Shown: piece after piece, positions 1 through 48,442 of the stretch
Layout: the number at the start of each line of letters is the position of its first letter
Numbering within the stretch: position 1 is the stretch's first letter
IMG/VR virus record: IMGVR_UViG_3300033067_001096
Coordinates: 1 to 48,442 of that record
Reading direction: 5' to 3' (one strand)
Length of the DNA: 48,442 nucleotides
DNA from: a virus
Taxonomy: Duplodnaviria; Caudoviricetes
Position numbers and translations under genes: made by a program
Notes under the pieces: generated by a model
What the model saw: only the letters and a program-made list of their open reading frames with translations
What the model was told of the DNA's origin: nothing
Database searches by the model: none

Positions 1-76
1 TCTCGGCGAGCGCCTCGCGCAGCTGCGCAGGCGACTTTACCGTCGGCGCCGTCATGGCGTCCTGCGGCTCGACGCC
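1..76. repeat. Terminal direct repeat (circular assembly overlap), copy 1
   Basis: 1-76 is identical to 48341-48416; joining them restores one continuous ORF. Confidence 0.95.
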
Positions 77-1141
77 GTGCGCCAGGGCCATGTCGTAAGC
101 TGCCCGATCGTCCGTGTACTTCTCCGTCGGCCGCTTCGGCACCAACTTGTAGAGCTGGTTGCCCTCGACGTCGACGATCTGGTTTCCCTCTTCGAGGAAG
201 GCGTGCGCCTGGGCGCGCACCTCGCCGATGATCAACTCGGCCAGGTCGGCGAGCGTCAGCAGCTCACCGTAGACGACCGACCAGTCGATGTCGACGCCGG
301 CGAGCACGCCGGTCTTTTTCTTTTCGAGCGCGCCGTGCATCTTCGTCAGGTCGACCGCCGGCGTCGTGAAGTGCGGGCAGATCGCCTTGCACTTGGCAAA
401 GCGGCACCAGTCGCCGCGCTTCGTCGCCGGGTTCTTGCCCTTCGCCTCGGAGACCGCTCGAACGAGACGGTCTCGGAACTCGTTGAGCTGCTTGACGGTC
501 ACCTGGTGATGCGACGGCGCGCCGTCGCTGTCGCGGCCGCGCGGCTGTACGATGTAGAGATCGACCGGCCAGTCGGGATTGTTACGGTCGAACATGTCGG
601 GGAACGAGTGCATCGCGGCGCGCGCATAGAACATGAGCTGCGCGTTGGGCTGCATGACGCCGTTGTCGTCTTCATATGCGGCCTTGACTGGTACGCCGAC
701 GCCGAACTTCCAGTCGACGATGACCGAGCGCTTGTTCGTGCGGCCGATCAGGTCGGACGTGCCAAAAGCGTCGGGGATGCCCGGCATCTGGCAGCGCTGC
801 TCGACCATGAAGTCGAGCTCGCCTTCTTCGACACTCTCTTCGCAGAGCGCGTCGAAGAAGTCGACGCAGGGGATCACGGCCTGCTCCATCAACTCCGTCG
901 TCATGACATAGCCTTCGAACTCCATGCCGCGCACTTCGTCGATATCGACGATGTTGTTGACGAGGATGTACTGCATCGCCGCGTGCAGCGCCGTGCCCTC
1001 GTCCGCGTAGGATGAGCTCTCGTTCTTGACGGTCGCCGGCAGCTTCTGCTCCATCTGGTAGGAGCCGGGGCAGTTGATGCGGCGGTCGGCGGTCGAACCG
1101 CCGACGAGGGAGGAGTGGGCTTCTTCGGGGGCAGCAGTCAC
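1..1141 (-). CDS. Cas4-like PD-(D/E)XK exonuclease (DUF2800-like), 5' part; continues across the junction to 48156 (about 441 aa in total)
   Basis: My translation (absent from the ORF track): GTG start overlapping the upstream TGA; HSSLVGGSTADRRINCPGS, EGTALH, FGTSDLIG...IVDWKFG, QLMFYA, GDWCRFAKCKAICP. Confidence 0.88.
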   Translation of the reverse strand, partial: MTAAPEEAHSSLVGGSTADRRINCPGSYQMEQKLPATVKNESSSYADEGTALHAAMQYILVNNIVDIDEVRGMEFEGYVMTTELMEQAVIPCVDFFDALCEESVEEGELDFMVEQRCQMPGIPDAFGTSDLIGRTNKRSVIVDWKFGVGVPVKAAYEDDNGVMQPNAQLMFYARAAMHSFPDMFDRNNPDWPVDLYIVQPRGRDSDGAPSHHQVTVKQLNEFRDRLVRAVSEAKGKNPATKRGDWCRFAKCKAICPHFTTPAVDLTKMHGALEKKKTGVLAGVDIDWSVVYGELLTLADLAELIIGEVRAQAHAFLEEGNQIVDVEGNQLYKLVPKRPTEKYTDDRAAYDMALAHGVEPQDAMTAPTVKSPAQLREALAE

Positions 1142-1359
1142 AGGTCGAACCTTTCCTTGCGCGCGGCCTCGATGGCGGGGTCGCGGGGTTTGCGGGGCTT
1201 CGTCGGCAGGTACTTCTTGATAAGCATGTCGAGCACGACGCTCAGCGAGTACGACGTGTTCCGGCTCTCTTCCTCGAGCTTGTCGACGGCGGCCTGGGAC
1301 AGGTAATATTTGCGGGGTACGACGCTGTCGCGCGAAAATCTCTTGTGCTCGGCGTTCAT
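1138..1359 (-). CDS. Small ribbon-helix-helix-like DNA-binding protein
   Basis: RKYYLSQAAVDKLEEESRNTSYSLSVVLDMLIKKYL fits a beta-alpha-alpha RHH pattern; start placed at the ATG after AAGGGAAG. Confidence 0.6.
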   Translation of the reverse strand: MNAEHKRFSRDSVVPRKYYLSQAAVDKLEEESRNTSYSLSVVLDMLIKKYLPTKPRKPRDPAIEAARKERFDL

Positions 1360-1387
1360 TCGGTCTTCCCTTCCGGGCAAAGCGTGG

Positions 1388-1440
1388 TATGGTGCTTGCT
1401 AATGACCTTGGAAAGTACCATAGAAAGCTACCTTGTCAAG
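1388..1440 (-). promoter_or_regulatory. sigma70-like promoter for the leftward replication operon, with TATGGT operator half-sites
   Basis: Minus strand CTTGACAAG...TGG-TACTTT (TTGACA-N16-TACTTT); TATGGTGCTTG at 1388 and AAGTACCATAGA at 1413 match the motif at 35398 and 46969. Confidence 0.55.
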
Positions 1441-1677
1441 CGCGTTGAGGCGCTCGGCGGATTTACTTTGAAGACCGACAAGGTGCCGGGCCGCCGCTTT
1501 CTGGACAGGACCTGCTTCCTGCCTGGCGGGCGGGTCATCGTCGTGGAGTTGAAGCGGCCGGCCGGCGGAAGGCTGGCGCGCCTGCAGGGTTTTATGATCG
1601 CGCATTTAGAACGGCTGGGCCATGAGGTCTATCGGTGCGACACGAAGGAGGAAGTCGACATTGCGCTCCAAAGCTGA
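1402..1677 (+). CDS. VRR-NUC domain nuclease
   Basis: E..IE.YL...V...GG...K, DR..FLPGG..IVVELKRPAGGRL..LQ; typical position before a SNF2 helicase. Confidence 0.85.
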   Translation: MTLESTIESYLVKRVEALGGFTLKTDKVPGRRFLDRTCFLPGGRVIVVELKRPAGGRLARLQGFMIAHLERLGHEVYRCDTKEEVDIALQS

Positions 1678-3037
1678 TCTCCATGGCTATCAACAGCGCA
1701 CGATCGCGAAGCTCTACGAGAGTGACGTCGCGCAGGCAATCCTCTGCATGGGCGCGGGGAAAACGGCTATCGGCCTGACGACGATCCGCGAACTGATCGA
1801 CGACGGCCACATCCGCTGCGCGCTCGTGCTCGCCCCGAAGCGCGTCGCCCAGCTGGTGTGGCCGGCCGAGCCGCCGCAGTGGGAACACCTCGCCGGCATG
1901 AAGGTCTGCGTCGTGGCGGGCGATCCGGCCGAGCGCGCCACCTTGCTGGCGAGCGACGCCGAGGTCTATGTCATCGGCATCGATAACGTGAAGTGGCTGG
2001 TGGCGCTCCTCAAGGACCTACCGCCGGACCATCGTCTGTTCGACCTGCTCTGCATCGACGAGCTGTCCCGGTTCAAGAGCCCGCGCTCGAAGCTCGCGAC
2101 GAAGCACCTCAACAAGATAATCGACCGCTTCAAGATCAGGTGGGGCCTGACCGGCACGCCCAGGCCGAACGACTATATCGACCAGTTCCGCCCGTTGCAG
2201 TTGCTGACCGCCAACGGCCTGTTCAAGCCGCGCTCCTTCGATACGTGGCGTAGGAAACATTTCCTATCCGACTATCAAGGCTTCAACTGGACAATCCGGC
2301 CGGAGAGCGAGACGAAGATCATCAAGCAGATCGCGTCGGTATCGTTCACGATCGACCCGTCGGAGATGCCCGAGCTGCCGGAGATGACGACGGTCGTCCA
2401 CTGGGTCGACCTGCCGCCGAAAGTGATGAAGCTCTACCGCGACATGGAGCGCGACCTGCTCGCCAAGGTCGGCGAGAAGCACTTCATGGCGGTCAGCGCT
2501 GGCGTCGCCAGCGGCAAGCTCGCCCAGATCGCGCAGGGGTTCCTCTACGGCGAGGCCGGCAACACCGAGGTCGAGCACCTGCACACGGCCAAGGCCGACA
2601 AGCTCGTCGACCTGGTCGAGGACCTCGACGGATCGCCGGCCCTGCTGGTCTACGGCTTTGTCGAGGACCTGCGCGTCATGCAGGAGCTCTACAGCGGGCT
2701 GCCTTTCCTCGGCAACGGCACCAGTGACGCCAAGGCGGCGCTCTACGAGAAGGGTTGGAACGAGAACCTGTTCCCGCTGCTGGCTCTCCACCCGGCGTCC
2801 GCCGGGCACGGCCTGAACCTGCAGCGCGGCGGCAACCAGATGATCGTCTACGACATGCCGTGGTCCGCCGAGCTGTTCGACCAGACCCGCAAGCGCTTTT
2901 GGCGCCAGGGTCAGGTGAAGCGTTGTTTCGAGCACATCATCCTGGCGCGCGGGACGATCGACGAGGTCAAGTACGACCGCGTCGTGGGGAAAATGGCGGA
3001 CCAGGACGCCTTCACGAAGTACCTGCGGAGGGTATGA
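1661..3037 (+). CDS. SNF2-family DNA helicase
   Basis: LHGYQ, MGAGKT, IDELS, GLTGTP, HPASAGHGLNLQ, R.WRQGQ motifs; TTG start after GGAGG. Confidence 0.92.
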   Translation: MRSKADLHGYQQRTIAKLYESDVAQAILCMGAGKTAIGLTTIRELIDDGHIRCALVLAPKRVAQLVWPAEPPQWEHLAGMKVCVVAGDPAERATLLASDAEVYVIGIDNVKWLVALLKDLPPDHRLFDLLCIDELSRFKSPRSKLATKHLNKIIDRFKIRWGLTGTPRPNDYIDQFRPLQLLTANGLFKPRSFDTWRRKHFLSDYQGFNWTIRPESETKIIKQIASVSFTIDPSEMPELPEMTTVVHWVDLPPKVMKLYRDMERDLLAKVGEKHFMAVSAGVASGKLAQIAQGFLYGEAGNTEVEHLHTAKADKLVDLVEDLDGSPALLVYGFVEDLRVMQELYSGLPFLGNGTSDAKAALYEKGWNENLFPLLALHPASAGHGLNLQRGGNQMIVYDMPWSAELFDQTRKRFWRQGQVKRCFEHIILARGTIDEVKYDRVVGKMADQDAFTKYLRRV

Positions 3038-3114
3038 TGTTATTCTTTACGACTGCAGCGGAAGCGCACGCACGCGCCGAGCTAACCCGGTCGCGCGCTA
3101 AAAGGGAGCAAGTT

Positions 3115-3516
3115 ATGTCGGATTTCGAAGTTAAGAAGAAGGGGTCGGACTTCGAGGTCGTGCGCTCGCCGCTCACGCCTGCCGGCGAAGCCGAGCGCGC
3201 GAAGCACTATCTCGCGTTTGAAGCGCTCCGCATCACCAGCGGCGAGCGGCGCAAGGCCTACGGCCCGCCCGAGAACAACTTCGCGCGGATCGCCCGCTTC
3301 TGGGACGCCTACTTCAAGAACACGGGGCGCAACATCGACGTGACGGCGGCCGACGTCTCGCCGCTGATGCGGCTGATGAAAGAGGCCCGCCTCTGCGAGA
3401 CGCCGGACCACCTCGACAGCTTCGTCGATCTGGTCGGCTACACGCTGACGGGGTCCGAGGTGAACGGCGTGAAGGCGCCGCCCGGCGACCGTGACGCAAC
3501 CGACGGCCCGAGCTAA
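3115..3516 (+). CDS. DUF6378-like phage protein (possibly nucleotide-metabolism associated)
   Basis: R...YGPPENNFARIA.FW..Y...DV..LM.LMK.AR....HLDSFVDLVGY; GGAG RBS. Confidence 0.7.
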   Translation: MSDFEVKKKGSDFEVVRSPLTPAGEAERAKHYLAFEALRITSGERRKAYGPPENNFARIARFWDAYFKNTGRNIDVTAADVSPLMRLMKEARLCETPDHLDSFVDLVGYTLTGSEVNGVKAPPGDRDATDGPS

Positions 3517-3520
3517 CTCA

Positions 3521-3973
3521 TCACGGCTGGGTTTTCTCGAACGTGTTGGACACCTGCCTCACCAGCTTGTCTGGGAATAGGGGCGGGTGGATGACCCACG
3601 TGATGTCAAGACGGTACTTCCCGGCCGGCAATTTTTTTGCGCACTCGTCGCCGAACGTGTACCAGTCCAAGTCTAAATCATCGGGCAACACGGCGTCCTG
3701 CTTATACACCTGCGTTCGCTCCTTTATCGGGCAGTATATAGCGAAGCCGCTCGGCCACTTTTTTGCCACTGTAACGTAAGCGGTCATGGGTACGGTCCTG
3801 TAAATAGACCTGTCGACGCGCATTTTTGGGGTTGTGCCGACAGTGCTGTCGTCGACGTGGATTGATCTCACCTCAAACCACAGAGAGGGGGGCGCGAAGA
3901 CGAGCCCGAGAAGCGTAGCCCACCCTACGATGATAAGCACGAACCAGTTCCAATCAGCGCGTTGCAGCTTCAT
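3521..3973 (-). CDS. Membrane-anchored protein at the end of the lysis cassette
   Basis: N-terminal TM helix then a beta-rich domain with two Cys; ATGA-coupled to the upstream holin-like gene. Confidence 0.6.
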   Translation of the reverse strand: MKLQRADWNWFVLIIVGWATLLGLVFAPPSLWFEVRSIHVDDSTVGTTPKMRVDRSIYRTVPMTAYVTVAKKWPSGFAIYCPIKERTQVYKQDAVLPDDLDLDWYTFGDECAKKLPAGKYRLDITWVIHPPLFPDKLVRQVSNTFEKTQP

Positions 3974-4272
3974 TTCCCGCCCCTCCATTGGCGGAACAGA
4001 TCAAACAGTCTCCCCGGATCGTTCGCCGAAGACATGAGAAAGCGCATGAGCCCCTCGCCGGTAAGCGCGAGCAGCGCTGCGATCGGCGCCGTGTAGGTTT
4101 CAGGGGTTAGCCCCAGCCACTGCACGACAGGTCCCGTGAACACGTAGGCTGAAAAAAGAGCCGCAAAAATGGTGGCCAATACCCGCAGTACGCCGCCGTA
4201 GGGGGACGTGAACAGCTTAACCGCCGTCGCCCCCAGGACCGCCAGCCAGAACGACAGATCGTGCCCGAACAC
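3970..4272 (-). CDS. Putative holin (about 3 TM segments)
   Basis: 100 aa, hydrophobic, charged C-terminus; GTG start after GGGGAG; lysis context. Confidence 0.6.
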   Translation of the reverse strand: MFGHDLSFWLAVLGATAVKLFTSPYGGVLRVLATIFAALFSAYVFTGPVVQWLGLTPETYTAPIAALLALTGEGLMRFLMSSANDPGRLFDLFRQWRGGK

Positions 4273-4297
4273 TATGCTTTCTCCCCGCCGTGGGCGG

Positions 4298-4495
4298 TCA
4301 TTTGCAGTAGGCAGCGCGCACCGCATTCTTCGCGCGGATTTCATCCACAGTCTGCTTGCTATCCTTCACCGCGGAATAGCTTTGCGCTTGCCAAATCAAG
4401 CACGCACTATCGGTCCCGGTTGTTGGGGTCGTCTGACACCCCGCCAACAGGGCGAGCAGCAGCAGCGCGCTTGAGCTTGTCCAGGTTCTGTTCAC
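4298..4495 (-). CDS. o-spanin (Rz1-like lipoprotein)
   Basis: Lipobox LLAGC after a hydrophobic stretch; overlaps the i-spanin gene. Confidence 0.75.
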   Translation of the reverse strand: MNRTWTSSSALLLLALLAGCQTTPTTGTDSACLIWQAQSYSAVKDSKQTVDEIRAKNAVRAAYCK

Positions 4496-4625
4496 GGGCT
4501 TTCGCCTCCTTCACGAGTTGCGCGTTCTTCCCGGCCGCCCGCCCTGTCGCGTAGAGGCCGAAGACGCTGAGCAGCGCCGCTCCGGCGGCCACGAGATAGG
4601 GCCAGAATTGCAGGAGGAGGCTCAC
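4407..4625 (-). CDS. i-spanin (Rz-like)
   Basis: N-terminal TM (WPYLVAAGAALLSVFGLY), helical periplasmic part, ends DPNNRD; overlaps the lipoprotein gene. Confidence 0.7.
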   Translation of the reverse strand: MSLLLQFWPYLVAAGAALLSVFGLYATGRAAGKNAQLVKEAKAREQNLDKLKRAAAARPVGGVSDDPNNRDR

Positions 4626-4849
4626 TTGTTGTCCTCGACATGCACGACGATGTTGGGGGCGTCTGGGACGAACCATCCACACATGAAGACGATGATCGGC
4701 GACAGCGCCGTCCACATGGCGGGGTCACTCCAACCGGGCGCGAAGTTTGCCAACGCGGTGCGCGCCACCTCGACCACCGCCACGCCGACCACGGCGGCCG
4801 TGAGCTTGTTGGTCGGGTTGGCCGAGGGCTGCGATATTGTGTTCGCCAT
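4622..4849 (-). CDS. Small two-TM membrane protein (holin/antiholin-like)
   Basis: 75 aa with two hydrophobic helices directly after the endolysin. Confidence 0.55.
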   Translation of the reverse strand: MANTISQPSANPTNKLTAAVVGVAVVEVARTALANFAPGWSDPAMWTALSPIIVFMCGWFVPDAPNIVVHVEDNK

Positions 4850-4850
4850 G

Positions 4851-5564
4851 TCAGCCTCCAAAATACTTCAGCGCGGCGGTCACGATCGCGAGGAGCATTG
4901 CACCCAGCGCCATGAACCCGGTCTTCGATGAAGGCACTGGCGCCTTCGCCGGCTCGTTCTTTGGCGTCTGCACGATCACGACCTGCGTCTCGTCAGCCTT
5001 CGGCCCGTCGACGAGGACGACGTCCGGCTTCGTGCCGGCGCCCTGCTGCACGGTCTTCGCGGGCTCGGTCACTGCCGGATCCTCGCCGTAGCCTTCGGCC
5101 TTCAGCGCCGCGTCGTACTCGCGCGCGTAGCCGCCGATCAGCCGCGCGTCGTCGGTGCCGTTTATGATGCGGCGGGCGTTCACGAAGTCCGACTTGCCCA
5201 ACGTGATGTAGTCGGCCAGCTTCTTGCCAGTGAACCACCCCTCGGACATGCCGGTGACGAGGATCGGCGCGGCGAACCTCGCCTGCAGCAGGAGCTTCGG
5301 CTCGGCGACGAAGTCGACGCCGAGGGCCGCCCCCGCCTTTTCGTAGTTCTTGCGCCACGTCAGCTGCACGTAGCCCATGCCGACGTAGGGGTAATATTTC
5401 TTGGCGCGCAGGTACTTCTCGCCGCCCATCTCGCGCACCGGCTTCATGGTGTGGGCGCTCTCGTGCCACGCCGTGGCGAGCACGTACGCCGCCTGGTTGC
5501 GCAGCAGCCCCGCCGACTTGCAGGCATTGATGATGAGGCGCGTATCGCCTAGGTTCAGGTCCAC
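4851..5564 (-). CDS. Endolysin, GH19/chitinase-like, with a C-terminal membrane anchor
   Basis: AYVLATAWHES, YVGMGYVQLTW..NY, ARRIINGTD; terminal hydrophobic helix. Confidence 0.85.
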   Translation of the reverse strand: MDLNLGDTRLIINACKSAGLLRNQAAYVLATAWHESAHTMKPVREMGGEKYLRAKKYYPYVGMGYVQLTWRKNYEKAGAALGVDFVAEPKLLLQARFAAPILVTGMSEGWFTGKKLADYITLGKSDFVNARRIINGTDDARLIGGYAREYDAALKAEGYGEDPAVTEPAKTVQQGAGTKPDVVLVDGPKADETQVVIVQTPKNEPAKAPVPSSKTGFMALGAMLLAIVTAALKYFGG

Positions 5565-5595
5565 CGCGTCTCTCCTGTGATGTAGCTCGCTTGGT

Positions 5596-8136
5596 TCACG
5601 ACCGTGGGTAGCCCCAGATTGAGTAGATCACAGTACGCCCTGCTCCGGCACCGACGCTGGCCTTGAAGTAAAGCGTCTGCTCTGTCCTCGTATTGAGGCC
5701 GGCAGCAGACGGGCTCACGGTTGATGCGAGGTTGGCGGCGGTCGATGCCGCCAAAGTAGACCCCGCCGCAACGATCTGCGTACCAGCGGCGGCCGGGGCG
5801 GTGTAGAGCCCATAGACCATGGCGGAAACATCAGCGCTCGGGTTCTCGCCGCGAACGCGGGAGATCAGGTAGGACGCGCAGCTGTATTTTATGGCGAGCG
5901 CCTGGTCCGCCGTCGAGTTGCAGTCGAGGGTTAGTTCAAACAGCAGGACCTCCTGCTGTGGGTAGTTGATGCCGCCCGAGTTGTTGACGGTCTTGTTGAG
6001 GCCGGTGCCGCTGTCTACGATGAAGTTTGCCCTGGCCATACCTGCGGCATTGACGTTGCTGCTGATTGCGTAGTTGTCGCTCGTGCCCGCAGCCACTTTG
6101 ATGCCCTGGACGCAACCCGCCACGCAAACATTACCTTCAACAATGAAGTTGTTTTTGTCGGGGGCCGCCTCAAATCCAACCGCTATAGCGCCGCCACCTA
6201 ATCGGGGCTGGAAGTGGTTGCCTTTTACGATGACACTCCCATTATGACCTGCATTCGGCGCGAAATATACGCACCTTGCCCCGCTGTTGATGAAGTTGTT
6301 AACGATCGTGCATTGACCATCGAAGTTTCCCGACACAAGTATATCGGCCGTACCTTGAATAATGCCGTTTCCAGTATGGTTGCCGTGCATCACCCAATTA
6401 TACGCGTCGTTGATAACGACACCAGACAAGAAAGCACCGCCAAGCGTACTATCGGTAAGAATAAGGTTAAGTCCTGTTGCGCCGGTAGCGCTCCCGATAC
6501 AAACAGAGAACGGGCCGCTAAGGTCCTGGTGCATGATGGAGACTTCAAGGGCGCCGGTATTTAACAGTATTCCATAGTAGCTAACCGGGGCGAGAAGATA
6601 CCAAGTCACGGTGCCATCGGTGATCGGCATGGCATACGGGCGTAGCGTGGGAGCGCTCCCCCCGGATGTACCAGCGACATAGCACATCATGATATAACCT
6701 CCTAGTTCGCGGAGGTCGTATTTGTTGTAGGCCGTGGTGTTAGTCCGGGCAGCAACCGAGCCGGAAATAGTTTGCTGGTCCGGCAGACCCGCGCCGTCGA
6801 TCCACGGATGGTCGAAAGCGTTTCTTTCGAGAAAGTGGCCGCCAGAAATCTCCACGAGAGCCCCGCCGTAGGCCTTACTGGCCTCGCAGCGGTAAATTTT
6901 ATTGTCGCCCCCCTCCATGAGAATGGCCCACTTACCGCCGTAGACGATGCAGTGGTCAAGAGTGCAATTAACCGCCTGCGCTCCGTGGAACCAAACAGTT
7001 GGGTATGTGATTGCGGAGATCGTTGTGGGGGAAGAGGGAAGACCATAGATGCCTGACCCGTAGATCGTTAGGTCTTTGATTGTGGTCTTGCCGATGGTGA
7101 CGTTGAAGACGCAGATGTCAGACGTGCCAGCGTGGATTGTCGCCGACTGGTTTTCTCCGCGAAGCGTCATCGGAGCGACAGCGATATTGACCTGGCTCAG
7201 GCACATGTAGGCGCCGTTGACAGCCGGGAAGAAAACAGTCCCGCCCGAAGCCCAAGTGACGTTGAGATGGTTGACCGCGCCCTGAATTGCTGCGTAGTCG
7301 TCCGTGACGCTATCGCCCTTGGCCCCAAACGCGCAGACGTTGTTGAAGCCACCTGTCTGGAATACCCAATAGCCGCCGTCCGTGGCGTGAATGGTTCCGT
7401 CAGACCGGTAACGATCTGCTGTTCTTACCCACCCGTTGTGCGTAGTCGGCATGGCCATGACGCGAACGCAGGGGATAAGCCCTGCCCGGTCTCCAAAAGC
7501 GTAACGCCCGCCGAGCGTGATGTTCTGGATCGACGCACCGACGCTTACCCCCGCCGCTGCTGTCCACGAGGATATGACGTACGAGGAAATAGAGGGGATT
7601 AGGGCGGTAATGGCGGCAAGCGCGTTGACCGCAGCTGTCCCGGCGGCGCCGGCCGCTGCGATGTCGCCGCCATCGCCGCCGTCGACCATATTTCCGTCGG
7701 CGTCGGCGATCCAGAAATGCCCCTCGTCTAGCAGTGTTAGCGTACCCGGCGACGCGCTCTCCGTGAGCGGCGTCTTCCACGACCGCGACACGCCGTCCCA
7801 CAGGCGCTGCACACGCCGCGTCAACGCGTCGATACCCTCCTCGAAACGGGCGCCGAAGACGCCACCCAGGCTTACGTCCTCGGCCTGACTGATAGGGGGC
7901 TCGACCGACAAGACCCACGTCGTCGGGGTCCACACACCGGGCGTGTTGATCGTCACGGAATAGCCGCTGTCTGACCCGACGCCGGACACGGTGTAATTGA
8001 CGCCCAGCGTAAGCAGGGTGTCGTCCGCGTAGACCTTGAGATGGGTCGAATTCTCAAGCTCGAAATTGTGCGTCAGCGGGTTCGTCCAGCCGGTGCCGGA
8101 GATCAGCTTGCGCGACGACTTTTCGGTGACCGTCAT
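5596..8136 (-). CDS. Tailspike/tail fibre with a pectate-lyase-like beta-helix (putative depolymerase)
   Basis: T7-like N-terminal adaptor-binding region; NV..FGAKGDSVTDDYAAIQ.A...GGTVFFP beta-helix cap; Asn/Gly-rich repeats. Confidence 0.85.
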   Translation of the reverse strand: MTVTEKSSRKLISGTGWTNPLTHNFELENSTHLKVYADDTLLTLGVNYTVSGVGSDSGYSVTINTPGVWTPTTWVLSVEPPISQAEDVSLGGVFGARFEEGIDALTRRVQRLWDGVSRSWKTPLTESASPGTLTLLDEGHFWIADADGNMVDGGDGGDIAAAGAAGTAAVNALAAITALIPSISSYVISSWTAAAGVSVGASIQNITLGGRYAFGDRAGLIPCVRVMAMPTTHNGWVRTADRYRSDGTIHATDGGYWVFQTGGFNNVCAFGAKGDSVTDDYAAIQGAVNHLNVTWASGGTVFFPAVNGAYMCLSQVNIAVAPMTLRGENQSATIHAGTSDICVFNVTIGKTTIKDLTIYGSGIYGLPSSPTTISAITYPTVWFHGAQAVNCTLDHCIVYGGKWAILMEGGDNKIYRCEASKAYGGALVEISGGHFLERNAFDHPWIDGAGLPDQQTISGSVAARTNTTAYNKYDLRELGGYIMMCYVAGTSGGSAPTLRPYAMPITDGTVTWYLLAPVSYYGILLNTGALEVSIMHQDLSGPFSVCIGSATGATGLNLILTDSTLGGAFLSGVVINDAYNWVMHGNHTGNGIIQGTADILVSGNFDGQCTIVNNFINSGARCVYFAPNAGHNGSVIVKGNHFQPRLGGGAIAVGFEAAPDKNNFIVEGNVCVAGCVQGIKVAAGTSDNYAISSNVNAAGMARANFIVDSGTGLNKTVNNSGGINYPQQEVLLFELTLDCNSTADQALAIKYSCASYLISRVRGENPSADVSAMVYGLYTAPAAAGTQIVAAGSTLAASTAANLASTVSPSAAGLNTRTEQTLYFKASVGAGAGRTVIYSIWGYPRS

Positions 8137-11100
8137 CTCATGACCTTCGCGATGGTGAGAATGTCCTTTAGGAATGTATTCTCATGGTCTCTCAATAGCC
8201 GATCTTTCACCTCGGGCCAATAGGTATTGACGGTGTCGAAGCTGTAGACGCCGGCCTTCTTGATGCGGCGCTGTAGCTCCTCTCCGGCGCGCGGCTCGAT
8301 GGACGTTATCAGGTCGACCGTGCTCTGCGCGTCGAGCGGCTTCTTGCCGGCCCAGCCGGGCGCGCCCATGGCGATCAACGTGTTGCGCATCTCGCGGCGC
8401 GCGTATTCCGACAGCGCCTCGTCCAGGTCCGCCTTCTCGCGGCTGGTCAGCTTGATCTCGCCGCCCGCCTTGGTCGTCGTGTCCTCCATGCCGAGCGGAC
8501 TGACCATCTCACGGCGCATGGCCGAGACGATCGTCGTAAGCTGCCGCCCCCGGTAGAACGGGTTCAGCTTCTTGGCGTCTGCCTTGAAGTGCGTCGTCAG
8601 CAGGGCGTAGGCCCGGTCATCTTCGTCCAGTGTGGCGAGGAAGGCGTTGGCGGCGTTCTCGTTGCCCGCCTCTAGGTACGCCTTGTAGGTAGTCTCCGCG
8701 CGGCGCAAGCTGCCGTTCAGCGTCGAGGCGATGCCCCAGAAGTCCTTGCTCGATGCCGAGCCACGGCGGACGTCGCGCACGAAGCGGCGAAGGATCGGCG
8801 CGTCGGTCGCGTCCATGTTTGGGCGGTTCGGGTCGAGCGCATTGGTCATGGTGCTCATGTCTCGGTAGGCCGAGGCGCCGAGGCCGGACATGATGTGGTC
8901 GAGCACCATCGGCGACACGCCGGTCGCCTGGCCGATGCTCTTCGCCAGCTCGCTGGTGTAGTTGTTGAATTGCAGCTCCGGGCTGAGCGCCTGCATGTAG
9001 CTCGGCACGATCTCGCGGTCGGCGAAGAAGTCGTAGTTGGCCGCCAACTCAACGCCGATCTGGATGGCCGGTGGCGAGGTCGGCGGGACGAGGTTCATGG
9101 CGAGGCCGCGCATGAAGCGGCCCTTGGCGCTTTGGTCGCCATTGGCTGCCTCCAGCCCACGCTCGACAAAGTTGGCAAACACCGCCAGCTCGAAGGGCTT
9201 CGGGATGTAGAACACCTTGCCGTCCCCGGTCGGGATGACCCAGCCGGTCGTGCGCAGGTACTCGCCCGCTTCTTGGTAGTCGGGGTCGTCCTCGAACAGG
9301 AAGTGCAGCGCGGCACTCAGCAGACCGAGCGACATCATCTTGACCCACGCCTTGCGGCCGGTGTTGATCGCCAGCTTCTCGGTGCGCGACAGGTCGAGGT
9401 TTTTGGTCGACTTCAGGTAGGACTTCAGCACGAACATGAGGCCTTTGCGCTGGCGCACCTCGTCGGCACCGAGCGTCCGCATCATCTTGTAGAGACCCTG
9501 CAGCTGGGCGTTCAGGAAAGGGATCGTGCGGCGCCACAGCAGCATCTTCGAGCCGTTGAGGCCGAAGTCCATGTAGTCGGTCGCGGTGTAGCCCGCCTCT
9601 ATCGACGCCTCGTAGTCGTTCAGCCCGTCCTTCTTGGCGCGCTCGAAAGCGCTCTTGTAGATGCCGATGCGGGTGCCCGTCTCGGTGAGCTCGGCGATGT
9701 TCGCCATGCCCTTGACGGCGCCCAGCATACCACCGCCGCTGAAGGCTTTTGCGAGGTAGCCTTTCTTGCGCAGCGCGCCGATGTCGCGGTTGACGCGCGC
9801 ATTGTGCAGGGTGGCGACGTTCATGCCGCCCATGATGCCCATGGCGGCGTTGTACTGCTTGGCCCACTGGCGCTGGCGCAGCTCGTCGAAGGTGCCCTTG
9901 ATGCCGGTGTAGAACGGCTTGAAGCCGACGTCGGTCAGGATGAAGGCCGACAACTGATCGCGGATGAAGTTGACGGCGAGGAAGTCCGGCCACGACGTGA
10001 TGGCCGCACGGAAGGCGGTCGACGTGGCGGCGATCAGGTCGACGAACATCGGCAGGTTCTCGCGCCCTACGCCGTTCAGCGTGTTGACGACGTCGGCACC
10101 GAGATCACCGTCGGCGAGCTGCAGCGCAGCCAGGCGGCCGCTGTCCCAGAAGAAGACGATGTTCTCGCCCTTGGTCGAGGCCTGCTCCGAGCGGAACAGG
10201 CTGAGCACGCTGTCGTCTTCGATTGACGCCTGCAGGATCGTCATCAGGTCTTCGGCGTCAGTCTCCGAGATCGTGTCATCCTTGGTCAGCTGGCGGGCGA
10301 TCTCCTTGACGGAGAACTGCTTGCCGATCAGCTGCTGGGCGGGCACGCGCTCGACCAGCGCGCCGACCTTGCCGGCGCGGTCGGCCAGCGTGGCGAGCGC
10401 CTTCATGGCGTCGTTCTTGGCGATGATCTTTTCGAGCGCGAAGGTCTTGTGCATGAGCACATCCATCGGGTCGATGATGTCGCGGCCGGAACCACGGAAA
10501 CGCTTGACGATCGACGCGCCTTGCGTCAGCGCCGACGGCCCGAGCGACTTCTTCTTGTCGCTCATGTCGCGCTGCAGCGGCGCGTAGAATTTGCGGTCGA
10601 GCCCGTTGGTGTAGGTCTCTTTCGACATCAGGCCGGCGTCGTAAGACTTCTTCCATAGGCCCATGCCGTATTCGTTGACGATCTCGGCGGCGCGCACGAA
10701 GTCCGTGCCGTAGATGTCGTTGAGCTCCTTCACGGTAATGTGCAGATCGCCGAGCGTGATGTCGTCGAAGGGCGGCCGTTCGAGCTTGCCTTCGGCCAGA
10801 CGGCGGTACTCGTCAATGCCGCGCAGCGCCACGAGATAGGCGGCGAAGTCCTGCTGGCGGATCGGGTCTATCGTGCCGAGGTTCTGGTCGACGCGGCGGC
10901 CCTGGCTGATCAACAGCGCGTCGCGCAGGCCGCGCGTCGACGACTGCACGGAGCGGTAGCCGATCACACCGTCGGTCGCCTCGATCATGGCGCGGGCGCC
11001 GGAGTTGGCGGCCAGGCGCAGCAGGATGCGGGGGTCGTCGGCTCGCTTGACGTCGAGCGCCTTGCCGGCGTTCTCCTGGCCTTTGTTCAATATCTGGCTG

Positions 11101-14100
11101 ACGATGTCGTTGAAGCCGGCGTAGCGGTTGATGCTGGTTTCGACCGTCTTACGCGCGACCTCGTGCATCCAGGTCGGGAAGCCGGCGTCCTGCAACTCCT
11201 TGATGGCAGCCGTGAACTTGCCGTCCTGCTTGCCGCTGACGATCTTGTTCTTGACCAGCTGGGCGCTGGGCAGCTGCAGCCACGCCTCAAATTTCTTGCG
11301 CACGATGTCGAGGCCTGGCAGCAGCGTCGGCGCCTCGGCCTGCAGTGCTGCCGTGAAGTCGGCGGTCAGCTTCGGGTACTTGGTCTCGGCGAACTGGCGG
11401 TGCAGGACGTAGACGCGGAAGAACTCGGCGAAGCCCTCGGCGATGTGCTCCTTGCGCGGCAGCATGGCGACGTCGCCGCCATAGAGATCGGTTGCCGCCT
11501 GCATGACGACGGCTTCGTTGTCTTGGATCACCTTGGCCAGCGCTGGGCCAGCGTCGAAGTAGAGCGCGTGGCCGCCTTCGTGGACGACCGTCGACAGGTC
11601 GCTCATCGTCTTGACGCGCACGACGTCCTGTTTGCGGCTGTACTGGCCGAGCACGCCCTTGCCCTTGATCGTCAGGCGGCCCTGCCGCGCGGTGGCGTCG
11701 AGCAGCTTGACGACGTCCTGGCTGATCTTGGCGAGCGTGACGTCGACCGTCTCCGCCTGGGGTGCGTTCGGATTGGCGGCGATGCCTTGGGCTGGGCGGG
11801 TCTGCTCGCCTTTCAGCGGGGCGCGGTTGCCGGTGCCACGGTTGGCCAGCATCTGCTCGTCGAGGAACGCCCGGTCGGCTTCCGACAGGTGGCCAAGAGG
11901 ATCGGGAGCCGGCCCGCCTTGGTCGAAGGTCTCGGCTAGAGTGAAGGTTGGGCCGCGGTCTTCTTCGGCTTTGCGTCGGGCGCGGAGCGCATCGAGGCGC
12001 TCGGCGGCGCGCTTGAGGTGCCGGTCGAAAGTGCGTTGAGCAATGCCTGTTCCTTCGGCCGATGTCGGTCGGCCTCGCCGAACATCGCCGCCATCGCGCT
12101 CTCCGCTGCTTTTAGCAAGTCGCTCGACATCGTAGCCGCCCTTCTCGAGTATGTTGCGGTAGACGCCGCTGACGAACAGCGACGCAAAGTCAGGTGTAGC
12201 ACCGATCTCCTCGGCTGTCATGTCGCCGGCGGCGATGATCTGGGCAGCCGTGCGGTTCTCGCCGGCTGCGCTCGCCTTCTCGTAGAGCGTCTTGGCCCAC
12301 GACCAGACGGTTTCCTGGATCTCGGCCGGCGTCCACGTCTCTCCGGTCATCTTCGTGGCGGCCTTGGCGGCATCGCGCACGGCGGCCGACATGGCGATGT
12401 AGCCTGCACCCTTGCCAGGTACGGCACCCGACTTGGCGAAAAGCGACTGGTCTATGTTGGCGAAGTTGGCCATCCAGGCGTCGTTCGTCACCTCGACGAC
12501 GACGCCCTGCAGGTTCTTCATGAAGCTGTCGACCTTCGGCCCCGACAGCGTGATGTTCATAGCGTCGGGTTCGGTCAGCGCTGTGACGGCGTTATTGACC
12601 CACGCCGGCAGCACGCTCGCCTCGCCGCGACCGCCTTGCACGCTCTGGCCGAGGATGGCCATGATCTTCTTCCTGTCGGTCGGGCGCTCCGCCTTGATCC
12701 AGTTGGTCCACGTATAGAGGGCGTTGATGGCGTTATTTTCGACGGACGTCTGTGGCGACAGGGCTGCCAGCAGGCCGGCGAAGCGCGGCGCATCCTGCAG
12801 GCCGAAGATGTCGACCAGCGCCTCTGCGCTGCGCTTGTACCAGCCCCGCTTGGCGCGGCCGGAGATCGCGACGGCGGCCATCTCCTTCGGGTCGGGCAGC
12901 TTGGTGAAGATGTCGACGATCTTCTGCGCGTTGGCCTTCGACAGCTTGGCGCGCTCGTCGGCTGTCATGTTGACGGCGACGCCCTTCAGGCCGGGTATCT
13001 GGTCGAGCAGCTTCTCGACGCGGGCAGGCGCTTGGATGTTGGCGAGGAGGTCCGCTTCCTCGGCGGCGCGGCCGTCGTCGGCGACGCCTTCGGTCCACGT
13101 CCACGACGGCATGATGCCGGTCTTCTGGTCGGCGTAGACCGTCTCGCGCTGGTTGTTGCGGTTGGCCTCGCCGTAGGGGCCGAAGTTGACCCAGCTGTTC
13201 TGGCCTCGCGTTTCCGACGTTACGGCCGGCAGGGCGCTGCCGGAGAATAGGCGCATGTGTGACTGCCAGGCGTTCTCCTCGCCGCGTGCGCCGAAGCCGG
13301 CGCCCTCCAGGCCGTGGCCGAAGAAGTCGTGAACGATGCGGAAGACGTCGTTAACGAGCAACTGCCTGTCGCCGATGAACTCATCGGTCGGCGCGAGCAG
13401 CGGGTTGTCCTGGATGTCGGTCAGCGATCCAAAGCCGCTCTCTGTCGGGAAGAACCACAGGTGACCCTTCTGCAGATCGGCGAGTACCTCCTTCGGGCCG
13501 CCCGGGTAGGGGTCCGGCATGCCCGGCTCGATCGCCTCGACCTTCAGCCCGGTCGCCTTGACGAACTGGTATTGCGCCAGCGTCTCGTCGGCCATGGCCT
13601 GGTAGGCGGCCTTGACCTTCGGGTTGTCCGGCGCGTGCTTCATCTTCTCGTAGGCGTCTGCGATGCGTTTGCCACGCTCCGGGTCAGCCTTGACATATTC
13701 GGCCTGCCGGCGAACCGGCAGGCCGCGCGCCTGCGCGTAAGCCCGCGCGGCCTGCACGACGATCTCGACAGGGCCGGGCGAGTTGGTCAGCCCTGGCAGC
13801 GGGGCGAGGTCGCGAATGCCGAGCTCGATCGCTTTAATCTCGGCGGTCGTTGGCACCTTGAAGTTATCGATCAGCCCGGTTTCCCGGTTGAGGGTCGGCG
13901 CGTTAAAGTCGAGCCCGACAGCGAAGGCCTCCCCGTTCGGCAGCGTCGAGAAGAAGTCGCCCTTGCGCGCGGCATCGCCGACGACCGTCTGGTCGGGTAC
14001 GGCCGGCACAAGGCGGCCGTCGGCGTATTCGAGACCTTTGCGGGTGAGCACGCTCTCCTGCTTGTATTTCTTGCCGAGCTTGATCGCCTCCGCCTCCGGC

Positions 14101-16478
14101 ATGAAGACCAGGAAGCTCTTTCCCTGGTCGACGCCCTGGTAGGAGCCGCCGACTTCCTGGTACGGGATTTTCTTCTTGGTCAGCTCGGCGCGCAGCTTCT
14201 CATTGGCGGCGACGTTCTCCGGCGCGGTCGCCGGGCCGACGGCCTCCTGCGTCGCGGTTACGACGGCCCAGCCGCCCTTCTCCGAGAAGGTCTTGGCGGT
14301 CGGCTTGGAGAAGTCGGCGGGCGTCGCGATCTCGCCGACCGGCATGCCGTAACGCTGGTCGACGACCCGTTCCGGCTTCGCCGCTTCGAACAGCACGGCG
14401 GTCTGGCCGAGCCGGCTCTCGCTGAAGTAGGCGCCCTTGAAGCCGGCATCCTTGATCAGCTTCTCGTACTTGGTGACCTGCTCCGTGGCGGGCGTCGAGC
14501 GGTCGAGTTGCGCCTTCAGGTTCAGCGGGTCCTGGTACCAGTTGTACATCGTGTTCGGGTCGACCGCGACCGTGTGCTGGTAGGGGCCGAGGCCCTCGCC
14601 GTGGTACGGGTCAGTCGGCGCCTTGACGCCGCGCTGGCGGGGCGGCAGCTTGGCGTTCTCGGCAGCGAAGCGCTGCGAGAAGGCGGGGTCGCCGACGCCG
14701 TAGTAGGAACGGTCGACAACGTTTGGGTCGCTACCCGGCGTGCCGAGACGCGAGCGCTCGACGCCCTTCAGCGGCCCGGTGCCGCGACGCGCCGGATCGA
14801 CGACGTCGAGCACCTTGCTGCTCCAGTGCGTGATCTCCATCTTGCCGTCTTCGCGCACGGGGATCGTGCCGCCGGGTCCTTCGACGACGGGCTGGACGGG
14901 CTTGGCATCCTTCACGGGCGGGGCGATGTTCGGCCGTACGTCGATCGGCGCGAGCGTGCCTTCGGTGCCGAGAACGCGGGCGGCTTCGCTCTGCGCCGTC
15001 GCCTCCGGCAGGCCGGGCAGCGCCTCGAACTCCTGGTCGAGCGCTTCGATGGTCTTCATCGCTGCGGCTTCGCGCTGCTGTGGCGTGACGACGACGTAGT
15101 CTGGCGGCGACATGTCGCCGGTGACGCCGGTCTCGTGCAGCACGGACGCGGCGGCGCCCGCCATGCCGCCGGTGATGCCACCGATCAGGCCGGCTTCGAG
15201 ATACCTGTTGACGTCGAAATCGCGCTTGCTGTCGTAGAGCAGCTTGGCGACGACATCCTCACCGAAAGTCTGGCCGGCTTCCTGCAGGAACTCTTCTATT
15301 GAGCCTGCTGCCGTGCGCGTCAACAGGCGCTGCACCGCACCGCCCGACGCGTTGTCTAGCTTGAACAGCATCGTGTTGACGGGGATCGCCTCGGTAAGGC
15401 CGATCGCACCGCCCAGGATGAACGACATATACTTCTGCAGCCCGACCGCGTTGAACTGCTCAGCCTCTTCAAACTGCTGCGTCGCCTGGTTTGTAGAGCC
15501 AGCGATCATCGTCGCGACCTCGCCCGGCAGCCCCACAGCGCGCGCCGCCCAGCCCGCCATCATGAAGCCGAGCAGCGAGCCGCCGCCGGCCGACAGCTTG
15601 CTAACGAAGTCCTTGGCGCGCGTCTTGTCGCCGGGCAGCATCTTGGTCAGCGTGGCATCGACGGTGTCCGCCCAGGCGCGTGCCGTGGACTTCTCGTCGT
15701 TGCCGAGGAAGAGCATGTCGCGCGTCATTTCCCACGCGATGAGCGGTGCCTTTAGCGCGCTGACCGGGACATCGTAGGCTGCCGCCGCGCCGCGCTGCAT
15801 GGCGTCCAGCCACCATTTCTGGGTCGGCTGCTTGGTTGGGTCGGTGAGCGCCTCGACGGCCTCCTTGCGCTTGGCCGAGGCTTCGGCGATCGACGTCTTG
15901 TTCTGCTCGGCGATGATCGGGCCGATCGGGTCCGGCTCGCCCATCAAGACGGCGCGGATGCCCTCCGGCGTCTGGTCTCCGTCGATGACGTTGCGCATCT
16001 CCTCGCGCATGTTGGCGTCGGTCTTGGCGGCTGCCTCCGCCTTGGCGGCGTCGACGGCGCGGCTCTCGGCTTCCGCCTGCCGTGCTTCCGGGCTGTCAAG
16101 CGTTCCTAGCTTGTTGACCAGCCCACCCTCGCCGAGCAGACCAATCGCCGGGCCGAGCAGAAGGGTGCGCATAGTCGGGTCTTCGATGGCGGCTGCGCCT
16201 TCGGACAGGACGTTGGAGCGCACGTCTATCGCCTTGTCCTGCTTCTGACGCTCAGGCGTGACCGCAGGCGGCGCCTGCGGCGCGCGGATGGCCGGGGCCT
16301 TCTTGTCGAGGAACTCGCTCTGTATCTTGTCGGCGAAGTCGACCGCGCTGTTGGGCGGGGGTGCTGCGTCCTGCAGCGCGTTCTTGCTGTTAGCGAACTG
16401 CTTAAGCTGCTCCTGCAGCGCGTCGTCGCTCAGAATGCCGGGGACCTGGATCGTCTTCGGGTGAAACGGGCTGTTCAC
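8133..16478 (-). CDS. Giant internal virion/DNA-ejection polyvalent protein (2781 aa; C-terminal LPD38-like domain)
   Basis: Position after the ejection genes; HEGGH...EGFAEF metallopeptidase motif, NDVFRIVHDFFGH motif, DUF3293-like segment, C-terminal IPKPFE...E...NYDFF..REIVP. Confidence 0.8.
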   Translation of the reverse strand: MNSPFHPKTIQVPGILSDDALQEQLKQFANSKNALQDAAPPPNSAVDFADKIQSEFLDKKAPAIRAPQAPPAVTPERQKQDKAIDVRSNVLSEGAAAIEDPTMRTLLLGPAIGLLGEGGLVNKLGTLDSPEARQAEAESRAVDAAKAEAAAKTDANMREEMRNVIDGDQTPEGIRAVLMGEPDPIGPIIAEQNKTSIAEASAKRKEAVEALTDPTKQPTQKWWLDAMQRGAAAAYDVPVSALKAPLIAWEMTRDMLFLGNDEKSTARAWADTVDATLTKMLPGDKTRAKDFVSKLSAGGGSLLGFMMAGWAARAVGLPGEVATMIAGSTNQATQQFEEAEQFNAVGLQKYMSFILGGAIGLTEAIPVNTMLFKLDNASGGAVQRLLTRTAAGSIEEFLQEAGQTFGEDVVAKLLYDSKRDFDVNRYLEAGLIGGITGGMAGAAASVLHETGVTGDMSPPDYVVVTPQQREAAAMKTIEALDQEFEALPGLPEATAQSEAARVLGTEGTLAPIDVRPNIAPPVKDAKPVQPVVEGPGGTIPVREDGKMEITHWSSKVLDVVDPARRGTGPLKGVERSRLGTPGSDPNVVDRSYYGVGDPAFSQRFAAENAKLPPRQRGVKAPTDPYHGEGLGPYQHTVAVDPNTMYNWYQDPLNLKAQLDRSTPATEQVTKYEKLIKDAGFKGAYFSESRLGQTAVLFEAAKPERVVDQRYGMPVGEIATPADFSKPTAKTFSEKGGWAVVTATQEAVGPATAPENVAANEKLRAELTKKKIPYQEVGGSYQGVDQGKSFLVFMPEAEAIKLGKKYKQESVLTRKGLEYADGRLVPAVPDQTVVGDAARKGDFFSTLPNGEAFAVGLDFNAPTLNRETGLIDNFKVPTTAEIKAIELGIRDLAPLPGLTNSPGPVEIVVQAARAYAQARGLPVRRQAEYVKADPERGKRIADAYEKMKHAPDNPKVKAAYQAMADETLAQYQFVKATGLKVEAIEPGMPDPYPGGPKEVLADLQKGHLWFFPTESGFGSLTDIQDNPLLAPTDEFIGDRQLLVNDVFRIVHDFFGHGLEGAGFGARGEENAWQSHMRLFSGSALPAVTSETRGQNSWVNFGPYGEANRNNQRETVYADQKTGIMPSWTWTEGVADDGRAAEEADLLANIQAPARVEKLLDQIPGLKGVAVNMTADERAKLSKANAQKIVDIFTKLPDPKEMAAVAISGRAKRGWYKRSAEALVDIFGLQDAPRFAGLLAALSPQTSVENNAINALYTWTNWIKAERPTDRKKIMAILGQSVQGGRGEASVLPAWVNNAVTALTEPDAMNITLSGPKVDSFMKNLQGVVVEVTNDAWMANFANIDQSLFAKSGAVPGKGAGYIAMSAAVRDAAKAATKMTGETWTPAEIQETVWSWAKTLYEKASAAGENRTAAQIIAAGDMTAEEIGATPDFASLFVSGVYRNILEKGGYDVERLAKSSGERDGGDVRRGRPTSAEGTGIAQRTFDRHLKRAAERLDALRARRKAEEDRGPTFTLAETFDQGGPAPDPLGHLSEADRAFLDEQMLANRGTGNRAPLKGEQTRPAQGIAANPNAPQAETVDVTLAKISQDVVKLLDATARQGRLTIKGKGVLGQYSRKQDVVRVKTMSDLSTVVHEGGHALYFDAGPALAKVIQDNEAVVMQAATDLYGGDVAMLPRKEHIAEGFAEFFRVYVLHRQFAETKYPKLTADFTAALQAEAPTLLPGLDIVRKKFEAWLQLPSAQLVKNKIVSGKQDGKFTAAIKELQDAGFPTWMHEVARKTVETSINRYAGFNDIVSQILNKGQENAGKALDVKRADDPRILLRLAANSGARAMIEATDGVIGYRSVQSSTRGLRDALLISQGRRVDQNLGTIDPIRQQDFAAYLVALRGIDEYRRLAEGKLERPPFDDITLGDLHITVKELNDIYGTDFVRAAEIVNEYGMGLWKKSYDAGLMSKETYTNGLDRKFYAPLQRDMSDKKKSLGPSALTQGASIVKRFRGSGRDIIDPMDVLMHKTFALEKIIAKNDAMKALATLADRAGKVGALVERVPAQQLIGKQFSVKEIARQLTKDDTISETDAEDLMTILQASIEDDSVLSLFRSEQASTKGENIVFFWDSGRLAALQLADGDLGADVVNTLNGVGRENLPMFVDLIAATSTAFRAAITSWPDFLAVNFIRDQLSAFILTDVGFKPFYTGIKGTFDELRQRQWAKQYNAAMGIMGGMNVATLHNARVNRDIGALRKKGYLAKAFSGGGMLGAVKGMANIAELTETGTRIGIYKSAFERAKKDGLNDYEASIEAGYTATDYMDFGLNGSKMLLWRRTIPFLNAQLQGLYKMMRTLGADEVRQRKGLMFVLKSYLKSTKNLDLSRTEKLAINTGRKAWVKMMSLGLLSAALHFLFEDDPDYQEAGEYLRTTGWVIPTGDGKVFYIPKPFELAVFANFVERGLEAANGDQSAKGRFMRGLAMNLVPPTSPPAIQIGVELAANYDFFADREIVPSYMQALSPELQFNNYTSELAKSIGQATGVSPMVLDHIMSGLGASAYRDMSTMTNALDPNRPNMDATDAPILRRFVRDVRRGSASSKDFWGIASTLNGSLRRAETTYKAYLEAGNENAANAFLATLDEDDRAYALLTTHFKADAKKLNPFYRGRQLTTIVSAMRREMVSPLGMEDTTTKAGGEIKLTSREKADLDEALSEYARREMRNTLIAMGAPGWAGKKPLDAQSTVDLITSIEPRAGEELQRRIKKAGVYSFDTVNTYWPEVKDRLLRDHENTFLKDILTIAKVMR
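11936..12130 (-). CDS. Candidate nested alternative-frame gene (64 aa) within the polyvalent protein gene
   Basis: ATG after AAGGGCGG; G/C-ending codon bias shifts to this frame while the main frame becomes A/T-ending. Confidence 0.4.
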   Translation of the reverse strand: MSSDLLKAAESAMAAMFGEADRHRPKEQALLNALSTGTSSAPPSASMRSAPDAKPKKTAAQPSL

Positions 16479-19186
16479 TGCTTGCCGCTCTCGATACGCA
16501 TCTTGGCAGCGTCGACCGCGGCCTGACCATAGCGAGCGACGATATCAGCTTCCTCCTCCGGTGTCTCGGCGCTGTTGAGCGCGTTGATGGTGCGCAGGAT
16601 GACTTCGGAACTCGGCGGTGCTGCAGGCTCCGGCTGGCCCGGATCGGCGGGCGCGGCCGGGTCTTCCGTGCCGCTGATAAACGCGCCGACGCCCTTCTTG
16701 AAGCGCGTCCACAGGCCCTCGTCCGACGAACTCTCTACCTGGTCGCGGTCGGTCGCCGCGCCCGGCTTCAGGCGCAGAGGATCACCGCCGGCTTCGATCG
16801 CCTGCATGTATCCTGTAAGAAGTTCTGCAGTATTCTTTCCGACGCCGTGGTATTCCGACAGCGCGTACAGAATAACCTCTTCGGTGTAAGGACCGAAGGC
16901 CTTTTGCAGCGACTGGTACTGCGCGATGATGGCAGCGTTCACTTCCGGCGCGTTCTTGCCGGCGAGTTCCGGCACGCGCGCCAAGGACTTGCCGATCTCC
17001 ATAGCCCACTCGCGTGGCACCGGTGCCTCGGAGCCTGGCTTCAGGTTGAACTCCTTCTGCCGGTCGAGCATGACCTTGACGAAAGTCTGCACGTCTTCCG
17101 GGTTTAGGTTGCCCTGGTCCATGCCGGCGCGCACCTTGTCATGCGCGGCCGCCACGTCTGGGAACTGCATCGCCGCCTCGGCGGGCTGCGTCGCGCGCAG
17201 CTTGGTGATTTTGTCGATCTCCTTCTGCACGGCTGCCTGGACCTGGATGTCGTCAGCGTAGGTCGGCGAGCCCGGCACCGGCTCATAGTCGGCGAGACGC
17301 TCGTCCATCTGCGACATGGTGGCCGTAGACAGCCCGTCGCGCGCCACGAACATGCGCTGCGCCTTGCGCTTCTCGTTGGCCCACTTCACGTAGTCGTCTT
17401 CGCCGAGCACGGTCGACACGGCGGTGTCATCGAACTGGCTGGTGCCCTGGCCCGTCGCGCGGATAGAGGCGAGCTCGTCGTCCATCCGCGACTGCAGCTC
17501 GACGCGCTGCACGGCGGAAGCCTTGCTGGTCTCGTTGTAACGCTGCGTGACAGCCTGGTCGGCGTTGGCAATGTAGCGCTGGCGATCGGCGTAGGGCAGC
17601 GTGGCGTAGCGGCCGGAGGGACCGACGCCCGCACCTGTCGGCGCCTTGGCGCCGCCCGCCATGTGCTCCTTGACGACGTCGCGCGCCCACATCGGGATCG
17701 TGTCGCTGTGATGGCTCGAGCCCCAGGCGCGCCGGCCGCCGAGATCGACATGGATCGAGTTGGCGTAGATGCCGAGGCCCGTCACGCCGTTGGCCGACAG
17801 GGTGCGCAGCAGCTGCTTGCGCTCCTCGATCGAGTAACCGGACACGTCGATGTCCATGGCATTGCCGCTGAGGTGCTGGCTTTGGCCGGCGCCGCCGACG
17901 CGGGCGTTGTCCTTCTGGTCTCGGAAACCGGAGTTGATCTTGACCTTGTCGATGCCAAAGGCCGCGAAGGACGACTTGACGCGCCCGACGAGATCCGGGT
18001 TGACCTTGTCCTCGCTCTGCCCGGCGATGGCCGCCATGCCCTTGCGGTTGAAGACCAGCTCCACCGACTGCGGGTTGCCCTTGCCGGCGCTCATGCCGGG
18101 CAGGCGGGCCATGATCTCCTTGTAGTATTTGCGGGTCTCCTCGGGAATGACGCTGTCGTCGCGCCCCGACTTTATCCACGCTTCGGCGCGGCCCGGCCCG
18201 CCATTGTAAGCGATGAGCGCGGCTTCGAGCCCGCCTGTCGGGCCGAAGGTCCTGATCTGCTTCTTGAGGTAATAGTCGCCATACCGCTGGTTGACGACCG
18301 GGTTCGACATGTAGGCTGCGATCTGCGCCGGGTCCCAGTCCTGATGGAAGCTGGTGTCGCCGATTTCCTTGGCGATGTCGCGCGCGGTGCCCGGCATGAC
18401 TTGCATGATGCCGAGCGCGCCCTTCGGCGACACGGCGTTCGGATCACCGCCGCTCTCCTGCACGATCAGCGACTTCTTCAGCGCTTCGAACTGGGTTGTC
18501 GGCGACAGGTAGCGCGGGTCGGCGCCGAGGTCCTTGAGCACACCCTCCGGGTCCTGCTGCAGCATGCGGTCGAGCGCCGCGGTCTGGGCGAGTTTCTCCC
18601 ACTGCGCTTTCTGCGCAGCCTTCACAGGGGTCGGCAGACCCGACGCCTCGATCTCGGAAAAGCCCTGCTGCAGCATCTGATCGTAGGCGGCCGGATCGCG
18701 CGAGATGGCGGTCGCGAGCTGCTCCTGGCTCTTGCCGAGCTCCTCGTTGTACCACTTGTAGGTCTGGTCCTTCTCGACGTTCGCGGCCTTGTCGGCCCAC
18801 GCCGTCGTGTCGACGCCGTCGTCGCCGAGGATCGTTGCGTACTTGTCGCGCAGCCGCTCCGGCACGGAGGCCAGGAACTTGTCGCGGGCAGGACGGTAAA
18901 CGTCGGAAACGAAACTGTCGTGGAAGCCGGTACCGTCTGGCGCGATCTTATCGGCGCTGTCGGTGAGCCCCTGCCCGAGGTCGAGCTGCAGCTTGCGGTA
19001 ATCGTTCTCGGCCTTGAAATTTTCCTTGGTCTGCTGGCGCTCCTGCGCTGCGGCGCCGAACGTCGAGATGGACCCGCCAAGGTTCTGGATCGCCTCGCCT
19101 AGCGCGCCGCTGATCTGCGGGCGCGGCATGCCGCCCGCGTCGCCGTCGAGCTGCTGCTGGGCAACGTATTTGACGATCTGTGCCAT
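16475..19186 (-). CDS. Internal virion protein with lytic transglycosylase (SLT) and peptidase M15 domains
   Basis: QESGG.P.AVSPKGALGIMQVMPGTA, AYNGGPG; SGFR...N..VGGA..SQHL.GNAMDI...GLGIY...IHVD. Confidence 0.88.
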   Translation of the reverse strand: MAQIVKYVAQQQLDGDAGGMPRPQISGALGEAIQNLGGSISTFGAAAQERQQTKENFKAENDYRKLQLDLGQGLTDSADKIAPDGTGFHDSFVSDVYRPARDKFLASVPERLRDKYATILGDDGVDTTAWADKAANVEKDQTYKWYNEELGKSQEQLATAISRDPAAYDQMLQQGFSEIEASGLPTPVKAAQKAQWEKLAQTAALDRMLQQDPEGVLKDLGADPRYLSPTTQFEALKKSLIVQESGGDPNAVSPKGALGIMQVMPGTARDIAKEIGDTSFHQDWDPAQIAAYMSNPVVNQRYGDYYLKKQIRTFGPTGGLEAALIAYNGGPGRAEAWIKSGRDDSVIPEETRKYYKEIMARLPGMSAGKGNPQSVELVFNRKGMAAIAGQSEDKVNPDLVGRVKSSFAAFGIDKVKINSGFRDQKDNARVGGAGQSQHLSGNAMDIDVSGYSIEERKQLLRTLSANGVTGLGIYANSIHVDLGGRRAWGSSHHSDTIPMWARDVVKEHMAGGAKAPTGAGVGPSGRYATLPYADRQRYIANADQAVTQRYNETSKASAVQRVELQSRMDDELASIRATGQGTSQFDDTAVSTVLGEDDYVKWANEKRKAQRMFVARDGLSTATMSQMDERLADYEPVPGSPTYADDIQVQAAVQKEIDKITKLRATQPAEAAMQFPDVAAAHDKVRAGMDQGNLNPEDVQTFVKVMLDRQKEFNLKPGSEAPVPREWAMEIGKSLARVPELAGKNAPEVNAAIIAQYQSLQKAFGPYTEEVILYALSEYHGVGKNTAELLTGYMQAIEAGGDPLRLKPGAATDRDQVESSSDEGLWTRFKKGVGAFISGTEDPAAPADPGQPEPAAPPSSEVILRTINALNSAETPEEEADIVARYGQAAVDAAKMRIESGKQ

Positions 19187-19620
19187 CAGGCGAAGCTGCT
19201 ATCCATGCGCGCGAGCCCGCCAATCACCGGCGACAGGAAGGCCGGGATCGCCGAAGCCTTGGCGATGCCCGCGTTCATGTCGCTCAGCTTGGCCTTGTAG
19301 TTCAGGTTGTCGGAGGCGAGCTTCGAGTTCCAGCGGATGGCGGCCACGTCGAGCGCGCCCTCCTCCGTCGTATCGAAGATCGTGTCTGCGGCCGAGCCGT
19401 CGAGGCCGACGCCGTTGGCCGTGAAGCCGGCACGCTGCGCGCCCGTCGTGCGCTTGATTTCGTCCTGCGTGCGCTCGGCCTTGTAGCCGCCCGTCTGCGT
19501 CTCGATCTTGGCCTGGCGGCGCTCGAACTCGGCCTGCCCCTTATAGCTGGCGGACTGCGCCATGGCGCCCATGGCGGCGCCGACGCCGCTGACCACTGCT
19601 CCGACTATCGGCAGGCACAT
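19186..19620 (-). CDS. Internal virion protein (T7 gp14-like position)
   Basis: MC start, Gly/Ala-rich hydrophobic N-terminus, QRA...ANGV...GSA motif; synteny. Confidence 0.7.
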   Translation of the reverse strand: MCLPIVGAVVSGVGAAMGAMAQSASYKGQAEFERRQAKIETQTGGYKAERTQDEIKRTTGAQRAGFTANGVGLDGSAADTIFDTTEEGALDVAAIRWNSKLASDNLNYKAKLSDMNAGIAKASAIPAFLSPVIGGLARMDSSFA

Positions 19621-22130
19621 TAAGGCTCTCCGTCGATGCCCAGCGAAACGGCCCGTATGGTCGCCGGGTACATGCTGTCGGTTTCGAAAACGAACACCCC
19701 GTTGTTAGACCAACTGTCGTTCCCGCTCAAGGAATACATTCCTGTCCTGAGCGTTGTCGGCTCTGTCGGCTCGTGCTCGACGTCGTCCTCGAAGGTGAGA
19801 ACATCGACGCCGTTCAGCGACCCGCACTCGAGGCCGGCAGTCTGGTACAAGTCGACCGACGCCTCGACGATCTGCACCTTGCGCCCTAAGCCGGAACCGT
19901 CCTGGTTGCCGATCTGCGACAGACGCAGCGTTTCGGCGCGCGCTGCCATGCGCTTGCCGACGACCACGGTATCGCAGTCGATGCCGGTGACCACGCTCAG
20001 CGTGCCCCCGACGACCGTACCGCCGCCGACGTCGCGTCCGCCCGCCCACACGCCGACGTCGGCGTTGGTCAGGTGGCCGAGGCCGGTCAGGCTGAGCACG
20101 CCCGTCGTGCTGTTATAAGTGACGTTGCCGCCCGACAGTTCGATCGCGCAGGCGGCGTAGACGGGCGACTGACCGCTATGCGTCTCCTCGCGCCAGAAGG
20201 GGGCGAGCCGCTCGTAGTAGCGCACGATCGACGCGCCCAGCGTGCGCCGCACGGTGAGCCACAGGTCGGAGCCTTCAGCCCCCGGCAACACTTCGATGTC
20301 TTCGACGATGTCGAGGTCTGGCAGCGCGTCGCCGCTGTTCGGCGCCCCGCCCCAGTCGATCAGCGACGCGGCCGCCACCTTCTGCTCGCGGTCGTAGGTG
20401 AAGGCGATCACCTTGCCGTCCGTGCGCAGCCCGAAGATGATCTTGTGCGGCGAGCTCATGTAGACGATCTTGGTGACGCCGATGGCGAACAGATGCTCGC
20501 TCAGCGTCGAGGCCTCGCGCGCCAGGTAGCTCTCCGTCTCATAGGTGTAGGCGCTCTCGTAGAGCCTCTGCTCGTAGAGATCGAGGAACATCAGGACGTT
20601 CTCGATCTGGATCGGGTCGGCGTTGGACGACGACACGATGCTCTCGGTCTTCTGCCTGATGTTGTCGGGGCCAAAGGCCGAGTTCGGGTTGTTGCGGCCA
20701 AGGCTGCGGATGCTGCCTGCCGTGCCGACGCCGATCTCCTTGCCGTCGGCCAGCCAGTTGATCTCGTTTAGCACGCCGCCCGTCAGGCGGGCCGACACGG
20801 CGTCATCGACGACGACCGGCGACGACACGCCGTGGTTGTCGTAGTCGGCGTTCTTCGACCCCCACACGGTCAGCGGGTCGCTGTTCGTGCGGGCCGACAG
20901 CAGCCGGTCCTCGTAGATGCCGACGGCCGATGGCCAGCCCGTCTCGTCGGACCACGCGCCGAGACGCCAGTTGATAATCGGGTCGAGGTCCGGCAGCGCG
21001 TGGTCGAACAGGCGGATCGTGACGACGGTCGACGAGGTGCGCGCCTCGATACGCGCCCAGCGCCAGCGCCCGTCGGAACCAAACAGGCGTATCGAGCGAC
21101 CGACATCGGTCGTCTTGAAGCCGGCACCGCCGTTGATGCCCGTCGTCGAGGAAGCGGTCAGGTTGAACGGGGTCTGGTTGGATGCCTCACGGTGGTAGCC
21201 GATCTCAGCTATTTTCATGTACCGCGTGCTGGCGTCGACGTAGTTCGTGCCGGTAACCGCCAACCGGTACGCGCTGTAGGCGGTAAGGTTCACGAAAGAA
21301 AAGAAGCGCTTCTCGTTTGGAAGCCACCCACTCTGCGCATCTCGGGTGTCCAGCGTTACCCACGTCGATCCGTTGTAGCCCTGCACTTTCCACGTGGAAG
21401 GGCTGTTGTCGCCCGCCGGGGCGCCCTGCACCCAATAAGCGTCTACGATGGCCGACCCTGCGGAGAAGGTGTAGTCGATGTCGACAGGCACGCTCGTGTA
21501 CCCTGTGAACGTTCCAGGGTCGTTATCGAAAGCCTTATCGACCGACCACCCCGCTGTTTCCGGCCCTATGGAAGCCGTCGGCGTTCCCGTTATCTCGTTT
21601 ATGTTGCCAGTAGACGCGGGCGTCAGCGTCGTCGCCGTCGTGTTCGCCGGGAGGTACGGCCCGTCCTCCGTGCTGAGCAACGCCAGCACCCACGAGGTCT
21701 CGGAGAGGCGCGTCAGCGTGCGCGGTTGGTAGCCACGGCAATAGATGTAGATGACGTCGCCAAGCTGGCGCGTCTTGATGTTGGGCAGGTCCGCCTCGAG
21801 GTACGGGGTGACGACGGTTACCGGCGTCCCGGGCGGGCTCTCGACGCGCCCGGTCGTGTTCCAGAAGCGGAAGTACAGGTTGCCCGCCTCGATCGAGTAG
21901 ACCTGCGTCCGGTTGAACTCGAAGCGCAGCGTGCGCGCCTTCTTGTCGTTGTAGCGCAGCGGCCCCTCGTAGAAGGTGCCCGGGCAGCGCGTGACGCCGC
22001 CGTAGCGCATGACGATCCAGTTCGTCAGCTCGGCCATGCCCGCCTGGTAGTGCTCGGTGTCGACGCGTGCGTGGACGTACGGCGTCACCTCGCCGCGGGT
22101 CATGTTGGCCTGGAGCGTATGGACGACCAT
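19620..22130 (-). CDS. Tail tubular protein B / nozzle (T7 gp12-like) with an inserted discoidin-like domain
   Basis: Q.N.T.GE..P....RVD...Y...N.....GG..R.PGT; GWPSAV..YEDRL; synteny. Confidence 0.85.
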   Translation of the reverse strand: MVVHTLQANMTRGEVTPYVHARVDTEHYQAGMAELTNWIVMRYGGVTRCPGTFYEGPLRYNDKKARTLRFEFNRTQVYSIEAGNLYFRFWNTTGRVESPPGTPVTVVTPYLEADLPNIKTRQLGDVIYIYCRGYQPRTLTRLSETSWVLALLSTEDGPYLPANTTATTLTPASTGNINEITGTPTASIGPETAGWSVDKAFDNDPGTFTGYTSVPVDIDYTFSAGSAIVDAYWVQGAPAGDNSPSTWKVQGYNGSTWVTLDTRDAQSGWLPNEKRFFSFVNLTAYSAYRLAVTGTNYVDASTRYMKIAEIGYHREASNQTPFNLTASSTTGINGGAGFKTTDVGRSIRLFGSDGRWRWARIEARTSSTVVTIRLFDHALPDLDPIINWRLGAWSDETGWPSAVGIYEDRLLSARTNSDPLTVWGSKNADYDNHGVSSPVVVDDAVSARLTGGVLNEINWLADGKEIGVGTAGSIRSLGRNNPNSAFGPDNIRQKTESIVSSSNADPIQIENVLMFLDLYEQRLYESAYTYETESYLAREASTLSEHLFAIGVTKIVYMSSPHKIIFGLRTDGKVIAFTYDREQKVAAASLIDWGGAPNSGDALPDLDIVEDIEVLPGAEGSDLWLTVRRTLGASIVRYYERLAPFWREETHSGQSPVYAACAIELSGGNVTYNSTTGVLSLTGLGHLTNADVGVWAGGRDVGGGTVVGGTLSVVTGIDCDTVVVGKRMAARAETLRLSQIGNQDGSGLGRKVQIVEASVDLYQTAGLECGSLNGVDVLTFEDDVEHEPTEPTTLRTGMYSLSGNDSWSNNGVFVFETDSMYPATIRAVSLGIDGEP

Positions 22131-22133
22131 GCC

Positions 22134-22721
22134 TCAGTACCTGGCGCGGATGATGTCGTGCTGCTCGGTCGGCTCCGGCGATCCTTCGAAGGCGTCGATC
22201 AGTTCGGCCTGGTCGTAGGCCTGCTGCGCCTGCTGCGCGCAGAGCTGGACGAAGGTCGTCTTGCGCACGAAGCGGTGCGCCATGCCGTGCGCCAGCTTGG
22301 CGGCGACGTAAGTTGCGAAGAGCGGGTCCCACTCGCCTGGGTCCTGCTTGTTCATGACGATCTCGACGTTGAGCGCCCCGGTCGTGTTGGTGTAGAGCGC
22401 GTTGCCCTTCACCTCGTGGCTGACAGGCGCAGCGCCGCGGTAGCCGCTGATCGTCAGCGGCAGGACGCGCAGCCACAGGTTCGGCAGGTCGTACTTGGTC
22501 GTCCAGCGGAACGCCGGCACGTCAACCGAGGCGTTGAGCTGGTGGTACTCGCAGGCGAAATTCCACGGGTTGGCGCGCAACGCCGCCTCGACGACCGGCG
22601 AGTAGTTGCGGTTCAGCCACCTGGCATACTCGTTGACGCCGGAAATGCCCGACAGCGGCTGCTCGGCGATCATGTCGAGAGCCATGTTGTAGACGCTGGT
22701 GACGGTGAGGCTGGTTGGCAC
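22134..22721 (-). CDS. Tail tubular protein A / adaptor (T7 gp11-like)
   Basis: NMAL..I.E..., L..NPWNFA, Y.LP..WLRV, D...WDPLF...VAAKLA. Confidence 0.85.
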   Translation of the reverse strand: MPTSLTVTSVYNMALDMIAEQPLSGISGVNEYARWLNRNYSPVVEAALRANPWNFACEYHQLNASVDVPAFRWTTKYDLPNLWLRVLPLTISGYRGAAPVSHEVKGNALYTNTTGALNVEIVMNKQDPGEWDPLFATYVAAKLAHGMAHRFVRKTTFVQLCAQQAQQAYDQAELIDAFEGSPEPTEQHDIIRARY

Positions 22722-22731
22722 AGCGCGGCCT

Positions 22732-23166
22732 CTACGCTATTGGGTAGGCTATTGAGCCCTGGATAATGACGATCGACGCATAGGTATCCGTCGCGGAGAG
22801 GTTCCCCGCGCTCATTCCTGAGCCGGAAGCAGTGATGCGGATAATCTGACCGGCCGATAGGATGCGCGGATTGAATTGCGTGTAGCTTGCTTTGGTCACG
22901 CCGCCGATCAGTGACAGGCTGCCAGACCAAACGGCGTTTGTCAGTGTCTTGGCTGCATATGGTAATCCGCTGATGAGAAGATTGCCGCTGGCCGTGCCTA
23001 GCGAGAACGCGGATGTGGTGAGGCTGAAGTCCGCCGACACCCTCCTGCCGTCTAGCACCCACTCACCCCATTGGATGGTGTGTGTTATTGCCAAGGAGCC
23101 AGGCGTGTCAAAACTGATTACCGGCGTCCATGTGCCGTAGCGTGGAGCTGCTCTGCCGATAAACAT
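22732..23166 (-). CDS. Hypothetical beta-rich protein resembling a fibre C-terminal module
   Basis: GTWTP...G.W...GR.V...F......ISGLPY pattern; lower GC. Confidence 0.5.
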   Translation of the reverse strand: MFIGRAAPRYGTWTPVISFDTPGSLAITHTIQWGEWVLDGRRVSADFSLTTSAFSLGTASGNLLISGLPYAAKTLTNAVWSGSLSLIGGVTKASYTQFNPRILSAGQIIRITASGSGMSAGNLSATDTYASIVIIQGSIAYPIA

Positions 23167-23270
23167 GGGCGGTAAGCCTCTTTGATCTCGTAGGTTTTAT
23201 TTCCTACCATTGTTTGCGGAGGGCGTCTACTCCGGGGCGGCACGTACACATGATGTGAGGGTGGTGGGGT

Positions 23271-25241
23271 CTAGGCGTCCGTCACTGTCGGCGGGCCGTT
23301 CTTGCAGGAATGTCCGATCGGCAGGTTCGCCCCAGCAAGGCCACCCGCCCAGGACATCCATCCTTCAAACTGGGCGAACTCGCTTGCGGTAAGCACACGG
23401 TTCAGCCACCCCCAAAGCGCCAGATGGCCAGTCCAGATGTTGCCGACCGCGCCCGCTGCCGCAGCCTGTGCTCCGATGACGACACGAGAGGTCGTGAAAG
23501 CACCGATCGTCGTTGCGCCGGTTACAGGGGTGTTGCCGTCAACACTCAGCGTTGCAGTTGGTGAAGCCCCGGCGGGCACCGACACGACAACCGAGCGATC
23601 GAGCCCCTGCCATGTGCTTGTGCTGAGCGGCCCTGTTGCCGGCTGGAAGCGAACCTGGTTCGACCCGTTGCCGAGGCTGATCGCGTTGCTTGAACCGCCC
23701 GTGGCGTCGCCAATCGACATGAAGTAACGGAAGGTCGCCAGGGCCGGATCGGCGTAGGCGAGGGCGAACATGCACAGGGCCGATTGCCCATTCGGCGTGC
23801 TGGTGACGACGGCCTGTGTCATGGAATCGCCGCCGTCGAATTGCAGCGTCGGCCTTCCATTTCGGCCCGTGGCTCGCCATGTCGGCTTTGCAGCACCTGA
23901 ACCCTGATCGAAGCTGCGTCCGTTGCCCTTCTGGCTGGTGATCTTGGAGACGAGATCGGACCCGTCCTTCGTGATCGAAGTCAGGTCCGCAGCATCATAC
24001 CAGTCGACTACCGCCGATCCGAGGACGGCTGGCGTCCAGAGCGGCAGCGTGGCTCGCATGTCGACAGTCATGGCCTGCGTTGCGGTCAGGCCGCGCTCGT
24101 CTGTCGCCTTGACCGTGACGTTGTGGACGCCGAGCGCAACCGAAGTCGCCACGACGAGCGTCTGTCCGACGATGGAGAAACCGGCGCTGTCCGCCGAAAC
24201 AATGCTCCACGAGACGGTTTTCGATGCGCTAAGCGTCAGTGCGACTTGCTGATCCTGCGCTGCGTAGCGATTGGCGTTCGAGGTGATGGTGATAGGGCCG
24301 AACTGCGCTTTGACGCCAAGACCAGACGCTGGATACGTCCCGTCGCTGATCTCGTTCTGGTGGTTGGCCTTCGTGTCGCGGTCGAAATAGGCATGGAAGA
24401 CGACGTTGTTGGCGCGTACCCATGCGCCGACGCCATCCGCGTAGGCGGCTGCGTTGTCCACGTCGACGCCCCATTCCCATAGCGCCAGCGGCTTGTTGTG
24501 TGCCACTCCAAACGCAACGAGATAGTTCATGCCATTGGCGGCGGAGAGCTTGTTAGACCACACCTGCGAGGCCGTCTGGCCGGAGGACTGGTCGAACGCC
24601 GTGACCAGATAGGTGTCCATGCCACAGATATCGACGTAGCTGTCGCCGGGCCAGACCTGCCCATAGGGCACGTTCACGTTGCCGGGCGAGGTCCGCTGGA
24701 ACCACGTCGGGCAAAAGCAGAACTTGAAGCGCGAGGATTTCGCCCGGAAACGTCCAACGCATCGCTGAAACGCGGCGATATAGTCGGCCTCGAAGCCCTC
24801 GGCGTCCCAGGAATAGTACCCGCCGAACATCTCCCAACCGATCCGAACGAAGATTGGTTCGGATGGTGTTGTGCGAGCCGCAAGGAAGATATCGGCCAGA
24901 GCGTCGTAAGTGCTGTCACCGGCACCAGCGGCAACCTGCGCCAAGGTCGAGACACTCGGCACCGCCAACGGCACCGACCAGGCGATCGGCTTGCCAGTGC
25001 CGTATTGCGTAACATCGTCGTTCGCCTTGGTGATGACGCCAGCCCACGACGTGCTGTCGCAGAAGCCGAGAACGAGATCGACCGATGCACCGAGGAACGT
25101 CTCGAAGGTGCTTACCGCGCCGGGCTTGCGAACGCCGAACAGGCGCGATGGCATGACCACCCCACCGCCCTGACTTGGGGCGGTTCCACTGCGCGCGGGC
25201 GCCCTCAGCGCTGCATCGTATGCTTGCGACCCGACGAGCAC
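23271..25241 (-). CDS. GH26-like glycoside hydrolase + Ig/cadherin-like + ConA/LamG-like protein (probably virion-associated)
   Basis: RIGWEM, WPGDSYVDICGMDTY and HNKPLALWEWG give both catalytic Glu; VTVKATD Ig-like repeat; WYDAAD...GRNGRPTLQFDG. Confidence 0.75.
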   Translation of the reverse strand: MLVGSQAYDAALRAPARSGTAPSQGGGVVMPSRLFGVRKPGAVSTFETFLGASVDLVLGFCDSTSWAGVITKANDDVTQYGTGKPIAWSVPLAVPSVSTLAQVAAGAGDSTYDALADIFLAARTTPSEPIFVRIGWEMFGGYYSWDAEGFEADYIAAFQRCVGRFRAKSSRFKFCFCPTWFQRTSPGNVNVPYGQVWPGDSYVDICGMDTYLVTAFDQSSGQTASQVWSNKLSAANGMNYLVAFGVAHNKPLALWEWGVDVDNAAAYADGVGAWVRANNVVFHAYFDRDTKANHQNEISDGTYPASGLGVKAQFGPITITSNANRYAAQDQQVALTLSASKTVSWSIVSADSAGFSIVGQTLVVATSVALGVHNVTVKATDERGLTATQAMTVDMRATLPLWTPAVLGSAVVDWYDAADLTSITKDGSDLVSKITSQKGNGRSFDQGSGAAKPTWRATGRNGRPTLQFDGGDSMTQAVVTSTPNGQSALCMFALAYADPALATFRYFMSIGDATGGSSNAISLGNGSNQVRFQPATGPLSTSTWQGLDRSVVVSVPAGASPTATLSVDGNTPVTGATTIGAFTTSRVVIGAQAAAAGAVGNIWTGHLALWGWLNRVLTASEFAQFEGWMSWAGGLAGANLPIGHSCKNGPPTVTDA

Positions 25242-25243
25242 CG

Positions 25244-25621
25244 TCAGGTCTCCGTCGCGGTGAACTTCTGCCCGGTCGTGGCGCCGACGATGGAGACCGC
25301 TTCGTTGGTGCTGACGGAGAACGGCGCGCCGGCAGGGACCAGCCAGCTATTGGCGGTATCCGCCGCAGCGGTGCCGCCGTCCTCGTTGATCCACATATCG
25401 GCAGTCGATATATTCTGCCCCGTGAGCGACCGGCGCGCGCTATTCGCGGCCGCGAGCTGCTGCGCCGTGCCGCCGGTCGTGATCGACCCGGAGCGGCTCG
25501 TACCGGCCGGCAGCGGGCTACCCGCTACGCCATCGGAGCTGACCGGGGTAACCGGCAGCGGGTTCGTCGAGCTGACTTCTGTGAAGTCAGTTCCGAGCGA
25601 CAGACGTACCTTCGAGCCCAC
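25244..25621 (-). CDS. Small structural/head accessory protein
   Basis: Thr/Ala/Gly-rich beta protein (AANSARR.L..QN.S..DMWI) in the head gene cluster. Confidence 0.55.
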   Translation of the reverse strand: MGSKVRLSLGTDFTEVSSTNPLPVTPVSSDGVAGSPLPAGTSRSGSITTGGTAQQLAAANSARRSLTGQNISTADMWINEDGGTAAADTANSWLVPAGAPFSVSTNEAVSIVGATTGQKFTATET

Positions 25622-25624
25622 GGA

Positions 25625-26122
25625 TCACTCCTGCTTGTCGGCCGCAGCCATCGCCGCGGCCGCCTTGGCTGCTTTGATGATGCGGTTGTGGCGGCTGCGT
25701 TCGGGACGGGACACGAGCGCGGCGTCGCGCGCGGCCTTGCCGGCGATGCGGCCGATCTCGACGGCCTCGTCACGGATGCGCTCGCTGGCTTCCTTGGCCA
25801 TTGCGTTCAGCACATGCAACGGGATAGGGCCGCCGTTCGCCTTGGCCTTGGCAAAGAGCTCCTGCGCGTCGGTCTCGGGCGGCTGGTAGGCGGCGTCGAG
25901 TTCGGCCTGGGCCTCGGCTGCGGCGCGCTTGGCGGCGATCTGTGCCTTGCGGTCCGGCGCGGCCTTGCGCTTCGGCGGCACGAAGTCGGGCTGCGACTGC
26001 TCCTCGGACTTCGCGGCGAGCGCGTGCAATTCCTGTTCGGCAGCTTCGGTGGCGTTGGCCTTGCCGGCTGCGCGCGCCTCGCGGCGCTCCTGCATCTTCT
26101 TGATCTGGTCGAGGCTGGGCAT
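25625..26122 (-). CDS. Hypothetical Ala/Lys/Glu-rich helical protein
   Basis: ORF with GGAG RBS and typical codon usage. Confidence 0.6.
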   Translation of the reverse strand: MPSLDQIKKMQERREARAAGKANATEAAEQELHALAAKSEEQSQPDFVPPKRKAAPDRKAQIAAKRAAAEAQAELDAAYQPPETDAQELFAKAKANGGPIPLHVLNAMAKEASERIRDEAVEIGRIAGKAARDAALVSRPERSRHNRIIKAAKAAAAMAAADKQE

Positions 26123-26165
26123 GTCGTTCTCCGTTTGCGGTCTTCAGGCGCGCTGCGCGGGGCAT

Positions 26166-26199
26166 AAAACCCAGGGCGGGGTGGCGGCCCCGCCCTGGG
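26166..26199 (-). terminator. Intrinsic terminator after the capsid/decoration genes
   Basis: CCCAGGGCGGGG-loop-CCCCGCCCTGGG followed by TTTT. Confidence 0.75.
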
Positions 26200-26209
26200 C
26201 AAGATCGGC

Positions 26210-26863
26210 TTAGCGCTGCTGCGCCGCGCCGATGTAATCGACCGTCAGGGTCGAAGCGTTGGCCGAGCCGTTCTGGAAGCCGAACGACAGCGCCAGGTCT
26301 TCGTCGTCCGGCGCGTTGGTGAGCGGCACGGAGCCGGCACCGGCGCCGTCGACATAGGCCCGCACGCGGGAGCTCGCCCCGTCATAGTAGAACTCGATCT
26401 CGTACCAGGTGTCGGCCACCAGCGTGGTGATCGCCACTACGGCGCTCTCGGCCGCGTTCTTCTCGATGATCAGGCTGAGGCCGGCTTCGGCCGCGAGCTT
26501 GCGGAAGTAGACGCCGTCCGACACACCACCGATCGGGTCGGTGTCCGTGATATAGAGGCCGGCCATGAAGTCGCCGTCGACACGCGACAGCTTGAAGCGC
26601 ATGGAAAACTGGAGCTTCTTGCCCGAGACGAACTTGAACTGCTCGGTCGGGACTTGGAACCAGTCGGCGTCGTTGTCGGCCGCGTCATTGGTGACGAGCA
26701 GCAAGCCGCCCGGGCCCGCGAGCAGCGCCTCGGTCGCCGAACCCGCGCCGGCTTCCACCGTGGTCAGGGTCCAGTCGGCTGCGGCGTACTTGAAGAAGTC
26801 GTCGAAGAACGCGGCGAATGCAGCGGTCGCGCGGTTGTAGTCGAATTTGCGGTAGGTGGTCAT
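26210..26863 (-). CDS. Putative capsid decoration/minor capsid protein (jelly-roll-like)
   Basis: FFDDF..Y....WT, GG.L, VDYI..AQ.R; directly after the major capsid gene and before the terminator. Confidence 0.55.
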   Translation of the reverse strand: MTTYRKFDYNRATAAFAAFFDDFFKYAAADWTLTTVEAGAGSATEALLAGPGGLLLVTNDAADNDADWFQVPTEQFKFVSGKKLQFSMRFKLSRVDGDFMAGLYITDTDPIGGVSDGVYFRKLAAEAGLSLIIEKNAAESAVVAITTLVADTWYEIEFYYDGASSRVRAYVDGAGAGSVPLTNAPDDEDLALSFGFQNGSANASTLTVDYIGAAQQR

Positions 26864-26963
26864 GGTCGTATTTCCCTTTTTCGGGCGGCACCATTGCCGT
26901 CACCGTGGCCTAGAGGTCCGCCGGGGCGGCGACCAGCCGCCCCGGAGTAGAAACCAGCGGCGG

Positions 26964-27983
26964 TCAGCCGTTGGTGATGTAAAGCGCCATCGGGATTTGC
27001 TTGCGCTCCGCGTAGACGCGGTCCCAGTTGGCGGCGAGCCGAAGCTCGGCGTTCGACGGGAACTCGGCCGCGACCGAAGCATCCGTCCACTTGACGCCGT
27101 AGGGGTGGATCGCGAACTGGCGACGGGTCCACAGCGTCTCGACGCCCGCGCCGTCGCCGGCGCTCTCGTCTTCTTCCACGGCCACTGGCTTGGCGGGCGG
27201 GCTCTCGGCCCAGCCGAGTGCGTTCGGGCCGAACAGGTAGGTGTGGTAGCGGGTGCGGTTCGTGCCGACGACCGTGGTCGTGCGATCCGAAACGTGGACG
27301 CGCTTGCCCATGAAGGTCTTGCGCATGCCGCCTTCAGCCTTGCTGTCCGGGATGAAGTCGATCAGGTCGTTCTTCGCCAGGCGGGTCTCGACGACCGAGT
27401 GCATGACGATAAGCGAGAGCTGCTCCTTCGCGTCGCCCATCGTCTGGGCGGCGTCCATGAGGCCTTCAGCGTTGAACAGTTCACCGGCGGACGGAGCGCC
27501 GACAGCATCCGTGCTGTCGTCGTTGACCATGTCGCCGCTGTCGTTGGCCACGTTGTCGGCGAACACGCCGCGCACCGAGGCGATGGCGATGTCGTCGAAC
27601 TGGCGTGCCCAGTAGTCGCCGACGCGCGACGAGATGTGCTTCATCGGGTCGGAACCCGCGAGCTCGGCCGTCAGGTTGGCCGTCGACCAGCCACGGGTGC
27701 GGAACTGGCGGCGGGCGATGTCGGTGCCCGAGGTCAGCTTCGACGGGATGGCGTGGCTGTCAGGATCGTCCGACGCGGTGTCGCTCTCGGTGTCGTCCAG
27801 GTCCTTCCAGAACGGCACGTTGAAGGTGCGGCCGCCGCCGGCGAGCTTCGCCGCGAGGTCGCCGTCCGAACGCATGACGCCGGACTGGTAGAAGGCCATC
27901 GTCTGGATCGTGTCCTTCGACATGAAAGTCGAGAAGACGGTCGGAACGACAGCGTCGGAAAGGCGGGTGGTGACCGAGGCCAT
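26964..27983 (-). CDS. Major capsid protein, SPP1 gp13-like (HK97 fold)
   Basis: T.LSD.VVP.VF, AFYQSG, GGG.T.NVPFW.DLD, LAGSDPM..I.SRV..YWAR, MHS, HP.GVKWT, ANW.RVY..K.I match SPP1 gp13 as I recall it. Confidence 0.88.
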   Translation of the reverse strand: MASVTTRLSDAVVPTVFSTFMSKDTIQTMAFYQSGVMRSDGDLAAKLAGGGRTFNVPFWKDLDDTESDTASDDPDSHAIPSKLTSGTDIARRQFRTRGWSTANLTAELAGSDPMKHISSRVGDYWARQFDDIAIASVRGVFADNVANDSGDMVNDDSTDAVGAPSAGELFNAEGLMDAAQTMGDAKEQLSLIVMHSVVETRLAKNDLIDFIPDSKAEGGMRKTFMGKRVHVSDRTTTVVGTNRTRYHTYLFGPNALGWAESPPAKPVAVEEDESAGDGAGVETLWTRRQFAIHPYGVKWTDASVAAEFPSNAELRLAANWDRVYAERKQIPMALYITNG

Positions 27984-27995
27984 GGTATTTCTCCG

Positions 27996-28961
27996 TTAGG
28001 GCTGAAGCCCGTAATCCGCGGGCTTCTTGCCGGCGGCCGCGATGAACGACCGGGCGGCTTGCTCGTCCTCTTTGATCATCTTCATGGCAGCGGTCAGGTT
28101 GTTGCTTGCGCCATCCGCGAACGGGTTGTTGAGGCGGTCAGGGCGGCCCTTGAGGACCTCGTCTTCCTTGTAGATCGCGGAGCCAAACTTGGCCAGCATA
28201 ACTGCGATCGGCTCGGACATGACGACCCCACCGGCTTCGCCGATGAGACCCACGCGCTTGAACTCCGCGATGGCCGCGTCGCCCCCGACATCGCGCAGCG
28301 CGCGGTCGGCAAACGCCAGATTGGCCTTCGCGGTTTCCCCCTCGAGCGGCCCCCACAGCTTGATCAGCTTCTGGGTCTCGCCCTTCGCGGTCTCGATCTT
28401 GCGGGCGTTCTCGGCTTCGATGCTGCCCTTGAAGTCCTTGACGCTTGTGCCCGCAGCCCAGTCATGGAGTGCGGATGCCTGCTCCTTGTTGAGCTTCAGC
28501 TGCTTGGCCAAAGCCTTGAACTCGGTGGCGCGCTCGGCGTCGTAGGGTAGTTCGGGCGGAAGGTCCTTCGGCACCTTGAGTTCATACTCGTCGGCCGTCT
28601 TCGGCACGCCGAGCTTTTCCTCATAGGCAGCGATCTCTTCCGGTTTCGCATCCTTGCCGGGAATGCGTATCGCATTACCGAGCAACTTCGACTGCTCATG
28701 AGCGAGTTTCGCGGCCGCCTTGGCGTCCTTGACTTCTCGCTTTGACAACCAATCGCGGGTATCTGTGTCCAGGTCCGCAAACGGGTCGGCGTCGGCGCCA
28801 ACTGCAGCGGGACTTTTTGCTGCTTCGGCTCCCTTGTCGGCGACCTGGGTGACTGGCTTTCCTGCGTCGGGGTTTCCCGCTGCGGCGGCCGCGATGGCTG
28901 CTGCGTCCGGGGTCCCGGCGGCTGGGTCGGCTGTTCCAGTAGCGTCGACGGTCATGCTCAC
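27996..28961 (-). CDS. Capsid scaffolding protein
   Basis: Acidic/Ala-rich N-terminus, IPGKDA.PEE....EKLGVP.TADEY, L...QA; position before the major capsid gene. Confidence 0.75.
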   Translation of the reverse strand: MSMTVDATGTADPAAGTPDAAAIAAAAAGNPDAGKPVTQVADKGAEAAKSPAAVGADADPFADLDTDTRDWLSKREVKDAKAAAKLAHEQSKLLGNAIRIPGKDAKPEEIAAYEEKLGVPKTADEYELKVPKDLPPELPYDAERATEFKALAKQLKLNKEQASALHDWAAGTSVKDFKGSIEAENARKIETAKGETQKLIKLWGPLEGETAKANLAFADRALRDVGGDAAIAEFKRVGLIGEAGGVVMSEPIAVMLAKFGSAIYKEDEVLKGRPDRLNNPFADGASNNLTAAMKMIKEDEQAARSFIAAAGKKPADYGLQP

Positions 28962-29269
28962 TCCTCGTCGGACTGAAGCTCACGCAGCGAAGCGCGCCTC
29001 ATGTCGTCAAGTTTGGTCATCGGTACATCAAGTAGGAACAAAATCCTAGCGAAAACTTTGCGTGCGCCGTAGTGCTCGCGGAGCTCGGCATCGGAGGCGG
29101 TGAGCGGCAGGTAGTGGTAGCCGCTCTCGTAGGCCAGGTCGCTGACCGCCAGCTCGGCGTCCTCGCGACTGCCGCGACCTTCCATGATGGCGGTCCACGC
29201 TTGGCTAAGCCGCGCGTCGGCTTCCGGGTTGCGGTGCCCGCCCGCCATCAAGTCGCGGATCGTGATCAT
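28958..29269 (-). CDS. Bbp19-like small protein
   Basis: About 100 aa between portal and scaffold; ..DL...SGY....G.RKVF.RI pattern. Confidence 0.55.
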   Translation of the reverse strand: MITIRDLMAGGHRNPEADARLSQAWTAIMEGRGSREDAELAVSDLAYESGYHYLPLTASDAELREHYGARKVFARILFLLDVPMTKLDDMRRASLRELQSDEE

Positions 29270-31071
29270 GCGGGTACGGCCTGCTGTGCCGCTCTACCGA
29301 TCTGCGGCATGGCCTTCGGCAGGTTGGTAGCCATGCGCTGCAGCGCCGGTGCGGCGTTGACCGCCTCGGCGCCGCCAGCCATGGCCGCGCCGCCCTCGCC
29401 GATCGCCTTGGCCGCCTCGCCGCTGCCCTTGAGCGTGGCGAGCGCGGCGAGCGCGTTCTGCAGCTGGTTGCCCTGGTCTCGTTCGCCCTGCGCCGCCTCA
29501 CGGTCGACGAGGACCTTGATCGGAGCGCCCAGGATTTCCTGCGCCTGTTCGAGCATCTCGTCGATGTCGAAGCGGGCGAGGATGTCGGCGCCGCGCTTCG
29601 GATCGCCGCCGGCCAGCATGAGCGCGAACTCGACAAGGCGCTGCATGCCGACGAGCTCGCCCATGCGGCGCAGCCGGTCGAGCGGCGAGGAGAAGGACGG
29701 CGAGACGTTCTTCTTCGCCATGCTGTCGGGCATTTCGAGCGGGCTGCCGCTGTCGAAGGCGCGCTGCCGGCCGAGGATGGCGACCTCGCGGTCGAACATC
29801 ATCGACAGGCCCTGGTTCATGGACAGGCCGACCGGGCCGAACAGGTCGCCCTTCTCCTGCGCCTTGATCAGCGCCGCAGTCGCGGTGTCCTGCGTATCAG
29901 GAATGATCAGCTGCCACAGGTTCAGGTAGAGCATCTCGCGCACGCTGTTGCGGCGCGCCTCCATCACGGCCTGGGCGAAGTCGGGGCGGATGCCCGTATT
30001 CATGACCGAGTAGAGCGGCTTGCCGTCCGGCGACATGAGGCCCGGATTGTTGGCACCTGGGTTCCAGTTGATCTTGGTGTAGTTGCGGCCAGCGGTGGCC
30101 GTCGGCGGGCGCATGATCGTCGAGGTGGCGATCAGCTCGTTCTTGGCCATTTCCTGCAACGACTTCAACTCGCCGATCGCATAGGCGACAGGGCCTTCGC
30201 TGAAGGGGCGCGTGCCGGTGTTCGACCACGCATAGCGCACGAAGGGGAACTCGTAGAAACCGCCTTCGCCGATGTGGACCTTGTCGTCGGGCAGGCAGTA
30301 GTGCGACTGGAAAGCGCCAGCCTTGACGCCGAGCTTGCCGACGCGGTCGCCATCCTCGCGCGGCTTGACGCAGTGCATGACGCGGATCGTCTCGTGGCGG
30401 CGCTTCGGGTCGTTGGCCATGTCGATGACCTTCTGGCCGACATTGCCGGTGTGGAACCACTTGCGCGCGATCTGTTCTGCGGACCAGGCGAATACGCTGA
30501 ACATGCGGTTCGGCTGCCCATTCGGCCCCATGCCCGGGTAAAGCTCCATCAGCGGGCGGTACTCGTAGCGGTACGGCACGCGGCTGCCCTTGCCGTGCTG
30601 CTCCTCGACATACATCCAGCCATCGCCGAAGCCGCACATCGACTTGATGGCCGAGCGGTGCGCCGCCCAGAAGCCGCTCTGCGGATTGGAGCGGACCTTG
30701 AACTGGTAGTTGCGCAGGCGCTCGAGCGCCACGTCCTCGGCGTGCGTCGGCTCACCTCCGAAATAGTCGTCGAGCTGGTTGCCGTGCCAGAACTCGGTCT
30801 CGGGCGTCTTGAGCGAGAGCAGGCCGGCGGTCAGCCGCTCGATCGCCCACAGGCTGGTCATGTCGTAGAGGTCGGGTGCCTTGGCGTAGGAGGCCGGCGT
30901 CGAGACGACGCTCGTGATCGCCTGCACCATGTTGGTGCCGATCATCATGTCGAAGTCTTCTGTCTGCGGCAGCACGTACTTGGCGATGTCGCGCCAGTAG
31001 CGTTCCCAGTGGATGCGCGCGTTGGCGAGCGCCGTCCACTCGTCCACGCAGTCTTGGACGATGCCGCTCAA
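29266..31071 (-). CDS. Portal / head-tail connector (T7 gp8/Bbp21-like)
   Basis: WE..W.DIA.YVLP, L..GL.S..TP...W, GGFYEFPF..YAW, TAT....AQEK...GPV, F.SPL.R. Confidence 0.9.
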   Translation of the reverse strand: MSGIVQDCVDEWTALANARIHWERYWRDIAKYVLPQTEDFDMMIGTNMVQAITSVVSTPASYAKAPDLYDMTSLWAIERLTAGLLSLKTPETEFWHGNQLDDYFGGEPTHAEDVALERLRNYQFKVRSNPQSGFWAAHRSAIKSMCGFGDGWMYVEEQHGKGSRVPYRYEYRPLMELYPGMGPNGQPNRMFSVFAWSAEQIARKWFHTGNVGQKVIDMANDPKRRHETIRVMHCVKPREDGDRVGKLGVKAGAFQSHYCLPDDKVHIGEGGFYEFPFVRYAWSNTGTRPFSEGPVAYAIGELKSLQEMAKNELIATSTIMRPPTATAGRNYTKINWNPGANNPGLMSPDGKPLYSVMNTGIRPDFAQAVMEARRNSVREMLYLNLWQLIIPDTQDTATAALIKAQEKGDLFGPVGLSMNQGLSMMFDREVAILGRQRAFDSGSPLEMPDSMAKKNVSPSFSSPLDRLRRMGELVGMQRLVEFALMLAGGDPKRGADILARFDIDEMLEQAQEILGAPIKVLVDREAAQGERDQGNQLQNALAALATLKGSGEAAKAIGEGGAAMAGGAEAVNAAPALQRMATNLPKAMPQIGRAAQQAVPA

Positions 31072-31271
31072 GCCGATGCCCCCAGCCGGGCGAGCTTCAC
31101 GGTGCTCTTGCCGTAGTTGCTGTCGCCGAGCGCGCCCCTGTCGCCATAGAGCTGCCCGTAGACGCCCTGCTGATCCTTCATCTTGACGCGGGCGTCCATC
31201 ACTTCACCCTGCACGTCCTTGCGGCTCGGCGAGGGCGCGACGGCGGGTGCCTTGGGTGTCTTGAAGCACAC
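31068..31271 (-). CDS. Small virion protein preceding the portal
   Basis: MCFKTPKAP start typical of small podovirus proteins upstream of the portal. Confidence 0.55.
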   Translation of the reverse strand: MCFKTPKAPAVAPSPSRKDVQGEVMDARVKMKDQQGVYGQLYGDRGALGDSNYGKSTVKLARLGASA

Positions 31272-31275
31272 GGGC

Positions 31276-31557
31276 TTAGCCTCCGAAAACGAGGGACACG
31301 ATGACGGACGCCACTGCTGCGGTGATGGCTGCGGCCATCAGCACGTCAAGGACGCCGGTGCCTGACTTGTGGCCGTCATCGGCGAACAGGTCATCGGCCT
31401 GCAACGTGAGCTGCGCGACCTGGAAAATGTAGGTCAGCCCCGCTGCCACGAACACGAGCGCCACGGCTGTCTTCGAGCCGGCCATGACGCCGAGCACGAG
31501 CGCGGCGAGGTACGCGGTGACGCCGTAGACGATGACGGCAAGCTTCCCGGCGGTCAT
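31276..31557 (-). CDS. Membrane protein (3 TM)
   Basis: Three hydrophobic segments; ATGA coupling. Confidence 0.6.
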   Translation of the reverse strand: MTAGKLAVIVYGVTAYLAALVLGVMAGSKTAVALVFVAAGLTYIFQVAQLTLQADDLFADDGHKSGTGVLDVLMAAAITAAVASVIVSLVFGG

Positions 31558-31730
31558 GACGCTTGTTTCTCTCCGAGATACTCCTCGGTCACAACGAAGG
31601 TGCCCTTCGCCGGGTGCGGCAGATGGAACGATTTTTCTTGCCCGTGCTCGACTGTCACCGGCTCGCGGTCGTCCTGCACCACAGTCGCCCGATAGTTGCC
31701 GTTGACGTGGACCTTAACCGTGGTTGTCAT
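31554..31730 (-). CDS. Hypothetical 58-aa protein (MTTTVKVHVNGNYRATVV...)
   Basis: Not in the ORF track; AGGAG RBS and ATGA overlaps at both ends. Confidence 0.6.
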   Translation of the reverse strand: MTTTVKVHVNGNYRATVVQDDREPVTVEHGQEKSFHLPHPAKGTFVVTEEYLGEKQAS

Positions 31731-32224
31731 TTGGCTCTCCTGCGCTCGTTCCTGATACTGCTAAGCCGGTCGGACGTCCAGCGGAATAGTAGGAATTTTT
31801 CCCTATTGGCTCCGAACTCGAAGGCGTCGCCGTGCTGCACCCCGCCCATGGCGGTCAGCCACCGGTGCGCGTCGTGGTGACTGTCGAGGCTGCGCGCCTC
31901 CATCGTCAGGTAGCCCTGGTGCATGCGATCGGGGAGGTGCTCGTCGATCATGAAGCGGTTGATGGCCGGTACGGCGCGCCACACATCAACGGTGCCGAGC
32001 GCCCAGACGCTGAGGCAGGCGACGTTGATCGGGCTCGTGCCGAAGAACGCGACCGGCGCGTCCTTGACGTGCGCCGTGTAGGCCTCGCAGCCCATCAGCA
32101 GATTGTAGGCGAGCTCGTGCCGGCGGGTGCCCGCCGGCACCTGGCACATGACTTCCTCGACGTCAGCGGGGCGCATGTGCGCCAGCACGTAGCTGGCGTC
32201 ACGCAGGACGGCGGGGCGGATCAC
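31727..32224 (-). CDS. GNAT-fold protein, T7 gp13/DUF2833-like
   Basis: IRPA...D...VLAHMRPAD..E, VWALGT, HRWL..MG...F..F. Confidence 0.65.
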   Translation of the reverse strand: MIRPAVLRDASYVLAHMRPADVEEVMCQVPAGTRRHELAYNLLMGCEAYTAHVKDAPVAFFGTSPINVACLSVWALGTVDVWRAVPAINRFMIDEHLPDRMHQGYLTMEARSLDSHHDAHRWLTAMGGVQHGDAFEFGANREKFLLFRWTSDRLSSIRNERRRAK

Positions 32225-32340
32225 GGCAGCAGCCACAGCACCGCCCCGCTGATCAGCCACGCGCTGGTGAAAATGAAGGCTGCCAGACCAGCGATCGCGA
32301 ACAGCGCGAAGGCGGTAAGGAGAAGGAAACGCGCGATCAC
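32221..32340 (-). CDS. Small hydrophobic peptide (39 aa)
   Basis: GTGA overlaps at both ends; GAGG RBS. Confidence 0.45.
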   Translation of the reverse strand: MIARFLLLTAFALFAIAGLAAFIFTSAWLISGAVLWLLP

Positions 32341-34013
32341 CAGCCACCTCTCGGGTCGTCGAGCTCGTCCGACACGCCTTTCGGGCGCCCCGTCCGGCCG
32401 TTCAGTTTCTCGACGATGTCGTCGACATGGTTGAGCACGTTCCAGATTGCCTGGTCGCGGAACTCCCACGCCATGAGCACGGCATCGGCCTCGTCGGTCG
32501 AGGAGCTGATGCGTTTGCGTATCTCCTCCTTGCTCTCGACCTGCAGCTTCTTGCCGGCGATCAGGTAGTGCGGCGTGCAGAGTTGGGCGCGCAGCCTGGT
32601 CGAAGGCGGCAGGCAGATTTCGTACACGCTCTTCGGGTCGAGCGCCTCGCGGAAGCGCCACCACATCTTGGCCCGGTTGTTGAGGAACTGCAGCGGCATC
32701 TTCTCGGCCCATGTGCCGTCGACGCCGGACGATATGAACAGCTCGCACTCGATGCCGTGGCTGCGCTTCAGCAGGCCGCGCGTCTCGCCAGCCCAGCCGC
32801 CCTGCCCGTCGAGCACGATCAGCGCTTGGTCGAGGCGCTGCGTCAGGATCATGCTCTCGACCTCTTCGCCGGTCGGCGTCTCGCTGCCCGGCTGCGTGAG
32901 CAGCTCGTCGAAGTAGTCGGTCTCGTAGAGCGGGGCGAGCACGGTCGTGTCGGCGCCGCCTTGCGCGATATCGCCGGCCAACACCAGCATACGCAGGCGC
33001 TTGACTTCCTCCCAGTGTCGGGCCCGCCAGCGCTCCTGCGCCTGCAGCACCCACAGCGTCGGGATCACCTGGAACGGGTGGTCTTCGCCCTTGATCGTGA
33101 AGTCGCCCAGCAGCAGCATCGAGCGCAATGGCTCGGGCGTGCCGGACATCTTCTCGACGTAGCCGCTGTCCTTCAGGAAGATGTTGTCCTTGATCAGGCT
33201 CTTGATGAAGGTGCGGCTGCGCGCTGTCGCGACGCGGCCGCGGTTGATATCGTCCTCGCTCGCCTCGACGCGCAGGCCGGTCTTGATGTCGTAGTGCCCG
33301 GGTCCTTCAACCCACACCGTGGACAGGCGGTCGCCCTCGGCGCGCATGTAGCACCAGCGCAGCTCGCCAGGCTTGGCGGGATTGGCAAAAGTCTCGTCGA
33401 TCCACGGCGCAAACCAGCGGATCAGCCAGTCGCCGACCGCGGTGTCGGTCATCACGCCGTCCTTGATCTCGGGGATCGGCGGGTTGGTCGCGAAGACGAC
33501 GCGCTTGCGCTGCCTTGGGTCGGTCGAGCGCACCCAGTTGCAGACGAAGTTAACGCGCAGCTCGTCGAGGAGAGCGGCCTCGTCGAAGCCCATGAAGTCT
33601 CGTGCGCGGCCCATGTGGGCTCGCTCGGATCCGGGCTCGCTCAGATGGCCACCGTCGATAGTCCTGCCGTCCCTGGTCTTCATGGAGCGGCGCACGCTGT
33701 CCGTCTTGGCGGGATCGGGCACGATCTCGGTCAGCCGCTCCCACAGTGACGAGAGATCGACGCTCTGGCTGCGGAAGATCACGCTGCGCTGGTGCGCCGT
33801 GGTCGCCAAGCCGAGCAGCAGGTCGCTCTTGCCGCCGCCGGCTGCGCCCCCGTAGAGCAGCTCGTCCGCTTTGCTGAAGTAGGCGTCGGACTGCGGCCCG
33901 GGCTGCGGCGCCCAGCGCTTGAAGACGGGCAACACGTTGGCCGCATGCGCCTTCAGCACCTCGGGAGGCGCGTTGCGCAGCATGGCTTCGATGTTGTCGA
34001 GAGTGAGGTCCAT
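32337..34013 (-). CDS. terL: Terminase large subunit
   Basis: PQPGPQ, YGGAAGGGKS Walker A, GFDEA Walker B, ATNP, DIAQGGAD.TV nuclease motif, D.ADA. Confidence 0.95.
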   Translation of the reverse strand: MDLTLDNIEAMLRNAPPEVLKAHAANVLPVFKRWAPQPGPQSDAYFSKADELLYGGAAGGGKSDLLLGLATTAHQRSVIFRSQSVDLSSLWERLTEIVPDPAKTDSVRRSMKTRDGRTIDGGHLSEPGSERAHMGRARDFMGFDEAALLDELRVNFVCNWVRSTDPRQRKRVVFATNPPIPEIKDGVMTDTAVGDWLIRWFAPWIDETFANPAKPGELRWCYMRAEGDRLSTVWVEGPGHYDIKTGLRVEASEDDINRGRVATARSRTFIKSLIKDNIFLKDSGYVEKMSGTPEPLRSMLLLGDFTIKGEDHPFQVIPTLWVLQAQERWRARHWEEVKRLRMLVLAGDIAQGGADTTVLAPLYETDYFDELLTQPGSETPTGEEVESMILTQRLDQALIVLDGQGGWAGETRGLLKRSHGIECELFISSGVDGTWAEKMPLQFLNNRAKMWWRFREALDPKSVYEICLPPSTRLRAQLCTPHYLIAGKKLQVESKEEIRKRISSSTDEADAVLMAWEFRDQAIWNVLNHVDDIVEKLNGRTGRPKGVSDELDDPRGGW

Positions 34014-34303
34014 CAGGCGTTGTCGGCGGCTGGCCTGTTCTTGAGGCGCTCAGCACGCTCAGCCCTCATCTCGGCGTCCGCCTTAACGATGTCCGCCGCG
34101 TACTTGTCGAGTTGCCACGCCACATCCTCGCCCATGCCCTGCGACGGGCGCGGCAACAAACTCAGCACTTGGCGCAACAGGTCGTAGGCCTCGGCCTTCG
34201 GCGCGAGACGGTCGATCTGCGCCCGCAAAACCTTTATTTCGTTGCTGGCCTTGCCTGCCATACGGGCAACTTCGAGCGGTTGGGTGTTCGGCATCTCGGT
34301 CAT
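34013..34303 (-). CDS. Hypothetical coiled-coil protein
   Basis: AGGAG RBS before MTEMPNTQ; helical composition. Confidence 0.6.
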   Translation of the reverse strand: MTEMPNTQPLEVARMAGKASNEIKVLRAQIDRLAPKAEAYDLLRQVLSLLPRPSQGMGEDVAWQLDKYAADIVKADAEMRAERAERLKNRPAADNA

Positions 34304-34323
34304 GGTCGTCTCCTGTTGAGGGG

Positions 34324-34641
34324 TTAATTCTTGCGCGCCCAAGGCACAACATAGTCGGCCACGCGCCGCCCCGGCATGATGTCGAGGATCGCGGCGTGCG
34401 TATAGACGAGCATCTCCTCCCAGCCGACGCGCATGGTGAAGTTCGAGAAGCGCAGGCCGTAGGTCTGCTCTTGGAGCTCCCAGTAGGCCTTGCAGCGACC
34501 GGTCCACGCGGGGTCGTTGTCGTTGATCGGCGGCATAAGGTAGCGCCAGGCGTGCGCCCGCAGCGTGCCGATGACCGGCGGCTTGGTCATCCAGCGGTAG
34601 GTGTTGGCGCTGGCGATAAGGGGCTCGGCGGTAGCGGTCAT
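34324..34641 (-). CDS. Hypothetical protein
   Basis: ATGA-coupled ORF with typical codon usage. Confidence 0.55.
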   Translation of the reverse strand: MTATAEPLIASANTYRWMTKPPVIGTLRAHAWRYLMPPINDNDPAWTGRCKAYWELQEQTYGLRFSNFTMRVGWEEMLVYTHAAILDIMPGRRVADYVVPWARKN

Positions 34642-34811
34642 ACCTTGCGGCTCCCTGCCTTAACGCGATAGCGCGGCTTGCCCAGCCACACAAAGCCGAT
34701 CGGCTGCACAAGCGTGGACACGTAGACGTCCATCGTCGGTGCGACCACCGGACTATCGTCGAACAGCTGCCACCACGACTGCTCGTCGCGTATGCCCCAC
34801 CACGAAGTCAT
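34638..34811 (-). CDS. Hypothetical 57-aa protein (MTSWWGIRDEQ...)
   Basis: Not in the ORF track; ATGA overlap with terS and with the next gene. Confidence 0.55.
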   Translation of the reverse strand: MTSWWGIRDEQSWWQLFDDSPVVAPTMDVYVSTLVQPIGFVWLGKPRYRVKAGSRKV

Positions 34812-35365
34812 TTCTCCGCCTCTTGGTGCTCGATTGTCGGTACCGGCGCCTCGATGCCGGCGCGCAGCGTGGCGATCATGGCGATCGCCAAGGCGCGCGG
34901 ATCGGCGTTCACGTTGAGCTCGATGGCTCCTGTCACGTTGACGTCGGTCTGGTCGGTCCAGTCCTTGCGGCGGCGGTTCTTAAGCCAGAAGATCATGGCC
35001 GTCGTGTCGGGCGGCACATGCTCGATCGTATTGACGCGGGTCACCTCGCCCTTGTGGAAGAAAATCTTCTCGCTCGGGAACGAGTAGCCGCGAGCGCGGT
35101 GGTAGAGCGTGGCCTCGACCGCATCGTCGGCGATGTCCTTGCCGATGCGCAGCGCAGCGTCGAATTGCGGGTCTCGAGCACGCCAGAACTGCACCGTGCG
35201 AGCGGTCACGCCGAACGTCTCGGCGATATCGAAATCGGTAGCGCCCGACAGGCCAAGCTCCTTGGCGTCGGCCAGCATTTCCTGCCGGTGCTCGCTCAGC
35301 AGGTCTCGCCTTGTGCGTCGCATGTTTGGGGGGCGAAAGGGGGTCTCAGTCGCGGCTTCTGACAT
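34808..35365 (-). CDS. terS: Terminase small subunit
   Basis: GATD..IA..FGV..RT...W HTH; V...LY.RA.GY; HVPPDTTAMIFWLKNR...W.D. Confidence 0.88.
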   Translation of the reverse strand: MSEAATETPFRPPNMRRTRRDLLSEHRQEMLADAKELGLSGATDFDIAETFGVTARTVQFWRARDPQFDAALRIGKDIADDAVEATLYHRARGYSFPSEKIFFHKGEVTRVNTIEHVPPDTTAMIFWLKNRRRKDWTDQTDVNVTGAIELNVNADPRALAIAMIATLRAGIEAPVPTIEHQEAEK

Positions 35366-35397
35366 GCCCCTACAAATAGCACGCCGAAAAAAGTTGT

Positions 35398-35437
35398 TCT
35401 ATGGTGCTTGACAAGAACCATAGACCTGAGGCAGGAT
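35398..35437 (+). promoter_or_regulatory. Early promoter inside a 27-bp palindrome (operator)
   Basis: TCTATGGTGCTTG-A-CAAGAACCATAGA (one mismatch) contains TTGACA; the -10 element is weak. Confidence 0.6.
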
Positions 35438-35490
35438 GCAGTCACACCAGAAGACCGGGTGAGTTCTTTGACATCGCTGGCAACCAACAA

Positions 35491-35555
35491 GTCGAAACGC
35501 GGGGCAATCCGCGTCGTGACCGGAGCGGCTCTCCGGCGCCTGAATGAGACAAGCC
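35491..35555 (+). ncRNA. Type II hammerhead ribozyme 1 (predicted cleavage after C35515)
   Basis: GUC-GAAA-[CGCGGG GCAA UCCGCG]-UC / GUG-A-CCGGAG CGGCU CUCCGG-CGC / CUGAAUGA-GAC; 3' AGCC pairs with loop GGCU. Confidence 0.8.
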
Positions 35556-35574
35556 CAAAACAAAGGAACCGACC

Positions 35575-35796
35575 ATGACCGTGCTCGTATGCTACCCGTC
35601 GAAAAAGGTGCTCGCCGCCTCAGTAGGCCACCCGCTGCGGTACCGTGAAACTTCACTGTTCGGCGAAGAGTTCAAGCGCGACGGCACCGTAACGGTTGCC
35701 TACCGCCCCTCTATCTGGCCCTCACAGGTGGCCAAGGGGCGGGAATTTTTCGCCCGTGTCACCATGGCCAACGGAAAAATTGCCAAAGTCGAGTAG
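35575..35796 (+). CDS. Early hypothetical protein
   Basis: AAGGA RBS; YPSKK.L...VG..LRY.ETSLFG.E...G resembles a small phage family. Confidence 0.75.
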   Translation: MTVLVCYPSKKVLAASVGHPLRYRETSLFGEEFKRDGTVTVAYRPSIWPSQVAKGREFFARVTMANGKIAKVE

Positions 35797-35859
35797 CCGA
35801 AACCCGCCCCAAGCGGGTCGCGACCAGACTGACCGCTGGCGCCTGAAGATGGCAGGTCA
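35796..35859 (+). ncRNA. Type II hammerhead ribozyme 2 (predicted cleavage after C35819)
   Basis: GCC-GAAA-[CCCGC..GCGGG]-UC / GCG-A-CCAG ACUGACCG CUGG-CGC / CUGAAGA-U-GGC; 3' GGUCA pairs with loop UGACC. Confidence 0.85.
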
Positions 35860-35876
35860 ACACAAAGGACACCCCC

Positions 35877-36140
35877 ATGGTAGACCACGAAATGATCACC
35901 CTCGACATGGCCGCCACCGAGCGCGCAGCGCTCGCCCCGCCAAGCATGACCGTCTTCGAAGCCACGATGATCGCTGAAGGCTGCTGGGAACTCGCCGGCT
36001 ACGAGCCCGACGAAGAGACCTCAATCGCCGCCTGGCAGCTGCTGATCGACACCGGCGTATGCTGGCAGCTGCAGGGGGCCTTCGGCCGCCAGGCGGTCGC
36101 GCTGATCGAGGCCGGGATTTGCGAGAGGAGGGCGGCATGA
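35877..36140 (+). CDS. Early hypothetical protein
   Basis: AAGGA RBS; AWQ.LIDTG.CWQLQG.FGR.A..LIEAG.C. Confidence 0.75.
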   Translation: MVDHEMITLDMAATERAALAPPSMTVFEATMIAEGCWELAGYEPDEETSIAAWQLLIDTGVCWQLQGAFGRQAVALIEAGICERRAA

Positions 36141-36529
36141 TCGACTACCCTGACGGCTACCGGCCCGGCCCGATCTGCGGCGTGCTCTCCACGGCTATCT
36201 GCGCCGGCGTGTCATTTTACGCCGCCCACGCATGGTTCAAGGCGCGCAAAGGCGCGAAGTGGAAAGGGTCGACAACGGTCTCGGTACGCGACGAGGCGCT
36301 CAAGCACTTCGGAGTGAAATTCGAAACGAAGCGGTGGACGCGCCCCCGCCCTACAGTCAAGACCTTCGCCGCGAAGCACGCGGCTAAGGGGGCCACCTAC
36401 ATGCTTCGCGTTCGTGGTCATGTCGTGACACTGCGCAACGGCTGGGTGTTAGATCAGCACGAACGGGCAGTGGCGTGCCTGCACGACAGGCGAAACTGCA
36501 TCGTCACCCACTCGACGCGCATCCTATAG
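36137..36529 (+). CDS. Early hypothetical protein, possible papain-like Cys-His-Asp fold
   Basis: CGVLSTAI..G.SF..A...F and YMLRVRGHVVTL.NG.VLD; ATGA coupling, GGAGG RBS. Confidence 0.6.
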   Translation: MIDYPDGYRPGPICGVLSTAICAGVSFYAAHAWFKARKGAKWKGSTTVSVRDEALKHFGVKFETKRWTRPRPTVKTFAAKHAAKGATYMLRVRGHVVTLRNGWVLDQHERAVACLHDRRNCIVTHSTRIL

Positions 36530-36597
36530 CCGAAACCCTCGCCCCAAGGCGAGGGTCGCGTGACCGCTGACCGGGTCCGCCTGAAGATGGCAGGTCG
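36529..36597 (+). ncRNA. Type II hammerhead ribozyme 3 (predicted cleavage after C36557)
   Basis: GCC-GAAA-[CCCUCGCC CCAA GGCGAGGG]-UC / GCG-U-GACC GCUGACCG GGUC-CGC / CUGAAGA-U-GGC; 3' GGUCG pairs with loop UGACC. Confidence 0.85.
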
Positions 36598-36614
36598 AAC
36601 AGGAGACGAAACAC

Positions 36615-37367
36615 ATGACCGAAATGCGAGAAGCCAGGATCGTGATGCCGGAGGTGCAAGCGGTCGGGTCGAAGCCCCACGACGCGCTGCGCGCGGCACT
36701 CTGCGAAGCCTTCGGCGGCTTCACCATGACCTACGGCGTCGGCGGCTGGGTCGACGACACCGGAGCGGTTATCCGCGACAACGTCTGCATCTACGACGTG
36801 GCTATGGAGCGTACCCTGGCCAACTACGGGCGGCTGCGGGCCCTCGCGTGCGAGGCGGGACGGGCGCTGGGACAACGGTCGGTGTACCTGCGCTACCCCT
36901 CCGGCTCGACGGCGATCATCAGCCTAGAGCCGTCTGAGACGGCGGAGAAGCCAGACGATGCGAGCGGCGCCACGAGCAGCCTCGGGCATATCGGCGACCT
37001 GTCGAGCGTGCGTGGCGTAGGTCTGCAGGTTACCGAGGAAAGCAAGGCAATCAAAGACGCCCTGCTCTACGGTGCCGGCTTTACGAAGGGCGGCAAGCAC
37101 GTCCCAGTGGCCGGGGTATCCACGAAGCGCCTGCCCCAGGCCGGCGAGATATGGCTGGCCCGGGATGGCCTGACGGTCGTCGCGGTTCTGAAGCAGGCTA
37201 CCCTCCTCGACGGCGGCTTCGACTGCGTAACGCTCACGAGGGGCTCCACGGCGCTCAAGGAGGGCTATCAGATCGTCGTCGACCTGGACGGCCGCTACAT
37301 CCGTGGAGTGCCGCAGGAGAGCCACCCGCTGGACTTGGTAACGTACCGGTCCATCTTCCTCGCCTGA
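36615..37367 (+). CDS. Early hypothetical protein (N-terminal DUF3574-like alpha/beta domain plus a C-terminal domain)
   Basis: AGGAG RBS; FGGFT...G.GGW.D..G.V..D....YDVA...Q.SVY. Confidence 0.65.
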   Translation: MTEMREARIVMPEVQAVGSKPHDALRAALCEAFGGFTMTYGVGGWVDDTGAVIRDNVCIYDVAMERTLANYGRLRALACEAGRALGQRSVYLRYPSGSTAIISLEPSETAEKPDDASGATSSLGHIGDLSSVRGVGLQVTEESKAIKDALLYGAGFTKGGKHVPVAGVSTKRLPQAGEIWLARDGLTVVAVLKQATLLDGGFDCVTLTRGSTALKEGYQIVVDLDGRYIRGVPQESHPLDLVTYRSIFLA

Positions 37368-37385
37368 CCGCTCCACCCTGACGAC

Positions 37386-37414
37386 AGCCCCGCCGGCAAC
37401 GGCGGGGCTTTTTT
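37386..37414 (+). terminator. Intrinsic terminator ending the early operon
   Basis: AGCCCCGCCG-GCAA-CGGCGGGGCT followed by a T run. Confidence 0.9.
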
Positions 37415-37417
37415 CGT

Positions 37418-37606
37418 TCAGGGACGCCGCGCGGCGAGGGCGGCGTCCGCGATCGCGTAGGCCATCTCGGCCAGCCTGGCCGGGGGTGAACTCCCCACCA
37501 CGCGGCTGCCGGCCAGGCCGGTCAGCACAGCGTTGGCGGCCGCGTCGCGCACCTTGACGCGGCCGGTTAGGCTCTCGGCGTCAATCGTGTCTCGCATCGT
37601 GGGCAT
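37418..37606 (-). CDS. Hypothetical protein
   Basis: GGAG RBS; RD.AA..VL.GL.....A..AYAIADA.LAAR is a common small phage protein pattern. Confidence 0.6.
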   Translation of the reverse strand: MPTMRDTIDAESLTGRVKVRDAAANAVLTGLAGSRVVGSSPPARLAEMAYAIADAALAARRP

Positions 37607-37627
37607 GGTCGCGTCTCCGGTTTTCGA

Positions 37628-37880
37628 GGTGTAGTCGGTAGTGGTGTAGTCGGTGTTTCCACAAGCCCCATATATATAGGAAGGATATAGAAACGGATTA
37701 TATCTATCTCTTACGTTACAGGTATATTATTGACTACACTACTACACTTATCGTTAGAACGTAAGGTTTTTCAACTGGTTGGCTCTGTAGCCGGTAGCTG
37801 TAGTCACGTTTTTGGCGTAGCCGCACGACTACGCAACTCGATGACGGCGCTCCCGAGGCGCTCCATCGGTGGTGTAGTCA
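37628..37880. other. Putative replication origin
   Basis: Repeated GTGTAGTC/GACTACAC and GTAGCC units in both orientations around a very AT-rich core (about 37670-37732), right at the end of the primase gene. Confidence 0.6.
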
Positions 37881-40227
37881 GCGCCTTGTTCTTCAGCACC
37901 TCCTCGCGTAGGCGCTCGTCGAGCTGCCACCTGGCAGCCGCAGCGCGGCTGACCGCGTAGACGGCCGAGCGCTTCCCGTCGATCAGCGGCTGCCAGTTTA
38001 CGCCCTTCGGCACCCCGACGCGGTGCCCGCGCTTCGCTGCCTCGCGCTTGGCGATGTCTCTCCAGCGCTGCATGTCGGCGAACCCGAGATCGTACTCGCG
38101 CGCCTTGTCGGCCATGATCGTGGCCACTTGATCGGTCGTGTAGACGTCGGACGCGAGCGCCTCGAAGGCGAGATCGAGCCCCCGGTCCAGGTCGCTCTTC
38201 GACGCGTCCACCATGGCGCGCTTGCCTTCCGTCATCGGCGGCGCCACGTAGGGTGAGTAGCCGGCCAGGTCGACGGCGAGCAACTCGGCAGCGAACGCGG
38301 TGATGTTGGCGTCGTCGGCCATCCACGCCCGCATGTCCTCCCAGTACTCCGCCTCGCGCGGCTCTCCCGATGTGATTACCGCGAAGCGGCGATCCTCGGC
38401 CGGGATCGGCAGCGCGTCGGCGTGGTTCGACGCGATGATGTAGGAGGCGCAGGCCATGGCCGTGAAGGCGGACCCCTTCTTCGAGATGAAGGTGCGCTCG
38501 ACCATGTTCGGCTCGATCAGTGATTTCAGGTGCTCGTAGGTGTTGTGCTTCGTCTGGTAGGCAGAGCTGCCGCTCCCCGTCTCGGAGCTCTCCGACACGA
38601 CGATCATCAGCTTGTCGGCCGCCCAGTCGGTGTATTGCGACTGATAGGTGCGCCCGGCGACCATGGCGTAGGGCATCTCGCGGACGTAGCCGGCGCCGAA
38701 CAGGCGCTGCATCAGGGAGGCGAGCGTGCCACGGCCGGTCCCAAACCGGCCGTGCGCCACCAGGACGACCGCAGGGCCGGGTACGTGCGGGTGGCGGTAC
38801 TTGTAGGCGAGCCACTGCATCAGCCAGGCGCGCTCCCCCTCGTCGGGGGCGATCTGTGCCATGAAGTCCATTCCGAGCGTGGCAGACCCGCCCACGGCCT
38901 CGTGTGACGGCGGCGCGTAGCAGTTCACCCACACCGCGCCGCCCTCTTCGAAGGTCGGCCGTGGCTTGTCGGGGCGCATGCGCACGCCGCGCACCGCGAC
39001 CCGCTTCTCGGACGAGGCCCAGATGTCGACCGGGTTGACGGTCTTCGTCCCGCCCTTCGGCCCGAGTTCCTTGTCACAGTTGGGCAGCATGAGCGTGCGG
39101 AAGGACATCATGTTGATGCCGTCTTCCATCGACGTCGCGTAGAGCGGCACGACGCTATCGCGCAGGTGCGGGCAGAAGGCGTACGTCGCCAGCAACTTGG
39201 TTGCCGCCACCGTGGCACCGTCGGAAGGTCGCACCACGTTGCGCCGCTTCTCGTCGATCTCCTTCAGCCGCTCGGCGATCCGGTCTATCTCGACCGTGTA
39301 GTCGCGCGGCTTGGCCGAGGCCTCCGAGTGCGTCAGCCCCGTCATGCTGTCCCACACCGTCAGGTTGCCGGCGCGGGACGTTCCGATTATGCAGCGATCG
39401 GTGCGCCGACCGGTGTCGTCGAAGGGCTGGGCGCTGCAGCGGAGCGAGCCTTCATCGCCAGCGTGCGCTGCCGCCAGTTCTCGCAGCTCGAGCAGGGACA
39501 CTCGTTCACCGGTATTGAGGTCGAACGACATATCTCCGGTGAGATCGTAGACGCGGACGGCATCGCTTTCTCCTTTCTGGGATTTTTCGACGGGGCTCCA
39601 GCCGGCTGCCCGCAGCTCGGCTTCGGCGGCGTCGACGATAGCGAAAAATTGCGCCTTCGTCAATACGGGGAGTTCTGATTTTGGTGTGTCAGCCGGCGAG
39701 GGGCCTTGCCAAGCATACCGGATTGCAGCCCGACCATCATCCATGACGGTATGCGGGCCGAAGGACCCAAATTGACGGGCCACGGCGCCGCCGAAGATTT
39801 CAACACGATGCGCCCCCGCATCCACATCGTCACCAGGCCGCACCCACGCGCGACTGTGTATGCGGCTGAAGGTCTCGTCGGTCCTGACGAACCAAGCCTC
39901 CTTCGCTCCCTTGCCGCGTCTAACGAGAAGAGGGACATTTTCATCCTCCAGGGTTGGGCACACGTCCAGTATGCGGTTGGCGATGCGGTCGACCAGCTCC
40001 CGGTCGTCGACGTCGATGTCGATCACGGCAAGCCCGTCCTCGACACGGATGCCGGTGGCCTTGTCGCGGCTGAAGCGCCGTGACCACCGCCTGATCTCGG
40101 CCTCGTCGATCTCGGCGCTCGGCCACCCCTTCATGAAGGTGCGCTTGTCGCGGTTGCGGATCGGCGTGTAGCCGTTGGCGAGCACTTGCAGACGCAGCCG
40201 CTCTACGCTATCAATTTCGTTGTCCAC
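37804..40227 (-). CDS. Primase-polymerase (Prim-Pol) fused to a DUF5906/D5-like helicase domain
   Basis: NGYTPI...K...KGW, TGI....LAVIDIDVDD; WL.QWLA...HP..PG.AVVL...GTGRGT, SNH.DAL.I..EDRRF. Confidence 0.85.
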   Translation of the reverse strand: MDNEIDSVERLRLQVLANGYTPIRNRDKRTFMKGWPSAEIDEAEIRRWSRRFSRDKATGIRVEDGLAVIDIDVDDRELVDRIANRILDVCPTLEDENVPLLVRRGKGAKEAWFVRTDETFSRIHSRAWVRPGDDVDAGAHRVEIFGGAVARQFGSFGPHTVMDDGRAAIRYAWQGPSPADTPKSELPVLTKAQFFAIVDAAEAELRAAGWSPVEKSQKGESDAVRVYDLTGDMSFDLNTGERVSLLELRELAAAHAGDEGSLRCSAQPFDDTGRRTDRCIIGTSRAGNLTVWDSMTGLTHSEASAKPRDYTVEIDRIAERLKEIDEKRRNVVRPSDGATVAATKLLATYAFCPHLRDSVVPLYATSMEDGINMMSFRTLMLPNCDKELGPKGGTKTVNPVDIWASSEKRVAVRGVRMRPDKPRPTFEEGGAVWVNCYAPPSHEAVGGSATLGMDFMAQIAPDEGERAWLMQWLAYKYRHPHVPGPAVVLVAHGRFGTGRGTLASLMQRLFGAGYVREMPYAMVAGRTYQSQYTDWAADKLMIVVSESSETGSGSSAYQTKHNTYEHLKSLIEPNMVERTFISKKGSAFTAMACASYIIASNHADALPIPAEDRRFAVITSGEPREAEYWEDMRAWMADDANITAFAAELLAVDLAGYSPYVAPPMTEGKRAMVDASKSDLDRGLDLAFEALASDVYTTDQVATIMADKAREYDLGFADMQRWRDIAKREAAKRGHRVGVPKGVNWQPLIDGKRSAVYAVSRAAAARWQLDERLREEVLKNKALTTPPMERLGSAVIELRSRAATPKT

Positions 40228-40258
40228 GGGTTTCCTGATCCTTTGGGCATGGGGTAGG

Positions 40259-40933
40259 TCAGAGGCCGGCGTGAGCGCCGGCCTCTTTCTTTTTCACTGT
40301 TTCGTCATCAGCGACAGCCACGCATGGCCGCCGATGAACCGTACACAGACCTGGCGGATGCCGCCGCGCGTAGCGCACGAAGATCGTGTTGGCGACGTCG
40401 ACGCCGGTCGCCACCAGCACGGGCAGGATGCCCTGCATCTCGACACGAAGCTCCGCTTCGCGGTCGACGTCAAGGTCCCCCCCGCAAAAGTCTCCAGGTG
40501 GTAGCAGGCCTCGAGCGTCGGCCATGCCCACCCCACCGACTTCCACATCACCGGCCTCGGTGCTTCCTCCGGTAGCTGCTCGTAACCTGTCTGTCGCACG
40601 TCCGCCTCCGTGTTCCGCGATCCACCCCCTGACCAGCACGGCGAGCGCCGTGACGTGCTCGGCACGCCGGTCGCCGCGATGCAGGAGAACCCTAGCCCAT
40701 TGCACGAAGTCGCGCAGCCCCTGGTCGGCGTTGCAGCCCTTGCACATGAACACGTAGGCGCTGTAGTCGCCACCACGGCTGACCGGATGGTCGTGCCCGC
40801 GCGACTTCGTCGAGCGTGGCTCGGGGCGCCCAGACTTCAATTTCTTCGGCGACGTCATGCCGTTCAGGCACGCCGGGCACTGGCGCGGCTTGTAGCGGCT
40901 GGCGACGAACTCACTGACCCTCAGAAAGCGCAC
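40259..40933 (-). CDS. HNH endonuclease-like protein (3' end uncertain; overlaps the next ORF)
   Basis: CPAC ... HDHPVSRGG......MCKGCN..QG; GTG start after GGAGG. Confidence 0.55.
   Translation of the reverse strand: MRFLRVSEFVASRYKPRQCPACLNGMTSPKKLKSGRPEPRSTKSRGHDHPVSRGGDYSAYVFMCKGCNADQGLRDFVQWARVLLHRGDRRAEHVTALAVLVRGWIAEHGGGRATDRLRAATGGSTEAGDVEVGGVGMADARGLLPPGDFCGGDLDVDREAELRVEMQGILPVLVATGVDVANTIFVRYARRHPPGLCTVHRRPCVAVADDETVKKKEAGAHAGL
40294..40599 (-). CDS. Hypothetical protein, possibly frameshift-disrupted
   Basis: GTG start after GGAGG; the middle section reads better in the overlapping frame. Confidence 0.35.
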   Translation of the reverse strand: MRQTGYEQLPEEAPRPVMWKSVGWAWPTLEACYHLETFAGGTLTSTAKRSFVSRCRASCPCWWRPASTSPTRSSCATRGGIRQVCVRFIGGHAWLSLMTKQ

Positions 40934-41126
40934 TGCGAGCCTCCTCGGTTCCTTGTAGCTGGTCAAGCCAGCAGCGCAGGGAGTATTCCCACTGATCGAC
41001 GGGGGTGTGGCCGCAGGACATCGGGTCGGGATGCCCGTTCATTGGCTCGCCGCAGCAGCATACGCCGCTGGACACGGGGGCGCTTTTAACAAACTCTATG
41101 AACTCTTTTACGTCAGTCTCGCGCAT
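40911..41126 (-). CDS. Hypothetical Cys/His-containing protein
   Basis: AAGGA RBS; CCCG...H....CGH. Confidence 0.5.
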   Translation of the reverse strand: MRETDVKEFIEFVKSAPVSSGVCCCGEPMNGHPDPMSCGHTPVDQWEYSLRCWLDQLQGTEEARSALSEGQ

Positions 41127-41490
41127 CGCTCTGTCCTTTCCTGACCAGCTTCAACTCGTAGCCGAGCGCGTCGGCCAGCGCCTCGAGCGACCGAAGCGAC
41201 GGATCCATCTTGCCCGTGCGCCACACCGACAGGCTGTTATGGGCCAGCTTTACGTAGTCGGCGACGTCCGCCGCCGTCCAGCCGCGCTCCGTCACCAGGT
41301 CGATCAGGTGGCGCACGACGGGCGTGCCGGCGCGGTTCTCGCCGCGGCGGTGCGTACCGCCGCGCTTGTTCGACAGCACAAGGCGCGCCGGCGGCGCCCC
41401 GCAGTTGGTGCAGGGCCTCGTCGTGCCCAGCGGGCGCCGCGTGAAATACTTGCAGGCGCCGCAGCGGTAGCCTCTCTTCTCGACCATCAC
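41113..41490 (-). CDS. Zn-ribbon + XRE-family HTH regulator
   Basis: CGAC...CTNCG, then L...RGWT..DVA.......LS.WRTG...PSL..LE.LADALG. Confidence 0.75.
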   Translation of the reverse strand: MMVEKRGYRCGACKYFTRRPLGTTRPCTNCGAPPARLVLSNKRGGTHRRGENRAGTPVVRHLIDLVTERGWTAADVADYVKLAHNSLSVWRTGKMDPSLRSLEALADALGYELKLVRKGQSDARD

Positions 41491-41753
41491 TGTTCTCCGA
41501 GAGGGCTGGCGGAAAGCGTGGCGCGGTAGGCTGCTTGACAGTCAGCATGGCTTTTTACCAGATACGATTCGACTGCCAGCAGAGGACGCAAAATGTCTGC
41601 CCTCCGCTGCAATTTACGGGTATGATGAGGGTTGATCATTGGCGCGTATCTGCCATTAAGACGCGCAATCTGCGCTCTGACGTTAATCAGGGCGTGTGCA
41701 AACCCGTCCACGGCCCCGAGCATTCGTGATGCGGCATCCAGTTCCTGGCTCAT
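41487..41753 (-). CDS. Hypothetical protein (MSQELD...)
   Basis: AAGGAG RBS, ATGA coupling. Confidence 0.55.
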   Translation of the reverse strand: MSQELDAASRMLGAVDGFAHALINVRAQIARLNGRYAPMINPHHTRKLQRRADILRPLLAVESYLVKSHADCQAAYRATLSASPLGEQ

Positions 41754-42094
41754 GATGGCTCCTTGGTCAGGGCGGCGCGCATTTCTCTGGACAGAGTTTG
41801 CAGCGCCTCCGTCAACCTTCCCACTTGCGCGAGGAGGGTGTCTCGTTCTGCTTCGGCGGCGATGGCGCGCTCCATCATGTCGCCAACGTCCTTGTGCCGT
41901 CGCAGATAGTCGGCCTTGTAGTCATCGCGTTCCCGTCCTAGACGCTCATTGTCTGCGCGAAGGGTGGCGAGTTCGCCGCGGCAATCAATGAGAAGGTCGC
42001 GCACCGCGTCATGGTTCGCCATTTCAGGATTGAACAAGCCGCCCAAGGACAAGTAGCTTGTGATCCTCGCTTCCAGTTCCACCGCCCCGCTCAC
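41750..42094 (-). CDS. Hypothetical coiled-coil protein
   Basis: GTGA coupling; RIT.YL..GGLFNPE.ANHDAVRDLLIDCR motif. Confidence 0.55.
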   Translation of the reverse strand: MSGAVELEARITSYLSLGGLFNPEMANHDAVRDLLIDCRGELATLRADNERLGRERDDYKADYLRRHKDVGDMMERAIAAEAERDTLLAQVGRLTEALQTLSREMRAALTKEPS

Positions 42095-42540
42095 GGCTGC
42101 ACCGAGGGTGTGAGAGCGGAACGGAGGGCGAGGTCGCAAATGTCTGCGATCCTCATGCGGCTTTGCGTGACTGCCATGTCCGAGTTCCAGTTTGGAGCGC
42201 GATCGCCGACGACAAGCGCCTTCACACGTTCCAGCGCCGCGATCAGATCGTCTTCCGGCCCCTTCGTTGGCGGGACTGGTGGGGTGGTGGACAGATCAGT
42301 TCCGCAAAACACGCCGCATTTCAGACAAGCCAGACGCCAGTCGTGACTAGGATGGTCGTGGGCCTCGTTTTCGCACGCCACCGGCTGTACGGGCAGGGAG
42401 AGGGCGGACAGGGCGGCGCGCAAGCGAGACGCAGCATCGTACCAGAAATGGCGAGGGGACACGCATTCCCACAGACCGCCTTGATGCTGGTAAAGCGCCC
42501 GATAGATCATCTCGCCGAGCATCTCATCACTTATCTGCAT
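42091..42540 (-). CDS. Hypothetical protein (MQISDE...)
   Basis: AAGGAGG RBS. Confidence 0.55.
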   Translation of the reverse strand: MQISDEMLGEMIYRALYQHQGGLWECVSPRHFWYDAASRLRAALSALSLPVQPVACENEAHDHPSHDWRLACLKCGVFCGTDLSTTPPVPPTKGPEDDLIAALERVKALVVGDRAPNWNSDMAVTQSRMRIADICDLALRSALTPSVQP

Positions 42541-42554
42541 TGGTCGTGTCCTCC

Positions 42555-42782
42555 TTAAACCTTCGCCTTCGTGTAAGCCCAGAACGATGAGATCTCCGCC
42601 TTCAGCGGCAACCCCTCGTCCCACTCGTCGTTCTTTTCCATCACCCCGAGCAGCGCTCCGCGCGCCTCCTTCTCGTAGCCCTCGAAGGGCTCGGTGACGA
42701 TCTCGTCATGGGTGTGCATGACGACCGGGATGAAGTCGCTGTAGCGGCGCCAGGAGCGGTAGCCCCGCTTCTCGGTCATCAC
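42555..42782 (-). pseudogene. Chimeric ORF: first codons of the HTH gene fused to a diverged copy of the DNA polymerase C-terminus (includes motif C)
   Basis: RSWRRY..F.P.VMHTHDEIVTEPFE.YEKEAR..LL..ME.NDEWDEGLPLKAEI.SFWAYTKAKV shared with 43467-43673; MMTEKRGYR matches MMVEKRGYR at 41490. Confidence 0.75.
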
Positions 42783-43150
42783 CGGCCCCCCTTCGCGCTG
42801 TTGGCGCTCGACGCGCCGCCCAGCTTGCCGGCGAGCTCGCGCGCCTGGCGGATCGCCTCGCGCTGCGCCTCTTCGCGGGTGAGCTGCTTCGGCTCCGGCC
42901 GTGGCTCGTAGGGCTCGCTGGCGTGCAGGAGAGGCACGGCGAGCAGGAGCACGATGATGGTGAGCATGACGTATGTGGCGGTTTTCATGGTGGCTCCTTG
43001 GGGTGGGGGGCGCGGGCCGTCGGCGGCACGGACTACGGCTAGGGCGGCACGGGTGATTTCCGCCGCGTCGCCGAAATCAAGAAACACGCTGCGTCGGCGC
43101 GCTGCATCGTCAACAGCAAGCGCAACCTTCTCCTCCAACTCCTGGCTCAT
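42779..43150 (-). CDS. Hypothetical protein (MSQELEE...), with a probable internal restart at 42988 giving a signal-peptide/TM protein
   Basis: Two CAAGGAGCCAYCATG starts in the same frame. Confidence 0.5.
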   Translation of the reverse strand: MSQELEEKVALAVDDAARRRSVFLDFGDAAEITRAALAVVRAADGPRPPPQGATMKTATYVMLTIIVLLLAVPLLHASEPYEPRPEPKQLTREEAQREAIRQARELAGKLGGASSANSAKGGR

Positions 43151-43455
43151 GATGGCTCCTTGGTAAGGGCGGCGCGGGCGAGGAGGGAGCGAAACGCTTC
43201 AATGGCTCGGCCTAATGGGTCTTTGCTGTTCCATGGCGGTATTCCTCCGCCCCGGAGACAAATCTGACGATGTGTTTCGAGCGCCCCAAGCAACTTGCTC
43301 AACGCATCCAACAGATCGTCTTCCTCGTGCGGCAGCGGGGCGGGCGGGGATGCGTAGATGGCGGCACGCAAAGCCCCATCAATGTTGCTTCCGCCTCGGA
43401 TGGCCTCCTCATAGGCCGATCGAACCAGCGCAATCTGTTCATCCGTGATCTGCAT
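43147..43455 (-). CDS. Hypothetical protein (MQITDE...)
   Basis: AAGGAG RBS after the polymerase stop. Confidence 0.55.
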   Translation of the reverse strand: MQITDEQIALVRSAYEEAIRGGSNIDGALRAAIYASPPAPLPHEEDDLLDALSKLLGALETHRQICLRGGGIPPWNSKDPLGRAIEAFRSLLARAALTKEPS

Positions 43456-43466
43456 CAGTGTTCTCC

Positions 43467-45419
43467 TTAGACCTTTGCTTTCGTGTAAGCCCAGAACGAC
43501 GTGATCTCCGCCTTCAGCGGCAACCCTTCGTCCCACTCGTCGTTGCGTTCCATGAGTTCGAGCAAGTCCGCCCGGGCCTCCTTCTCGTAGCACTCGAACG
43601 GCTCGGTCACGATCTCGTCGTGCGTGTGCATGACGGTCGGCATGAACTCTCTGTAGCGACGCCAGGAGCGGTCGTCGTTCTGGTGCCACCCCTTGTTGAG
43701 ACGCTTCAGGGTCCGTCTCAAGATCGACGCCGCTGTCGCCTGGGTCACATTTTCGCAGTTGTGGACAATGAAAGGTCCGCTAGCGCCCAGAACCACGAAA
43801 CGCGATCGGGGTCCGGCGTCGGCGAGGTCATAGACAGGTTCCGGTGCCAACGATAAAGCAGCGTGGAGTGCGGCGCGCCCGTCCGCGCCGCTAGCGCCAG
43901 CATGTTTATAGGCAGGTTCGTGCGCCGGTTTCGGGCCTGCGCTGTGCGCGTCGCCCAGATACAGTTTCCCGGTTCGTAGCCTCTCTCGTTGTCTCTCCGC
44001 TCCAGCGTCAAGCCTCGCTGATAGGTCGGCCCCATATCGGCCCAGAAGGCGGCGAAGCGCCGCCAGCGCGCGCAAACCGATACGCCCCGCCCGCCATAAT
44101 TCTTCCACGCTTGGTGCGAGGGTAGCGTGCAGCGATCCACCATCGAGCGCCATACCCCGTAGACCGGGTGCCGCGTCATGCCGTGGGTTCGATGCTTCGA
44201 CCCGATCCGCTCTGACGTTTCGCACCCGCATGATTGCGGCGAAGGGCGACGATTTGGCCGCGTCCACCCATCGGAGCCAACTACTGTTTCGGCCCCGCAC
44301 TTGCACCGGCACACCCACAGCGCGGACTTCCCGCGCGCGCGCGTCGGGCCTCTCCGCAAAACCGTCAGGGAGCCGAACTGGCGCCCGGTCAAGTCCGTGG
44401 CACTTCCAGGCATCTTGCCACCCTTCCACCGTCAGAACCTTGTGATCGGGCGTCATGTCGACGCCGTCCAGTGGTACGGTAAACTTGTATCCTTGTTTAA
44501 GCAAGCCCCCGTGGCGCACCCACTCGACGCCGTCCCACAGGAGGTCACCATCACACACGTCGACGATGCGTTTCCAGCCGCCGTCCGTAGCGACAAGAGT
44601 GTCGGCGCCGAGACACAGCTTGCCGTACCAGGCCGCCGTGCGGCCGTAGCCCTTGATGAAGGTCAGCTGATAGCGGTCCACCAGCTTCTTCGTCTTCTTG
44701 TCCTCGATCTCGCGCCATTCCCACTTGATGCCGGGGTAGGTCAGCAGCCGGCCGCAGGGCAGCGCGCAGAACAGCGTGCCGCCGAGGTAGCTCCGATCGT
44801 AGACATAGGCCACACGGCCCGCCACGTAGGGCGTATCCGGGTTCTCGATGGCGCTGTTCGCCGCGCCCCACAGGCCGTAGGACCCCTCGCGCCCGTGCTT
44901 GCCCCAGAAGGCCTTGGCCCAGGCGTTGGTCGCGCGCCAGTCTTCGACGACGCGCAGCGCGGTGGCGGTGTCCAGATAGACGCCGTAGTTGGTCGCCATC
45001 GCCGTCAGCGCGCCGAGCCCGCCCCCAAACCCTAGTGATAGGGTTGGGACCTTGCCATAGGCCTGGCGGGCGTCCTTGGCGCTCTTCTCCTCGGCGAGGT
45101 ATTCCTGCCACAGCTCGACCGCGTCGCGGCCGAGAAGCGCCGCCGCCGTCATGATGTAGATGTCCGGCAGCTTCGGATCCGCGTCGTTGGTCCTGAAGAC
45201 GTCGAGCACAGCGTCGCCGCCCGGGCTGGCGGCCAGCCAGGGCAGAACCCGGGCCTCGATCGCCGACCAGTCGCCCCAGACCAGCGTCCGCTGCGGCGCC
45301 GCAATGAACGCCGGCCGCAGCAGCATGGACAGCTTCTTGCTCGGCGGGCTCCCGGCATACTTGCCGGGAACCGCGTCAAGGCTGTGGAAGGCGTCGAGAA
45401 AGGCAGGGGAGACGGTCAT
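43467..45419 (-). CDS. Family A DNA polymerase, C-terminal (catalytic) subunit, intein-containing
   Basis: Motif A DWSAIEARVL, motif B RQ..GKVPTLSLGFGGG, ENVTQA, motif C HTHDEIV. Confidence 0.92.
   Translation of the reverse strand: MTVSPAFLDAFHSLDAVPGKYAGSPPSKKLSMLLRPAFIAAPQRTLVWGDWSAIEARVLPWLAASPGGDAVLDVFRTNDADPKLPDIYIMTAAALLGRDAVELWQEYLAEEKSAKDARQAYGKVPTLSLGFGGGLGALTAMATNYGVYLDTATALRVVEDWRATNAWAKAFWGKHGREGSYGLWGAANSAIENPDTPYVAGRVAYVYDRSYLGGTLFCALPCGRLLTYPGIKWEWREIEDKKTKKLVDRYQLTFIKGYGRTAAWYGKLCLGADTLVATDGGWKRIVDVCDGDLLWDGVEWVRHGGLLKQGYKFTVPLDGVDMTPDHKVLTVEGWQDAWKCHGLDRAPVRLPDGFAERPDARAREVRAVGVPVQVRGRNSSWLRWVDAAKSSPFAAIMRVRNVRADRVEASNPRHDAAPGLRGMALDGGSLHATLAPSVEELWRAGRIGLRALAALRRLLGRYGADLSARLDAGAERQRERLRTGKLYLGDAHSAGPKPAHEPAYKHAGASGADGRAALHAALSLAPEPVYDLADAGPRSRFVVLGASGPFIVHNCENVTQATAASILRRTLKRLNKGWHQNDDRSWRRYREFMPTVMHTHDEIVTEPFECYEKEARADLLELMERNDEWDEGLPLKAEITSFWAYTKAKV
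43745..44413 (-). CDS. HNH homing endonuclease-like protein encoded in an alternative frame inside the intein
   Basis: DLTGRQFGSLTV, WVCRCKCG, SCGC, THGM...VY.VW.SM..RC, YGGRGV.VC.RW..F..F..DMG, TLER.DN..GYEPGNC.WAT...QARNRR. Confidence 0.88.
   Translation of the reverse strand: MPGSATDLTGRQFGSLTVLRRGPTRARGKSALWVCRCKCGAETVVGSDGWTRPNRRPSPQSCGCETSERIGSKHRTHGMTRHPVYGVWRSMVDRCTLPSHQAWKNYGGRGVSVCARWRRFAAFWADMGPTYQRGLTLERRDNERGYEPGNCIWATRTAQARNRRTNLPINMLALAARTGAPHSTLLYRWHRNLSMTSPTPDPDRVSWFWALADLSLSTTAKM
43758..44615 (-). mobile_element. Intein (286 aa) in the DNA polymerase, inserted at YGKL/CENVTQA
   Basis: Block A CLGADTLVAT..GW..I, block B TPDHKVLT, block F VYDL, terminal VHN followed by +1 Cys. 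Confidence 0.92.
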
Positions 45420-45709
45420 TCCATCCCTATCGCCGACTTGTACAGATCGAGGACCGCTTCCTCTTCCTGGCGCTTGGCCTGGTCCATGCGGCGCAGTCGC
45501 ACGAGCGCCCGCACGGCCTTGGTGTCAAAGCCCGTGCCCTTCATCTCGGCGTAAACCCGGGCGACGTCTTCGTTGACCGTCGCGCGCTCTTCCAGCAAGC
45601 GTTCGACGCGCTCGATGAACGCGCGAAGCTGGCCTGCGGCAACGGTCTGGCTAGTCTCGGCGTTCGGCTGGTCGCTGCCGTCGGCGGATGGTGCTCGGGT
45701 ACGTTTCAT
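45416..45709 (-). CDS. GapR-like / DUF2312 (UPF0335) DNA-binding protein
   Basis: VAAGQLRAFIERVERL.EE......D...VYAE.KG.GFDTKA.R.LVRLR.MD...RQEEEA.LDLY..AIGM. Confidence 0.9.
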   Translation of the reverse strand: MKRTRAPSADGSDQPNAETSQTVAAGQLRAFIERVERLLEERATVNEDVARVYAEMKGTGFDTKAVRALVRLRRMDQAKRQEEEAVLDLYKSAIGME

Positions 45710-46929
45710 TTGCTTGGCTCCATGTTGATGTCGTTGATCATCTCGATCGCCGCCGCCTCGAAAGGCCCGAGCGACGAGCGCGTCAAATTATGCGTCTGCA
45801 CACCTTTCGACGAGTAGCGGCCCGTCTGCTGCGCCCCGTTGAAGACGTACTGGCCCTTCAGCCGGCCGCCGTCGTGCTGGTCGCGCATCTTGCCGAACTT
45901 CTGCGGCGACGCCGAGCCGCCGAACTGGCGCACGGTGAGCACGTCGACGATCGCCTGGTCGCGCTCGGACAGTGGGCCCAGCGTGTTGAAGAACGCCAGC
46001 ACGCTTTCGATCCGCGAGCGCTCGAGCGACAGCTTGCCGACCTTCAGGTCGCCCGCGTCGTCATCCTCGGTGCTGGCCTCCTCGTCGAACTCACTGACGA
46101 GCAGCATGCGCGCCTCGGTGTATTCCAGCCGGTCGTAGACCCAATCGGCGATCTTGGCGACCTGCGTCACGGCCGTAACTTGCCCGTTGGTCCAGCGGTT
46201 CAGGAGCGCGTTCGACCGCGCGATGTCAGCCTTCGATACCTCGGCCGCGCGCTCGACGAACGGCACGTCAATCGCTACGCCCCGCTCGTTTATCGCCTCC
46301 GACACCCAATAGTCTTCCCACTCCTCGAAGGGTAGCGCGCGCGTCGCGCGGAACACCTCGCGCAGAACCGCCGTGTCCTGCAGGCCGTAGGACTTGAGCA
46401 GGCTCCACTTCACCGGCTCCGACTGTGGTGTCGCGCCGTCGGGGCCGCAGAAGAGCTGTATCAGCGCCTTGCCGTCCGACTGCTTGCCGGCGATCTTCAG
46501 GCCGCGCGCCGCCCCTTCCAGGGAAGGGGCCAGGTTCGACGCCACGGCCTGCGCCATGACGTCGATCGTCTGGTCGGGCGCCAGCCGGGGGAAGTCGTAG
46601 GTGCCCTCGTTCCACACGTTGCGGTCGAAGCCCATGTTCCAGGCGGCGTACCATGCCTCGCGCTGCTCGACCCGCTTGTGGAACTCGCGCAGCGAGCGCG
46701 GCATCTCGTCCCAGCACAGCCAGTCGCCGTCGAAGCCTCGGTCGAGGCTCACCTCGAAGACCGGCTCGTCGCCGATCGCAAAAGTGCTGACGATCACGAA
46801 GGCGTTCTTCGCGTAGCGGTAGGTGCCTGCGCTCTTCAGGTTACCATCGGATACTGACGCACTTTTCAGTGCGCGCGTCTCTGTGTCGACGAAGCAGATA
46901 TTGTTGATGTCGGCGAGGGGGTTGGTCAA
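45706..46929 (-). CDS. Family A DNA polymerase, N-terminal subunit (3'-5' exonuclease + thumb)
   Basis: FVDTETR (ExoI), AWN.GFDR (ExoII), Y...D (ExoIII), INERGV.ID, GA.QTGR.SS.GVQ.HNL.R; TTG start after GGAGGAG. Confidence 0.9.
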   Translation of the reverse strand: MTNPLADINNICFVDTETRALKSASVSDGNLKSAGTYRYAKNAFVIVSTFAIGDEPVFEVSLDRGFDGDWLCWDEMPRSLREFHKRVEQREAWYAAWNMGFDRNVWNEGTYDFPRLAPDQTIDVMAQAVASNLAPSLEGAARGLKIAGKQSDGKALIQLFCGPDGATPQSEPVKWSLLKSYGLQDTAVLREVFRATRALPFEEWEDYWVSEAINERGVAIDVPFVERAAEVSKADIARSNALLNRWTNGQVTAVTQVAKIADWVYDRLEYTEARMLLVSEFDEEASTEDDDAGDLKVGKLSLERSRIESVLAFFNTLGPLSERDQAIVDVLTVRQFGGSASPQKFGKMRDQHDGGRLKGQYVFNGAQQTGRYSSKGVQTHNLTRSSLGPFEAAAIEMINDINMEPSK

Positions 46930-46968
46930 CTGCTCCTCCGGTTGAAGGCCCCACACTCCCACGCTTCG

Positions 46969-46989
46969 TAGTGCTTGTCAAGAACCATA
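46969..46989 (-). promoter_or_regulatory. Promoter/operator upstream of the DNA polymerase
   Basis: Minus strand TATGGTTCTTGACAAGCACTA, the same imperfect palindrome as at 35398. Confidence 0.55.
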
Positions 46990-47020
46990 AAAAAGACCCC
47001 GCCGATTGCTCGGCGGGGCC
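46989..47020 (-). terminator. Intrinsic terminator after the putative SSB gene
   Basis: GGCCCCGCCGA-GCAA-TCGGCGGGGTC followed by TTTTTT. Confidence 0.85.
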
Positions 47021-47088
47021 AGGGTCAGTGGGGAACTTCCAGGGAGGTGAAAGAAACGCCGACACGCTAGACGCGCGTCGGCGTGCTG

Positions 47089-48036
47089 TCAAGCGCGGCG
47101 ACGTCGGATCGTCTGGCCGCCGGCCGGCTGTTCCGCCGGAGCGGCTTCCTTGGCCGGGCCGTCCAGCTCGGCGAGCTGGGCGAGCAGGGCCTTGCGGCGG
47201 GCTTCCGCCGGGTCTTCGACCGGCTCGGCCTTCGCCTTGTCCGCGTCGGCCTTCGCCTTGTCCGCGTCGGCCTTCTTCTGGGCGATGCGCGCTTCCATCT
47301 GCTCAAGCGTCATGCTGGTCGGGTCGATCGGCGCAGTGGCCAGCTCGGCGGCCTTGCGGGTACGGGCCGCCTTGACCGGCTCCGGTTCCGGCTGCTTGGC
47401 TTCCGGCTCGGCCTTGACGTCTTCGCTTTCGACCGCTTCGACACCGTCGATCGTCGCCCAGCCCGTGACGTTGAGGACCGGAACGTAGGTCTTGCCGTAG
47501 AGCTTGTGCTTGTAGCTGTCGATTTCGAGCGACAGGATCGGCACCACGGCATCGGTGTCTTCGCCGAGCCGGGCGTCGATCGCGCCGAGGAGCTTGTCCA
47601 TCGCCGCGACGCCGCCCACAGACGCCGTCTTGTATAGGACCTGCTCGCCCTTGTCGGTGCCGCCCATGCACTTCATAAGGATCGAATACTGCTGATCCCA
47701 CTCATGCCCGTGGTCCTGCAGCGAAGACTTCGGCGGCAGGGGCGCACCCAGACCGACCATGACTTCACCGAGCGGCCCGCCGGAGTTGTCGGCGCCCTTG
47801 TCGCGGTTCCAGCAAACCCAGCCATGCTGGAGCGACAGCGGGTTTGCGGCCCAGGGCGACCCATCCTCGACTTCGATGTCTTCCTGCCCGTAGCACCAGC
47901 GCCCGTCGCGCCCGACCTTTAGGTAGGGGTCGCCGCCCTTGACCATGATGGTCGACTTGACGTTCTGGATGCCCCGCTTCAGGCCCTTGAGTGCGGCCAG
48001 CGCGCCGGTCGCGGTAGTCTGTGCAATCGCGTTCAT
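47089..48036 (-). CDS. Putative ssDNA-binding/annealing protein
   Basis: Lies between the exonuclease and polymerase genes; aromatic-rich beta core (G.W.YG, HGWVCW, SYKHK.YGKTY.P) and low-complexity tail; function inferred from synteny. Confidence 0.55.
   Translation of the reverse strand: MNAIAQTTATGALAALKGLKRGIQNVKSTIMVKGGDPYLKVGRDGRWCYGQEDIEVEDGSPWAANPLSLQHGWVCWNRDKGADNSGGPLGEVMVGLGAPLPPKSSLQDHGHEWDQQYSILMKCMGGTDKGEQVLYKTASVGGVAAMDKLLGAIDARLGEDTDAVVPILSLEIDSYKHKLYGKTYVPVLNVTGWATIDGVEAVESEDVKAEPEAKQPEPEPVKAARTRKAAELATAPIDPTSMTLEQMEARIAQKKADADKAKADADKAKAEPVEDPAEARRKALLAQLAELDGPAKEAAPAEQPAGGQTIRRRRA
47225..47275. repeat. 21-bp tandem repeat (about 2.4 copies) encoding KADADKA
   Basis: TCGGCCTTCGCCTTGTCCGCG x2 plus a partial copy. 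Confidence 0.9.
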
Positions 48037-48073
48037 GTTTCAGCTTTCTGTTTCAGGTTTCGGTTTCACTTCA

Positions 48074-48109
48074 AAAACGGGCCGCCCAAGCCCGTGTAAG
48101 GGCGGCCCA
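48074..48109 (-). terminator. Terminator-like hairpin between the exonuclease and SSB genes
   Basis: GGGCCGCCC-loop-GGGCGGCCC followed by GTTTTT. Confidence 0.5.
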
Positions 48110-48155
48110 CCACGACACGCTATGGGCGCACAGCCTCGGCCGTGCGTGCGTGGTC

Positions 48156-48416
48156 TCACCGCCCCGTCAGGGCGGCGAGCTTGGTCGACAGCGAAGAGAT
48201 CGTCTTCGCCGTCTGGATTGCTTCCGGCCGTCGATCGCTGGCGGGCGCCAGCGTCGTGCCGGAGGAGACGTTGGCCGTGAACTTGGCGATCTCGGCCTTG
48301 GCCTCTTCGAGCCTGGCCTTCTTCGTCGCGCCCGGCATCTTCTCGGCGAGCGCCTCGCGCAGCTGCGCAGGCGACTTTACCGTCGGCGCCGTCATGGCGT
48401 CCTGCGGCTCGACGCC
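48156..48416 (-). CDS. 3' part of the Cas4-like exonuclease (continuation of 1-1141)
   Basis: KSPAQL and SSGTTLAP.SD.RP are typical of the DUF2800-like C-terminus; in frame across the junction. Confidence 0.85.
   Translation of the reverse strand, partial: GVEPQDAMTAPTVKSPAQLREALAEKMPGATKKARLEEAKAEIAKFTANVSSGTTLAPASDRRPEAIQTAKTISSLSTKLAALTGR
48341..48416. repeat. Terminal direct repeat, copy 2
   Basis: Identical to 1-76. Confidence 0.95.
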
Positions 48417-48442
48417 TATCTTCGTGGCGAAGATCGGCAGTA

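Follow-up and report, generated by a model that had tools for sequence, protein, structure and literature searches.

Three pseudoknotted type II hammerhead motifs occupy the gaps between genes of a small transcription unit in an uncultured phage. Judged by descriptor matches and covariation, all three elements are real and well supported as RNA structures. Our favoured reading, to which we give a rough probability of 0.58, is that the ribozymes would constitutively process the message of this unit into protected, context-independent mRNAs. Two features add to the known picture of such arrays, namely a boxA-like leader and gene swaps at the ribozyme edges; neither was part of the original prediction made for this DNA.

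Genome setting of the ribozyme unit

The window, by which we mean the whole stretch of DNA analysed, is the entire virus record (48,442 bp). It encodes a podophage-type head and tail, a terminase, a primase-polymerase, a family A DNA polymerase and a GapR-like protein, and we infer from the GapR-like gene that the host is alphaproteobacterial. The terminase is 36-37% identical to the terminases of BPP-1 and of the Caulobacter phage RapA. The ribozyme unit is a 2-kb plus-strand block of four small genes without assigned function, which diverges from the gene for the terminase small subunit and faces that for the primase (Table 1).

Table 1. Features of the ribozyme unit and its left neighbour (positions in the window)
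Feature	Position	Strand	Evidence or remark
Terminase small subunit gene; left boundary, divergent from ribozyme operon	34808..35365	-	phrog_309, E 6e-39
Predicted host sigma-70-type promoter, TTGACA, 18 nt spacing, weak -10 (CAGGAT)	35408..35437	+	Seen by reading the sequence
boxA-like motif GTTCTTTGACATCG, between promoter and ribozyme 1	35463..35476	+	Position shared in L117, L246, L265, L273
Type II hammerhead 1; A6a core CUGAAUGA, pseudoknot GGCU:AGCC, predicted cut 35515/35516	35491..35555	+	Sequence, descriptor
73-aa gene; overlaps ribozyme 2 by its stop codon; related strains carry a replacement	35575..35796	+	phrog_37117
Type II hammerhead 2; extra U after A9, pseudoknot UGACC:GGUCA, predicted cut 35819/35820	35796..35859	+	Sequence, descriptor
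87-aa gene, DUF7417; homologues in 3 of 4 related operons	35877..36140	+	Pfam PF24192, E 2e-8
130-aa gene; stop codon overlaps ribozyme 3; 175 other letters instead in strains of two studies	36137..36529	+	phrog_3754
Type II hammerhead 3; extra U after A9, pseudoknot UGACC:GGUCG, predicted cut 36557/36558	36529..36597	+	Descriptor; Rfam RF02276 27.8 bits, below gathering
250-aa gene, last of unit	36615..37367	+	phrog_3543 on residues 8-68
Intrinsic-terminator-like hairpin and T run, facing primase gene	37386..37415	+	Comparable terminators close the unit in L117, L265, L273, L284

A consensus promoter scan of the window did not pick up the promoter listed in Table 1; TTGAC is found 55-57 nt upstream of the boxA-like motif in the window and in loci L246, L259 and L265. 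At its N-terminus the DUF7417 ORF is about 23 residues longer (35877-35945) than its homologues in L117 and L273, which begin at the position of an ATG near 35946. No significant likeness linked the C-terminus of the 250-aa protein with the final gene of L273.

Between the terminator and the end of the primase gene, an AT-rich gap (37650-37860) carries repeated GTAGTC/GACTAC words that also occur in L117 and L273; it is perhaps an origin or a protein-binding site. The second DNA polymerase ORF (43467-45419, minus strand) holds an intein-like insert with ends that read by eye as C-L-G-A-D ... V-H-N/C, for which an intein family search returned no match. Within this insert, on the same strand in another frame, lies an HNH endonuclease ORF (43745-44413; phrog_374, E 3e-54).

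Structure and detection of the three hammerheads

A type II descriptor located the three elements on the plus strand where they had been predicted, with G12 at 35494, 35799 and 36532 and C17 at 35515, 35819 and 36557. Stem II has 3 bp in every copy, stem III has 7, 6 and 9 bp in copies 1, 2 and 3, and stem I consists of 3 bp, a 1-nt bulge and a hairpin of 4-6 bp. Stems I and III are each capped by a loop, stem II is open, and the three-way junction carries the CUGANGA ... GAAA ... UH core with one insertion per copy, each with precedent. The variant cores (CUGAAUGA in copy 1, CUGAAGA with an additional U in copies 2 and 3) and the pairings between loop I and the 3′ tail (Table 1) are those originally described; each pseudoknot has 4-5 pairs, in a class defined by at least four. 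Between each predicted cut and the next start codon lie 57-59 nt, the earlier figure of 58-60 being the inclusive count. Copies 2 and 3 indeed begin at a stop codon, as the TAG of the ORFs ending at 35796 and 36529 supplies the first G of stem II. The descriptor, which allowed one inserted base after A6 or A9 and whose variant cores were picked after the copies had been seen, matched three times in the window and never in 200 dinucleotide shuffles (both strands).

The search with Rfam models that had been proposed as a check turned out differently, as the window has no match at the gathering score (37 bits for RF02276). Only copy 3 matches Hammerhead_II below this cut-off (27.8 bits, E 0.006, with the insertion unmatched), and copies 1 and 2 are not listed. 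The copies share with the type II hammerheads of Perreault 2011 and RF02276 the permutation, the core, the GUC site, the short stem II and the 4-5 bp pseudoknot, but insertions in the core and a longer stem I keep them below the cut-off. With RF02276, the orthologous copies of L265 and L273 reach 37-56 bits, some of them above gathering. When folded without pseudoknots, copy 2 takes another structure in which stem I is disrupted, also in its 3′ product, and stem II of copy 3 does not form.

Both core variants resemble known ones. An extra A after A6 was reported by Perreault 2011 to have low activity (PMC3088659), and an extra nucleotide between A9 and G10.1 occurs in the CChMVd viroid hammerhead, where a U raised the rate 3-4-fold (PMC3705267, PMC1636495). 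Copy 1 is therefore probably slower than copies 2 and 3. The A6a core of copy 1 also occurs in seven other viral type II hammerheads; among 38 A6a pattern matches, 30 failed the descriptor and were discarded, 27 of these looking like one coding sequence. The extra U after A9 is common in the phage family (12 of the 27 neighbouring hammerheads in which the search pattern did not fix it), and a text search of the accessible part of the Perreault 2011 supplement gave no match for an extra-U type II variant.

Covariation and placement across the family

A pattern built from copies 2 and 3 found 115 viral and 97 genome loci. Absence of covariation in related phages had been named as grounds for abandoning the original prediction; stems and pseudoknot do covary. 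In 184 distinct matches, chosen by sequence pattern alone so that the stem pairs tested were unconstrained, the inner pairs 1-4 of stem III are formed in 99, 99, 95 and 84% of cases, against 61, 70, 48 and 54% with shuffled partners. For stem I the corresponding figures are 91, 92, 91 and 76% against 47, 41, 71 and 44%, and up to six pair types occur at a stem position. The pseudoknot has at least four Watson-Crick pairs in 39 of 61 distinct loops, compared with 13.6 +/- 3.0 when tails are swapped (maximum 24 in 2000). Since the relatives are not independent, these shuffle controls overstate significance and are not probabilities. In a hand-picked alignment of 27 sequences, 12 of 17 pairs change on both sides and 92.8% of cells are paired, against 29-42% in slid controls, with the pseudoknot columns at only 72% because the loops align in two registers. 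The near-identical strain L056 was set aside as covariation evidence, with 31 of 6901 bases different and none of them in a ribozyme.

This covariation argues against the motifs being inactive relics, for which the low-activity core type of copy 1 might speak. Equally, the fragment between copies 2 and 3 might refold from two half-ribozymes and ligate into a circle, as the two copies share the same stem II strands and their halves are thus compatible; those halves, however, are held by only 3 bp, and Perreault 2011 reports having sought circular or spliced products and found none (PMC3088659). We regard relics or circles as highly improbable.

The placement of the ribozymes is conserved as well. 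Counting the stops of ORFs of at least 40 codons, and after two spurious overlapping calls were dropped from 127 hammerheads, 92 of 125 distinct viral hammerheads have a stop codon 2-10 nt before G12, against a mean of 5 at random positions; successive 9-nt windows further upstream hold stop codons in 7, 11, 2 and 3 of them. A start codon follows within 100 nt in 119 of the 125, mostly 15-46 nt after the core. Ribozyme and ribosome-binding site thus make up nearly the whole intergenic space. The genome matches to the extra-U type II pattern (L279-L358) lie mostly in Planctomycetota-titled records, often several per genome; others are from Paenibacillus and Aneurinibacillus.

Gene exchange between conserved ribozymes

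Four related phage contigs, linked to the window by terminase (57-60%) or primase (46-52%), carry orthologous units with a promoter, a boxA-like motif, 2-5 hammerheads, a terminator and mostly different genes. There are two hammerheads in L117 and five each in L265/L073, L273 and L284/L246. Ribozymes flank single genes or short blocks of variable identity, the arrangement of clustered phage hammerheads. Among the five units, DUF7417 occurs in four and a DUF932 gene in two; the other three genes of the window unit have no match in the other four units at E 0.001. The core of the first ribozyme is canonical in L117, L265 and L273 and has the extra U in L246, so A6a is no fixed trait of that position.

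Two individual copies in these units depart from the usual core. One of the five hammerheads of L273 (4724-4790, plus strand) has C instead of U16.1 and may be inactive. The last hammerhead before the DUF932 gene of L284 (minus strand) has the core UUGAAGA with G8 kept, that is, C3U without its usual G8A partner.

Further afield, two descriptors detected no hammerheads in the cultured phages BD1, Nsp-JY18 and RapA, which are distant although two of them share the layout; at that depth the feature is therefore dispensable. Octadecabacter virus BD1 (L118; 46470-47360, minus strand) is one of those with the shared layout; in its counterpart of the operon, three intergenic spaces are occupied by long hairpins interrupted by an internal loop (-24 to -30 kcal/mol), which may be host-nuclease sites in the same role. 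A blastn search against 50,697 GenBank phages found no relative of the unit, and 80 distant loci from a terminase-small-subunit alignment yielded no convincing hammerhead, only two weak descriptor matches, one of type II and one of type I.

At strain level, contigs from public runs (X6, X10, X15) show that motifs are kept while the genes between them are swapped at ribozyme edges. A 997-nt contig of X6 tracks the window through the promoter and ribozyme 1, then runs through 451 other letters and rejoins in ribozyme 2. In X6 and X10 contigs, from two studies, 36141-36525 is replaced, rejoining at ribozyme 3. The joints of strain contigs fall at 35555-35813 and 36140-36526, and loose contig ends in X10 and X15 lie at 35555, 35795, 35870, 36528 and 36600. 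Over 35400-35555 the X6 strain differs by 14 substitutions and 12 gap letters in the promoter, the leader and distal stem III; none touches the boxA, the core, stems I-II or the pseudoknot, and the rebuilt stem III is again fully paired. The public-run data are contigs, with X10 and X15 probably from DNA; X20, the only metatranscriptome, contributed one 179-nt contig spanning cut 3, which is uninformative on RNA ends.

That related strains leave the window sequence at ribozyme edges could also mean that the elements persist chiefly because they offer homologous joints at which gene cassettes recombine, with catalysis incidental. Copies are more alike within a genome than between genomes (stem I likeness 0.68 against 0.61, permutation p 0.0016; the nearest neighbour sits in the same genome for 13 of 20), as such joints would be. 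However, the stems change in sequence but preserve pairing and core, which is contrary to what selection for DNA homology would produce, and the short loose-ended contigs, at 80% likeness, may derive from other phages with the same ribozyme family. We therefore find this explanation very unlikely.

A boxA-like motif heads the unit

In all five units, (C/T)TCTTTGACA(T/C)CG stands after a promoter-like site that begins with TTG and before the first ribozyme. The motif resembles the boxA consensus given for E. coli and B. subtilis (PMC13753749). G001 is a bin titled Novosphingobium; in 18 of 31 genomes of its family the pattern YTCTTTGACATYG occurs 1-4 times, and the reversed control had one match. 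We examined 24 genome loci with the pattern; 11 are situated 202-247 nt upstream of 16S rRNA and 3 closely follow tRNA-Ile/tRNA-Ala, so that 14 are rRNA leaders or spacers, the places of rRNA boxA. For an inferred host and the one family tested, the phage motif thus matches the rrn boxA of the host group and lies near a promoter. L073 is identical to a contig in the G001 bin, but L027 lies in a bin titled Bifidobacterium, which makes binning weak host evidence.

Outside the clade of the window the pairing of boxA with a hammerhead is rare: it occurs in 6 of 41 viral boxA-pattern matches, five of them from this clade, and in 3 of 120 metagenome matches, and is therefore not general. The 35 remaining viral matches failed the descriptor, and two of these (L256, L270) resemble a U3/A8 hammerhead by eye. 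L256 (minus strand, about 5000-6150 on that strand) has a promoter, a boxA-like motif and the U3/A8 hammerhead-like element, and L270 shares the leader. After that element, L256 carries three copies of another intergenic structured repeat, which has no Rfam match at E 1. Our literature search, of mostly non-subscription literature, found no paper on boxA beside phage hammerheads, and the accessible part of PMC3088659 contains no mention of boxA that we found.

Like the boxA of the rRNA Nus complex (PMC5725501, PMC13753749, PMC10250234), the motif is promoter-proximal, and it matches the sphingomonad motif of the 16S leader and 16S-23S spacer. Unlike rRNA boxA, it stands at the head of a phage unit that codes for proteins, and ribozyme 1 would sever it 39 nt downstream. 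No N-like protein was identified in the window.

The motif brings in a reading centred on polarity, which is compatible with processing and makes product stability secondary: cutting would detach finished genes from the polymerase and deny Rho its loading sites, with boxA and Nus factors sustaining transcription. Its place directly before the first ribozyme in all five orthologous units and its match to sphingomonad rRNA boxA would fit, and Nus factors are reported to prevent Rho termination (PMC5725501). The unit, however, is only 2 kb long and densely coding, hammerheads rarely follow boxA in metagenomes, and the main role of Nus on rRNA is described as folding (PMC5725501), so that boxA might instead aid ribozyme folding. 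On balance we consider an anti-polarity device unlikely. A further, rather unlikely reading is that this phage group builds its variable gene unit as a mimic of an rRNA operon made of RNA parts only, in which a host boxA would load Nus factors, ribozyme 1 would free the boxA leader, the further ribozymes would serve as processing sites and cassette-exchange joints, and the core variants (A6a slow, extra U fast) would tune the output of each gene.

Predicted processing of the message

For the favoured reading of constitutive processing, we propose the following course of events. Host polymerase would start near 35445 and the boxA-like motif would recruit host Nus factors. Each ribozyme would then cut after GUC, likely during transcription, and its halves, held only by the 3-bp stem II, would part. 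The upstream piece would keep its stop codon and carry stem III and a cyclic phosphate at its end; the downstream piece would begin with a paired 5′-OH end, the stem I hairpin. One probably early message would in this way give a short leader and three mRNAs. Every gene would get standard, protected ends whatever its neighbours, as with a natural RiboJ insulator, so that genes could be swapped between ribozymes.

Self-processing of a polycistronic message, as first proposed for this DNA, remains the best reading and is supported by the conserved placement; its description as early is probable from the layout alone. The proposed 5′-OH, hairpin-capped mRNAs fared unevenly. Under the type II permutation each product keeps one closed hairpin: the upstream piece has stem III as its 3′ end, the downstream piece stem I as its 5′ end. 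Folding with pseudoknots left out predicts hairpin ends in all three 5′ pieces and in the 3′ pieces of copies 1 and 3; for copy 2 the cap is not part of the lowest-energy fold. Cleavage as a translation switch is unsupported by folding, as the ribosome site after copies 1, 2 and 3 becomes easier to open by only 0.4, 2.6 and 1.0 kcal/mol, respectively, on cutting.

Cleavage could conversely work as a decay timer, exposing the message to host nucleases and so shortening early gene expression, as in glmS, whose cleavage is reported to lead to degradation (PMC6765202); the different cores within one unit (A6a, extra U) could then set different rates. Against this stand the new 5′ ends, predicted to be paired without overhang in copies 1 and 3, the stable hairpins that end all 5′ pieces, and the position of the cuts, which lie past the stop codon and some 58 nt ahead of the start and leave both genes intact. 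We judge a decay timer to be decidedly unlikely.

Relation to known systems

In the early region of T7, the transcript is processed by RNase III. The likeness originally drawn to that region holds as an analogy of function: here too the transcript would be cut between genes to give structured ends, as with RiboJ, which is reported to stabilise its mRNA (PMC7190835). Unlike in T7, no host enzyme would be needed, and 5′-OH and cyclic phosphate ends are predicted. The analogy does not extend to a T7-type early region with a phage RNA polymerase gene and RNase III sites; RNA polymerase families had no match among 35 of the ORFs, scanned against PHROGs, and the terminase is closer to BPP-1-type podophages.

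Pseudoknotted type II hammerheads, their clusters flanking variable prophage genes and the mRNA-processing hypothesis were all described in Perreault 2011, where three triple arrays cleaved in vitro and one in E. coli (PMC3088659). The prophage arrays of Azorhizobium caulinodans, Agrobacterium tumefaciens and Clostridium scindens resemble the window unit: a polycistronic phage RNA holds three ribozymes within about 2 kb, the genes that they flank vary, and processing to gene-length mRNAs has been proposed (PMC3088659). The window unit differs in lying behind a boxA-like motif, in its podophage-type genome and in strain-level swaps at the ribozyme edges. This type of ribozyme, such arrays and the idea of processing have been known since 2011, so the interpretation is not new and the finding would not surprise a specialist.

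The function of bacterial and phage hammerheads has been described as still unresolved (PMC6765202), and this locus leaves their role unsettled. It nevertheless forms a compact test object, with a promoter, a boxA-like motif, three ribozymes in two core variants and a terminator within 2 kb, accompanied by four natural orthologues and by strain variants, and could be cloned and studied in a laboratory alphaproteobacterium without the phage.
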